A DNA stretch of 64,000 nucleotides from Prasinococcaceae sp. CCMP 1430 (Eukaryota > Plantae > Prasinodermophyta). The position numbers and the translations under genes were made by a program. Every line of letters begins with the position of its first letter. Position 1 is the first letter of the stretch. Below the pieces are notes generated by a model, which was not told the origin of the DNA, made no database searches, and was given only the letters and a program-made list of their open reading frames with translations. Below are positions 1 to 64,000 of this stretch, piece by piece. The stretch is from the NCBI GenBank assembly GCA_013416795.1, contig RQSC01000019.1, positions 126,701 through 190,700 of the forward strand, read 5' to 3'.

Positions 1-2482
1 AGTCCGTCGGCGTCGCGAGTTCCTGCAAGGCCTGCTCGACCTCAATGCGCAGGGCCGCCCGCTCCTCATCGAAGCGTATGCCAGCTGCTCCGCCGCCAGT
101 AGCGCCGATCGCACTACTGCCACCGCCTGAGCCGTCGCCGGTCCCGCCGCGTGCTCCGCTGCCCGCACTCTGATTCTCCTCTTGCGATGCGTTGAGTTGG
201 GCCCTCGCAAGGAAAGTGTCCGCGGCAGACGCAATGCGCGCCAGATGGACGGCATAGGTTGCGCGCACGCCGGCCTCCGGGTCGGCGGGCAGCAGGCTCA
301 AAGCAGGCAGCACATACTCGGGAAATGCCTTCGCTTCCGACGGCGGAAAGGCTCGCACTAGCATCGCAACGTCCGCGAGCACCTCCACGGCCTTCGACCG
401 CACCGCTGACGACGGATCGGGCACTAGTGACAGCACGTACGGCATGATGCGCTGCAAACGCGTGTCGTCATCCAGGGCGGGTGACAGCCGTGCAAGCATC
501 TGCAGGGCGGCTCTGCGGCAACTGGCACGCGCAGCACCCCGCGCGGCAGAGCAGAGCGCCGCTGCAAGGATGGCAGCGCCAATGCAAGGGTTGGTCGCGA
601 CGCCGCGCGAGCCGTCGTCACCCTGTGCGGCAACCTGGGCAACTGTCGCCTGCGGAGCCCCTGACGCGACCGCCGTCGCCATGTCGCCCGATCTGCTGCC
701 ACCGACAGCCATCACACGACGGCGTCGACGAACCCACCGTCGCCTTCGGCTCGTTGCCACCGGCGACTCCGTTTCTCGCCAACGACGCTCGCGAGCGGCG
801 TTGGCCGCATCCTCCGCGAGTGCCGCGTCAGTCTGACCAACCCCGACGAACGCCGGTGTGTGACCCGCGTGTGCCTCAGAGCAGGTGCCCGACGATGCCT
901 CTTCCTGTATCATGTACTGCCACTTCTCCGCCGTCCATCCATCGTCCAGCCATCGCCATCCGCCACCCGACGGCAGCTGCCGCATCTGGCGCCGCCACGA
1001 GGCGGGAGCCTGCGCTGGCGCGGCGATCATGCATGGCGCGTCATGTCCCGCTCCATCGGATGCGCCCACATCCGCTCCCACGGGATCAACTTCAACCCAC
1101 GCGCGCGTGTCATCGCTGCGGCTCTGATACTCCCAGACTTCCTCCTTTTCCACACAGCCTGCGGTGCCTATCGACGCGCACAACGACGCCGAGAGTGACT
1201 GACCGCCCTGCACGCCACCAGCACCATCGAGCGCCGCGGGGTCCGCCCACGCATCCATGCCATCAGCGTCAGCGCTATCAGTGCCAGCGTCGTGCGCGTC
1301 ATGGCCGCGACCATCGGCTCCATCGGGCAACAGGCGCGAGATGTCGAGCCGCGCGACGTCGCTGATGAGGTCACTGCCGGCATCGCTGGCTTCAAAGTTT
1401 CCTTGCGACCCCCCACCGATGCGCGCATTCAGAGCCGCGCTCTCGGCCGCGAAGGCGCGCTCGAGTTCAGGCAGTGCTTGCTGCACCATCTCAACGCGCC
1501 TGTTGCAATCGCACAGAAGCATGTCGCCCATAAAGCCGTGCAGCCTCTCCTTGAAGAATCTGGGGAAGCACTTCGGCGCCCAGATCGCCACGTACTCCTG
1601 CGCGCTCAGCCTCCGCGCTGGGTCGCGCTGCGTCATGTGGAGCACCATCCGGGCGACTTCGGGGTAGTGTGCGGACACGCCCTGTAGGGCCTCCTCGCGC
1701 CTGTCCTCTGCCCCGGTGCGGTAGCGCAGCAGCGCGCCGAGGTCGAAGAGCGCCGTGCCCTCCGTGTACAGCTCGGCGATGCAGCACCCCAGCGAGAAGA
1801 CGTCCGAGCTGAACTGCAGGGGCACGTCAAAGTCCGCAGCGCTGGACCCGTCTGTGAAACGCTCGGGTGCAAGGTAGCACCGCCTGCGCCCGCCGGCGTC
1901 GAAGAAAAACGAGAAGTCCGCAGGGTTGTCCGCGGGCAGCATCGCAGGCTTGAACGGCGCGAAGTCGCTCAGGAAGACCCAGTGCCAGCTCGTGACGAGC
2001 GCGTTCTCCAGCTTGACGTCGCCGTGCGCCACACCACGGCCGTGTGCCTCAGCGAGCGCGCACATCATCTGGAAGGCGATCCAGGCGCGCTCGGCGGCGC
2101 TCAGGAACGGCCGCGTGCTCAGCCGGTCGCGCACAGAGCAGAAGCCGTACGGCCGCACGAGGTACACCGCGCGGTCGGTCTGCACAATCTCCTGATACGG
2201 CCAGCAGTGGATCGTGCTGCCCGCACCGGGGGAGCCCTCGAGCTTCTCTTTGACCCTCCTGAGTCTCTCGACGAACCTCCCGATGCCTTTGGCATCGTTC
2301 TGCCGCCGGGCGTACACCTTAGCGACCGCCGCGCCGGCGTTGCCAACGCACTGCAGCGTCTTCAGGAAGCGCCCGCCGCCGAGGGCCTCCTTGCACGTGT
2401 ACCGCGCGCCCAGCTCGGCCGCCAGCAACGATTCCGCCGTGCCGCGCTCGAGCGGCGCCTGCAGCGCCAGCTGGTTTCCCAT
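1..2482 (-). CDS. VPS15: VPS15/PIK3R4 serine/threonine kinase-like regulatory subunit of PI3K class III (5' part; runs off the left edge)
   Basis: Manual translation from the ATG at 2482 gives MGNQLALQ (N-myristoylation-type start), then GGGRFLKT, VRPYGF-SVRDRLSTRPFL, AHGDVKLENALVTSWHWVFLSDFAPFKPAMLPADNPADFSFFFD, CYLAPERF and DVFSLGCCIAEL. This frame still reads as coding at position 2. Not in the ORF track, probably because it lacks a stop inside the window. Confidence 0.95.
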   Translation of the reverse strand, partial: MGNQLALQAPLERGTAESLLAAELGARYTCKEALGGGRFLKTLQCVGNAGAAVAKVYARRQNDAKGIGRFVERLRRVKEKLEGSPGAGSTIHCWPYQEIVQTDRAVYLVRPYGFCSVRDRLSTRPFLSAAERAWIAFQMMCALAEAHGRGVAHGDVKLENALVTSWHWVFLSDFAPFKPAMLPADNPADFSFFFDAGGRRRCYLAPERFTDGSSAADFDVPLQFSSDVFSLGCCIAELYTEGTALFDLGALLRYRTGAEDRREEALQGVSAHYPEVARMVLHMTQRDPARRLSAQEYVAIWAPKCFPRFFKERLHGFMGDMLLCDCNRRVEMVQQALPELERAFAAESAALNARIGGGSQGNFEASDAGSDLISDVARLDISRLLPDGADGRGHDAHDAGTDSADADGMDAWADPAALDGAGGVQGGQSLSASLCASIGTAGCVEKEEVWEYQSRSDDTRAWVEVDPVGADVGASDGAGHDAPCMIAAPAQAPASWRRQMRQLPSGGGWRWLDDGWTAEKWQYMIQEEASSGTCSEAHAGHTPAFVGVGQTDAALAEDAANAARERRWRETESPVATSRRRRWVRRRRRVMAVGGSRSGDMATAVASGAPQATVAQVAAQGDDGSRGVATNPCIGAAILAAALCSAARGAARASCRRAALQMLARLSPALDDDTRLQRIMPYVLSLVPDPSSAVRSKAVEVLADVAMLVRAFPPSEAKAFPEYVLPALSLLPADPEAGVRATYAVHLARIASAADTFLARAQLNASQEENQSAGSGARGGTGDGSGGGSSAIGATGGGAAGIRFDEERAALRIEVEQALQELATPTD

Positions 2483-2521
2483 GGCGACCGTCGTCAATCA
2501 CCCCCCACCCGCCCGACACTG

Positions 2522-4954
2522 TCAGTGCACCAGGGAGTGGATCGCGTTGTTGAGCTGCGTCGTCTTCGTGTGCAGGCTCTGGTGGATCCACCGCTTGAAC
2601 TCGGCGCCGGCTCGCCCGTCGTCGTCCGTGAGGAGGAGCGCGTCGACGAGGTACCTGATGTCGTCGGTGCTCGCGAGCTCGGGGATGCCGCTGGAGAGCA
2701 TGAGCTCGAACAGCGTGGTGAAGGTGTCGGCGTGGCGGCGCAGGATGTTGAAGGCCCTCGCGCACAGATCCTCGAACAGCGCGAAGCGGGGGTCCTCGAT
2801 GCCGCCCATGACGAAGGCGAAGTCGGGGGTGAAGACGAACTTGGCGCGCTCGCGCTTGAAGCCGAACTTGCTCTTGAAGTGCCCCAGGAAGTGGCCGAAG
2901 TCGACGTGGAACAGGTTGCCCGTCCGCTGCACCAAGATGTTGTCGTTGTGCCTGTCGCCGATGCCCAGCACGCACGTGGCCACGCAGTAGCCCGCGCACG
3001 AGCGGACGAAGTTGTCCACCGCGCGGTCGTAGGACTCGTCGTCTGGGTTGTTCCTGCGCAACCACTTGGCGAGCGGGTCCGCCATGAAGCACTGGAAGCT
3101 GCCTCCCGCATCCTTGGAGATCTCCGACGTGGTGTGCGCGTTTGGCACCACCTCGAGCATGCCGACCTCGCTCCCGACGGCCACCGTCCGATAGGCGTTC
3201 ATGCACAGGTCGAGGCCGTCCTGCCGCCAGAGCGTGTCCATGACGCGCAGCGTCTGGAGCGTGAGCAGGTCCTGACGCGGGTCGTCGCCCGCCTTGTAGA
3301 TGACGCTGATGTCGTCGCCCAAGGGGTCGGCGTTCTCGAACACCAGCCACAGCGGCAGCTTCTTCGAGTCCATGCACTTGCACTCGGCGACCCTCAGTCC
3401 CTTCACGCGCAGCTTGGGGTGGAGGGGCAGGCGGCACTCCGGCGGGACGGTCACCTCGGCCAAGAGCTTGCGCAGCAGCGCCGGGCGCGCCTTGTCGGGC
3501 GCCGCCTTGATGGCGAGCGCCGCGCGCGTGAGCTGCGAGACGAGCTCGTTCTGCTTGAGAAGCTCGTGGCGGTACTCGCCGCTGCACTTTTGGTATGTTT
3601 GCAGCATCGCCCTCAAGTTGTCGCGCGGGCGAATGCTCGGCATGCGGGCCTGCGCCTTGAGGTGCCAGTAGAAGTAGTGGCCAATGAGCGGGCTGCGCAC
3701 CGCGCGGTCCATGAGGAAGTCCGCAACGGGGCTCGAGTGGTACGACTCGTGCTTGGCGACCTGCGTGAGCTGCAGCAGGATCGACTCCAGCGCCGCGTCG
3801 TCGAGGCAGCGGAGGCACCCTACGGCAAACGCGCGCACAGCGGCGTCCGTGGGTCTCAAAGCCAGCAGCTGCAGCGCCACCTGCGCCGACACGCGCGGCC
3901 ACATCGCCAGCTGCCTGTGCGCCGCCGCCACGTGCTTCTGGCTGTCCCAGTTCACGCTCCGCAGCAGCTTGGCCAGCGACCGCTCCGGACGGTGCGCGCG
4001 CAGCCAGTCGCGGTGCCGAAAGAACAGCTCCTGTTGGGCGTGGGTGAGCTCGTCCGGGCTTGACATGTTGATGCTCTCATCAAGCGACATCCTCTCGTCC
4101 TCGGCTGGGTGCGGCGGCGGCGGCGTGCCGCCCCCGTCGGCGCCGTCCTCCGCAACCGCCGCCTCGGCTGGTGTCATGCCCCCAATGCGCCCTGCTGCCC
4201 CGCTCCCCTCTGCGCCGTTCGCACCGCCCTCCTCCGGCCCTGCGCGCTTGACCAGCGCCGGCGGCGCGAGCACCAGGGCGAGCTTCGCCACCGCGCCCTG
4301 CTTGCGGCAGCGCGCGACGTGCAGGAACTCACCCATCCGCGCGGCCGGCTCGGCAAGTGTGTCGAGGTACTGGTCGTACCCAACGAGCTTGATGGCGAAT
4401 TTCGCAGGGTCGGCGGTGGCGGCGCCGTCGCCTCCTCCGCCTCTGTGGGCGACGCCGTACGCCGTGACGAGCCTGTCGCGCACGGCCGTGGCAGCTTCCG
4501 AGACGTCGAAGGCGATCTCAACCTGGACCAGGCCCGGGCAGATGCAGTGGCACCGGAGCTCCGTCGAGGGAGCTCCGTCGACAGGAGTCTGGATGCGCTC
4601 TGCCATGAATATGATCGGCGATGGCGCGATGGCCCTGCACATGTGTGACCAGCGGCGCCTCGCCACTGCGGAGGCGGACCGCCGACGCGTGGCCATCGGC
4701 GCCGACGGCGCCGACCGCGCGCGCATCGATTTTCTGATCGAGGTCGATGCTGAACAACCGGCCGTCGCTCGACAGGAAGCGCGTGCGCGGGAAAGCGCGT
4801 GCGGCTTCGGAAGGAGCGGCGCCATTATATGCCCGATACATGGCGGCTCCAGCGTGTGGCGCTTCACGTCCGCCGATGGCGATGCGTTCGATATTTGATG
4901 GGATTCGAAGTGCCCTCGCCTCAGCCAGCGTAGCTGCATAGGCGATATTGCCAT
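2522..4954 (-). CDS. Phosphatidylinositol 3-kinase catalytic subunit, class I-like (Ras-binding-like domain, helical/PIK domain, kinase domain)
   Basis: ORF 2522..4993; first ATG at 4954. Motifs: CKCMDSKKLPLWLVFEN, YKAGDDPRQD, ATCVLGIGDRHNDNI, FHVDFGHFLGHFKSKFGFKRERAKFVFT, MLSSGIPEL. Helical-domain motifs: ELT-QQELFF-HR, LAKLLRSVNW, LLQLTQVAKHE. The true start is uncertain. Confidence 0.92.
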   Translation of the reverse strand: MAISPMQLRWLRRGHFESHQISNASPSADVKRHTLEPPCIGHIMAPLLPKPHALSRARASCRATAGCSASTSIRKSMRARSAPSAPMATRRRSASAVARRRWSHMCRAIAPSPIIFMAERIQTPVDGAPSTELRCHCICPGLVQVEIAFDVSEAATAVRDRLVTAYGVAHRGGGGDGAATADPAKFAIKLVGYDQYLDTLAEPAARMGEFLHVARCRKQGAVAKLALVLAPPALVKRAGPEEGGANGAEGSGAAGRIGGMTPAEAAVAEDGADGGGTPPPPHPAEDERMSLDESINMSSPDELTHAQQELFFRHRDWLRAHRPERSLAKLLRSVNWDSQKHVAAAHRQLAMWPRVSAQVALQLLALRPTDAAVRAFAVGCLRCLDDAALESILLQLTQVAKHESYHSSPVADFLMDRAVRSPLIGHYFYWHLKAQARMPSIRPRDNLRAMLQTYQKCSGEYRHELLKQNELVSQLTRAALAIKAAPDKARPALLRKLLAEVTVPPECRLPLHPKLRVKGLRVAECKCMDSKKLPLWLVFENADPLGDDISVIYKAGDDPRQDLLTLQTLRVMDTLWRQDGLDLCMNAYRTVAVGSEVGMLEVVPNAHTTSEISKDAGGSFQCFMADPLAKWLRRNNPDDESYDRAVDNFVRSCAGYCVATCVLGIGDRHNDNILVQRTGNLFHVDFGHFLGHFKSKFGFKRERAKFVFTPDFAFVMGGIEDPRFALFEDLCARAFNILRRHADTFTTLFELMLSSGIPELASTDDIRYLVDALLLTDDDGRAGAEFKRWIHQSLHTKTTQLNNAIHSLVH

Positions 4955-6290
4955 CGCGCTGCGTCGGGCCAGCCGCAGCGGCAACCACGTCACCCGACAC
5001 CAGTCCGCCGGCCGCCAAGCCGCTGCCTTGGCCCGGGGCGCGGGCGCCGGGCAGGGTTAGAGCTGGCCGCAGCCGCGCCCGCCGTGTGCCGCCGTGCCGC
5101 GGCCCGCAGGCAATGCGGGCCGGTTGAGCCTGCGTTTACGCGCGGGAGCGACGAACCTGCGCGTTGCCCGCCCCAACGACGACCAGGACCCCCCCACCAC
5201 CACCACCACCCTTCCCTCCCCCTCCACCTCTCTCTTCCCGCAGGGCCGCGCCCCGCCTCGGCGCGCGCCGCGTGCCCCTTCGGCGCCGCGCGCGCGCGCG
5301 CGCGGTGCCAGTTCGGCGTTCGCCCGTTCGCTTCTCAAACCCTAAATAAATGTGCTCACACCTGGTGACGCGACTTCACGCCTTGGAAATTTCAAATGTC
5401 AAACTCCGCAAATTCCACCATGCGGCCTCGGCACGACATACAGTACGATTCGACGACGCCGCGATTTCGCGATTCAAAGTCACGCATATGTCTCCCGTGG
5501 GTACTTTATATACATAAAAATATAGTTGTGTGTGCGCACGCGTCGCCGTATGCGCACGCGTCCCGCAGCAGTGGATCGCGCCAGCGCGGGGCGCATGCGG
5601 TTTGATGTCCGGGGTGTTTGCGCATGCGGTTTGATGGGCGGGACGCTGTGGCGCGCTGCGGCGCGCCACAGCGCGCGCGCGGTGCGGTGCGGTGCGGTGC
5701 GGCGACGACCCCCTCCCCCCCCCCCATCCTCGTCGCCGGGCCCGGCCGACGCATGCTCGCGCGCGCCGCGTCGTTGATGGCATGCGCCGCGCGCGCGGGC
5801 CCGGCCCCCCGCGCCGCGGCCCGGTGACCTGGGCCGGATCGAGCGCGTCCGCGGCGCACGCTGGCTCTCCTGGGACGCTCCGCCACGCGTAGCGCTCACC
5901 GTCTGGCTCCGGCCCGGCCCCTCCCCCTCCCGCAACACCCTGCCCCCCGGGCCTCCACGAGCAGCCCCCGCCGATCCCCCGCTTCGACCGCGCGCAAAAA
6001 AACATTTCCGCCCATTTTCATCCCCGCCGCGCCAAAAAAAGTTTTTTTTTTAAAAAAAAAGCGCGTCAGCCGGGACACTCATCGAAAAGGGCGGGCGCCG
6101 GCGCGGGAGCGCGCGGCAGAGAGGGAGGGAGGGGAGAGCGCCCCCGCGTGCCCCGAACGGCCCCATTTGTGGGGGGTCGGGGCCGCGGCGCGTCCCATCT
6201 CGATCCCGGCGCCCAGATCCGCGCGGATCCGCCCAGATCCGCGCCGCATCCGCGCGGCCGCAGGGGCGCACCGCTCTCTGAGCCTATCGG

Positions 6291-9104
6291 ATGTCGCTCC
6301 GCGCGCTGACCTGCGCTCGCCCACTCACCTCCCCACCACCACCGCCACCGCGCGCAATCCATCCGCCGGCGACGCATCGCGCAGCGACGGCTGCCGCGCC
6401 CGCCGACACCATTCCTGCCACCAAGGAGATCTTCCGCGCGGACTACACGCCGTACCCGTACGAGCTCTCGTCCATCCTCCTCGACTTCGACCTGCGCGAG
6501 GACAAGGGCACGCGCGTGCGCTCGACGATCAAGCTGGCAGCAAAGGCGGCCGCCGAGCCGCTCGTCCTCGACGGCGACGCCTTCGTGACGCTCAAGGGCG
6601 TCGCGATCGACGGCGCGGCGCTCGATGAGTCGGCGTACGAGCTGAGCGCTGACGGCTCGACGCTCACGATCACCTCGCCGCCCTCGGAGCCGTTCGAGCT
6701 GACGGTCGACACGGCGATCGCGCCCGAGGACAACTCGCAGCTCGACGGCCTGTACAAGAGCAGCGGCAACTTCTGCACGCAGTGCGAGGCCCAGGGCTTC
6801 CGCCGCATCACCTTCTTCCCCGACCGCCCCGACGTCATGACCACCTACGTCACGCGCATCGAGGCCGACAAGGCGAAGTACCCCGTGCTGCTGGGCAACG
6901 GCGACCTGATGGAGTCGGGCGACTGCGCGGACGCCCCCGACCGCCACTTCGCCGTGTGGAACGACCCCTGGAAGAAGCCCGCGTACCTCTTCGCCCTCGT
7001 CGCGGGCGACCTCGCGTCCATCGAGGACTCCTTCACCACCAAGAGCGGCAAGGAGGTCACGCTGCGCGTCTACACCGAGGCGCACAACATCCACAAGTGC
7101 GACTACGCCATGGCGTCGCTCAAGGCGTCCATGAAGTGGGACGAGGACGTGTACGGCCTCGAGTACGACCTCGGCCTCTTCAACATCGTCGCTGTGGACG
7201 ACTTCAACATGGGCGCCATGGAGAACAAGTCGCTCAACATCTTCAACTCGCGGCTGGTGCTCGCCACGCCCGAGACGGCCACCGACGCCGACTACGAGCG
7301 CATCGAGGGCGTGGTGGGCCACGAGTACTTCCACAACTGGTCGGGCAACCGTGTGACCCTGCGCGACTGGTTCCAGCTCTCGCTCAAGGAGGGCCTGACC
7401 GTCTTCAGGGATCAGAGCTTCACGGCCGACATGAACGACGCCGCCGTCAAGCGCATCGCCGACGTGGTGCGCCTGCGCGCGAGCCAGTTCCCCGAGGACG
7501 CCTCGCCCATGGCGCACCCCGTGCGCCCCGACTCGTACGTCAAGATGGACAACTTCTACACGGTGACCGTGTACGAGAAGGGCGCCGAGGTCGTGCGCAT
7601 GTACCATACGCTGCTTGGCGCCGAGGGCTTCCGCAAGGGCACCGACCTGTACTTCTCGCGCAACGACGGCTGCGCCGTGACCTGCGACGACTTCCGCGCG
7701 GCCATGGCCGAGGCCACCGGCGCGGACCTCGAGCAGTTCGGCCTGTGGTACTCGCAGTCGGGCACGCCCAACGTGACGGCCTCGGGCGCCTACGACGCCG
7801 AGGCGCGCACCTACACGCTCACGCTCAAGCAGAGCATGCCGGCCACGCCCAAGCAGCCGGCCGAGAGCAAGCAGCCGATGCTCATGCCGTTCAAGGTGGG
7901 GCTCGTGGGCCGCTCCAGCAAGGCCGATCTGCCGCTGTCGGCGTTTGAGGGCGCCACCGAGGGCGTCCTGCGCCTGAGCGAGGCCGAGCAGACCTTCGTC
8001 TTCGAGGACGTCGCGGAGGAGCCCGTGCTGTCGCTCAACCGCGGCTTCTCGGCGCCGGTGAATCTCGAGACGGGCCTCTCCGACGCCGACCTGCTCTTCC
8101 TGGCGGCCAACGACTCGGACTCGTTCAACCGCTGGGAGGCGCTGCAGACGGTGGGTCGCCGCGTGCTGCTGGGCGCCTACGAGCGCCGCATGGCGGACGG
8201 TGCTGCGGCGGGCGCGATGGACGCGCTCACCGAGGCCGAGCTGAGCGCGCTGGTGGAGGCCATGCGCGCGGTGCTCGCCGACGCGGAGGGTGCCCTCGAC
8301 GATGCCTTCGCCGCGCTGGCGGTCAAGCTGCCCACCAGCCAGGAGCTCGCCCAGGCCATCGAATGCGTCGACCCGCTGGTGCTGCACGAGTGCCGCTCGG
8401 CCGCCGGCAACTTCATCGCCTCGCAGCTGCGCTCCGAGTTCGAGGGCATCGTGGCCAGCCGCGCGCCGCCCGCCGGCGAGGCGTACTCGCCCGATCACGC
8501 GTCCAAGGCCAAGCGCGCGCTGCGCTCCACCGCCGTGCAGTACCTGGCCAAGCTGGCCGAGGACGACGCCTCCATGGACGCGCTGGTCTCCGGCGCCTAC
8601 GACGGCGCCAGCAACATGACCGAGCAGCTCTCGGCGCTCGCCGCGGCTGCCGCCGCTGGCACGCCGTGCTCGCAGTCGCTGCTGGACAAGTTCTTCGCGC
8701 AGTGGAAGGACGACAAGCTCGTGATGCTCAAGTGGCTGCAGCTGTACACCGGCAGCGACGCCGAGGGCAACCTGGCCAACGTGCAGCGGCTGGTGGCCGA
8801 GGGGCCCGTGTACGACATCAACAACCCCAACTCCAACTACGCGCTGCTCGGCGGCTTCGCCAGCTCGGCGGTCAACTTCCACGCGGCCGACGGCTCGGGC
8901 TACAAGTTCCACGGCGAGATGATCCAGCGGCTCGACGGGATCAACGCGCAGGTGGCGGCGCGCATGGTGGGCCCCTTCATCAAGTTCCGCAAGTACGACG
9001 AGGCGCGCCAGGCCATGATGCGCGCGCAGCTCGAGATGCTGCGCGACACGCCGGGGCTGTCGGCCAACACGCTCGAGCTCGTCACCAAGAGCCTCGACGG
9101 CTGA
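6291..9104 (+). CDS. pepN: Aminopeptidase N (M1 family, PepN type), probably organelle-targeted
   Basis: GAMENK exopeptidase motif, HEYFHNWSGNRVT...LKEG zinc motif, YEKGAEVVRM; Ala/Pro/Arg-rich N-terminal extension; single ORF of 937 aa. Confidence 0.96.
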   Translation: MSLRALTCARPLTSPPPPPPRAIHPPATHRAATAAAPADTIPATKEIFRADYTPYPYELSSILLDFDLREDKGTRVRSTIKLAAKAAAEPLVLDGDAFVTLKGVAIDGAALDESAYELSADGSTLTITSPPSEPFELTVDTAIAPEDNSQLDGLYKSSGNFCTQCEAQGFRRITFFPDRPDVMTTYVTRIEADKAKYPVLLGNGDLMESGDCADAPDRHFAVWNDPWKKPAYLFALVAGDLASIEDSFTTKSGKEVTLRVYTEAHNIHKCDYAMASLKASMKWDEDVYGLEYDLGLFNIVAVDDFNMGAMENKSLNIFNSRLVLATPETATDADYERIEGVVGHEYFHNWSGNRVTLRDWFQLSLKEGLTVFRDQSFTADMNDAAVKRIADVVRLRASQFPEDASPMAHPVRPDSYVKMDNFYTVTVYEKGAEVVRMYHTLLGAEGFRKGTDLYFSRNDGCAVTCDDFRAAMAEATGADLEQFGLWYSQSGTPNVTASGAYDAEARTYTLTLKQSMPATPKQPAESKQPMLMPFKVGLVGRSSKADLPLSAFEGATEGVLRLSEAEQTFVFEDVAEEPVLSLNRGFSAPVNLETGLSDADLLFLAANDSDSFNRWEALQTVGRRVLLGAYERRMADGAAAGAMDALTEAELSALVEAMRAVLADAEGALDDAFAALAVKLPTSQELAQAIECVDPLVLHECRSAAGNFIASQLRSEFEGIVASRAPPAGEAYSPDHASKAKRALRSTAVQYLAKLAEDDASMDALVSGAYDGASNMTEQLSALAAAAAAGTPCSQSLLDKFFAQWKDDKLVMLKWLQLYTGSDAEGNLANVQRLVAEGPVYDINNPNSNYALLGGFASSAVNFHAADGSGYKFHGEMIQRLDGINAQVAARMVGPFIKFRKYDEARQAMMRAQLEMLRDTPGLSANTLELVTKSLDG

Positions 9105-9158
9105 GAACGATAAATATTTAGGGTTTACCGTACTTTGGTCGTGGTGTGGAGGGTTTAG

Positions 9159-11094
9159 ATGCGCGCAAGCTGTCTGCGCGTCGCGCCGCGGCGGTGGCAC
9201 GTCGCGCGCGTGGCGCGCCTCCTCCCCCCCCCCCCCCCCCCCCCCCCCCCTCCCTCGTCGCGCGCGTGGCGCGGTTGGATGGTGGCGGGTGCCTCCGGGG
9301 CGGAGGCAACGGCGCCGATGTCTCCCCTCCTGCGGCTGTCGGCGCGCGAGGCCGTCTCGCGCCTGCGCGCGCGCGAGCTCACGCCGCGGCAGCTCGTGGA
9401 CGCGTGCGCCGCGCGGCTGGGCGCGCACGACGCGGTCGTCAACGCCGTGCCGATACTCTGCCTCGAGAGCGCGAGGGAGGCAGCGGACAGGCTCGAGCGC
9501 GAGGGCTTCCCCGACGACGCGAGGTGCGAGCGAGCCCGTGCGGATGCGCGCTCGAGCGCAGAGCGCGCATGCGCGCGCCGCCGCACCACGCGGCCCGCAC
9601 GCTGCTCGCGCTGACACGCGCCCCTCGTGTGCCTTGCTCACTCGCTCCCTCCCTGCCTCCGCCAGCGCGCGTCCCGGCTACCTGTACGGCCTGCCGGTGG
9701 TGGTGAAGGACACGATGCCCGTGGAGGGCGTGCGGTTTACGAATGGTAGCGCCCTGGTCGACTGCGTGGCGGCGCGCTCCGACCTGACCGTGCGGATCCT
9801 GGAGGCCAACGGCGCGATATGCCTGGGCAAGAGCAACACGCCCGAGTTCGCCGCTGGCTCGAACACGTTCAACGCGCTCTTCGGCGCGACGGTGAATCCG
9901 TTCGACACGCGCATGACGTGCGGCGGCAGCAGCGGCGGCAGCGGCGCGGCGCTCGCCGCTGGCATGTGCTTCGGCGCGACGGGCTCCGACCTCGGCGGCA
10001 GCCTGCGCATCCCCGCGAGCTTCTGCGGCGTCGTCGGCCTGCGCCCGGCGCCGGGCCGGGTGCCGCGCGGGCCCGTGGCGAGCCCGCTCGACCGGCTGGC
10101 GGTGAACGGGCCCATGGGGCGCGACGTGCTCGACACGGCGCTCATGCTCGATGCGATGGTCGCGCCTGCCGGCGGTGAGGGTGAGGGCGAGGGCGCGGCG
10201 GCGATGGTGATGGCCGACCCGCTGGCGCTGCCGGCGCCGCGAGAGAGCTTCGCCGCGGCAGCGGCGCGTGCGGCGCCGCCCGCGCGCGTCGCGTGGTCGC
10301 GCGACCTCGGTGGCATCTCGCCGGTGGAGCCCGAGGTCGCCGACGTGTGCGAGCGCGCCGCGAGGCTCTTCAGCAGCGAGCTCGGCGCCAGCGTAGAGGA
10401 CGCGTGCGTCGACCTGTCGGACGCCGAGGCGCTCTTCCGCACGCTGAGGGCCGACGGCATGGCGCGCACCTTCGAGGAGGTGGTGGCCGACCCGGAAAAG
10501 CGCGCGATCCTCAAGCCTGATCTGCTGTGGAACATCGACTACGGCCTGAAGGAGCAGAGCGCGGCCGACGTGCGCGCGGCGCAGCGCGCGCACGTGGCGC
10601 TCATCTACCGCGCGGCGGCCTTCTTCGAGGAGTACGACGTGCTCGCCACGCCGTGCGTCATGACGGCGCCGTTCGACGTGAACGTGCCGTGGCTCAAGGT
10701 GCGTACGCTCAGCGGCGCGGGAGCGGCGCGCGTGGCGCCGCGTGAGCGCGTGACGGGGCGCTGACGTGCGCGCGCTGTTGCTCGTCCTTGTTCAACGCCC
10801 CTGCCGTATTAAACACACACATCCTCCACCTCCCAGGAGGTCGCCGGGGTGGAGCTGTCGAACTACACCGAGTGGCTGCGCATGACGTACGCGGTGACGC
10901 TCACCGAGTGCCCCGCGCTGTCACTCCCGTGCGGCTACACGGAGAGCGGGCTACCGGTGGGCCTGCAGCTGGTGGGGAAGCCGCGCGGCGAGGCGGCGCT
11001 GCTGGGCGCCGCCGCGGCGCTCGAGGGGGTGCTCGGCGTGCGCGCGGACGTGCCGCTCGACGCGCCGCGCGGTCGGGCAGCCGGGCCGACGTAA
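9159..11094 (+). CDS. Amidase signature family protein (3 exons)
   Basis: Motifs [56 protein letters not shown]. Inferred introns 9524-9665 and 10699-10836 (GT..AG) join the frames. The start could be the ATG at 9159, 9279 or 9318. Confidence 0.9.
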
Positions 11095-11462
11095 TTTTTT
11101 GTCCGTGATGTTGCTGGGCGTGATGATGAGCGCGCCGGGCACGCCTAGCGCGAGCGAGCGCGCGCATGTCCATGTAGACCATATACGTTATGCATCTTGC
11201 GCTACATGTACAGGTCCGCGTGGCGATACCTGCACGTACGAACGTACACTCTCAAGTCCCACTATGTGTGTGGGAGACGTGAGGCAGCCGAAGCGTTTCA
11301 CTGCTAACGGCCACTGCAAATGCCTCCTGCTGTGCGGCAGTAGTCTCTGCATCGTCTCTCACAGGCGCTTCTTTTGAAGACTCAGCACTTTCCGCATATC
11401 CTCTGCCCGAGTTTTTTGCCCGTGTGGCTTGCCTTGTCGATTCTTTGGGGCGCAGTTGCTGG

Positions 11463-14400
11463 CTAAGTTGACGGAGCGCGCACGTTGCTAACGGTGCATA
11501 CTTTGGCGATGGAGAGCGAGGCGCGCAGCACGGAGAGCATGATCGATTGCGAAGTGACCAGCCACGCGTCAAAGGTTGGCCGGCACCTGCTCAGAAACGC
11601 CACCTGCACAGCGAACTGGGCTGCATCCTCGAGAAATGCTATGGTCGGACTGCACCGTACCAGTCTGAGGTTCACCCGCTGGTTGGCGCCTCCCAGGAGA
11701 CTGCTGTAGTAGTCGGGAAACCAGTCGTTGTCGCGTGCAATCTTTTCTCGCTCATTGATAGTGTCGCGTGCAATCTTTTCTCGCTCATTGATAGGCGCAT
11801 CGCCATCACTGTCTGGAGTGTCCTGATCCCAGGGCAGTAGCGTAATGGCGTCAAGCGTTGCCGCACTCGCGCAGAACGTAAGCCCCCTAGCGAGGAGCCA
11901 CAAGTTCCCGAGCGCCCCCTTCCTGAAGCTTTTCTTTCCGTCAATGTTGTATCGATACTTTTTGTCCTGCCTCTTGAGACCGCTGAAACGCTCGGCGCTG
12001 TGGAGCCCTTTGAGAGCCGCAACCGAGCAGCTGATGTTCAGAAGACTGGTCAGGGCGACGATCGCGATTGATGTTGCCCACGGCCACGCGCTGCCGCCAC
12101 AGTCTGAGCTCGACGTCTCTACGATCACGATGAACAGCACGTCGCTTGCAATATCTGCCACTCCCACCAGGACAGTGCCAGCATAGGCAAGGAATTCCAT
12201 TCCAAGCGCAAGCGCCGAGACTTGACCTCCGCTGAGAGCAGCTGTGTTGGTAGCAAGCACGAAGTAGTAGTTTGTCAAGATAGTCGCCAGTGTGACCAGG
12301 ATGGTGCCGCCCAGGATACAGATGAAGACGATAGCTGTCGAGATGAACTCCGACACGCACGTGAGGCCCGCCGAAGTGTACGCCAGGCGGTAGCCCGTCG
12401 GGCACTCCTCGCTGGTACAATCATCGATCCAATCCGCGCTTATTGACTCGAGCTGCGGATTGTCGGAGAAGTCCCCCGCGCCGAAGGCAGCGCATATGTC
12501 ACCTCTCTCGTCCTGGAAGCTGACGAGTGAAACGGAGGACAGGTTGTTGTTGCTCCTGATGTTGATGCGTTCCAGCGCGTCCATGTCGTTCAGCGTCACC
12601 TGATCCAGCAACGGGTTATTTCTCACGTCGATAGTCGAGGCCTCGCTGAGTTGCGGGGCTGAAAGAAAGACGAGCGACGGGTTGCGCTCGACCACGATGG
12701 CACCCGTCACGTTCCGAAGCTCAGGCAGGAACAGGCCTTCTAGTTCCGGCACGCCCTCGGCGATGAGGTCACCATCGACTGTCTCCAGGTTGGGCAGCGT
12801 CACAATGCCCGTGCTGTTGTCGGCGATGATCAGCGAGCCATTGATCTCACGCAGCGACGGGAGAGAGAGGTTGCGTCCGACGGCGAAAGCGATCGTGAAA
12901 TTGCCAGCATTTGCGTCGTCGGCGAGCCTACCCTGCCCAGCAGAAGCCCAGCAGAAGACGGGGGGGGGGCGATGCCCGCCCGAGGTAATATGAGTGTCTG
13001 GAGCGACGGCCAGTTCTCGGCAGAGGTTACGTCGAAGCCCGTGTGGGACGTGTTGCTGAGGTCGAGCGATCCCAAACTGGCCAGGCCAAGAATGTGCTGC
13101 GGCACGCGCGAGGGCAGCTGCTGAGCATCGCTCGCCGTCAGCAGCGTATGGAGTGAGCGGAACGAGTCGGCGAAGTAGCCACTCTGCGGGAGTTGGGCTG
13201 GCGTATTGCGCATGTTCAGCGCCTCCAAAGGATGTGTCGATCCTGTCGAATACGTAAAGAAATCCGAGGGCCATCCCGTCTTCCCCTCATCTCCACCAGC
13301 TCCACCCTGTGCGCTAAAGTCGCCCCGCACAACGAATGCCAGGTCGTCGAGGTCCAGCTGAGTCAGCTGTGGGCACCACAGCGTGATCAACAGCACCACG
13401 TCCCAGGCGGTGACTTTAGCATTTGCAAAGTCGTTGCCAGAGAGCTTCAAAGTCTCGAGCTGCCGCCACGGAAGTGGGATTTCTGAAAAATTGGTTTCCG
13501 TGGAGTTGAAGATGTCAAGTAGAGGAGTGCCGGGAATGTAGAACTGGCGAAGTAGCCGCTTGTCCGTGATACCGATGAATTCGCGAGCCTGTGAGACTCC
13601 CGCGTGAACAAGGACGAATCCAGACAGGTCAAAGACGCCGATGACGTTTCGTACGTACGACGCCCACGCAGTCCAAGCTGTCTCGTTGAGCGCATTGTAC
13701 TCCACGCTGAGAATGCGCAGGGATGGAAGCGTGTGGAAACTGGGCAGAGCACCTTGCAGCTTGTTGTGGCTGAGACCCAGCACCTGCAGGTCGGAGAGTT
13801 GTGCCCAACTAGATGGAATGGATCCGCTGAAGTTGTTGTGGTCCAGGGCTAAGACCTTCATCGGATGCCGAGCGATACCGCAGTCCGGCTCACATGGCGG
13901 CGGGATCTCTGGAAGCGGGCCTGTGAGCATGTTCGAGCTCAGAGCGAGGCTCCGCAGCTTTGTCAGCAGGCATCCAGGCAATTGGTCTTTGAGTGTGGCG
14001 TTCTGAGCTATGAAAGTCGTCAGCCCCGGTATGTCGCACAGACACGGCGGAATGCCAGTCAGAGGATTGAAACTGACGTCCAAACTCTCAATGGTCACGC
14101 CCTGGTGGCATGCGCCTCTCAAGTCGGTCAAATTGTTGGACGTGATGATGTACGCGAAGACATGTGTTCCTTTGGCTATAGTGCCAAAGTCGCTGAAATG
14201 GTTGTCACTGACGATGATGCCACCTGTAAGCTGGAGAGGAACTCCCGGAGCGCCCAAGTCTGGTACGGTACCGGTGAAAGCGTTGCCTTCGAGATGCACA
14301 GAACGCAACCAGTACATCTTCGTGAAAGTATCCTTGGCAATCTCGCCATCAAAGCTGTTGTTCGCAAGGTTTAGATCTTCGAGGCGCCACACTCCACGCA

Positions 14401-16041
14401 GACCTGATACGCTTCCTGATAACTTGTTTTCCTGCAGCCCCAGCTCGGTCAGATACGTCAGGTTTGAGAAGCTGGCAGGCAGAGGCCCCGTGAGCTTGTT
14501 TCGACCCAGATTTAGAAACTTCAGGTGTTTCAGGCCACCCACGCTCTCAGGGATGGTCCCGTTGAGCTTCATGCCGCTGAGGTCCAGTCCTCTGAGGTTG
14601 GTGTGTTTAAAGATATCCTCGGACAGACCGCCGCGAATCGTGAGATCTTGATTGCGGCCGAGCTTAAGCTCCACAAAGTTGGTGTGGCTGGAGAAAAGCT
14701 CGGGTGTCACGGTGCCGACAAAGTCATTGCCCTGAAGATGAAGCTCGGTAAGCCTGGCCAGAGGCGACAGGTCAGGCAGCGTCCCACCAATTACGTTGCC
14801 AGACAGGCCGAGAATCTTAAGTTTCCCTCTCAGGTTTCCTCGCATGGCCAGATCACGAGGAAGGGTACCGCTGAGTTGATTCTCGTCCAACCTTAATTCG
14901 GACAGCTGGGGCATGGAAAAGATGGAGTCAGGAATCTGCCCCCTGAAGAAGTTGCCCAAGAAGTGGATCGTTCTGAGCGTCGACACGTTGCTCAGGGTTG
15001 CTGGGATGTTGGGGGCCTGGATGCCAAAGTCCTCAAAGTCCTCTGGAGTCGGAATGCACAAGTCTGGGTCATAGGCACTCTCACGAACACACGGCGGCAC
15101 GTACTCACTGTTGAGCCTAAGATGTGTAGGATAGCCTTTGCGCCAGTTGCTTATGTTGCGGCTGTCGGCTCCCGGGATGAGGCAGCTGTCGTGGCAGCCT
15201 ACGTACGCCGCGCCATGCTGGTGCGAAGTTGAAGTCCTGCCGGATAATGTCCTCATCGGCGCGACGAGAGGTGAACCCACAGCAGTTTGATGGGTCGCTC
15301 CACGTGTCCAGCAGTGTGCTCGGGCGACCAGTGTCAGGTATCGAGCGCTTCAGGTCATCGGCGAACGTCGCCATCGCCTAGATTAGATCATTGACAGAAA
15401 TCGCAAGTGGTCAGAAGCAGTATGCAGCAGCAGCCGTAGCAACACGACAAACATTCCGTGCATGATAGTGTTGCGCGCAGTAGCCAAATTGCTGTCCTGC
15501 AAGTGAAGTGAACTTTTGGGAACTTTGAACGCGCGGAAAACATGATACTGCAGTACGCCAGCGCCAGACTCACCTCACAGAATTGATCAGTACGCTTGGC
15601 CATTGCTTCGACCTCGGGCGCGCACATGCAGTCATCGGGTATGATAGCATATTCTGTGAGACAATCTGGATCAAACACACCGCAGTGGCAGTCGCACCAT
15701 ATGCCATCGTTGTTGTAGGCTTGCTCAAAGTTTACAGGGTGGCATCCCGCCCACACCCATTGCTCAAATGGGCGAATTTCGTGCCCTTCCGGATCGAACA
15801 TCTCCTCTGGCGCGGGCCCGGGCCCCCGCGCAGTGTACCTCTCCGGCAGTGTCTCTGGTGCTTTCTCTGACGTTGATGCTGTGAAAATCTCATCGTCAAT
15901 GTCCTCGTGCATGTCGCTCATCGACTGCAATGCTGTTGCTCGATGGGGCCCTGAGTATGGCACGAAGTCCGCGCTCGTAGTGGTGATGAGGGTTGCGGCG
16001 AGCAGTGCGCTTGCCGCGCACATGGACAGAGAGCTCGTCAT
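11463..16041 (-). pseudogene. LRR receptor-like membrane protein (signal peptide, Cys-rich region, LRR-NT, plant-type LRRs, L-domain-like repeats, about 6 TM); reading frame broken twice
   Basis: Signal peptide from the ATG at 16041 (MTSSLSMCAASALLAATLITTTSA). GT-AG intron 15573-15378. LRRs such as LKHLKFLNLGRNKLTGPLP and LSDLQVLGLSHNKLQGALP. Hydrophobic segments in ORF 11463..13274. Frame changes at 15200-15207 and 12960-12969 (true lesions or assembly errors). The 3' end is uncertain. Confidence 0.75.
11729..11794. repeat. Perfect 33-bp tandem duplication (in-frame, INEREKIARD x2)
   Basis: tgtcgcgtgcaatcttttctcgctcattgatag occurs at 11729-11761 and 11762-11794. Confidence 0.95.
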
Positions 16042-17271
16042 GAGTGGACAGTCCGTGAAATGGACGCCCCTCATTGTTCGCAGTCTTCTGCTCGACTCTA
16101 CAGCCTCCTTGGCCGCAGCCTTCACTATCCGGTGGACCGGGGCGACGGTGCGCCCGGACTACGCGCCCTCCTGGTCCACGACGCCTCACTGATAGTTGCC
16201 CACAGCCCCCTCTTGCCTGACTTGACCGGGTTTACCCGCTCGGTCGTTGACACTCTGACCTCGAGTGTTGACACGCTGGCCGCGCTCGAGCTCGCGCAAT
16301 GTCTGCTAATCTGCGTGCACGCTACACTTTTCGTGCAGTGTTTTCGCCCCCTGAATATCTGTCGTCACGCAACGCCACCGACCGCAGCCGCTCTGTGCCG
16401 CCACAGCCGCGCTCTTCTATGCGGCTACGTCCTGGCCGCGCGCAGCGCGCACTGTGTCAGGCTGTCAGCTGCACGTCTCCCGCTGCACGCACGCAGACGC
16501 GTTTGCCGCGCACTTGTGTGCCGCAACTGCGCGCAGCTCCGGCGCGCACTGCCGCACTGCGGAAGATGATGCCGTGTGCGCCTAGGAATTCATGCAGTAC
16601 AATGAGCAACTGCTCTCGATCCGACCAGTTCGTTAGTACGCATGGCCTCGCAGTTCGCAGCTCCCCAGATAGCTCGCGCGGCGCGTGAAATGCCACGCGC
16701 TTGCGACGCGCCTTTGTTTTCAATACACGCCGTATCTTGAACCCGTATCTTGGACCCCCCACGTCAGCTGCGCCGTCCTGGGCGATACGCAATCTCATGC
16801 TGGTGACGTGTCCTCGCGTTCTGGTTATCGCATTTGTCGCGCAAATGCGCACTTCGAGGGCTTTGCGAAGTTCCCAAGTCCATGGTATCGCATCTTTCTT
16901 GAAAAAAAGTATGAACCAATGCAAACTCTGTGGTCGGGGCGCTGTAAGGAAGGTATGCAATTTGTGAGTTATGGTACGGGCGTGGCACGCGAGCGCCTCC
17001 ACAGCGCAGCGTGGAGCCGCGCCCGTTTGTATTCTCCGTTCGTATTCTTCTCGTATTCACACACTCAGTGTCAAACAGACTCAATGCCACATGGCACAGT
17101 GCAATTGCTAGTTGGTGCGATTTGCGACGAACGCGCACAAATTCCGCGCTGGCGTACTGCAAAGCGGCAGCGAGGTGCACGCGGCAGTGGGTGGGTGGAC
17201 GTATGGGGGAGGGGCGGGAGGGAGGAGGAGGCGTGGGGCAAGAGCAAGAGGTGCCGCGGCGTTGACGCAGG

Positions 17272-20107
17272 GTGAGGTGGGGATGGACGGCGCCAGAGCC
17301 GCGCGCGGCGGCGGCGCGCGGCGCGTCGCGGGCGCGCCCGCGCGGCACGGCGGCGAGCGCGGGTGCGGGTCAGGTCGGCGGCGGTGAGGAGGAGGACGAG
17401 GGGCGCGCCTCGCGCGGTGGGTCCGCCGAGGCGCTCGCGAGTCAGGAGGAGATAGAGGCGCCCTCCTCATCAGGGGAGGACAGGGCTCGCGACCTACAGC
17501 TGCTGCTGCGGCGCCACGCGGCGCGTCCGTATCCGTGCCGCGGCGAGTGCGGCCGCTCGCGCGCGGTGAAGCGGCTGCGCGACGCGCGTCACGCGGCCTC
17601 ACGCGACGCGGCCGCGCGCCACGTGCTGATCGTCGGCGAGCCAGGGACGCTGAAGTCGGACGTCGCGCTTCTGATCCACGCCGGTGACAGCGTGCGGCAC
17701 GATGCCGAGACGCTGCCGCGGCGACGCAGGCCCGCAGCCGCGCTCGACTGCGGACGCTTGCGTGCCTTCGAGTCCAAGGCCGCGTCGACCAGAGCGCAGG
17801 CAACGCCGCTGCAAACGAGCGCGGCTGCGTTCGCGGACACCGCTCGCCGCAAAGAGAAGCGTGCCGCGACTCTGATCGCCGATCTCATTGAGGCGCTGTC
17901 CTCCATAGACGGTGGCGGCACCCTCATCCTGCGCGATGTGCACGTGCTCCCCGCTGGCGCCGCGAGCGTGGTCGCGTCTGCGATGCGCGCACCCGCGGGT
18001 GCGCACGGCGTGAGGCTCATCCTTACCGCTTCCAAGCCGGTGCCCGAACTCATGCCGCCGAATGAGTCGGAGTCGGTGATCACCGTGCGCGTACCCCCGC
18101 TGCGTGTGCGCCGCGAGGACATCGAGGCCGAGGCGCTTTTCTTCCTGCGCACGGCGGCGGTCCGCGCGGATCAACCGTCCACCATGCCGCGCGGCATCAC
18201 CGAGGCCGGCGTGCGCCAACTGCAGGCGCACGACTGGCCGGGGAACGAGACCGAGCTCGAGGCCCTCATCGAGAGAGCCGCTGTGCAGCAGTTCGCAAGC
18301 GACGCCTTGCTGCTCAAACGCCAGGGCGCACGAGTGGCGGGCAATTCGCCGCCCGCGACGCCACCAGGCCCGCCGCCGATGCTATCCGAGAGCGTGCTGT
18401 GGCCCGACCCGCGTGCATCCCGAGGGGAGAGCTTCCGCTTCGATCTGCTGCGCGCCTACCCTCTGCTGCGCAAGGTCTTTCGCTCTGAGCTCTGGCCCGA
18501 CGGATTCATGCGCTACGTGGTGGTGCCCGTCTTCGCGGTGTGGAACCTCGGGCTGCTGTTCGGGCCACAGGCGCGCGACGACAACGTCTTCCTGACCGTA
18601 TTTTGGGCGTGGTGGTGCGTGCATGCAATGGCCGCGTGACTTCATGCGGTGCCAGGACGTGCGACCTGCGCGGCGCGTTTGCTCACGCTTGTGCGCGCGC
18701 CTCGCCCTCACCACTATTCGCTCCCCGTGCACTGGCGCAATTGCAGGTGGCCGGGCATTCTACTGGTATACCCTCTCGTTGGCAGGCTGTGGTGCAGCTT
18801 TTGTCCTTTCATGGCCTACGGCGAGCTGGTGCAGCGCTGGCGGCTGGCAACCGGCGCTAGGCTGCGCAGGTGGCCATCGGACGCGCTGGACCGGTACGGC
18901 GCGTGGTTCCTGTACGCGCTGTTTGCTGCCATCCTGGTATGGGAGGAGGTGTGGGCCCTGGAAGACCATGCTCGGCTGTCGAGCGCCCTGCTGCTGCTCA
19001 TCACGGCGGGTGCAGTCGCTGGTAGCGCGATGTTCGAGAAAAGGGTGTGGTGCAGGTACCTCTGCCCCATAGGTGCGTGTGCGGGCGCTCGTGTCGCACT
19101 CTCTGCGCCGCCCTCCATGTCGCTAACGGCGATGCCTTGCAGGCGGTATGAACGGCCTCTTCGCCAAGCTGGCGGTCACCGAGGTGCGCGCGGAGCGCGG
19201 CATCTGCAGCGCCACGTGCACCACCTACGGCTGCTACAAGGGCTCGCCGCCCGTTCGGTCGCACAGTCCCTCGCTGGATGATGGTTTGGCCACGGACGGC
19301 TGCCCTCTGGGTGTGCACCCCGCCCAGCTCCTCGACAACCGCAACTGTGTCGGCTGCGGCGTGTGCATCAAGGCCTGCCCCCACGGGAGCGTGACCGTCA
19401 ACCTTCGCCCGCCTGGCATCGACCTGCTGACCACGCACGAGGCCACGCCCGCCGAGGCCTCGCTGCTCTTTCTGTTGTTGGGCGCCGTGTTCGTGCACCG
19501 AGGGGTACCGGCCGCCGCCGAGGCGCTGCTGCAAGGGTCGCCTGCGGACGGCCTCCTCGGCGCGGCGCTGGGCAACTTCCACGTCACGGCGGCGGGTCTC
19601 GGAGAGGCGCTCGCGACGTGCGCGCAGGAGGCGAGCTCCACCTCGGCGGTGGGCGCTCACGCGCTCGCGACTGTGGCGCTCCTGGCGTACCCCGGCGCGC
19701 TCGCGCTGGGAGCGCACGCACTCGCCTGCGCGGTCCCGCGCGCGCCGGGCAGCGGCGGCACGTGGGCGCGGCCGCAATTCGTACGCGAGGCGTACGCCTA
19801 CCTGCCCCTCACGTGGCTCGCGTCGCTCGCGCACTACCTCGACCTGGGAATGGGCGAGGCCGGCCAGGTGCTTCCGCGCGCGGCGCGCACCGTCGGACTG
19901 ACCGGCCTCGCAGAGGGCGGCGCGCTGCCCGCGCTCGTCGCCGACCCCGCCGTCATCTCCTTCTGCCAGGGCGCGAGCCTGGCCGCCGGCTCGCTCCTCA
20001 GCCTGGCGCTGCTGCGCGCGCTCGCGCGGCGGCCGTGGCCCGCGCTGTGGCCGCAGAGCGCGGCGGTCGCGCTCCTGACCGCGCAGCTCTGGGCGCTCAT
20101 CGTGTAG
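17272..20107 (+). CDS. Degenerate sigma-54-interaction (NtrC-like AAA+) domain fused to a 4Fe-4S polyferredoxin membrane domain (cyanobacterial type)
   Basis: IVGEPGTLKS, VPPLRVRREDI, HDWPGNETEL. Splicing 18615-18746 and 19073-19142 restores FWAWWWPGILL-GRLWCSFCPF and WCRYLCPIGGMNGLFAKL. Also CSATCTTYGC and NCVGCGVCIKACP, followed by several TM helices. The 5' exon is not resolved (acceptor at about 17270). Confidence 0.85.
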
Positions 20108-20678
20108 GCAGGCCCGCGCGCTCGCCGCGGGGGGGACAGGACGCGCCCCGCGTGCGCGTGCGCGTGCTCGCGCCTCGCCGCGTCCCCACGCGCACATAAG
20201 GAAGAGAGGCAGAGACAGAGAGACCGCGAGCGACAGAGAGAGGGCAGAGGCAGCTCGGGAGGAGTTCGAAATCCTAGCGGCACGCCCCCCCCTTAACCCT
20301 CCTCACCGCGCGCACGCTCCCGCGCGCAGTGTGCCGCGCGGCCCTTCGCGCGCGCCGCTGCCCCTTCGCGCGCGCAGCGCCGCGCCGAGGCTCCACGTCA
20401 AAACGCATGTGCGACGGAGCAGTGTTTCCAATTCACCTTATCCGTTTTTATTCACTCGGAAAACATTTGCACAGATCTATCAGAATTCGGCACATGGCGT
20501 AAATGACGGCGATGAAACATTATAGGTGCATGTGCGGCGCGCGCGCGCGCGCGCGCGTGCCGTGTGCGTGGGTGCGCAGTTGGCGCCACAGCGCCCAGCG
20601 CGGGCGCGCCCGGCGCGCGCGAGAACATGGCCACGCCCACGCCAACACTGCGCGCGCGCCGCCGCGCCGTCCGCGCAG

Positions 20679-22319
20679 GCGCTCGCGGCGTCGCTGAAGA
20701 AGGTGCCCCCGGCGCTGCTGCCGCAGCTCATGAAGTACGTGGGCGACGGCGGGATGGAGGAGCTGGACCCGGCGGCGGTCGGGCTCGCGCGGTGGCGGTC
20801 GGCGCTCTCGCGCGGCCACCTGCCCGACGTGAAGGCCGTCGAGTGGCCCGACGAGCCCTTCCTGTCGACGTGGACCGAGGCGCTGCTCGAGCTCAACATG
20901 GCCCACTTCTGCGCGCGCCACCCGGCGCTCACGGACACGCTGCTCAACAACATGCTGGAGATCCTGCGCGTGTACGAGGCGCAGCAGGCGGAGGCCGAGG
21001 ACGGCGCGCCGCCGCCATCGGAGGGCGGCTCCTCGCCCGGCGCCGAGGCCGAGACCGGGAGCGCCGACGGCAAGGCCGCGCAGGAGATGGCCGAGCAGCT
21101 GCAGCAGGCGATGGCGGGCGCGACGGACGGCGAGGCGGGCGAGCAGGGGCAGGGTTCGGGGGAGGCGGGAGGCGGGACCAGCCTGGACGACATCGAGCTC
21201 TCGCTCGACGCGGAGCCAGGCGAGGGCAAGGGCACGCCCGCCGACGACGCGCAGTCGGCGCAGGAGCGCGAGGCGATGAAGCGCGAGCTCGCAGAGAAGC
21301 TCATGGACGAGTTCAAGGAGCAGTGGGAGCCCGCGGCAGAGAAGATGGAGGCGGCCGAGGAGGCGTTCGGCGAAGCCGACGTGCTTGAGCTCGGAGATTC
21401 CTCCGGCTTCGACCTGACGCAGGGCCTGTGGCAGCAGAGCGGCTGGAACGAGCTGCAGAAGCTCAGCAAGAAGCTCGAGGACCTCAAGGAGCTTCGCGAC
21501 CTCGTGCGCACGCTCGGGCGCGGCTCGGGCATGGGGCCGCTCAAGCGCGCGCCCGCGCAGGTGGAGCGCGCGCACGCGCCGATGGGCGTGGTGCGGTCGG
21601 CGCTCGAGCCGCTGGAGACGCGCGGCCTCACGCGCACCGACGACGTCAGCCGCATGCTGCCCGCCGAGGCGCAGCTGCTCGCTGACGGCGGGCGCGGCAC
21701 GCGGCTGCTCTTCCACGCGCGGCGGCACGAGCGCATGCTGACGAGCTACGATATGTCGGGTTGGGCAGAGGAGCGCGCCAAGACGCTCTCGCGCACGGAG
21801 GTGCGCCCGAGCCAGGACAAGGGCCCGATCATCGCGTGCCTCGACACCTCGGCCTCGATGCACGGCGGACGCGAGATCGTCGCCAAGGCGCTCGCGCTCG
21901 AGTGCATGCGGCAGGCGCACCGCGAGGACCGCGCGTGCTTCCTGTACGGGTTCAGCGGCCCGGGCGACGTGATGGAGCTCGAGCTCACCACCGATCGCGG
22001 CGGCCTCGAGCGCCTGCTGCAATTCCTCGCGAACTCGTTCCTCGGAGGCACGAACTTCGACGAGCCGCTGCGGCGGTCGATCGTGCGCCTCGGCGAGGAG
22101 GAGTGGCAGAACGCTGACATGCTGGTCGTATCGGACGGCGAGATGCCGCCCGTGGACGAAGATCTCGCCGCCATGCTCGACATCCTGAAGGAGGACCAGG
22201 AGCTCAAGGTGCACTCGCTCATCGTGAGCGACTCGTCGACGGGAGCGCTGGAGGCGATCAGCACCGACACCCACACCTTCTCCGCGTGGGACAAGGTGGG
22301 CGGCGAGCGACCCTACTGA
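20679..22319 (+). CDS. VWA-domain protein, ViaA/YieM-like
   Basis: C-terminal VWA domain with MIDAS residues: KGPIIACLDTSASM, FLGGTNFDEPL, DMLVVSDGE. 20679 is a probable splice acceptor; the start lies further upstream (about 20530) and is unresolved. Confidence 0.8.
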   Translation, partial: ALAASLKKVPPALLPQLMKYVGDGGMEELDPAAVGLARWRSALSRGHLPDVKAVEWPDEPFLSTWTEALLELNMAHFCARHPALTDTLLNNMLEILRVYEAQQAEAEDGAPPPSEGGSSPGAEAETGSADGKAAQEMAEQLQQAMAGATDGEAGEQGQGSGEAGGGTSLDDIELSLDAEPGEGKGTPADDAQSAQEREAMKRELAEKLMDEFKEQWEPAAEKMEAAEEAFGEADVLELGDSSGFDLTQGLWQQSGWNELQKLSKKLEDLKELRDLVRTLGRGSGMGPLKRAPAQVERAHAPMGVVRSALEPLETRGLTRTDDVSRMLPAEAQLLADGGRGTRLLFHARRHERMLTSYDMSGWAEERAKTLSRTEVRPSQDKGPIIACLDTSASMHGGREIVAKALALECMRQAHREDRACFLYGFSGPGDVMELELTTDRGGLERLLQFLANSFLGGTNFDEPLRRSIVRLGEEEWQNADMLVVSDGEMPPVDEDLAAMLDILKEDQELKVHSLIVSDSSTGALEAISTDTHTFSAWDKVGGERPY

Positions 22320-22762
22320 GGCGGCTCGGTTCGCGGCCGGGCGCCGCACTCCCCCCCACACACACACACGGAAACCGCGCGAGCCCCCGAGAGCCGAGCG
22401 CCCCCGAGCCCCACGCGCGGACGCGCGGCCGGGCCGCCCTGTTTGTACACAGCAAATTTGCCATCTTTACAGAGCGCGAGTCCAACCCCGGCCATCCCCA
22501 GGCCACCACGGGTGTGTCGTTGCGCAGCCTCTGCGCCGCGCGCGGACGGGGGCGTGGGGAAGGGGGGCGCGCACGCGCGCGCGCCTTGGGGAGTGCGGGG
22601 AGGCGCGCGGGGCGATGAGTGGGCGGTCGGGCGCGGTGCCGCGCGCACCGCCGTGCATTGCTTCGTCGCGCATTGCTCTTCCACAGCGGGCGCGGGCGCG
22701 CCTGCTGCGCAGCCCCAGAGCAGAGCCTTCGGGCGCGAGGCGGGGTACCCCCGCGCGCGGCG

Positions 22763-23104
22763 TCACCGCACAATCACGTCACCGTTGGCAATTGCCACAG
22801 GCTCGGTCGAGCTCACGCTCCGCGCACCCTCGCTGGCCGCGCACGCCCGCAGGCCGCCGTCGGCGCTCTCCTCCAGGAACTCCTCGGCGGTGTCGCCGTC
22901 GGCGTCGACGCGAAGCAGCCTCATGAACCATCCGAGGCCCTGCACGCCCGCCGGCGTGCGATAGCCCGGCGAGTTCAGCACCGGCGTCCGTTCCACCGCC
23001 ACCGCCTTCTGCACGGCGAAGCCCCCACCCGCGCCGCCGCCGCCGCCCCCCTCGCCCTCGGGCGCCGGCTCGCCCGTGAACCACCGCTTGATCGCCCCGA
23101 ACAT
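22763..23104 (-). CDS. Small protein with TUSC2/FUS1-like motif
   Basis: 113 aa from the ATG at 23104. GVQGLGWFMRLLRVDADGDTAEEFLEE resembles the DEDGDLAHEFYEE motif of TUSC2 and of plant homologues (recalled, not searched). Confidence 0.6.
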   Translation of the reverse strand: MFGAIKRWFTGEPAPEGEGGGGGGAGGGFAVQKAVAVERTPVLNSPGYRTPAGVQGLGWFMRLLRVDADGDTAEEFLEESADGGLRACAASEGARSVSSTEPVAIANGDVIVR

Positions 23105-23369
23105 CCTCCCCGCTCGGGCGGCGCCCCCCGCCCCGCTCCGCCTCCCTTACCGAGCGCGGGCGCTGCCGCCCGCGCCGCCCGCGCTGTGGCGCTGTGCCGA
23201 TGGCGCGCGCGCCGCGCGCGCCACACCCCTAACTCTCATCGGGGACATTTGAGGTAGGGTTCATAATCCATTGCGTTTTTGACGGGGGTACTCTGCATCC
23301 GTTTTGATGGCGCGTGCTGCCAAGCCCCGAACTCTCGCCTGCGAGTAGATTTTTAGGGTAGGGTTCGTG

Positions 23370-26300
23370 ATGACATGCGTTTTGACGGCCGTGATTGGCA
23401 TGCGTTTTGATGGCGTGCGCTGCGGCAGGCGCGCTTGCGGAGCGCCGCCGCCGGCCGCGGCGCCACAGCTGGCGCGCGGCAGAGGGGCGCGTGGGGGGAT
23501 CGGCGGCGGCGGTGGGGGGACGGGCGGCGCGACGTTCCTCACGCGGCGCGCGCCGGACGCGGGGCCGCGCACGTACCTCATCCGGAGGGGCGACACGCTC
23601 TACACGCTCGCGCGGAAGAACACGACCACCATCAAGGCACGCGCGCCATGCCGCTGCGCGCCCGCCTCGCGCGAGCCACCCCCCCGCACATCCCGCTCCC
23701 GCCCGCGACGGACAGCACCGTGCTCGCACCGCGGCTCGAGCCCCTCACTCGCCTCCCGCGCCCGCGCCGGAGCGCACTCGGGAAAACGGGGATGGAGAGA
23801 GATTGGGAAAATGTGCAAGGGGCGCATGCGGAGCTGCAGGCGACGCCCTCGCGGGCGGCACGCCCGCGCCAGCGCCAGCGCCTGCCGCGACGGGGGCGGC
23901 GTGCTCCTGCGCCCACCCGCCCGTGCGCCCCCGCGCGCGCGCGCGCGCGCGCGCGTTGCCGCGTTTCAAACCGCACGAGAAGATTCTCAGCGCAGAGTCT
24001 CCTTCTTATTACATCAAAAGCCGCGCGAACGGTCACCCGGGAGGTTCGGGTTTGAATTCAAAATGGAGGTCAAATGTGTTTGTCTGGTTTGGGGTTTTAT
24101 ATCAGGGTATATTTTTGAGGGCGCTCGACGCGTTCGAACGATGCGCGCTGGCGCTCCTGTGGGGGCGACGGAGGCGCCGGGCGGCGCGTGCGCGCGCCGC
24201 CGCAGCAGCTGCAGCCGCTACATTCCGTTGCTCGCGGTCGCCGCGGTGCGCGCTCTGACGGCCCGCGCATCCGCCGCACTCTCCCGCGTGCGCGCGCGCG
24301 CGCTGCGCAGGCGATCTCGACGCTGAACGAAATCGCCAATGTGGACCTCATCTACGCGGACTCGACCATCGACATGCCCGAGCCGGACCCGACGATCAAG
24401 CACGCGCGCAAGGCGGCGCGGCTGCCGCCGTGGCTGCGGTCGATCGCGAGGCCCATCGCGCGGCCGCTGTCGACGCTGCGGCGGCAGGCAGAGGCGGCGG
24501 GCAGGTGCGCGGGCGGTGGCGGACAGGCGGTGCTCAACGGCGCCAAGGGCGCTGCGCAGAAGGTGCTCTCGATCATGCCTACCAATCAGCGCCGCGCAGC
24601 GCACACCCCCTCGGGCGCCTTCGATGTAGGGGACGCCATCGGCGAGGTGCTGCATGGTTGCGCCATGCAGCTCGCGAAGGCGCGCGTGGCACTCGTGGCA
24701 CTAGTCGCCGCGTCACTCCGCGCCGCCGCTGATCCGCTCGAGCTGCTGAAGTCGGCGGGCGACGACGCGATGCGCGCGCTGCAGCAGCAGGTCTTTCAGG
24801 GCCCGGGCGATGTGCAGCGCCACCCCTGGGGTGCTGGGCGTGCAGGTCCGGGCGCGGCTGCGGGCGACGACGCGATATCAGATGCCGACGCGCGCCGTTT
24901 GCTCGAGACGCTGCTCTCGCCGGCCAGACCTGTCGATGGCGGCGACAGCAGCGCCGCGCCGGTGTTTGCGACCGTCTTCGATGATGTGGGCCCCGCAGAG
25001 CCCGGTGAGAAGGCGTTCCGCGTGACGCGCACGGGCACCGTCACGAGCGTATGGGCAACGGTTGCGCCGGCGAGCATCGAGGCGAGCGGGTTGCTGCCTC
25101 TGCCCAAGCAGCAGCGGCGGCGGCGATGGTTGCGCGGCCGCGGCGAGAAGCTGCCCTCTGCTGATGCGAGCGCCGTGGCGGAGCCCACCGGTGGCACCGA
25201 CCCATCATCGACGGGGGCAGAGGAGATGGAGCAAATTGCTGGCGGCCCTAGAGCGCCGCAGCCGTCGAGCCAGCGGGACGCGAACGCGCGTAGTGGCAGG
25301 GGCCATAGTGGGACGCCGGCGCTGTCGCAGAGCCATGGCCACGGTCACCGCGCGCTCGTGTCTGCACGCACAGCTGGCGGCGTTCCTGCCGAGGTCGTGA
25401 TTCCTGCTGGCAGGGTCAAGGAGCTTTTGGCCAAGTACGCGGAGTCCGTCAACGCCGCGACTCCGCATGCTGTCCGCGCGGCAGCTCTGTCGAAGTCGCG
25501 GGGCAGCAGCGCCGCCGTGGAGGCCAAGATCGTCATCAAGTCGGCGAGGAAAGGGCACGGTGGCTTCGTTCAATCTGCGAGCCTCTCCATCGTGCCGACG
25601 GCCGACCGCGCGAGCTCCGCCTACCGCAGCCGAACGAACGCCGAGGCTATCGTTGTGCAAGTGCGGAAAATCCTCAGCCGTGGCGGCGACGCCGTCGCTG
25701 TACCGGCGCTCACTGGCCCGCTGGATCCCATCGAGGCACTTGGACGCTCGGAGATGTCGCTCGCTCTTCCCAGTGAACGTTTGTTGGCGCAGCCCCTCGC
25801 AGCTTCTATGCTCGTATCCTTGCTCGGCAGCGGCGCTGGCATCGGCCAGGTGCGCGGGAGCGGAAGCCTCGAGAGCCCTACCCGACTTCCATTGCAGCCG
25901 ATGCACGTCCCGAGCGACGAAGGCCCAGCGCTCACGTCGCCGGTGTCGGCCGCGCTGGTGCCCGCGCTCGCGCCGCGGAGGATTCTCCACACAGCTCAGG
26001 CTAGCAGCGCGGGCGAACGCAGCGAGGAAGTGTCCGGCACGACGCCTTTCAGGCCTCTCGGTGCTGCGGCGCTGCTCGGAACGCCATCCGCGGCGGCGGC
26101 AGTCAGGCCTCGTGGAGTGGTCCGCATCTCCTCATTCCCGTCGCCAGCCGGCGCTTCGGCCACGGCTTCGCTGCTCGAGGCGGCCGGCGATGAGATGGGC
26201 CGGTCTGTGCTGGCTGCTCAGCCCATTCCTCGCACGTACTTCGGCATGCGCAAGCGGGTGTACGCCGACCCCAGCGATTTGGAGAATCTCGACCCCAACA

Positions 26301-26656
26301 AAGCCAGCTCCGCAGATGATGCGAAAAAGAGCCGCGGTATGCAGCCGCGCCGTGCGGCGGAAGCCCCGGTCGATGCATCCGCCGCGGCGGGGCCGGTGTA
26401 TGTCAATAGTGCCGAGGCGGTCAGTGTCGTAAGCGGCTCGTGCGTCGCCGACAGCGAAGACGACAGCGAACTCGAGCACGACGCCGAGTCGCACTTGATG
26501 GGAGCGCCCGCCGAGCTGACGGCGCCGAAGACCGCTTCCAAGGCCGGCGCGGCGCTCGCCACGAAGAGCGGGAGGAGGAGCAAGAAGAAGCGCGGTCTCT
26601 TCGCACGCATATGCGTGTGCGGGAAGCCGTCTGCGGACGCCGACAGCGATGACTGA
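23370..26656 (+). CDS. LysM-domain protein with a long low-complexity C-terminal region (2 exons)
   Basis: TYLIRRGDTLYTLARKNTTTIK (exon ends at 23636) joined to AISTLNEIANVDLIYADSTIDMP (exon starts at 24311) gives one complete LysM consensus. The ORF continues to 26656. Start ATG is 23370 or 23400. Confidence 0.75.
23374..23412 (+). promoter_or_regulatory. Tandem CATGCGTTTTGAYG motifs at a divergent gene junction
   Basis: catgcgttttgacg 23374-23387 and catgcgttttgatg 23399-23412. Related copies lie near other gene 5' ends (see findings). Confidence 0.45.
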
Positions 26657-26743
26657 ACGGTGGCAGCGGGCTACCGAGCAAATGCGAGAATCCCCAGTGA
26701 CTACCAACAATCCCCCTTCCCCCACCCACCCCCCACCCACCCC

Positions 26744-26863
26744 CCACCCACCCTTCCCTGCCAATTTTGCGAACAAGAAAGTGAGCTGCGCGCGGGCCTG
26801 CGCACCGACACCCCCGCCCTCCACCCACCCTTCCCTGCCAATTTTGCGAACAAGAAAGTGAGC
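26744..26863. repeat. 43-bp direct repeat, two copies separated by 34 bp
   Basis: ccacccacccttccctgccaattttgcgaacaagaaagtgagc at 26744-26786 and 26821-26863, in the 3' region of the LysM gene. Confidence 0.9.
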
Positions 26864-27078
26864 GCGCACTGCACGGTAAAATAACGAGTACATGTACGAA
26901 CGCGAGCGTGCGAGGAAACCGCTTCGCGCGCTTGGCTTCTACATCATCGTCCGCCTTGTATCCGGCACTCTTTGACCCTTCCACGGCTGCACATTGATCA
27001 TTGCCTAGGTCGGTGGTCTCTTCGTTCGTAGATATTGGAGGGCTCTCTTCGCTGCGCCACGCCGTAGCGTGGGCATCC

Positions 27079-29544
27079 CTACTGCACGTCTGACATCACC
27101 ACGGGGGGCGCACGCGCGCTTGTGCGCGCGCACTTAGCAGGCGAGGGGTCCGGCGAGGGCGACGCGACCGCTGCAGCGCCGTGCGGGCCGAGAAGAATGC
27201 TCTCCGCGCTCCTGACGAGGTTTGCGTGCGCCTCGCGAATGCGCTCGCGCGCTGCCCTTTCGGCGCTGCGACGAGCGGCCTTGGCCTCCCGCGTGCCTGC
27301 AGTGCGGAGCGATTCCAATTCTTCGTCCTTGAGCGCCAACTGGCGCGCGAAGTCCGCTGCAGCGCTTGTAGCTTGTTCGCGTGCTTCGGTAGCCTCGCGA
27401 GCGGAGTCCGCCGCGGCCGCTTCGGCGGCACTGAGCTGTTCGCACACGTTTTCAAGCTCGTCCGTCAGCTCGTCCATCATGGATTGGCTCTCATTGAGCT
27501 CCGCGCGCTGCTCTTCCGTGCGCGCCTCAAGCGCAGCTATGGCGGTGGCGCTGCGCTCCGCGTCTGCAGCCGCGATGTCCACAGCGCTCTCATATTCGGC
27601 CGTCGCCTCGCGCCGCGCCGACTCGGCGCGCTGAGTCGCCTCTCGCTGCTGTGCAAGCTCGGAGGCGAGGCGCTTCAAGTCCCGCTTCATATCAGCGCGC
27701 TCGAGCTCCGACGAATCCATGGCGTTGGCGAGCATGTCCAAGAAAGCGGGCAGCGAGTCAACCTGTGTAGTCGTGCTTCCTTCTTCGTTGTTGTCCAGGC
27801 CTTGCCACCACGTGCGTAGCTCTTCGAAGTCGGCATGCCACTTCGCCAGCTGCCCGCGCAGGTCTGCTACCATCGCGTCAATGCTCTCGTGGATACCCAG
27901 CAGTTGCGCCTTGGTCGCGGCATCGCACGGCAGAGCATACCCAGCGAAGACGCCATGTTTGTGCGGAGCAGCCGGCTCAGCACTGATGTGAGAAGGATGA
28001 GGTCGCTTGAGACCGCCCGCGCCCGCCGTGCAGCCAAGCGAGGCGCCGGGAGCCGCTGCACCATCGGACACATGTCCAACGGCGGCTGCAGGACGGCTCA
28101 CAGCGCTCCCACTGATATCGTGCGCATATTCGGCACCGTGCGAGTGGGGTCGCGAGTTGTGAGGGGGCAGCGAGCTCGCGTCTTTGGGGCGCGAATCACC
28201 ATCGCAGCGGTTGTGCCTTAGCTGCTTGACCATAAGCTTCGAGTGGGCAGCTAGTGCCCCCTCCCCGGCACCGTCAGTAGTACCAAGGCTTAGGTTTGTC
28301 ACGTCGCAAAACAGCGCTTGCAACTCCTCATCTTCGGTGTCCATCCCTTCCTTTGGAATTTCGGCGGCATCGTCGGAATGATACTGGGACGGGCGATGGG
28401 CGTGATGGATCGCTGGCTTGGCCACCGTCACGGTGGGCGACGTCGACGGCGTCGGAGCATACACGGGGTTGTCGATCGCGAGATTTTCGGCTGCGCCGGA
28501 CTGCGTAGCACCAGGGATCATCGCAGCGGCTTCGCCGTCACCAGCAACGCCGGCGATCCCGTACTGTTCGCCATCGCCCACCGTACTGGTGCTTGCTGGT
28601 GCGGGCGAGCAGAGCGTCGACCGTGACTCGCTTGACAGCGTCTCGTCGCAGCTCTGCACATCATCTACATAGCACTCGTCGTCGGCGCCGCCGGCAGTTG
28701 CCAGCAACGATGAGAACAAGCTGCCGTCGCTGTAGGCAGTTGCGTTCGTAAGATCCTCATAGCTGAGGCTCGTGTCCGCACGCCTATGACGATGTCCTGC
28801 TCGCTGGCTGCCGCGCTCGCTTTCGACGCCCGAGGCGGCGTCGATGACACCGAAGTCAACTTCGCGATAGTCGCCAGAAACGGGATCGTACGTGCAAGCT
28901 GTGGTGTCCGCTTTGCCATCAGCCTGCACCGGCAGCGCGCCGCCATCCCCGCCAGACGCACTGTCGAAGATGTGGTCGTCAAAAAGCCTGTTCAGAGGAA
29001 GCGGCGGCACCGCTGGTGGGCGCTCCACTTCGACGATGTGTGGCGCGACCACATCACCACTTTCGCCATCCAAACCATCGGTGCCGTGAGCAACGGGCGC
29101 GCGACGCCCGGCGCCCGCCGACGAACGCGGGCGAGGCGCGCGACTCCCCGTGGCTGCGTCATCGTCAAGGGCACGCGTGGCGCGCTCGCGCTGTGGTACC
29201 GCCGCCACGACAGATAGGCGCTTGTGGCGCACGCGTACGACCGAATCCTCCCATTCGAGCGCAGGCGTCGAGCGCTGCGTGGCCGAGTCGGCGTCCGCTG
29301 CGGTGCTTCCGACGACCGTCGCGTACGTCTTTGCCGAACCTTCAGCTCCTTCCCCCTCGACCCCGACGGGCGCACATTTCCCACCACCCGCCTCGATGGT
29401 AGTAACACCGGCGTCTCGGCCGCGTCTGAACTCATCCGCGGGCGCGCTGCCAGCCCCGCTCTCGGCTCCCCTGGTAACAGCCTCCCAGCGTGGTGGGTCG
29501 GCTGAGACGTTGCTGCCGCCCGCAGCAGCCTGAAGCAGCGCCAT
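27079..29544 (-). CDS. Uncharacterised protein, disordered N-terminus and C-terminal coiled coil
   Basis: 821-aa ATG-initiated ORF; heptad-like E/A/R/L-rich region (ELERADMKRDLKRLASELAQQRE...); no recognisable catalytic motif. Confidence 0.7.
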   Translation of the reverse strand: MALLQAAAGGSNVSADPPRWEAVTRGAESGAGSAPADEFRRGRDAGVTTIEAGGGKCAPVGVEGEGAEGSAKTYATVVGSTAADADSATQRSTPALEWEDSVVRVRHKRLSVVAAVPQRERATRALDDDAATGSRAPRPRSSAGAGRRAPVAHGTDGLDGESGDVVAPHIVEVERPPAVPPLPLNRLFDDHIFDSASGGDGGALPVQADGKADTTACTYDPVSGDYREVDFGVIDAASGVESERGSQRAGHRHRRADTSLSYEDLTNATAYSDGSLFSSLLATAGGADDECYVDDVQSCDETLSSESRSTLCSPAPASTSTVGDGEQYGIAGVAGDGEAAAMIPGATQSGAAENLAIDNPVYAPTPSTSPTVTVAKPAIHHAHRPSQYHSDDAAEIPKEGMDTEDEELQALFCDVTNLSLGTTDGAGEGALAAHSKLMVKQLRHNRCDGDSRPKDASSLPPHNSRPHSHGAEYAHDISGSAVSRPAAAVGHVSDGAAAPGASLGCTAGAGGLKRPHPSHISAEPAAPHKHGVFAGYALPCDAATKAQLLGIHESIDAMVADLRGQLAKWHADFEELRTWWQGLDNNEEGSTTTQVDSLPAFLDMLANAMDSSELERADMKRDLKRLASELAQQREATQRAESARREATAEYESAVDIAAADAERSATAIAALEARTEEQRAELNESQSMMDELTDELENVCEQLSAAEAAAADSAREATEAREQATSAAADFARQLALKDEELESLRTAGTREAKAARRSAERAARERIREAHANLVRSAESILLGPHGAAAVASPSPDPSPAKCARTSARAPPVVMSDVQ

Positions 29545-30062
29545 GTCGTGCGCCCGCCGCTGGATCGCTGACTCGAATCACTCGACACACCCGCACCGGC
29601 GACGATGGACGCACAGCGCGCGAGCGCGACGCGCGGGGTGCTGCTCCGCGCTGCACGTCTTGCGTGGCCCACAGCGGTGTGGCCGGCCACTCGCGCACGT
29701 TGACAAATTTCAAAAAAACTTTGCCGCCAACAGCCGACAGCGCCCTGCAGGGTCCCCGCGCTCCCCCGCCCGGCCGCGCGCCCCGAACGCACCCCTCCCT
29801 CAGCCCTTGCGCCGCCGCCGTAGGTCTGTCTGAACGGCCGCGCGAAGGCCCACGCGTGCGCCCCCCGCGCCGCTCGCGGTGTCGGTGTGGCGCGCGGCGC
29901 ACTCTGTCTGCTCGCGCGCGTTTCTCGCGCGTCCTGCATTTCTGTGGCGCTGCGCCACATCAAATCGAATGCGAAGGCGTTTTTGGCATTTGGCGTTTGG
30001 CATTTGCAGAGGCGTTGCGAGGCCGCGTGTGCGCTGGATGTACAAGAGCGTCACCGGTTTCT

Positions 30063-31097
30063 TTACTTCTTGGCGGTGGTGACGTTGAACTTGAAATTGA
30101 ATATGTCGCCGTCCTTGACGACGTAGGACTTGCCCTCCTGCCGGTACTTGCCGGCGGCCTTGACCTCCGCCATGGACGCCGCCGTGGAGTGCTTCTTGAA
30201 GTCCTCGTACGCGACGGTCTCCGCCTTGATGAAGCCCCGCTCGAAGTCTGTGTGGATGACGCCGGCCGCCTGTGGCGCGCACGCGCCGTTGTACACCGTC
30301 CACGCGCGCACTTCCTTCTCGCCCGCGGTGAAGAAGTATATGAGGTTGAGCTCCTTGTAGCCCAGTGTCACGGCCTTGGGGATGGAGGACTTGGCGCCCG
30401 CGTCCTCGAGGTCCTTGAGGCCCGCGGCATCGTTCGACTGCTTGAGGTCCCACACCTTCTCCTCGAACTCGACCGAGATGGGAATCATCGCGCTGTCGCC
30501 CTTCTCCTTGATCCAGGCGTGGATCTTGGCGAGCCACTTGTTCTTCTTGCGCAGGTAGTCCTTCTCGCTCAGGTTGACGAGGTAGATGCACGGCTTGGTC
30601 GTGATGAGCATGTGCAGCTTGTCCTTGATCATGGCCACGGCACTGTTGGACCACTCGGCGGCGCGGATGGGCTTGTTGGCCTCGAGGAGCTCCTTGCACT
30701 TGTCCATGGTCTCCGTGAAGACCGGCGACAGCTTCATCTTGGGGTTGCGGCGCACGGCGTCGTTCTCGGCGGCGACGGCACGCTCCAGCGCGTCGAGGTC
30801 TTTGGCGCACAGCTCGTGCTGGATGGTCTCCAGGTCGCGGATCGGGTCGACGCTGTCGTCAACGTGGAGCACCTCGTCGTTGTCGAAGGCACGCACCACG
30901 TGGAAGATGCCGTCGATCGCCTGAATGTGGCTCAGGAACGCGTTGCCCAGGCCCGCGCCCTCGGCGGCGCCCTTGACGAGGCCGGCGATGTCGGTCACGT
31001 GCAGGTAGGCGGGGATCTTCGAGGGCGGCTTGAACATCTCGCAGAGGTGGTCGAAGCGCTCATCGGGGACGGGGCAGCGCGCCTCGTTGGGATCGAT
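30063..31097 (-). CDS. OLA1: Obg-like ATPase OLA1/YchF (3' exon only; the 5' part with the P-loop is missing)
   Basis: IDPNEARCPVPDERF, DIAGLVKGAAEGAGLGNAFLSHI, FFTAGEKEVRAW, APQAAGVIHTDFERGFI, GKYRQEGKSYVVKDGDI. Acceptor at 31098; the upstream intron runs into the single n at 31203. Confidence 0.95.
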   Translation of the reverse strand: MDPNEARCPVPDERFDHLCEMFKPPSKIPAYLHVTDIAGLVKGAAEGAGLGNAFLSHIQAIDGIFHVVRAFDNDEVLHVDDSVDPIRDLETIQHELCAKDLDALERAVAAENDAVRRNPKMKLSPVFTETMDKCKELLEANKPIRAAEWSNSAVAMIKDKLHMLITTKPCIYLVNLSEKDYLRKKNKWLAKIHAWIKEKGDSAMIPISVEFEEKVWDLKQSNDAAGLKDLEDAGAKSSIPKAVTLGYKELNLIYFFTAGEKEVRAWTVYNGACAPQAAGVIHTDFERGFIKAETVAYEDFKKHSTAASMAEVKAAGKYRQEGKSYVVKDGDIFNFKFNVTTAKK

Positions 31098-31203
31098 CTG
31101 CGAGGGGCGGCACGCGCGTGCGCGCGGGTGCGGCAGGCGCGGGCGGTGGAGAGGGGGCGCAGCGGCGCTCGCGAGTCAGCGCCCCGGTCGCCTCCGGCCG
31201 GCN

Positions 31204-32160
31204 CGCAGGATCAACAAGCGCACGAACGGCTCCGACTGGAGGATCAACGGCAAGGAGGTCAGCCAGAAGCAGGTCGAGGAGCTCGTCCACTCCCTCAACA
31301 TCCAGGTCGGAAACCTGTGTCAGTTCCTGCCGCAGGACAAGGTCGTCTCCTTCTCGGCGATGAAGCCGCATGAGCTCCTGCAGGAAACCGAGAAGGCGCT
31401 CGGCGACTCCACGCTGTACCAGCAGCACCAGGAGCTCATCGCCATGCGCAAGGACATCCGCGACGTCGAGTCCAGCGCCGAGAACCACGCCGAGAAGCTG
31501 GAGCGCCTCAAGAAGCAGAACGCCGCGCTTGAGCGCGACGTTGAGCGGAATAAGGAGCGCGACGCCATCCTGGCCGAGGTCGACCTGCTCAAGAAGAAGC
31601 TCCCGTGGCTTCGATACAACGAGCAGAAAGATGTCTACCTGGAGGCAAAGGAGAAGGTGGCCGAGGCGAAGAAAAATGTCGCCGCGCGCGCCAAAGAGGT
31701 GCAGGCGGCCGACGTGCCCGTGGCCTCCCTGACGACCAGGAGCAAGAAGGTCCAAGACTCGCAGCTCGACGCGAAGAAGAGGATCCACACGCTCACCAAG
31801 AACCGCGACCGCGTGCAGAGGGCGCTCAGTGCTAGCGAGGACAAAGTGAGCGAGGTCACCGAAGAATTGGACGCCGTCAAGAGGGAGGCGCAGAACTTCG
31901 ACAAGAGGAAGGCGGATCTCGAGAAGAAGATCGAGGCGATCGACCACGCGCTGGCGAATGACCCGAAGCTGCAGGTCGATGCCGAGGCAACCAAGGAGGC
32001 GAGCAATGAGAAGCGGAAGAAGGCGGCGGAGGCGCGCGCCATCAACGAGCAGATTTCGGACATCGAGCAAGACCTGAAGGATCCTCAATCCAAGATGGCG
32101 CACCTGGCGGACAAAGTCAAGCTCATCGGCAGCAAGCGTTTCAAGCGCGTCCGGGCGCTG
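31204..32160 (+). CDS. SMC5: SMC5 internal fragment (end of the N-terminal head plus coiled coil)
   Basis: SDWRINGK...LNIQVGNLCQFLPQDKVVSF...LLQETEKA, then coiled coil. No Walker A upstream and no hinge or C-terminal head downstream. Confidence 0.88.
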
Positions 32161-33017
32161 ACGAGGCGGCGGCGGCGCCGCGCGCGGCGAAGTCCACGAA
32201 CGCTCAGTGGGCCGAAAATGTGGTCAACTTCTACGGCGGGTTGGAGGGCGGCTGGCGCGACGCGTTCTGGTGGGGCATGGCGTTCGTCGGCGGCTCGTTC
32301 GCCTACTCGTGCTACACGTACTACAAGAAGTGGTCGAGCCCCAAGCAGCGGAAGCGCCGCAACGTCGCGAGGAACTTCGCGACCGTCACCGAGGTCGATG
32401 CGCTGCTCAAGAGCGACATGAGCAAGGTGACCCCCTCGTACATTCGCGAGTTGCGCCGCAACATGGGCTTCACCAAGGACGAGATCTTCCGCAAGGAGTG
32501 CCGCTACATGCTGTCCGAGCGCGAGTTCGACGCGGCGTGCGTGGCGCAGCTGCTGCACCTCCGCGACGTGTGCGAGCTCACGGTGGACGAGACCGCCGCT
32601 GCGCTCGAGGAGAGCGCCAAGCGCATCCACAAGAAGTATGGCAACGTGATGTTCAAGCCCTCGGGCATGACTGAGACCGGCGTGGCCAAGAAGGCCACCG
32701 CCTGCGCGCTGTTCTCCAAGCTGCTCTATCTCTTCGAGTCGCCGGAGATGCTCGGCGAGCTCAGCGAGGCCGCCACGGGGCGTCTGAAGAACATTTTCGG
32801 GGCGGTCGACGAGGACTGCGACAGACTCAGGATCGAGAGCCTCACCTCGCAGGCCGACCTCGAGGCCCTCGACAGGTTGATGCGCGGCATCTTCCCCGAG
32901 GAGCCCGAGGCGGCCCCGGAGGCGGAGCCCGAGGCGGCCGCGGAGGCGGAGCCCGCCTCGGAGGGCACCGCGTCCGATGGCACGGACGAGAAGCCGCCGC
33001 CTGCGCCGGCAGCGTAG
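32157..33017 (+). CDS. Plastid membrane protein with a helical (armadillo-like) domain, similar to the plant At5g08540-type family; 5' end missing
   Basis: A TM segment followed by SPKQRKRRNVARN, IFRKECRYMLSER, LFSKLLYL, IFGAVDEDCDRLRI matches the recalled pattern SPKAKRKR..., ILRKYIRY.L.E, IFGVTDED..KLRI. No ATG in frame before the upstream stop. Confidence 0.6.
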   Translation, partial: ADEAAAAPRAAKSTNAQWAENVVNFYGGLEGGWRDAFWWGMAFVGGSFAYSCYTYYKKWSSPKQRKRRNVARNFATVTEVDALLKSDMSKVTPSYIRELRRNMGFTKDEIFRKECRYMLSEREFDAACVAQLLHLRDVCELTVDETAAALEESAKRIHKKYGNVMFKPSGMTETGVAKKATACALFSKLLYLFESPEMLGELSEAATGRLKNIFGAVDEDCDRLRIESLTSQADLEALDRLMRGIFPEEPEAAPEAEPEAAAEAEPASEGTASDGTDEKPPPAPAA

Positions 33018-33283
33018 GCCGCCGAGCGCGCGCTCGTAAAAGCGATGCGACGCCTATCGCGCTGGCGCCGGCGCGCCCGCGCGCGGCGCCGGCCCCGGCG
33101 CTCGCCCGCGCGCCCGCGCGCGGCGCCGGCCCCGGCGCGGACGCGCCCATTCGCGCGCGGGAAGGGCACGCAATGACACAACGTAGTATACAGCATCGCG
33201 CGCGTCGCGCGCAGCCTTCGAATTTGCTAGGCGATGGCTCAGAGGAGCGGTCGACCGTCGCGGCCCGCAGGATCGACGCTGCG

Positions 33284-33912
33284 CTATGGCCTTCGCTCCG
33301 ACACGTTCTGGACGACCCCCGAGACGAGCGCCTCCCCCGGGAGCCAGTCTGCGCCGAAGTCGTCGGCGTTGGCGTGCAAGCACACGCACCGCCCGATGAC
33401 GCTCTCTCGACCGCGCAGGGTGACGAGGGGGTCGTACACCGCGGACGCGTACTCGTTGGCGCCGCCCTGGACGTTGCCGAGGTCGCCGACGTGGCGCCCC
33501 CACTCGAGCTTGCCGCCCCTGCCGCGGGTGACCGCATCGGGCGCGCCGTGCGCGCTCCGCCGCGGGTTGAAGCTCGGCGTGCTCGGCGAGCGACCCTCGT
33601 GCAGCTGCAGCGCGTGCTCGCCCGCCGGCAAGGACCCCGACTCGAGCGACACCTCCACTCGCACGGCGACCGCGCCGTCGGCCGCCTCGAACTCGCGAAA
33701 CGACACCACGCCGACGGGAGTCGAGCCCGAGCCCTCCCCGCCGGCGCGCAGCAGCGCGGCGGCGGCATTGCCGTTCGGGACGTACTCGACGTCCACCAGC
33801 TGCACCCCTACGCTGCCGTCCGCCCGCGCCGTCATCACCGTGCGCGTGAGCACATCCGCGCCGGGGGTGGCCGCGCTCGCCGGCGGCGCAACGGCGAGGG
33901 GCCCCGGCGCCG
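33284..33912 (-). CDS. Cu/Zn-SOD-fold protein, degenerate (copy A); N-terminus in the gap
   Basis: GEHALQLHE, FNP, AHGAP, RHVGDLGNV, SVIGRCVCLHANADD. The N-side LAVAPPASA-ATP resembles the end of a thylakoid signal peptide. Confidence 0.8.
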
Positions 33913-34526
33913 NNNNNNNNNNNNNNNNNNNNNNNNNNNNNNNNNNNNNNNNNNNNNNNNNNNNNNNNNNNNNNNNNNNNNNNNNNNNNNNNNNNNNNNN
34001 NNNNNNNNNNNNNNNNNNNNNNNNNNNNNNNNNNNNNNNNNNNNNNNNNNNNNNNNNNNNNNNNNNNNNNNNNNNNNNNNNNNNNNNNNNNNNNNNNNNN
34101 NNNNNNNNNNNNNNNNNNNNNNNNNNNNNNNNNNNNNNNNNNNNNNNNNNNNNNNNNNNNNNNNNNNNNNNNNNNNNNNNNNNNNNNNNNNNNNNNNNNN
34201 NNNNNNNNNNNNNNNNNNNNNNNNNNNNNNNNNNNNNNNNNNNNNNNNNNNNNNNNNNNNNNNNNNNNNNNNNNNNNNNNNNNNNNNNNNNNNNNNNNNN
34301 NNNNNNNNNNNNNNNNNNNNNNNNNNNNNNNNNNNNNNNNNNNNNNNNNNNNNNNNNNNNNNNNNNNNNNNNNNNNNNNNNNNNNNNNNNNNNNNNNNNN
34401 NNNNNNNNNNNNNNNNNNNNNNNNNNNNNNNNNNNNNNNNNNNNNNNNNNNNNNNNNNNNNNNNNNNNNNNNNNNNNNNNNNNNNNNNNNNNNNNNNNNN
34501 NNNNNNNNNNNNNNNNNNNNNNNNNN
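33913..34526. other. Assembly gap (N run)
   Basis: 614 N; hides the 5' ends of SOD-like A and RseP. Confidence 0.99.
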
Positions 34527-34629
34527 GCGCAGGGCGCCGCGCGCGCGCCGCCGCCGCGCGCTGCGCACGCCCAACGCCGCCCTCGCCTGACTCCCGCACT
34601 CACGCACGCGCTGGCTCACTCGCTCGCAG

Positions 34630-35553
34630 GTGGAGTACGGCCTGCGCGCGTTTCCCATCGGTGGCTACGTGGCGTTCCCGGACGACGAGCCCGAGTGCCC
34701 GTATCCGGAGGACGACCCGGACCTGCTGCGCAACCGCCCGGCCAAGGACCGCGCGCTCGTCATCAGCGCGGGCGTCATCGCCAACGTGGTGTTCGCGATG
34801 TCGACGCTGCTCACGCAGGTGAGCACGGTGGGGCTGGCGGAGCAGATCGACCAGCCTGGCGTGCTAGTGCCGGGCGTCGCCGCCAAGTCGGTGGCCGCCG
34901 AGGCGGGCATCAAGGAGGGTGACGTCATCCTCGAGCTGGACGGGGTGTCGCTGCCGGGTGGGCAGAAGTCGGTCCGCCGCGTGGTGGAGACCATCAAGGA
35001 CAGCGACGGCACGGGGAGCGTGCGGATGACGCTTTCGCGCGATGGCAGCACGTTTCCCCTCGAGGTGATTCCGGCGGTGGCGCCCGACGGGAGCGGTCGC
35101 GTGGGCGTGACGCTGGGCCCCAATGCTCTCATCAAGCGGACCAAGGCGGAAAACCCCGCGGAGGCGGTCTTCCTCGCGGCGAAGGAGTTCGGCAGGCTCA
35201 CCAAGGGCGTGACCGACGGGCTGGGGCAAATCTTCTTCCACTTCGGCGAGAACAAGGACGCCGTGAGCGGCCCCGTGGCCATCGTTGCCGTGGGCGCGGA
35301 CATTGCAAAGAAGGAGCTCTCCGGGCTCTACGAGTTCGCTGCGGCGGTCAACATCAACCTCGCGGTCGTGAACATGCTGCCGCTGCCGGCGCTCGACGGC
35401 GGTTACCTGGCGCTCATCGCGCTCGAGGCCGTGCGCGGCGGGGACAAGCTGCCCAAGGAGCTCGAGCAGGGCATAATGAACTCGGGCTTCCTGCTGCTGC
35501 TGACGGCCGGCATGTTCCTCATCGTGAAGGACACCATCGGCCTCGTCTCGTAG
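34630..35553 (+). CDS. rseP: RseP/ARASP-type M50 intramembrane zinc metalloprotease with PDZ domain (3' exon)
   Basis: YGLRAFPIGGYVAFP, RALVISAGVIAN, PDZ (AAEAGIKEGDVILELDG), SGPVAIV, NLAVVNMLPLPALDGG. The HExxH exon is presumably in the gap. Confidence 0.92.
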   Translation: MEYGLRAFPIGGYVAFPDDEPECPYPEDDPDLLRNRPAKDRALVISAGVIANVVFAMSTLLTQVSTVGLAEQIDQPGVLVPGVAAKSVAAEAGIKEGDVILELDGVSLPGGQKSVRRVVETIKDSDGTGSVRMTLSRDGSTFPLEVIPAVAPDGSGRVGVTLGPNALIKRTKAENPAEAVFLAAKEFGRLTKGVTDGLGQIFFHFGENKDAVSGPVAIVAVGADIAKKELSGLYEFAAAVNINLAVVNMLPLPALDGGYLALIALEAVRGGDKLPKELEQGIMNSGFLLLLTAGMFLIVKDTIGLVS

Positions 35554-35699
35554 GCACGCCGGGCGGGCGCGCGATTTTTTGTTTCCTGCCTACTGCCATT
35601 TCAAGAGCTGCGCCCCGCCCCGACGGGCGCGGCCGCGCCGCGGCAGCCGCCGGCGCATCTCGAGTGTAATTTGTACGCGTTTTACTACGACGAACTCGC

Positions 35700-36240
35700 T
35701 CAGTACCCGTACGGCAGCTGCGCCTGTGCGGCGTCGTACAGGAGAGGCAGCTGCACCTCCTCGCCCTTCATCGAGGAGATGGCGTTGAGCACGAACGCGA
35801 CCAAGCACACCGCGAAGAGCGCATTGAAGAGGTAGCCCCACGCGGTCGCAGCTGCCGCAGTCTTCGGCGGAAAGAGAGACGCGGCCATCTTCGGCACCAC
35901 CAGGAGCAGGTCGACGAGGATGGCGTTGAGCGCATTGAAGCGCACGAAGCGCGACAGCCGGTTGTTGTTGACGACGCCGAGGTAGAGCGCGAAGAACAAA
36001 ATCATGTTCGCGTACGGCACCGAGGCCATGAACTGGAGAAAGGGCATGAGGAGGGGCACGAGGAATGGGAGCTGAACGAGGAGCTTGGCGCCGTACGGCG
36101 CGGCCCCGGCCACCGGGAGCAGGAAGGCCGCCGTGCCGAGCGCGCGCTCCGCGGCGGGCGCGAGCGCCGCCTCGTCGCCACCTCCGAGCCCACCGCCGCC
36201 GCCAAATCCTCCTCCGCCGCCGCCGCCATCGCCGCCGCCC
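35700..36240 (-). CDS. TIC20: Tic20-family plastid inner envelope protein; start not resolved
   Basis: ERALGTAAFLLP, LFFALYLGVVNNNRLSRFVRFNALNAILVDLLL, EVQLPLLYDAA. Gly-rich linker upstream; an in-frame TAA lies just beyond 36240. Confidence 0.82.
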
Positions 36241-36677
36241 CGCAGTTCAGGTTAGGGCTGACCCCCATCGGATAGCGACGCATTTGAGGTATAACCACAG
36301 AATTCAACATAGGGTCTACAATGTCACCGTTTTCAATTCGATTTGACCTTGGTCACCAAAGTCGAACCGACGCGAGGTCAAAACGCATGCGCTCGACGCG
36401 CGCGGCCCTCGCACGGCCCCGCCGGTCCGCGGCGCGATCCCGTCCCCCCCCTCTCTGCAACCGTCGATGCGCAGACGATTATATTTCCGCGTAAATAATC
36501 TGTAATACGCATAATAATATCAATATTACATAGATGTGGTAATTTGTGTGGGTATTCTGCGTTTTCCAGCATGCGCGCGAGTGCGCGCGAGCGCGCGCGC
36601 GCGCGCGCGCCACTGGCAGTGCGCGCCGCAGAGAGACCTCTCAGCCCCCCCGCCCCCCCGCTTTTGTGCCGGGGGCC

Positions 36678-38045
36678 ATGTCGTCGAGCGAGGGCGCGTC
36701 GGCGTCGCCCGCCGCGGACGGCTCGCTGTGCGGGTACGCGGGCGTCGAGGCCATCCTGGAGAAGTTCGTGCCGCCCGCCGAGCGCGCGGAGGTCGTGCGC
36801 GTGCTCTACGGCGCCAACCAGGGCAAGGCCGTGCAGGCCATGGAGCTTGACGAGCAGGTGAAGGCCGCCGCCAAGGCGGGCGACTTCGACGTCCTCGCGT
36901 ACAAGTTTAACGCCGCGCCCGAGCAGAAGCGCGCGCCGCGCGTGACGCGCATCGCGATGATCCAGAATGCATGCACGCACCCGACGACGGCGCCGTACCT
37001 CGAGCAGCAGCGCGGCATCATGAGGCGCGTGGCGGAGATGCTGGACGCGGCGGGCGCCGCCGGAGTCAACGTCGTCTGCCTGCAGGAGGCGTGGAACATG
37101 GTGCGGGCGAGCGCGCGCACACGCCGCGCGCGCCAGCGAAGGCGACCCCGCCCGGCGCGGTGCGCCCGCGAGCGTCCGCCCTGCGCGCGCGCGGCGTGGT
37201 CGGGGCGCCGCTGACGCAGAGACTCGCCACCGCCCCCGCTCGGCGAGCAGCCCTTCGCGTTCTGCACGCGCGAGCGTGCGTGGGCCGAGATGGCGGAGAG
37301 CGCCGAGGACGGACCCGCGGTCACGCTCTGCCAGGAATACGCCCGCAAGTACAACATGGTCGTCGTGTGCCCCATCCTTGAGCGCGACAGCGCGCACGGC
37401 GACACGCTGTGGAACACCGCGACGGTCATCGGCAACAACGGCAACGTGATTGGCAAGCACCGCAAGAACCACATCCCGCGCGTGGGAGACTTCAACGAGA
37501 GCACGTACTACATGGAGGGGAACACGGGTCACCCTGTCTTTGAGACCGTGTACGGCAAGATCGGCATCAACATCTGCTACGGGCGTCACCACCCGCTCAA
37601 CTGGATGGCCTTCGGCCTGAACGGCGCGGAGATCGTGTTCAACCCGAGCGCGACGGTCGGCTCGCTGTCCGAGCCCATGTGGCCCATCGAGGGACGCAAC
37701 GCCGCCATTGCCAACACGTACTTCGTGGGGTCCATCAACCGCGTCGGCACCGAGAGCTTCCCCAACGAGTTCACCTCGGGGGACGGCAAGCCCGCGCACA
37801 AGGACTTCGGCCCCTTCTACGGTAGCTCGTACATGGCCGCGCCGGACTCCAGCCGCTGCCCGGGCCTCGCGCGCCACCGCGACGGCGTGCTCATCACCGA
37901 CTGCGACCTCAACCTCGTCCAGCAGGTGAAGGACACGTGGTGCCTGCGCATGACCGCGCGCTACGAGATGTACGCCGAGCTGCTCAACAAGTACATCCGG
38001 CACGACTTCGAGCCCCAGGTGATCAAGGACCCGTCACTCAAGTGA
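36678..38045 (+). CDS. UPB1: Beta-ureidopropionase (nitrilase family), 2 exons
   Basis: CLQEAWNM|PFAFCTRE joined across intron 37101-37250; [23 protein letters not shown]; [12 protein letters not shown]; [12 protein letters not shown]. Confidence 0.96.
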
Positions 38046-38242
38046 AAGGCCACGGCGGGCGCGCCACCCAGCGCGCTGGATGCGCGAAGCCTCGTCCCGC
38101 CTCTCGCACGGTGCGGCGCGAGCGCGAGACTGAGTAAACTTTATTCTTATTTGATACGCGCCAGCTGATGGCTGCGGCGCCATTCATGCCCGGCCGCGCC
38201 CTGTCGCGGCACGGGCGGCGCGCGCGGTGGCGCGGACGCCCC

Positions 38243-38834
38243 CTACTTGCTGGTCCACACGATCTCCCCGGCCGCGATGGGCGGGCCGCTTCCGCCGAGG
38301 GGCTGCGTGGTGGTATCGTCCTCGTCGCGGTACACGACCACCGTGTGCCCGACGACCGCGCTCTCGGTGTCCTTCTTCCCGAGGCCGCCGTACGTGTTTT
38401 TCGCATCCAGCATCATGAGCGGGTCGCGGTACGATGCGCTTGCCGTGCCGTCCGCCCCCGCCTCCGCATTGCCCATATCGCCGATGTGCCTGAAGAGCAC
38501 GAGCCCCTTGCCCATCTTGGCGGACGTGGTCCCAAATCGCGTCACCCTGAACGGGTCGCCGTGCGGGAGGCCCTCAGGATTGTAGGGTGGCGTGTCGGCG
38601 CCCGGTCCCTCGGCGATGTTCAGCCCGTGCTTGCCCGGCGTGAGGCCAGCGAGGGCGACGTCCACCTGCAACGCCACGCGCCCGAACTCGGACTTGACCT
38701 CTGTGAAAGTGACGGTCCCGCGCGGCCCGCCGTCGGAGCCATCGAGTGGCGCCACCTCGGCGACCGCCGCGCGGCCTGTCGGCTCGAAGACGACCTCCGC
38801 TGCGCGCGCGGCGCGCGGCGCGGCCGCGGGCAGC
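38243..38834 (-). CDS. Cu/Zn-SOD-fold protein, degenerate (copy B); N-terminus in the gap
   Basis: GLTPGKHGLNIAE, YNP, PHGDP, RHIGDMGNAEAGADGTA, VVGHTVVVYRDEDD, QPLGGSGPPIAAGEI. Upstream in frame is LPAAAPRAARA-AEVVFEPT (A-x-A cleavage-like). Confidence 0.82.
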
Positions 38835-39048
38835 NNNNNNNNNNNNNNNNNNNNNNNNNNNNNNNNNNNNNNNNNNNNNNNNNNNNNNNNNNNNNNNNNN
38901 NNNNNNNNNNNNNNNNNNNNNNNNNNNNNNNNNNNNNNNNNNNNNNNNNNNNNNNNNNNNNNNNNNNNNNNNNNNNNNNNNNNNNNNNNNNNNNNNNNNN
39001 NNNNNNNNNNNNNNNNNNNNNNNNNNNNNNNNNNNNNNNNNNNNNNNN
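38835..39048. other. Assembly gap (N run)
   Basis: 214 N; hides the 5' ends of SOD-like B and DPH1. Confidence 0.99.
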
Positions 39049-40533
39049 GCGGCGGCGGGCGCCGGCGGAGCGGCGGCGCGGCCGGCGACGGAGCGCTCAG
39101 TCGTCAAAGGGGGGGTGAAGCGCTTCGTGCGGCAGCAGGTGCCGAGCGAGATACTGGAGGACAAGGCGTTGAACGCCGCTGCGTCGGTGCTCCCGTCCAA
39201 CTACTCCTTCGAGATCCACAAAACGGTGTGGCGCGTGCGCCAAGCGGGCGCGCGTCGCGTCGCGCTGCAGTTTCCCGAGGGCCTGCTGCTGTACGCGTGC
39301 ACCATCGCCGACATCCTGCAAGCGTTCGCGGGCGCCGAGCGCGTGTTCGTGCTGGGTGACGTGGCGTACGGAGCGTGCTGCGTGGATGACTTCACCGCCG
39401 CCGCGCTGGGCGCCGACCTCCTCGTGCACTACGGCCACTCGTGCCTCGTGCCCGTCGACGTCACCGGTGTGCCGTGCATGTACGTCTTCGTCGACATCCA
39501 GTTCGATGTGAGCCACCTCGTTGAGGCCGCGCGCACCAACTTCGAGCCGGACGCACGCCTGGTGCTCGCTGGCACGGTGCAGTTTGCCTCGATGATGCAG
39601 AAGGCGCGCGACGCGCTCGCGCCCACCATGCCCAACCTTCGCGTGCCGCAGTGCAAGCCGCTCTCGCCGGGCGAGGTGCTCGGCTGCACGGCGCCCGTCG
39701 TCGACGCCGCCGACGCGATACTCTTCGTCGCGGACGGGCGCTTCCACCTCGAGGCCATCATGATTGCCAACCCCGACATACCCGCGTACAGGTATGACCC
39801 GTACGGCAAGACGCTCACGCGCGAGCGCTACGACCACGTGGGCATGCGCGCCGCACGGCGCGCGGCCGTCGAGACCGCCATGCACGCGAGCCGCTTCGGC
39901 GTGGTCCTTGGCACCCTCGGGCGGCAGGGCTCGCCGGCCACGCTGCAGCACGTAGAAGCACAGCTTCGGCGCAACGGTCGCGAGTACACGGTGGTGCTCA
40001 TGTCGGAGATCCATGCGCACCGCCTGCTGGCCATGAGTGACGTGCAGGCCTGGGTTCAGATCGCTTGCCCGCGGCTGTCCATCGACTGGGGCGAGGGCTT
40101 CGAGGGCACGCCGCTGCTCACCCCATACGAGCTTGGTGTGGCCATGGGCGAGGTGCCGCCCTTCTGGAGTGACGCCGCGGACGACGGTGCGAAGGCGAGC
40201 AAGGGCTCGGGTGCGGCTGCTGGGGCGAGCGAGGGAGGCGTGGTGCATCCCAGCCCCAGCGCCCGAAGCAAGCACGCGGGCGATGCGCAGGCCAGCGCGG
40301 CGCACGGAGGCTGCGATGCGTGTGGAGGAGGCAACGCAGGCGGCTGCGGCGGTACCGCCGCTGCTGAAGGCGCTGGCGCGGGTTGCCGCGATGCCGAGAC
40401 GTCGTTCGGCCCTCGCTACCCGATGGACTACTACGACGCTGCCGGCGGAGCTTGGAACGGCACGTACAGACGAGCGAAGCCAAAGAAGCCCAGGCGCCCA
40501 GCGCAGCCCCCCGTCGTCGCAGGCGCGAGCTGA
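39049..40533 (+). CDS. DPH1: Diphthamide biosynthesis protein 1 (start in the gap)
   Basis: LPSNYSFEIHKTVW, VALQFPEGLL, YGACCVDD, HYGHSCLVP, PLSPGEVLGCT, GTLGRQG, QIACPRLSIDWG, YPMDYY. Confidence 0.95.
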   Translation, partial: AAAGAGGAAARPATERSVVKGGVKRFVRQQVPSEILEDKALNAAASVLPSNYSFEIHKTVWRVRQAGARRVALQFPEGLLLYACTIADILQAFAGAERVFVLGDVAYGACCVDDFTAAALGADLLVHYGHSCLVPVDVTGVPCMYVFVDIQFDVSHLVEAARTNFEPDARLVLAGTVQFASMMQKARDALAPTMPNLRVPQCKPLSPGEVLGCTAPVVDAADAILFVADGRFHLEAIMIANPDIPAYRYDPYGKTLTRERYDHVGMRAARRAAVETAMHASRFGVVLGTLGRQGSPATLQHVEAQLRRNGREYTVVLMSEIHAHRLLAMSDVQAWVQIACPRLSIDWGEGFEGTPLLTPYELGVAMGEVPPFWSDAADDGAKASKGSGAAAGASEGGVVHPSPSARSKHAGDAQASAAHGGCDACGGGNAGGCGGTAAAEGAGAGCRDAETSFGPRYPMDYYDAAGGAWNGTYRRAKPKKPRRPAQPPVVAGAS

Positions 40534-40866
40534 GTGACAGCGGTCTGTGCTGTGGCACCCAAGGCTTGCTCGAGCCGCCCCCTTCCCCCTTTCCCACGCC
40601 CCGTAATAAGTGGAGCGGCCGCAGGGCGCTCGCACACATCCACTCCTGTACTCGAGCAGTTTTTCCATGCATCCGGCATTTGATTACATGAGCCATGGGG
40701 TTGCCCCGCCGCTTTCTGCACAGCGCCTAGGCGAGTATCCATACACGCGCGCGCGCATCGGTGCGTCCACACGCACGCGGGCACGCGCGCCGCCGCCACT
40801 CCCCTGCTGGCCAGTGGGGAGCCTGGCCTCCAGAGTAGGCCGCATACATGCGTGCCAGGTGACTGC

Positions 40867-53712: not shown

Positions 53713-55551
53713 TCAGAATGCGTCGTCGCCGCCCAACAGCTCCCTCGCCCTGTCCGAATCGAAGTTGGGCGCGCTGTTGTAGCGCAGCGAGACGGCTGTG
53801 TCCACCCGCGGGCGCGAGGGCAGGCCCCGCCGCGGGTAGATGCGCTCCTTGAAGAAGTCGCGCGTGAAGTCGGCCATTTCGAGCTCGTTGATGAACGCCG
53901 CGACCGACTCGCACTTGTCGAGGTACTGCTCGAAAGTCATCGGGAAGGACTGTTGGGCGAGGTGGCCGCTGTAGAGGCACAGGCTCACCCACACCTTGGC
54001 GCTGGCGTTCATGAGGGTGTGCGAGATGGACATCTCGTAGAAGCAGCCGTACTTCTTGTTGCACCAGTACGCCAGCTCCCGCCCGCTCATGGGCGCGTTG
54101 GCCGGCGCGGCGGCCGCGCGCCAGCTGTCCGGCACCCACTCGGGCACGTCGGCCGCGCCGGCCTCGGCCGCGCCCTCGGCCGCGCCCTCGGCCGCGCCCT
54201 CGAACTCGAAGCGCAGCTCTTCGGCGAGCTTCTCCGCGGCGAACACCGCGCCGGCGGCGGCGCCGAGCTCCCGCTGCTCGGCCTCGAATCGCCGCTTGGC
54301 CTCGCGCGCGCGCTCCTGCTCCTCCTCCGACTTGGAGAGGTTGATGTCCTTGCCCCACGCGCGCGCCGTCTTGGGCGCCCACGAGCCGTCCGACCACGAC
54401 TTGAGCTCCTTGCTGATGGCGCCCCCGATGGCGCCGAACACCGAGCTGACTTTGTCGGACACGTTGGACGTCGACGGCGACGCGTCCTCGGGGAAGTACA
54501 CCGCCGCTTGGCGCTCCTCGTCCGCGACGTCCACGTCCGAGGGCCCCGCCGCGCGCGCGGGCCCCGGGCGCGGCCCGCGCCCGCGCCNNNNNNNNNNNNN
54601 NNNNNNNNNNNNNNNNNNNNNNNNNNNNNNNNNNNNNNNNNNNNNNNNNNNNNNNNNNNNNNNNNNNNNNNNNNNNNNNNNNNNNNNNNNNNNNNNNNNN
54701 NNNNNNNNNNNNNNNNNNNNNNNNNNNNNNNNNNNNNNNNNNNNNNNNNNNNNNNNNNNNNNNNNNNNNNNNNNNNNNNNNNNNNNNNNNNNNNNNNNNN
54801 NNNNNNNNNNNNNNNNNNNNNNNNNNNNNNNNNNNNNNNNNNNNNNNNNNNNNNNNNNNNNNNNNNNNNNNNNNNNNNNNNNNNNNNNNNNNNNNNNNNN
54901 NNNNNNNNNNNNNNNNNNNNNNNNNNNNNNNNNNNNNNNNNNNNNNNNNNNNNNNNNNNNNNNNNNNNNNNNNNNNNNNNNNNNNNNNNNNNNNNNNNNN
55001 NNNNNNNNNNNNNNNNNNNNNNNNNNNNNNNNNNNNNNNNNNNNNNNNNNNNNNNNNNNNNNNNNNNNNNNNNNNNNNNNNNNNNNNNNNNNNNNNNNNN
55101 NNNNNNNNNNNNNNNNNNNNNNNNNNNNNNNNNNNNNNNNNNNNNNNNNNNNNNNNNNNNNNNNNNNNNNNNNNNNNNNNNNNNNNNNNNNNNNNNNNNN
55201 NNNNNNNNNNNNNNNNNNNNNNNNNNNNNNNNNNNNNNNNNNNNNNNNNNNNNNNNNNNNNNNNNNNNNNNNNNNNNNNNNNNNNNNNNNNNNNNNNNNN
55301 NNNNNNNNNNNNNNNNNNNNNNNNNNNNNNNNNNNNNNNNNNNNNNNNNNNNNNNNNNNNNNNNNNNNNNNNNNNNNNNNNNNNNNNNNNNNNNNNNNNN
55401 NNNNNNNNNNNNNNNNNNNNNNNNNNNNNNNNNNNNNNNNNNNNNNNNNNNNNNNNNNNNNNNNNNNNNNNGCCGCGCGCGTTGTGGCGCACCGAGCGGC
55501 GCGCGCTCGGCACGCGCGCGCGCGCGCGCGCGCGCTCCCACAGCCAGCCAT
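53713..55551 (-). CDS. DUF3067-like plastid protein, interrupted by an N-gap
   Basis: SGRELAYWCNKKYG...HLAQQSFPMTFEQY...VAAFINEL fits the recalled DUF3067 pattern (GREL...KWG...LEQQSFP.TE.EY). Probable transit-peptide start [17 protein letters not shown] at 55551. Confidence 0.7.
   Translation of the reverse strand: MAGCGSARARARACRARAARCATTRAXXXXXXXXXXXXXXXXXXXXXXXXXXXXXXXXXXXXXXXXXXXXXXXXXXXXXXXXXXXXXXXXXXXXXXXXXXXXXXXXXXXXXXXXXXXXXXXXXXXXXXXXXXXXXXXXXXXXXXXXXXXXXXXXXXXXXXXXXXXXXXXXXXXXXXXXXXXXXXXXXXXXXXXXXXXXXXXXXXXXXXXXXXXXXXXXXXXXXXXXXXXXXXXXXXXXXXXXXXXXXXXXXXXXXXXXXXXXXXXXXXXXXXXXXXXXXXXXXXXXXXXXXXXXXXXXXXXXXXXXXXXXXXXXXXXXXXXXRGRGPRPGPARAAGPSDVDVADEERQAAVYFPEDASPSTSNVSDKVSSVFGAIGGAISKELKSWSDGSWAPKTARAWGKDINLSKSEEEQERAREAKRRFEAEQRELGAAAGAVFAAEKLAEELRFEFEGAAEGAAEGAAEAGAADVPEWVPDSWRAAAAPANAPMSGRELAYWCNKKYGCFYEMSISHTLMNASAKVWVSLCLYSGHLAQQSFPMTFEQYLDKCESVAAFINELEMADFTRDFFKERIYPRRGLPSRPRVDTAVSLRYNSAPNFDSDRARELLGGDDAF
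54588..55471. other. Assembly gap (N run)
   Basis: 884 N inside the DUF3067 gene. Confidence 0.99.
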
Positions 55552-56873
55552 CGACCCAACCTTCATATTCTAATCTCACACACCCACGGGAAAGCAATTC
55601 GCCGCGGTCGCGCGCGCGCGCGGCGCCGGTTTCCCTCCGATTCCGGCCCGGGCGCGCGCGCGTCCGTTTTGACGTGTCTCACTTTCCCGTGGGTACATTC
55701 AACGCTTGCAACGACTCGCATGCCCCGGCGCCCGCCGCGCGCCCTTTCGGGGACGAGCTGGAATAGGGTTTATGATACTGGAAGCGCGGATTGCATTTGC
55801 TGAGCTTTTTGTGGCGGGTGGGTTCGGGTTTCGAGTTTGGAGCGGACTGCCCCGCCTCGTTCATCGCCGGCGGGTGTGTGACTGCATGAAAATATCTAAC
55901 ATAGCAGGGGCGAGGCGCGTGTCGCCGCCCTCGTCGGCGTCGTTGCGGGCCCCTTGGCGAGCGACCGGGCCGCGCCGCAGGGCACAACAGCTGGCTGCAG
56001 CCGCGCTCGCGCCCTTCCGTGGCAGCGCTCGGCGGGCTGGCTGCGGGCTGTGGCCGGGCGGGACGCGGTCGGTGTCACGCTGTCCTGGCTGGAGCCCTGG
56101 ACGGCCGAGCAGCTCTCGCTGCCTGCTGCGCTCAGGCCGGGCGACACGCACGCGCACACACTGCTCGTCGTGGCATGAGGGCCTCCAACCGACCCACCAA
56201 CCCAACCAACGCTGGCACGCACGCATTTTGACCTTTTTTGTATTTAGGGTTTTACCCAAAAACCTCGTTTTCCCTGATGCGTTGTGATGGCGGAAGAGAT
56301 CCGTCGGCGCGCGCCAAAATCCGTTCGTCAACATGTATATATATGAGCGTGCGCAAACCCTGACGGCGCGCGGCCGGCCGCGCCCGCGCTCCCGCACCGC
56401 GCGGAACGGCGTCCTTTGCCCGTTTGCAATTGAGACGAATCACATCTGTGTTTTATGTTCAAAATGAATTTAACAAAATGATTTTTATTTCCGTCGGTTT
56501 GGCATCCGTTTCCACATTCGTTTTGATGGGGGTCCGGGCGGGCCGCGCGCGCGACGTGGGCCGTCCGTGCGCGCGCGCGCCCGCCGCGAGGCCGACCTCC
56601 AACGCCACCCGCGAGGCGGCCACGTCCGTTGCAGCCGCCCGCGCTCGCCCGGGCGTCGGCAGGTGGGGGGCGGGGCAGAGACCGGGTGGCAGGGAGCCCC
56701 CACCCGGGACACGCTCGCGCGCGCGCCCGGGGATGAAGACCCAAGCCCGAGGCGCAGCACGAGCACACCGCACGTTGGCTGTCGGTGGCAGCGCATCCCG
56801 CCGCATCGCTCACTTTCACATGTAATTTGACGTGTAATACTCGCCCGTGGGTAATCTGCCCCGGCGCGCGCGC
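55483..56873. repeat. 1.39-kb direct duplication, copy 1
   Basis: Matches 57107-58497 at an offset of 1624; ORF-track translations in the two copies are identical (e.g. 55679/57303, 55861/57485, 56424/58048). Confidence 0.93.
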
Positions 56874-57106
56874 GCGCAAGACCCGCGCGACCCGACGGGA
56901 TGGATTCCGTTGGATTCAACTCTTTATCCGAATTTTAACGTGACATGGATTCCGCTTTTGAAGGTACTTTTGCGTCTATTTTTGGTGCGAATTTGGGTTC
57001 CGAAGAGCGCTCAATTGGGGGTGCCGGCGGTGCGCCGGCGCGCCGGGGCTGCCGCCGCCGACGGCGACGGCGCTGCAGGTGCAGGCGCAGGCGCAGGCGC
57101 AGGCGC

Positions 57107-58497
57107 TGTGGCGCACCGAGCGGCGCGCGCTCGGCACGCGCGCGCGCGCGCGCGCGCGCTCCCACAGCCAGCCATCGACCCAACCTTCATATTCTAATCT
57201 CACACACCCACGGGAAAGCAATTCGCCGCGGTCGCGCGCGCGCGCGGCGCCGGTTTCCCTCCGATTCCGGCCCGGGCGCGCGCGCGTCCGTTTTGACGTG
57301 TCTCACTTTCCCGTGGGTACATTCAACGCTTGCAACGACTCGCATGCCCCGGCGCCCGCCGCGCGCCCTTTCGGGGACGAGCTGGAATAGGGTTTATGAT
57401 ACTGGAAGCGCGGATTGCATTTGCTGAGCTTTTTGTGGCGGGTGGGTTCGGGTTTCGAGTTTGGAGCGGACTGCCCCGCCTCGTTCATCGCCGGCGGGTG
57501 TGTGACTGCATGAAAATATCTAACATAGCAGGGGCGAGGCGCGTGTCGCCGCCCTCGTCGGCGTCGTTGCGGGCCCCTTGGCGAGCGACCGGGCCGCGCC
57601 GCAGGGCACAACAGCTGGCTGCAGCCGCGCTCGCGCCCTTCCGTGGCAGCGCTCGGCGGGCTGGCTGCGGGCTGTGGCCGGGCGGGACGCGGTCGGTGTC
57701 ACGCTGTCCTGGCTGGAGCCCTGGACGGCCGAGCAGCTCTCGCTGCCTGCTGCGCTCAGGCCGGGCGACACGCACGCGCACACACTGCTCGTCGTGGCAT
57801 GAGGGCCTCCAACCGACCCACCAACCCAACCAACGCTGGCACGCACGCATTTTGACCTTTTTTGTATTTAGGGTTTTACCCAAAAACCTCGTTTTCCCTG
57901 ATGCGTTGTGATGGCGGAAGAGATCCGTCGGCGCGCGCCAAAATCCGTTCGTCAACATGTATATATATGAGCGTGCGCAAACCCTGACGGCGCGCGGCCG
58001 GCCGCGCCCGCGCTCCCGCACCGCGCGGAACGGCGTCCTTTGCCCGTTTGCAATTGAGACGAATCACATCTGTGTTTTATGTTCAAAATGAATTTAACAA
58101 AATGATTTTTATTTCCGTCGGTTTGGCATCCGTTTCCACATTCGTTTTGATGGGGGTCCGGGCGGGCCGCGCGCGCGACGTGGGCCGTCCGTGCGCGCGC
58201 GCGCCCGCCGCGAGGCCGACCTCCAACGCCACCCGCGAGGCGGCCACGTCCGTTGCAGCCGCCCGCGCTCGCCCGGGCGTCGGCAGGTGGGGGGCGGGGC
58301 AGAGACCGGGTGGCAGGGAGCCCCCACCCGGGACACGCTCGCGCGCGCGCCCGGGGATGAAGACCCAAGCCCGAGGCGCAGCACGAGCACACCGCACGTT
58401 GGCTGTCGGTGGCAGCGCATCCCGCCGCATCGCTCACTTTCACATGTAATTTGACGTGTAATACTCGCCCGTGGGTAATCTGCCCCGGCGCGCGCGC
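57107..58497. repeat. 1.39-kb direct duplication, copy 2 (ends at single n 58498)
   Basis: As for copy 1. Confidence 0.93.
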
Positions 58498-58620
58498 NCG
58501 AAGAAGGCGATGGGTCTTGCTTCGTGCAGCGCGTGATGGCCTCGGGCGTTGCCGATCCGATCGACGAGACCGGAACCCAAGGGCCGTACACTTGGTGGAA
58601 CAAGGAATGCGTCTCGAACG

Positions 58621-59454
58621 GAGGAGGAGGCGGAGGAGGCGGAGGAGGAGGCGAAGGAGGAGGCGGCGGCGGCGACGGCGGAGGCGAGCGCCAAGGAGAC
58701 GCTCGTGTCGAAGCTTTCGTACGTGCAGCGCGCCGAGGCCAACGAGCTGCTGCTCGAGCTCGAGCGCTCGGCGGGCGCGTCGGACGCGCCCGCCACCAGC
58801 GGCGCGCTGGACGGCGCGTGGAAGTTCCAGTACATGGGCACGGTCACGCCGGGGCCCATCGACTCGCCCACGCGCCCGATCGCGCTGCTGATGTACGCGG
58901 GTGGCTTCACGCCCGGCGAGTTCGCGCTCCAGTACGTGGACAAGCTGCCCAAGTCCGTGGCGGACGTCACGGAGATGACGCTCACCGTCGCGGGCGGCAC
59001 GGCCACGGTCGTCGCGGACTGCATGCTCTTCGGCCAGCCGCAGAAGGTGACGGTCAACACCGAGCTCACCTCGCTCTCGGGGTGCCGACTCCGCGAGACG
59101 TACAAGTCCGTCGAGGCCTTCGGCCGCACCATCGACCTGCCCGAGCAGCTCCGCTACGAGCGCGAGCTGATGATCACCTACCTCGACGACGACCTGCTCG
59201 TCGCGCGCGACGCGACCGGCTCGCCCGACGTCCTCGTGCGCGCGGCGCCCGCGAGCCCCGCGGCGCCCGCCGCCGACGCCTCGGAGGACAAGGTCGAGCC
59301 GGAGGTCGCCGCCGCTGACGACGAGGCCGTGCCCGTCGTGGAGGCCACGTCCGTCGAGGAGCCCGCCACGGCCGGCACCGCGACCGAGGACGACAAGGAG
59401 GACGGCAAGAAGTCCGGCAAGAAGTCGGGCAAGAAGTCCGACTCGTCGTGGTAA
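58621..59454 (+). CDS. PAP/fibrillin-family plastid lipid-associated protein; 5' end missing
   Basis: ANELLLELE, LDGAWKFQY, LRETY, RELMITYLDDDLLVARDATGSPDVLVR; acidic, Lys-rich tail. Confidence 0.8.
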   Translation, partial: EEEAEEAEEEAKEEAAAATAEASAKETLVSKLSYVQRAEANELLLELERSAGASDAPATSGALDGAWKFQYMGTVTPGPIDSPTRPIALLMYAGGFTPGEFALQYVDKLPKSVADVTEMTLTVAGGTATVVADCMLFGQPQKVTVNTELTSLSGCRLRETYKSVEAFGRTIDLPEQLRYERELMITYLDDDLLVARDATGSPDVLVRAAPASPAAPAADASEDKVEPEVAAADDEAVPVVEATSVEEPATAGTATEDDKEDGKKSGKKSGKKSDSSW

Positions 59455-59837
59455 GGTGCCCATCCATCGAAGAAGGACCTCACCAGCGCGCTGCCGCTGA
59501 TCGTGTGTGTTTGCGACTTCCTCGGCATTCTGAAGCAGCCAGCCGGCTCTGTATCTACCCCCGGCGAGCGAGCGAGCGTGTTGTGCGCCCCACCTGCGTC
59601 GCGTCGATGCAGCGTGCGCGTGTGCGCGTGCGTGCCCCCCGCCCCTGCGCGGCCGCACCGCGTGCACGCGGCGGCGGCGGCGAAGGTGCGAGTTCAGTGT
59701 AAAGAAGTACTTCTTACAGGGGCGGCCGCGCGCACGCCCACGCTGCGCGCGCCGTCGTCGTCCCCCGCGCTCGCGAGAGACCTGCGCAAGTGCGCTGGCC
59801 CGCGCCGGGGAGCGATCCCGCCCGTCGTCCGGACCGG

Positions 59838-62800
59838 CTAGCGCTTGGAGGTCTTCGCGCGCTTCTTGGCGCGCATCTCATCCGCGGCGTGGCCCACGAG
59901 CCTGTCGGCGGACCTCTTGGAGATCTCCTCGACGCTCTCGTCGGCCTTGGCGGGCTCGATGACCAGATGGCGGCCGTAGAGGTGCGCCGAGCGCAGCGCG
60001 TCCACCGCGGCGGCGGCCTCGGCGCTGGTGACGAATTCGGCGAAGGCGAAGCCGCGGTGCGTGCCGTCGAATTTCTTGGGCAGCCGCAGGCTGCGCAGGT
60101 GGCCGAACGGCGAGAGCAGCGTGCGGAGGTCCTTCTGCGTGGCTTCGAAAGCCACGTTGCGCACGATCACCTTGGTGAACTTGCCGCGCTTCTTGCCGCC
60201 GGCGCCGGCCTTCGCGCCGCCGGCGCCCGAGCCGCCCTTCGTGCGCGACACGGTCACCGACAGCGTGTGGCCGTCGAGCTTGGATCCGTCGAGCTGCGCT
60301 GCCGCCGCGCGCGCCGCCGCTGCGCTGGAGAACTCGGCGAAGCCGTAGCCCAGCGTGATGCCGTCGCCGCCGTCGGCGCCCTTCTTCCCCTGGCCGCGCA
60401 GCTTGCGCGCAACGGACGCGTGGCGCAGGCCGCCCTGGGCGTCGCCCTTGGCCTTGGCGAAGTGCTTGCGAAGCGCGTCGTCGCTCGTCTTGAACGACAG
60501 GTTCTTGACGTACAGCACGCACGCCTCGGCGCCGTCGGCGTCGGCCCCCTCTGCGTCCTCCCCGTCGTCGCCCGCGGTGCCGTCCTCCTCGGCGTCGGCG
60601 ACGGCCTTGGCACCAGCTGCGCCGCCCTCGGCGAGCGCCGCTTCGGCCGCGCGGCGCTTTGCCGCTCGCTCCTTGGCGGCAGTGGTCGCGCCTGCCCCTT
60701 TGGCAGCCCCCTCCTCGCCCTCCTTGGGGGGCTCCCCGACGACGCCCCTGGGCACCCACTGCAGGTACAGCGGCATGTTCTTGAAGCGGCGGTACGCGAG
60801 CGCCTTGAAGGCGCCCTTGGCGTCGGCGGAGGTCTCGTATTCGACGATTGCCAGCGCGCGCGAGCGCGGCAGCACCACGCGCTTGACGGGGCACCGCTTG
60901 GAGAAGAGCTGCTCCAGCTCCTCCTCCTGGCAGTCGAACGGCAGATTCTTGACGAGGATGGCAGCGCTGGCACCCGTCGAGGGCAACATCGCCGCTGGGT
61001 CCTTGCGCTCGGCCGCGGCCTCGAGGCGGTCGACGTCGACTCCCGCCGCGCGCAGCGTGGCCTTGGTCTCGGCGACGGCGTGCACCTCGCCGAGCGCGAG
61101 GCGCACCGCCGCGTCATCGCCCTCGACGTCGAGCAGGTCGCGCTTGGTCACGCCGAGGTGCGCGGCGGACGCAGCGGCCACCGTGTCGGAGCGCATGAAG
61201 AGCGCCCCCTTGGCTGCGGCCACCGCGTCCTCGCCCTTTCCTGCGCCCTTCCGCCGCTCCTCCTCGCGCTGCGCCTTGAAGGTGGTGGTGTTGCCCGCGC
61301 GGGCGGGGGCGGCGGGGGCGCCGTCGCCACCCTCGTCGCCCTCGCCGCCCCCGCCGGCGCGCATCGCGCCGCCGCTCGCGCGCGGCAACGCGGGAGCGAT
61401 GTTAATGAGCCTGCCCTGGAAGATGGCGCCGTTGAGCGCCTCGGCCGCGCGTGGCGCGCACTCCGGGATCATGAAGAGCACGTAGGCGAAGCCCTTCGAC
61501 TGGCGCGTTCGCCGGTCGCGCACGAGGTGCACCTCCGTCAGCTCGCCGTGCGGCGAGAAGAGCCCCGTCAGGTCCTCCTCGGTGGTGCAGTACGCCAGGT
61601 TGCGCACCATCACGCGCCCACTCGTGGCGGCCAGCTCCTCGGCGCTCGGGCCGCCCGCGTCCCCGCCAGCGTCGCTCGGCGCGTCGCCCTGGGCGCCGGC
61701 GTCGGTGCCGCCGCCCGCGCCCTCGCCGCCCACGCCATCCTCACCGCCGGCGGGGCGCTTCGAAAACAGCGCGTCGTAGTCGATCTCCTCGCCGCCGGCC
61801 GACGCGCCGGCCTCGGCCTTGGCACCCGCTGCCTCGTCCTCGTCCGAGTCGGACTCCTCGTCCGACGAAGACTCCTCGTCCGACGAAGACTCGGAACCTT
61901 CCGCGTCTGCGTCGGCGCGAGCGGCCGCGTCGGCGGCAGCGGCGGGGGTTCCAGCGTCCTTCTGCATGCGCGCGCGCATGTACGCGAGGTCGTCCACGTC
62001 GTCGTCGACGACGACGGCATCGCGCTGGTCGCTGCCACCGTCGCCGTCGTCGCCATCGCCGGCGGCGACGTCGTTCTCCTCGTACATGTCGTCGTCGCTG
62101 CCGTCGCCATCGCCATCGAACTGGAGCTGCTCGCCGGCGGCAGCATCATCCGCGTCGTCGTCGTCGTCGAAGGTCAAGTGCGTGCGCTTGAGCATGATGC
62201 CCTTGCCTCCCGCGCGGCGCGACTCGACCGCCTCCGTGTTGGCACTCTTCACCGCCACGCCCACCGGCAGCGAGGGCGCGCCGCGGCCGTCGTCCGCCCA
62301 CAGCGCCTGCTTGTCGCGCGAGCGCATGAGCTCGAGGAACTCCTTCAGCTTGGGGTCGTTCTCGGCGGCCGCGTCGGGCGCAAGCGCGCGACGCTTCGCC
62401 GCGGCGAGCTTCTTCGCCGCGCGCGCCAGCAGCGGGCGCTCGGCTTCGGCCGCCTTGGCCGCGACGTCGCCGGCCGCGGCCGCGGCCTTGGCGGCGGCGG
62501 CGACCTTGGCGTCCTCCCGTCGCGCGAACGCCGAGGTGCCTTTGGTGTACTTGGACCATCCGCGCGGCAGGCTCGCGTGCGCGACGGGCAGCGCGAACTC
62601 GCAACGCAGGCGGCTCGTATCGATGAAGGTGTTGTTGAAGTACTTGAGCGCGGCCGCGGCCTGCTCCTCGGTGCGGAAGCCCACGAAGCCGAACTGGCGG
62701 CTCTTTGGCTTGTCGCCCCTGCCGCGACCGCGGCCGCCGCGGCCTGCCGCGCCGCCGCGGCCGCGGCCGCCGCGGCCGCCCTTCACACGGAAAACGTCGT

Positions 62801-62978
62801 CGTCCCCGTCGCCGTCGCCGTCGTCGCCATCCTCGTCCTCCTTGAGCTGCACCACCTGCGCGTCGGTGACCTCGCCCTTGGTGCCGAAGTGCTTCGCGAG
62901 GCGCTCCTTGGTGAGGTACTTGGGCAGGCCCTTGACGATGAGGCGCGAGCTCGTCTGCGCCCCCGCCGTCGCGACCAT
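59838..62978 (-). CDS. MRD1: Multiple-RRM ribosome biogenesis protein MRD1/RBM19
   Basis: SRLIVKGLPKY, SRQFGFVGF...KYFNNTFIDTSRL, DPKLKEFLELM, GRVMVRNLAY, AAVRLALGE, ILVKNLPF, LYVKNLSF, KVIVRNVAFEAT, HRGFAFAEF, HLYGRHLVIE. Confidence 0.95.
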   Translation of the reverse strand: MVATAGAQTSSRLIVKGLPKYLTKERLAKHFGTKGEVTDAQVVQLKEDEDGDDGDGDGDDDVFRVKGGRGGRGRGGAAGRGGRGRGRGDKPKSRQFGFVGFRTEEQAAAALKYFNNTFIDTSRLRCEFALPVAHASLPRGWSKYTKGTSAFARREDAKVAAAAKAAAAAGDVAAKAAEAERPLLARAAKKLAAAKRRALAPDAAAENDPKLKEFLELMRSRDKQALWADDGRGAPSLPVGVAVKSANTEAVESRRAGGKGIMLKRTHLTFDDDDDADDAAAGEQLQFDGDGDGSDDDMYEENDVAAGDGDDGDGGSDQRDAVVVDDDVDDLAYMRARMQKDAGTPAAAADAAARADADAEGSESSSDEESSSDEESDSDEDEAAGAKAEAGASAGGEEIDYDALFSKRPAGGEDGVGGEGAGGGTDAGAQGDAPSDAGGDAGGPSAEELAATSGRVMVRNLAYCTTEEDLTGLFSPHGELTEVHLVRDRRTRQSKGFAYVLFMIPECAPRAAEALNGAIFQGRLINIAPALPRASGGAMRAGGGGEGDEGGDGAPAAPARAGNTTTFKAQREEERRKGAGKGEDAVAAAKGALFMRSDTVAAASAAHLGVTKRDLLDVEGDDAAVRLALGEVHAVAETKATLRAAGVDVDRLEAAAERKDPAAMLPSTGASAAILVKNLPFDCQEEELEQLFSKRCPVKRVVLPRSRALAIVEYETSADAKGAFKALAYRRFKNMPLYLQWVPRGVVGEPPKEGEEGAAKGAGATTAAKERAAKRRAAEAALAEGGAAGAKAVADAEEDGTAGDDGEDAEGADADGAEACVLYVKNLSFKTSDDALRKHFAKAKGDAQGGLRHASVARKLRGQGKKGADGGDGITLGYGFAEFSSAAAARAAAAQLDGSKLDGHTLSVTVSRTKGGSGAGGAKAGAGGKKRGKFTKVIVRNVAFEATQKDLRTLLSPFGHLRSLRLPKKFDGTHRGFAFAEFVTSAEAAAAVDALRSAHLYGRHLVIEPAKADESVEEISKRSADRLVGHAADEMRAKKRAKTSKR

Positions 62979-64000
62979 CGCTGCCGCCCTCCGCCCCGCC
63001 CCTCACCGCGCAGCAGCGCTCCCCCACACACCCTCCTTTTCCTCCCGGCCGCTTTCCCCCCGCGCGTTGCCCCCCGGGGCGCGCCGCCGGCCGCGGCCGG
63101 CGGGGGCACTCGGCGGCGCGGCGGTGGGGGCCAGAGCCGCCGCAGCCGCCGGCGCTCCCGCCGCGATACCATTCGCGCGCCTCCACGCATCGACGTCGAT
63201 CTCGAACCGCCTTGACCGGCAATTTGATCCGAAACGCCGTCGCGTGGCGCCGCTCGGTGCGCGCTTTCCGCCGCGTGCGAACCCCGCCTCCCATCCGAAA
63301 TCCGCCTCCCCCCGCCCCCGACCAACCACCCAACAAGTAAGTTGCCATCAGTCAGCCAGTCAGTCAAAAACAACCGCACGCGTCAGATCGCAAGTGCAAG
63401 TCAAGCACGCACACTTTTCCGGCGTTCGAAAAGGGCAACGGCGCTGACCGTGTGAGAGCATCTCCGTGTCTAATTTACACACAAGCGGCTACAAAATTCG
63501 ATTGAAATTGCATTCGGTGGAATTGTGTTGCCGAAGGGGCGCGCGCGCGCGCGCGAAGGGGCGCGGCGGCGAGGTGGCGCCTCGGTCGGAGACCACGGGG
63601 CCGCGCGGACGGCGACCGGACGGGAACCCGGGCTGACCCGGGTCCGGCCCCGCGCGGGACTCCGGTCGCACGGCCAGCGACCCTGATGTGGCGCCATCGA
63701 CCCGGGGTCACCGATGTGTCAGCGTGGGGGGCCAGCCAGGCGCCGTCCCGTCCCAGCGGCGCCGCTGGCTGCCGTCTGCGTTGGAGTTCGCGCCTCTGCC
63801 TGCGCGCATCCGCTCTGCTCTGCCCGCGCGCATCCGCTCTGCTGCGCTCGTACTGCACGCAGCTGTGCTGCTGCAGACAGCAGTGAGGGCTGCGGGACGG
63901 AAGGGGCGCCCGCGCGGCGACGCAAAACGCAAACCTCAACCCACAGCCTGCCGCTGCGCGCCGCTCTGCGCGCAGCGCGCGCCGCCGCAGGCCACACGGA

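Follow-up and report, generated by a model that had tools for sequence, protein, structure and literature searches.

Diverged Cu/Zn-SOD-fold paralogues of Prasinoderma and their green-algal clade with predicted lumen-type presequences

Canonical Cu/Zn superoxide dismutases (Cu/Zn-SODs; PF00080), among them bacterial periplasmic SodC and plant stromal CSD2, share their fold and family with the two P. coloniale genes described here, A and B. Like the canonical enzymes, A and B keep H71, H80, D83, and D124 (human SOD1 numbering throughout) and the RHxGDxGN motif, and they resemble SodC in having a predicted export-type signal; the thylakoid lumen is topologically equivalent to the periplasm. They differ in lacking H46, H63, R143, the C57-C146 disulfide, and, in B, H48 and H120 as well; in addition, the electrostatic loop is shortened, the zinc loop carries an insertion of 13 to 20 aa, and the presequence of their clade is bipartite, whereas canonical Cu/Zn-SODs have either a signal or a transit peptide alone. 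In CCS, domain II is SOD-like and no longer catalyzes dismutation, and its zinc site is kept in some species, including humans; A and B differ from CCS in that the orthologues and clade members examined have no ATX1-like MxCxxC or C-terminal CxC domain.

Disruption of the copper site in a SOD-fold protein is also known from Bacillus subtilis: YojM, according to the passage on it in PMC10432803, is a SOD-like paralogue that is exported from the cytoplasm, lacks two copper ligands, and has no dismutase activity. Unlike A and B, YojM is a bacterial lipoprotein, lies outside their clade, lacks the KKFGASA.H insertion, and belongs to another compartment and lineage. Chlamydomonas APX2 (APX-R) has the fold of an antioxidant enzyme, has lost the classical activity, carries a twin-arginine lumen motif, binds copper, and affects plastocyanin metalation (PMC10669542). 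It is a functional precedent for a possible chaperone or buffer role of the SOD-like clade, although its fold, that of a haem peroxidase, is unrelated.

Gene structure and assembly gaps

The window is a 64,000-nucleotide stretch of contig RQSC01000019.1. The first-pass annotation had described two SOD-fold genes on the same strand, and we confirmed both on the minus strand at the positions listed below. They scored above the Pfam Sod_Cu gathering cutoff of 28.9 (A, 57.7 bits, E 2.1e-15; B, 65.6 bits, E 8e-18), and their AF2 models (pLDDT 88 for A and 92 for B) were eight-stranded Greek-key SOD barrels that Foldseek matched to CuZnSODs (TM about 0.8); the best PDB matches were CuZnSODs too. Domains were placed by Pfam and by PDB and family alignments, and numbered residues by alignment.

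33284..33912, minus: visible coding sequence of gene A, 209 codons including the stop; 5' end lost in gap 1
33311-33340, minus: gene A, A143/S146
33347..33712, minus: gene A, Sod_Cu domain
33359-33382, minus: gene A, C-V-C-L-H120 and D124
33473-33496, minus: gene A, H80/D83
33497-33535, minus: gene A, 13-aa insertion before RHxGD
33539-33553, minus: gene A, H71
33563-33580, minus: gene A, S63
33596-33616, minus: gene A, Q46/H48
33767..33871, minus: gene A, 35 aa that extend the mature protein N-terminally, before SOD strand 1
33872..33910, minus: gene A, Ala/Pro-rich final part of the presumed thylakoid-transfer signal, closing with A-S-A
33913..34526, no strand: assembly gap 1, in which gene A loses its 5' end and a divergent M50 protease gene its 5' exons
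38243..38834, minus: visible coding sequence of gene B (PRCOL_00005582), 197 codons including the stop; 5' end lost in gap 2
38246..38722, minus: gene B, Sod_Cu domain
38261-38290, minus: gene B, P143/A146
38315-38338, minus: gene B, Y120/D124
38360-38404, minus: gene B, second insertion, 15 aa
38468-38491, minus: gene B, H80/D83
38492-38551, minus: gene B, 20-aa insertion before RHxGD
38552-38566, minus: gene B, H71
38576-38593, minus: gene B, P63
38609-38629, minus: gene B, N46/A48
38801..38833, minus: gene B, final part of the presumed transfer signal, with A-R-A just before AEVV
38835..39048, no strand: assembly gap 2, in which gene B loses its 5' end and a divergent plus-strand gene (which begins after 39049) its start

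The 35-aa extension of A forms two extra beta strands in the AF2 model (pLDDT 74 to 86) and is kept, with 78% identity, in L003, the orthologue from the sister species. The gaps leave both SOD domains untouched and remove the 5' ends of the genes; both public P. coloniale gene models are 5' truncated and hence lack the targeting signals, that of A beginning at the internal Met of MTARADG (P0044/P0014, 183 aa). Open reading frames that span the gaps, recognizable by runs of X in the listed translations, were discarded as artefacts. Independent DNA contigs (X10) extend into gap 1 by 20 nt on its left side and 996 nt on its right, which puts its true length at about 1 kb or more rather than 614 nt; one X10 contig extends 3980 nt beyond 38834 and probably bridges gap 2. 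Immediately right of gap 1, positions 34527-34627 belong to the plus-strand M50 protease gene, either as an intron or as upstream sequence; transcript contigs of this gene match from 34628, right after an AG, with their upstream sequence unmatched.

Copper-site residues, expression, and selection

The retention of H71, H80, and D83 and the loss of H63, R143, and the disulfide cysteines, both reported by the first-pass annotation, were borne out for A and B by PDB and family alignments, which add H46 to the losses. Gene A shows H46Q, H63S, R143A, and C146S and retains H48, H71, H80, D83, H120, and D124, with Q, H, S, and H at copper-ligand positions 46, 48, 63, and 120 (two of four kept). Gene B shows H46N, H48A, H63P, H120Y, R143P, and C146A and retains H71, H80, D83, and D124, with N, A, P, and Y at the same positions (none of four kept). 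Each protein keeps three of the four zinc ligands (H63, H71, H80, and D83), the bridging H63 being the one missing, and no cysteine of either aligned with C57 in the family alignments. The insertion ahead of RHxGD was likewise found in both, with 13 aa in A and 20 aa in B.

Since the copper site, the bridging histidine, the substrate-guiding arginine, and the disulfide are lost, A and B cannot, judging from their residues, work as canonical superoxide dismutases. The residues that the first-pass annotation listed as lost had been taken as required for dismutase activity. For the disulfide this does not strictly hold: Paenibacillus lautus has an active CuZnSOD without cysteines (PMC10432803), so disulfide loss alone is no proof of inactivity, and the case for A and B rests on the lost copper ligands and R143.

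Transcripts were found for both genes, and both evolve under purifying selection (dN/dS about 0.2). RNA contigs are colinear with A over 33174-33904 and with B over 38181-38804 and come from a run in which a neighbouring gene's intron is spliced out; marine metatranscriptome contigs also match A and B. We obtained dN/dS values of 0.19 for A (N-terminal part only, 67 codons) and 0.22 for B (173 codons), at dS 0.75 to 0.92. Decaying pseudogenes or ORF-calling artefacts would fit the loss of catalytic residues, the very high GC content, and the many spurious ORFs, but this reading is highly improbable and is refuted, as far as sequence data can do so, by the transcript contigs over both genes, the dN/dS values, the confidently predicted folds, and the conserved orthologues and clade.

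A green-algal clade of SOD-like proteins

Our alignments and trees indicate that A and B are diverged paralogues, 36% identical, within a subfamily of Cu/Zn-SOD-fold proteins from green algae. This subfamily is a distinct clade of about 30 non-redundant Sod_Cu proteins, with named members from Prasinoderma, Micromonas, Mantoniella, Pyramimonas, and Chlorokybus. B was placed within the clade with an SH-aLRT of 99, and both A and B with an SH-aLRT of 98 when fewer outgroups were used; a tree constrained to have A inside the clade exceeded the free search by 24 lnL units (p-AU 0.85). The exact position of A is uncertain owing to its long branch (2.7 to 3.1).

The proposal of a coherent family is upheld by these trees and by a signature in the 30 non-redundant members: H46N, H63S, R143 to I/V, C146 to Y/F, and a conserved insertion, KKFGASA[C/S]H..G.G. 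N46 occurs in 27/30 members, S63 in 26/30, H71 in 30/30, H80 in 29/30, D83 in 30/30, and I/V143 in 27/30; H48 is present in 27/30, and H120 is replaced by Arg in 16/30. The insertion, between H71 and H80, reads KKFGASA[C/S]H[F/Y]VG[E/D]G.., and its histidine was called invariant in the clade. In B the motif is recognizable and degenerate, RFGTTSAKMGKG, with the histidine changed to Lys; the insertion of A is shorter and has neither the motif nor the histidine. R143 and the electrostatic loop are lost across the clade except in Chlorokybus, whose member retains H46, H48, H63, and R143, and the ancestor was therefore probably active.

Clade members are abundant in the sea, with marine metagenome clusters of 61 to 177 sequences and contigs from Mamiellales chromosomes. 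Databases label them "Cu-Zn family SOD" or "uncharacterized protein," our literature search found no paper on the clade, and it is apparently undescribed.

Presequences and possible roles

The Ala-rich A-x-A ends read as first annotated (PPASA then ATPG in A; AARA then AEVV in B), and these tails are the part of the supposed signals visible in the window, the rest lying in the gaps. Complete clade members have a long (roughly 60-residue) S/T/A/R-rich extension followed by (R)R, a hydrophobic stretch, and AxA; the median start of this stretch is residue 62, against residue 7 for a set of 122 Sod_Cu proteins with ordinary signal peptides. In the sister species, the orthologues of both A (L003) and B (L006) contain RR, a hydrophobic stretch, and an AxA whose end falls at the homologous position. 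L003 shows TRRGLGG, then Ala-rich hydrophobic sequence and AAA, and exon 1 of L006 reads ARRALLGGGLLSAAGALCPARQAGA then AEVI. RR motifs were found in these two, P0016, P0058, P0062, P0063, and others, while members from Mamiellales have QR, KR, or SR instead, and the export route is therefore not uniform across the clade. The sole transcript-derived N terminus of B (MMETSP ORF P0041) reads ...MRLGAAAAAPRAARA then AEVV; unlike the sister-species exon 1, it has no RR and an Ala-rich hydrophobic stretch of only about 8 residues. Either the signal is weak in P. coloniale or the GC-rich contig is collapsed. The lumen-type arrangement is present in the sister-species orthologues of A and B and in most complete clade members, and P0041 lacks its RR. 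By inference, the presequences of complete members support targeting to the thylakoid lumen.

That A and B are chloroplast, other organellar, or secreted proteins outside the lumen is unlikely, though with an appreciable chance. Bipartite presequences with a hydrophobic sorting stretch also occur in mitochondrial intermembrane-space proteins, and the signal could be of that kind, or an ER signal behind a miscalled 5' extension, or missing altogether in P. coloniale, which would leave the proteins stromal. The weak presequence of P0041, the missing RR in Mamiellales, and the many clade N termini that are prokaryote-style gene calls on metagenome contigs fit such locations; our literature search for proteomic or imaging localization of clade members found none. 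Against them, the complete transcript-derived or curated models (Pyramimonas, two Mantoniella species, Micromonas, and Chlorokybus) all have a 55- to 85-residue S/T/A/R-rich extension before the hydrophobic stretch, RR-x-hydrophobic ... AxA is found repeatedly, in separate lineages as well as in the two sister-species orthologues, and ER signals begin only a few residues from the N terminus, as they do in the 122 controls. The unread 5' ends of A and B could in principle conceal an ATX1-like domain and, with the zinc site that CCS domain II can keep, make them CCS-like copper chaperones. This is very improbable: no MxCxxC occurs in the complete N termini of L003, L006, P0041, and >25 clade members, the C-terminal CxC tail is absent, and the only about 50 to 110 residues before the domain are occupied by presequence. 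The visible parts of A and B likewise show neither motif, so the earlier distinction from CCS holds.

A and B might also still be redox enzymes, unconventional SODs or catalysts of another metal-dependent reaction, with a site rebuilt from H48, H120, and the adjacent Cys-x-Cys in A and from H48, H120, and the insertion His/Cys in the wider clade. The frequency of H48, the invariant insertion histidine, the C-V-C-L-H120 of A, the catalytic residues of the Chlorokybus member with its probably active ancestor, and the cysteine-less active enzyme (PMC10432803) would all be in keeping with this. We nevertheless consider it improbable: B has none of the four copper ligands and no insertion histidine, R143 and the electrostatic loop are gone outside Chlorokybus, H120 is often Arg, and YojM, with its disrupted copper site, binds no copper and is inactive, as cited in PMC10432803. 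Other metal chemistry is possible in A because it keeps H48, H120, and the C-x-C beside H120.

We find it somewhat probable that A and B, which are expressed Cu/Zn-SOD-fold proteins without the canonical copper site, are targeted to the lumen and have a non-catalytic metal-binding or structural role; the lumen location, zinc binding, and non-enzymatic role are what we infer. Both proteins retain the beta-barrel of SOD and, of the four zinc ligands, H71, H80, and D83, and their precursors would most likely be bipartite, with a chloroplast transit peptide and a thylakoid-transfer signal ending A-x-A. This signal, apparently of the twin-arginine type in Prasinoderma, would bring a prefolded, possibly zinc-loaded domain into the lumen, where A and B would serve as non-catalytic metal-binding or structural proteins. 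A role as metal buffer, chaperone, or photosystem subunit and an A/B heterodimer, as suggested by the first-pass annotation, are hypothetical. A broader scenario, which we regard as rather doubtful, is that a Cu/Zn-SOD of the periplasm type, routed to the thylakoid lumen, was passed on to the green lineage, that the streptophyte alga Chlorokybus still keeps its catalytic residues, and that it became a non-catalytic lumenal metal handler in chlorophytes and prasinodermophytes. A site rebuilt from H71/H80/D83 and the insertion His/Cys, or from C-x-C-x-H in gene A, would then buffer copper or zinc for, or deliver it to, clients in the lumen, for example plastocyanin or carbonic anhydrase, with the two Prasinoderma paralogues acting together.

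The thylakoid lumen proteome is small and closely studied, metal delivery within the lumen is poorly understood, and we know of no SOD-fold protein accepted as a lumen resident. To our knowledge, most chlorophytes showed no Cu/Zn-SOD activity in the classical surveys, despite their Sod_Cu genes; an inactive clade would explain this. The clade is directly testable in transformable relatives, e.g., Ostreococcus and Micromonas, and, being conserved and abundant and having lumen-type signals, it would bring a new component into the metal or redox biology of the lumen.

Two SOD-like genes with missing 5' ends

The first-pass annotation had proposed two diverged SOD-fold genes on one strand, and we indeed found both on the minus strand, each encoding a Pfam Sod_Cu domain that scored well over the gathering score. 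The two proteins share 36% identity (164 residues compared), and the genes lying between them are unrelated to them.

Features of the region (window positions, strand, description)
33284-33912, minus, gene A: Cu/Zn-SOD domain, Pfam Sod_Cu E 2.1e-15
34527-35553, plus, M50/PDZ (RseP/EGY-like) protease gene, between A and B
35700-36250, minus, Tic20-like gene, between A and B; Pfam TIC20 E 3e-19
Between A and B, plus, CN-hydrolase gene
38243-38834, minus, gene B: Cu/Zn-SOD domain, Pfam Sod_Cu E 8e-18; model PRCOL_00005582 (EukProt)
40870-41529, minus, PsbP-domain gene, with tentative upstream exons

Two assembly gaps (gap 1, 33913-34526; gap 2, 38835-39048) each remove the 5' end of one SOD gene, and neither breaks a SOD domain. 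ORFs read across the gaps were rejected as mere strings of X, the far side of gap 1 belonging to another gene. Across 33000-38900 (5,901 nt), the part compared with sequencing runs, contigs of run X1, identified as RNA because a 150-nt GT..AG intron of the neighboring gene is spliced out in them, are colinear with 33174-33904 and end there. To the right of gap 1, RNA contigs of the protease gene match only from 34628, right after an AG, and carry 255 unmatched upstream letters; the 5' exons of this plus-strand gene therefore also lie in gap 1, which thus hides the 5' ends of two divergent genes. Contigs from an independent DNA run (X10) enter gap 1 at both edges, by 20 nt on the left and 996 nt on the right, so its true length is at least ~1 kb, not 614, and one X10 contig that runs 3,980 nt past 38834 probably bridges gap 2. 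Genes A and B must both be treated as 5' truncated, and neither continuity nor frame can be assumed over the gaps.

RNA contigs for gene B end at 38804. Among candidate sources of the Prasinoderma coloniale 5' end, L001 begins 16 nt ahead of an internal Met, and L005 was discarded, as its upstream part diverges and looks chimeric. The sole N terminus obtained for P. coloniale gene B is that of P0041, an MMETSP transcript ORF, and it is doubtful. At the edge of gap 2 (38827-38833), P0041 has LGAAAAAPRAARA where the genome has LPAAAPRAARA; either the gap-flanking letters or the transcript assembly is thus unreliable there.

Elsewhere in the region, 37 nt of GC-rich sequence downstream of gene A are duplicated in tandem at 33066-33138 (2 copies, 97% match). 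An X10 contig (record 8) joins 33065 straight to 33103, with one copy fewer, and the copy number thus differs between assemblies or strains. The Tic20-like gene encodes an N-terminal Gly/Ala/Pro-rich stretch from GGC/GCC repeats (36201-36243), which was left out of the read comparison as repetitive. Between this gene and the divergent CN-hydrolase gene, an AT-rich island (36440-36545) amid ~68% GC is probably a promoter region common to both.

Residue losses in expressed, constrained genes

We mapped residues, in human SOD1 numbering, from alignments to solved SODs plus canonical and family sequences. The zinc ligands H71, H80, and D83 are kept in both genes, and H63, R143, and the disulfide cysteines are lost in both, as first annotated. 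The insertion noted just before the RH.GD motif is also present, between H71 and H80, and is longer in B (20 aa) than in A (13 aa); gene B has a further insertion of 15 aa ahead of strand 7.

Residue states in genes A and B and in the family (counts among 30 members with <80% identity to one another)
Residue; gene A; gene B; family
H46; Q; N; N 27/30
H48; kept; A; kept 27/30
C57; absent; absent; no count
H63; S; P; S 26/30
H71; kept; kept; kept 30/30
H80; kept; kept; kept 29/30
D83; kept; kept; kept 30/30
H120; kept; Y; R 16/30, H 11/30
D124; kept; kept; kept 27/30
R143; A; P; I/V 27/30
C146; S; A; Y/F 23/30

In gene A, 33359-33382 (minus) encodes Cys-Val-Cys-Leu-His120, with two cysteines on the strand bearing the former copper ligand. 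The visible gene A protein has no other cysteines, and that of gene B has none.

The lost residues had all been taken as required for dismutase activity. This stands for the copper ligands and R143, but not for the disulfide by itself, because an active CuZnSOD without cysteines exists (PMC10432803). As judged from the alignments, the case for inactivity is carried by the lost copper ligands and R143: by sequence, canonical dismutation is excluded for the gene B product and is very unlikely for that of gene A. The two proteins share the fold family of active Cu/Zn-SODs but fail its defining features.

We rejected the possibility that A and B are decaying pseudogenes, given their transcripts, dN/dS values of ~0.2, and confident AF2 models. 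Transcript contigs and marine metatranscriptome contigs cover both genes. Comparison of B with its sister-species orthologue L002 (72% identity) gave a dN of 0.20, a dS of 0.92, and a dN/dS of 0.22 over 173 codons, and the N-terminal part of A gave a dN/dS of 0.19 over 67 codons against the orthologue L003, of which only the first part was used because it diverges from gene A past codon 118 (intron or chimera). The AF2 models have pLDDT values of 92.1 (B) and 88.1 (A); that of B matches CuZnSOD structures with a target-normalized TM of ~0.8, and in that of A the 35 residues before strand 1 form two additional beta strands.

A green-algal family with lumen-type presequences

A profile built from A, B, and two relatives and searched against 1.84 billion representatives matched 5,258 Sod_Cu proteins. 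Among the best matches, about twenty 50%-identity clusters have in common an insertion that carries the motif KKFGASA[C/S]H[F/Y]VG[E/D]G directly ahead of RHxGDLGN, and further members came from searching a word index with the family profile. The insertion His is invariant in the 30 members counted. The top-scoring matches, P0049 and P0050, are very long proteins with 6 to 10 tandem Sod_Cu domains and without the family insertion, one of them from the chytrid fungus Blyttiomyces sp. (KAJ3329101.1); they look like an unrelated architecture of multiple SOD domains.

In trees, the family clade was split from other Sod_Cu proteins with an SH-aLRT of 98 to 99, and gene B and its orthologue fell inside it. 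The branch of gene A is very long; forcing A into the clade gave a tree that beats the free-search tree by 24 log-likelihood units (p-AU 0.85), and with reduced outgroups A entered the clade unaided. The best tree groups A with B, as a possible Prasinoderma-specific duplication would predict, with a support of 44. The named members belong to Pyramimonas parkeae, Mantoniella beaufortii, M. antarctica (two copies), Micromonas pusilla CCMP1545 (XP_003061742.1, labeled "uncharacterized protein, partial"), and Chlorokybus atmophyticus, and marine metagenomes hold large family clusters (61 to 177 sequences, on contigs of up to 1 Mb). An Atlas shape search returned one matching Sod_Cu cluster, dominated by chlorophytes; the Atlas feature search gave nothing beyond generic bacterial SOD clusters. 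The family ancestor was probably an active enzyme, since the first-branching Chlorokybus protein has the insertion and still keeps H46, H48, H63, and R143. The most degenerate members are the Prasinoderma proteins, A and B being without the insertion His and B without any copper ligand.

Complete family members carry, from N to C terminus, an S/T/A/R-rich extension, often an RR, a hydrophobic stretch, and an AxA right before the domain. In these proteins, the 12-residue window of highest hydrophobicity has its median start at residue 62 (n = 29), compared with residue 7 (quartiles, 6 to 10) in 122 other single-domain Sod_Cu matches, which have ordinary signal peptides. The pattern is not merely an artifact of metagenome gene calling, because the transcript-derived or curated models from Pyramimonas, two Mantoniella species, Micromonas, and Chlorokybus share the same late-hydrophobic presequence. 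This presequence has the predicted architecture of a thylakoid-lumen precursor, with a signal that reads as Tat type in Prasinoderma, Pyramimonas, Chlorokybus, and several GC-rich members and as Sec-like (QR/KR) in Mamiellales.

In a sister Prasinoderma species, the gene A orthologue L003 reads ...TRRGLGGALAAAAF..AAATAAA before PGTDIL, and exon 1 of the gene B orthologue (L006) reads ...ARRALLGGGLLSAAGALCPARQAGA before AEVIW, followed by a GT..AG intron. Their AxA motifs align with the A-S-A and A-R-A that end the visible N-terminal tails of A and B at the gap edges, where these tails had been annotated. The L006 intron (317-597, 281 nt, between ...PTG and RAA...) has no counterpart in P. coloniale gene B, where the two exons are fused exactly at the intron point (~38775) in genome and transcript alike; this is a clean loss or gain between close relatives. 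The proposed lumen targeting is thus favored by the presequences of relatives and of both sister-species orthologues, but P0041 speaks against it, with no RR, a very short hydrophobic Ala run, and no resemblance to the sister-species exon 1. Its GC-rich 5' end may be misassembled, or the signal may be weak.

Known SOD-like proteins and a proposed role

We looked for an ATX1-like domain and a CxC tail, the features of the copper chaperone CCS, and found them in none of the complete relatives, so that a CCS reading was rejected, in agreement with the first-pass annotation. YojM, rightly named there as a precedent for an inactive SOD paralogue (cited in PMC10432803), resembles A and B in kind but is unrelated to them within the Sod_Cu family. 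The family also appears to be undescribed, as claimed there: its members bear automatic database labels ("Cu-Zn family superoxide dismutase" or "uncharacterized protein"), and in the full-text library searched we came across no account of SOD-like proteins forming such a lumenal family, an absence that is no proof of novelty.

The H71/H80/D83 triad and D124, still in place in both proteins, point to a predicted fold-stabilizing metal (zinc) site, as in other SOD-like pseudoenzymes. Within the family insertion, the invariant His, and in Mamiellales a Cys...Cys pair as well, could be a replacement for H63, and the C-V-C-L-H120 segment of gene A would place thiols beside the former copper site. 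A heterodimer of A and B, as put forward in the first-pass annotation, is a possible arrangement. A twin-arginine route would fit a protein that folds, perhaps metal loaded, in the stroma before export. Chlamydomonas APX2, which is related to APX and has a TAT motif, binds copper and influences how plastocyanin is metalated (PMC10669542); by analogy, it is a precedent showing that an ex-antioxidant fold can gain such a lumen role. We consider the family and its targeting signals solid, and its lumen location and function predicted. What appears new is a pseudoenzyme on the SOD fold whose predicted compartment is new, whose metal site is altered, and which bears an insertion specific to its family, and we propose that it may act as a noncatalytic lumen protein with a metal-binding or structural role.
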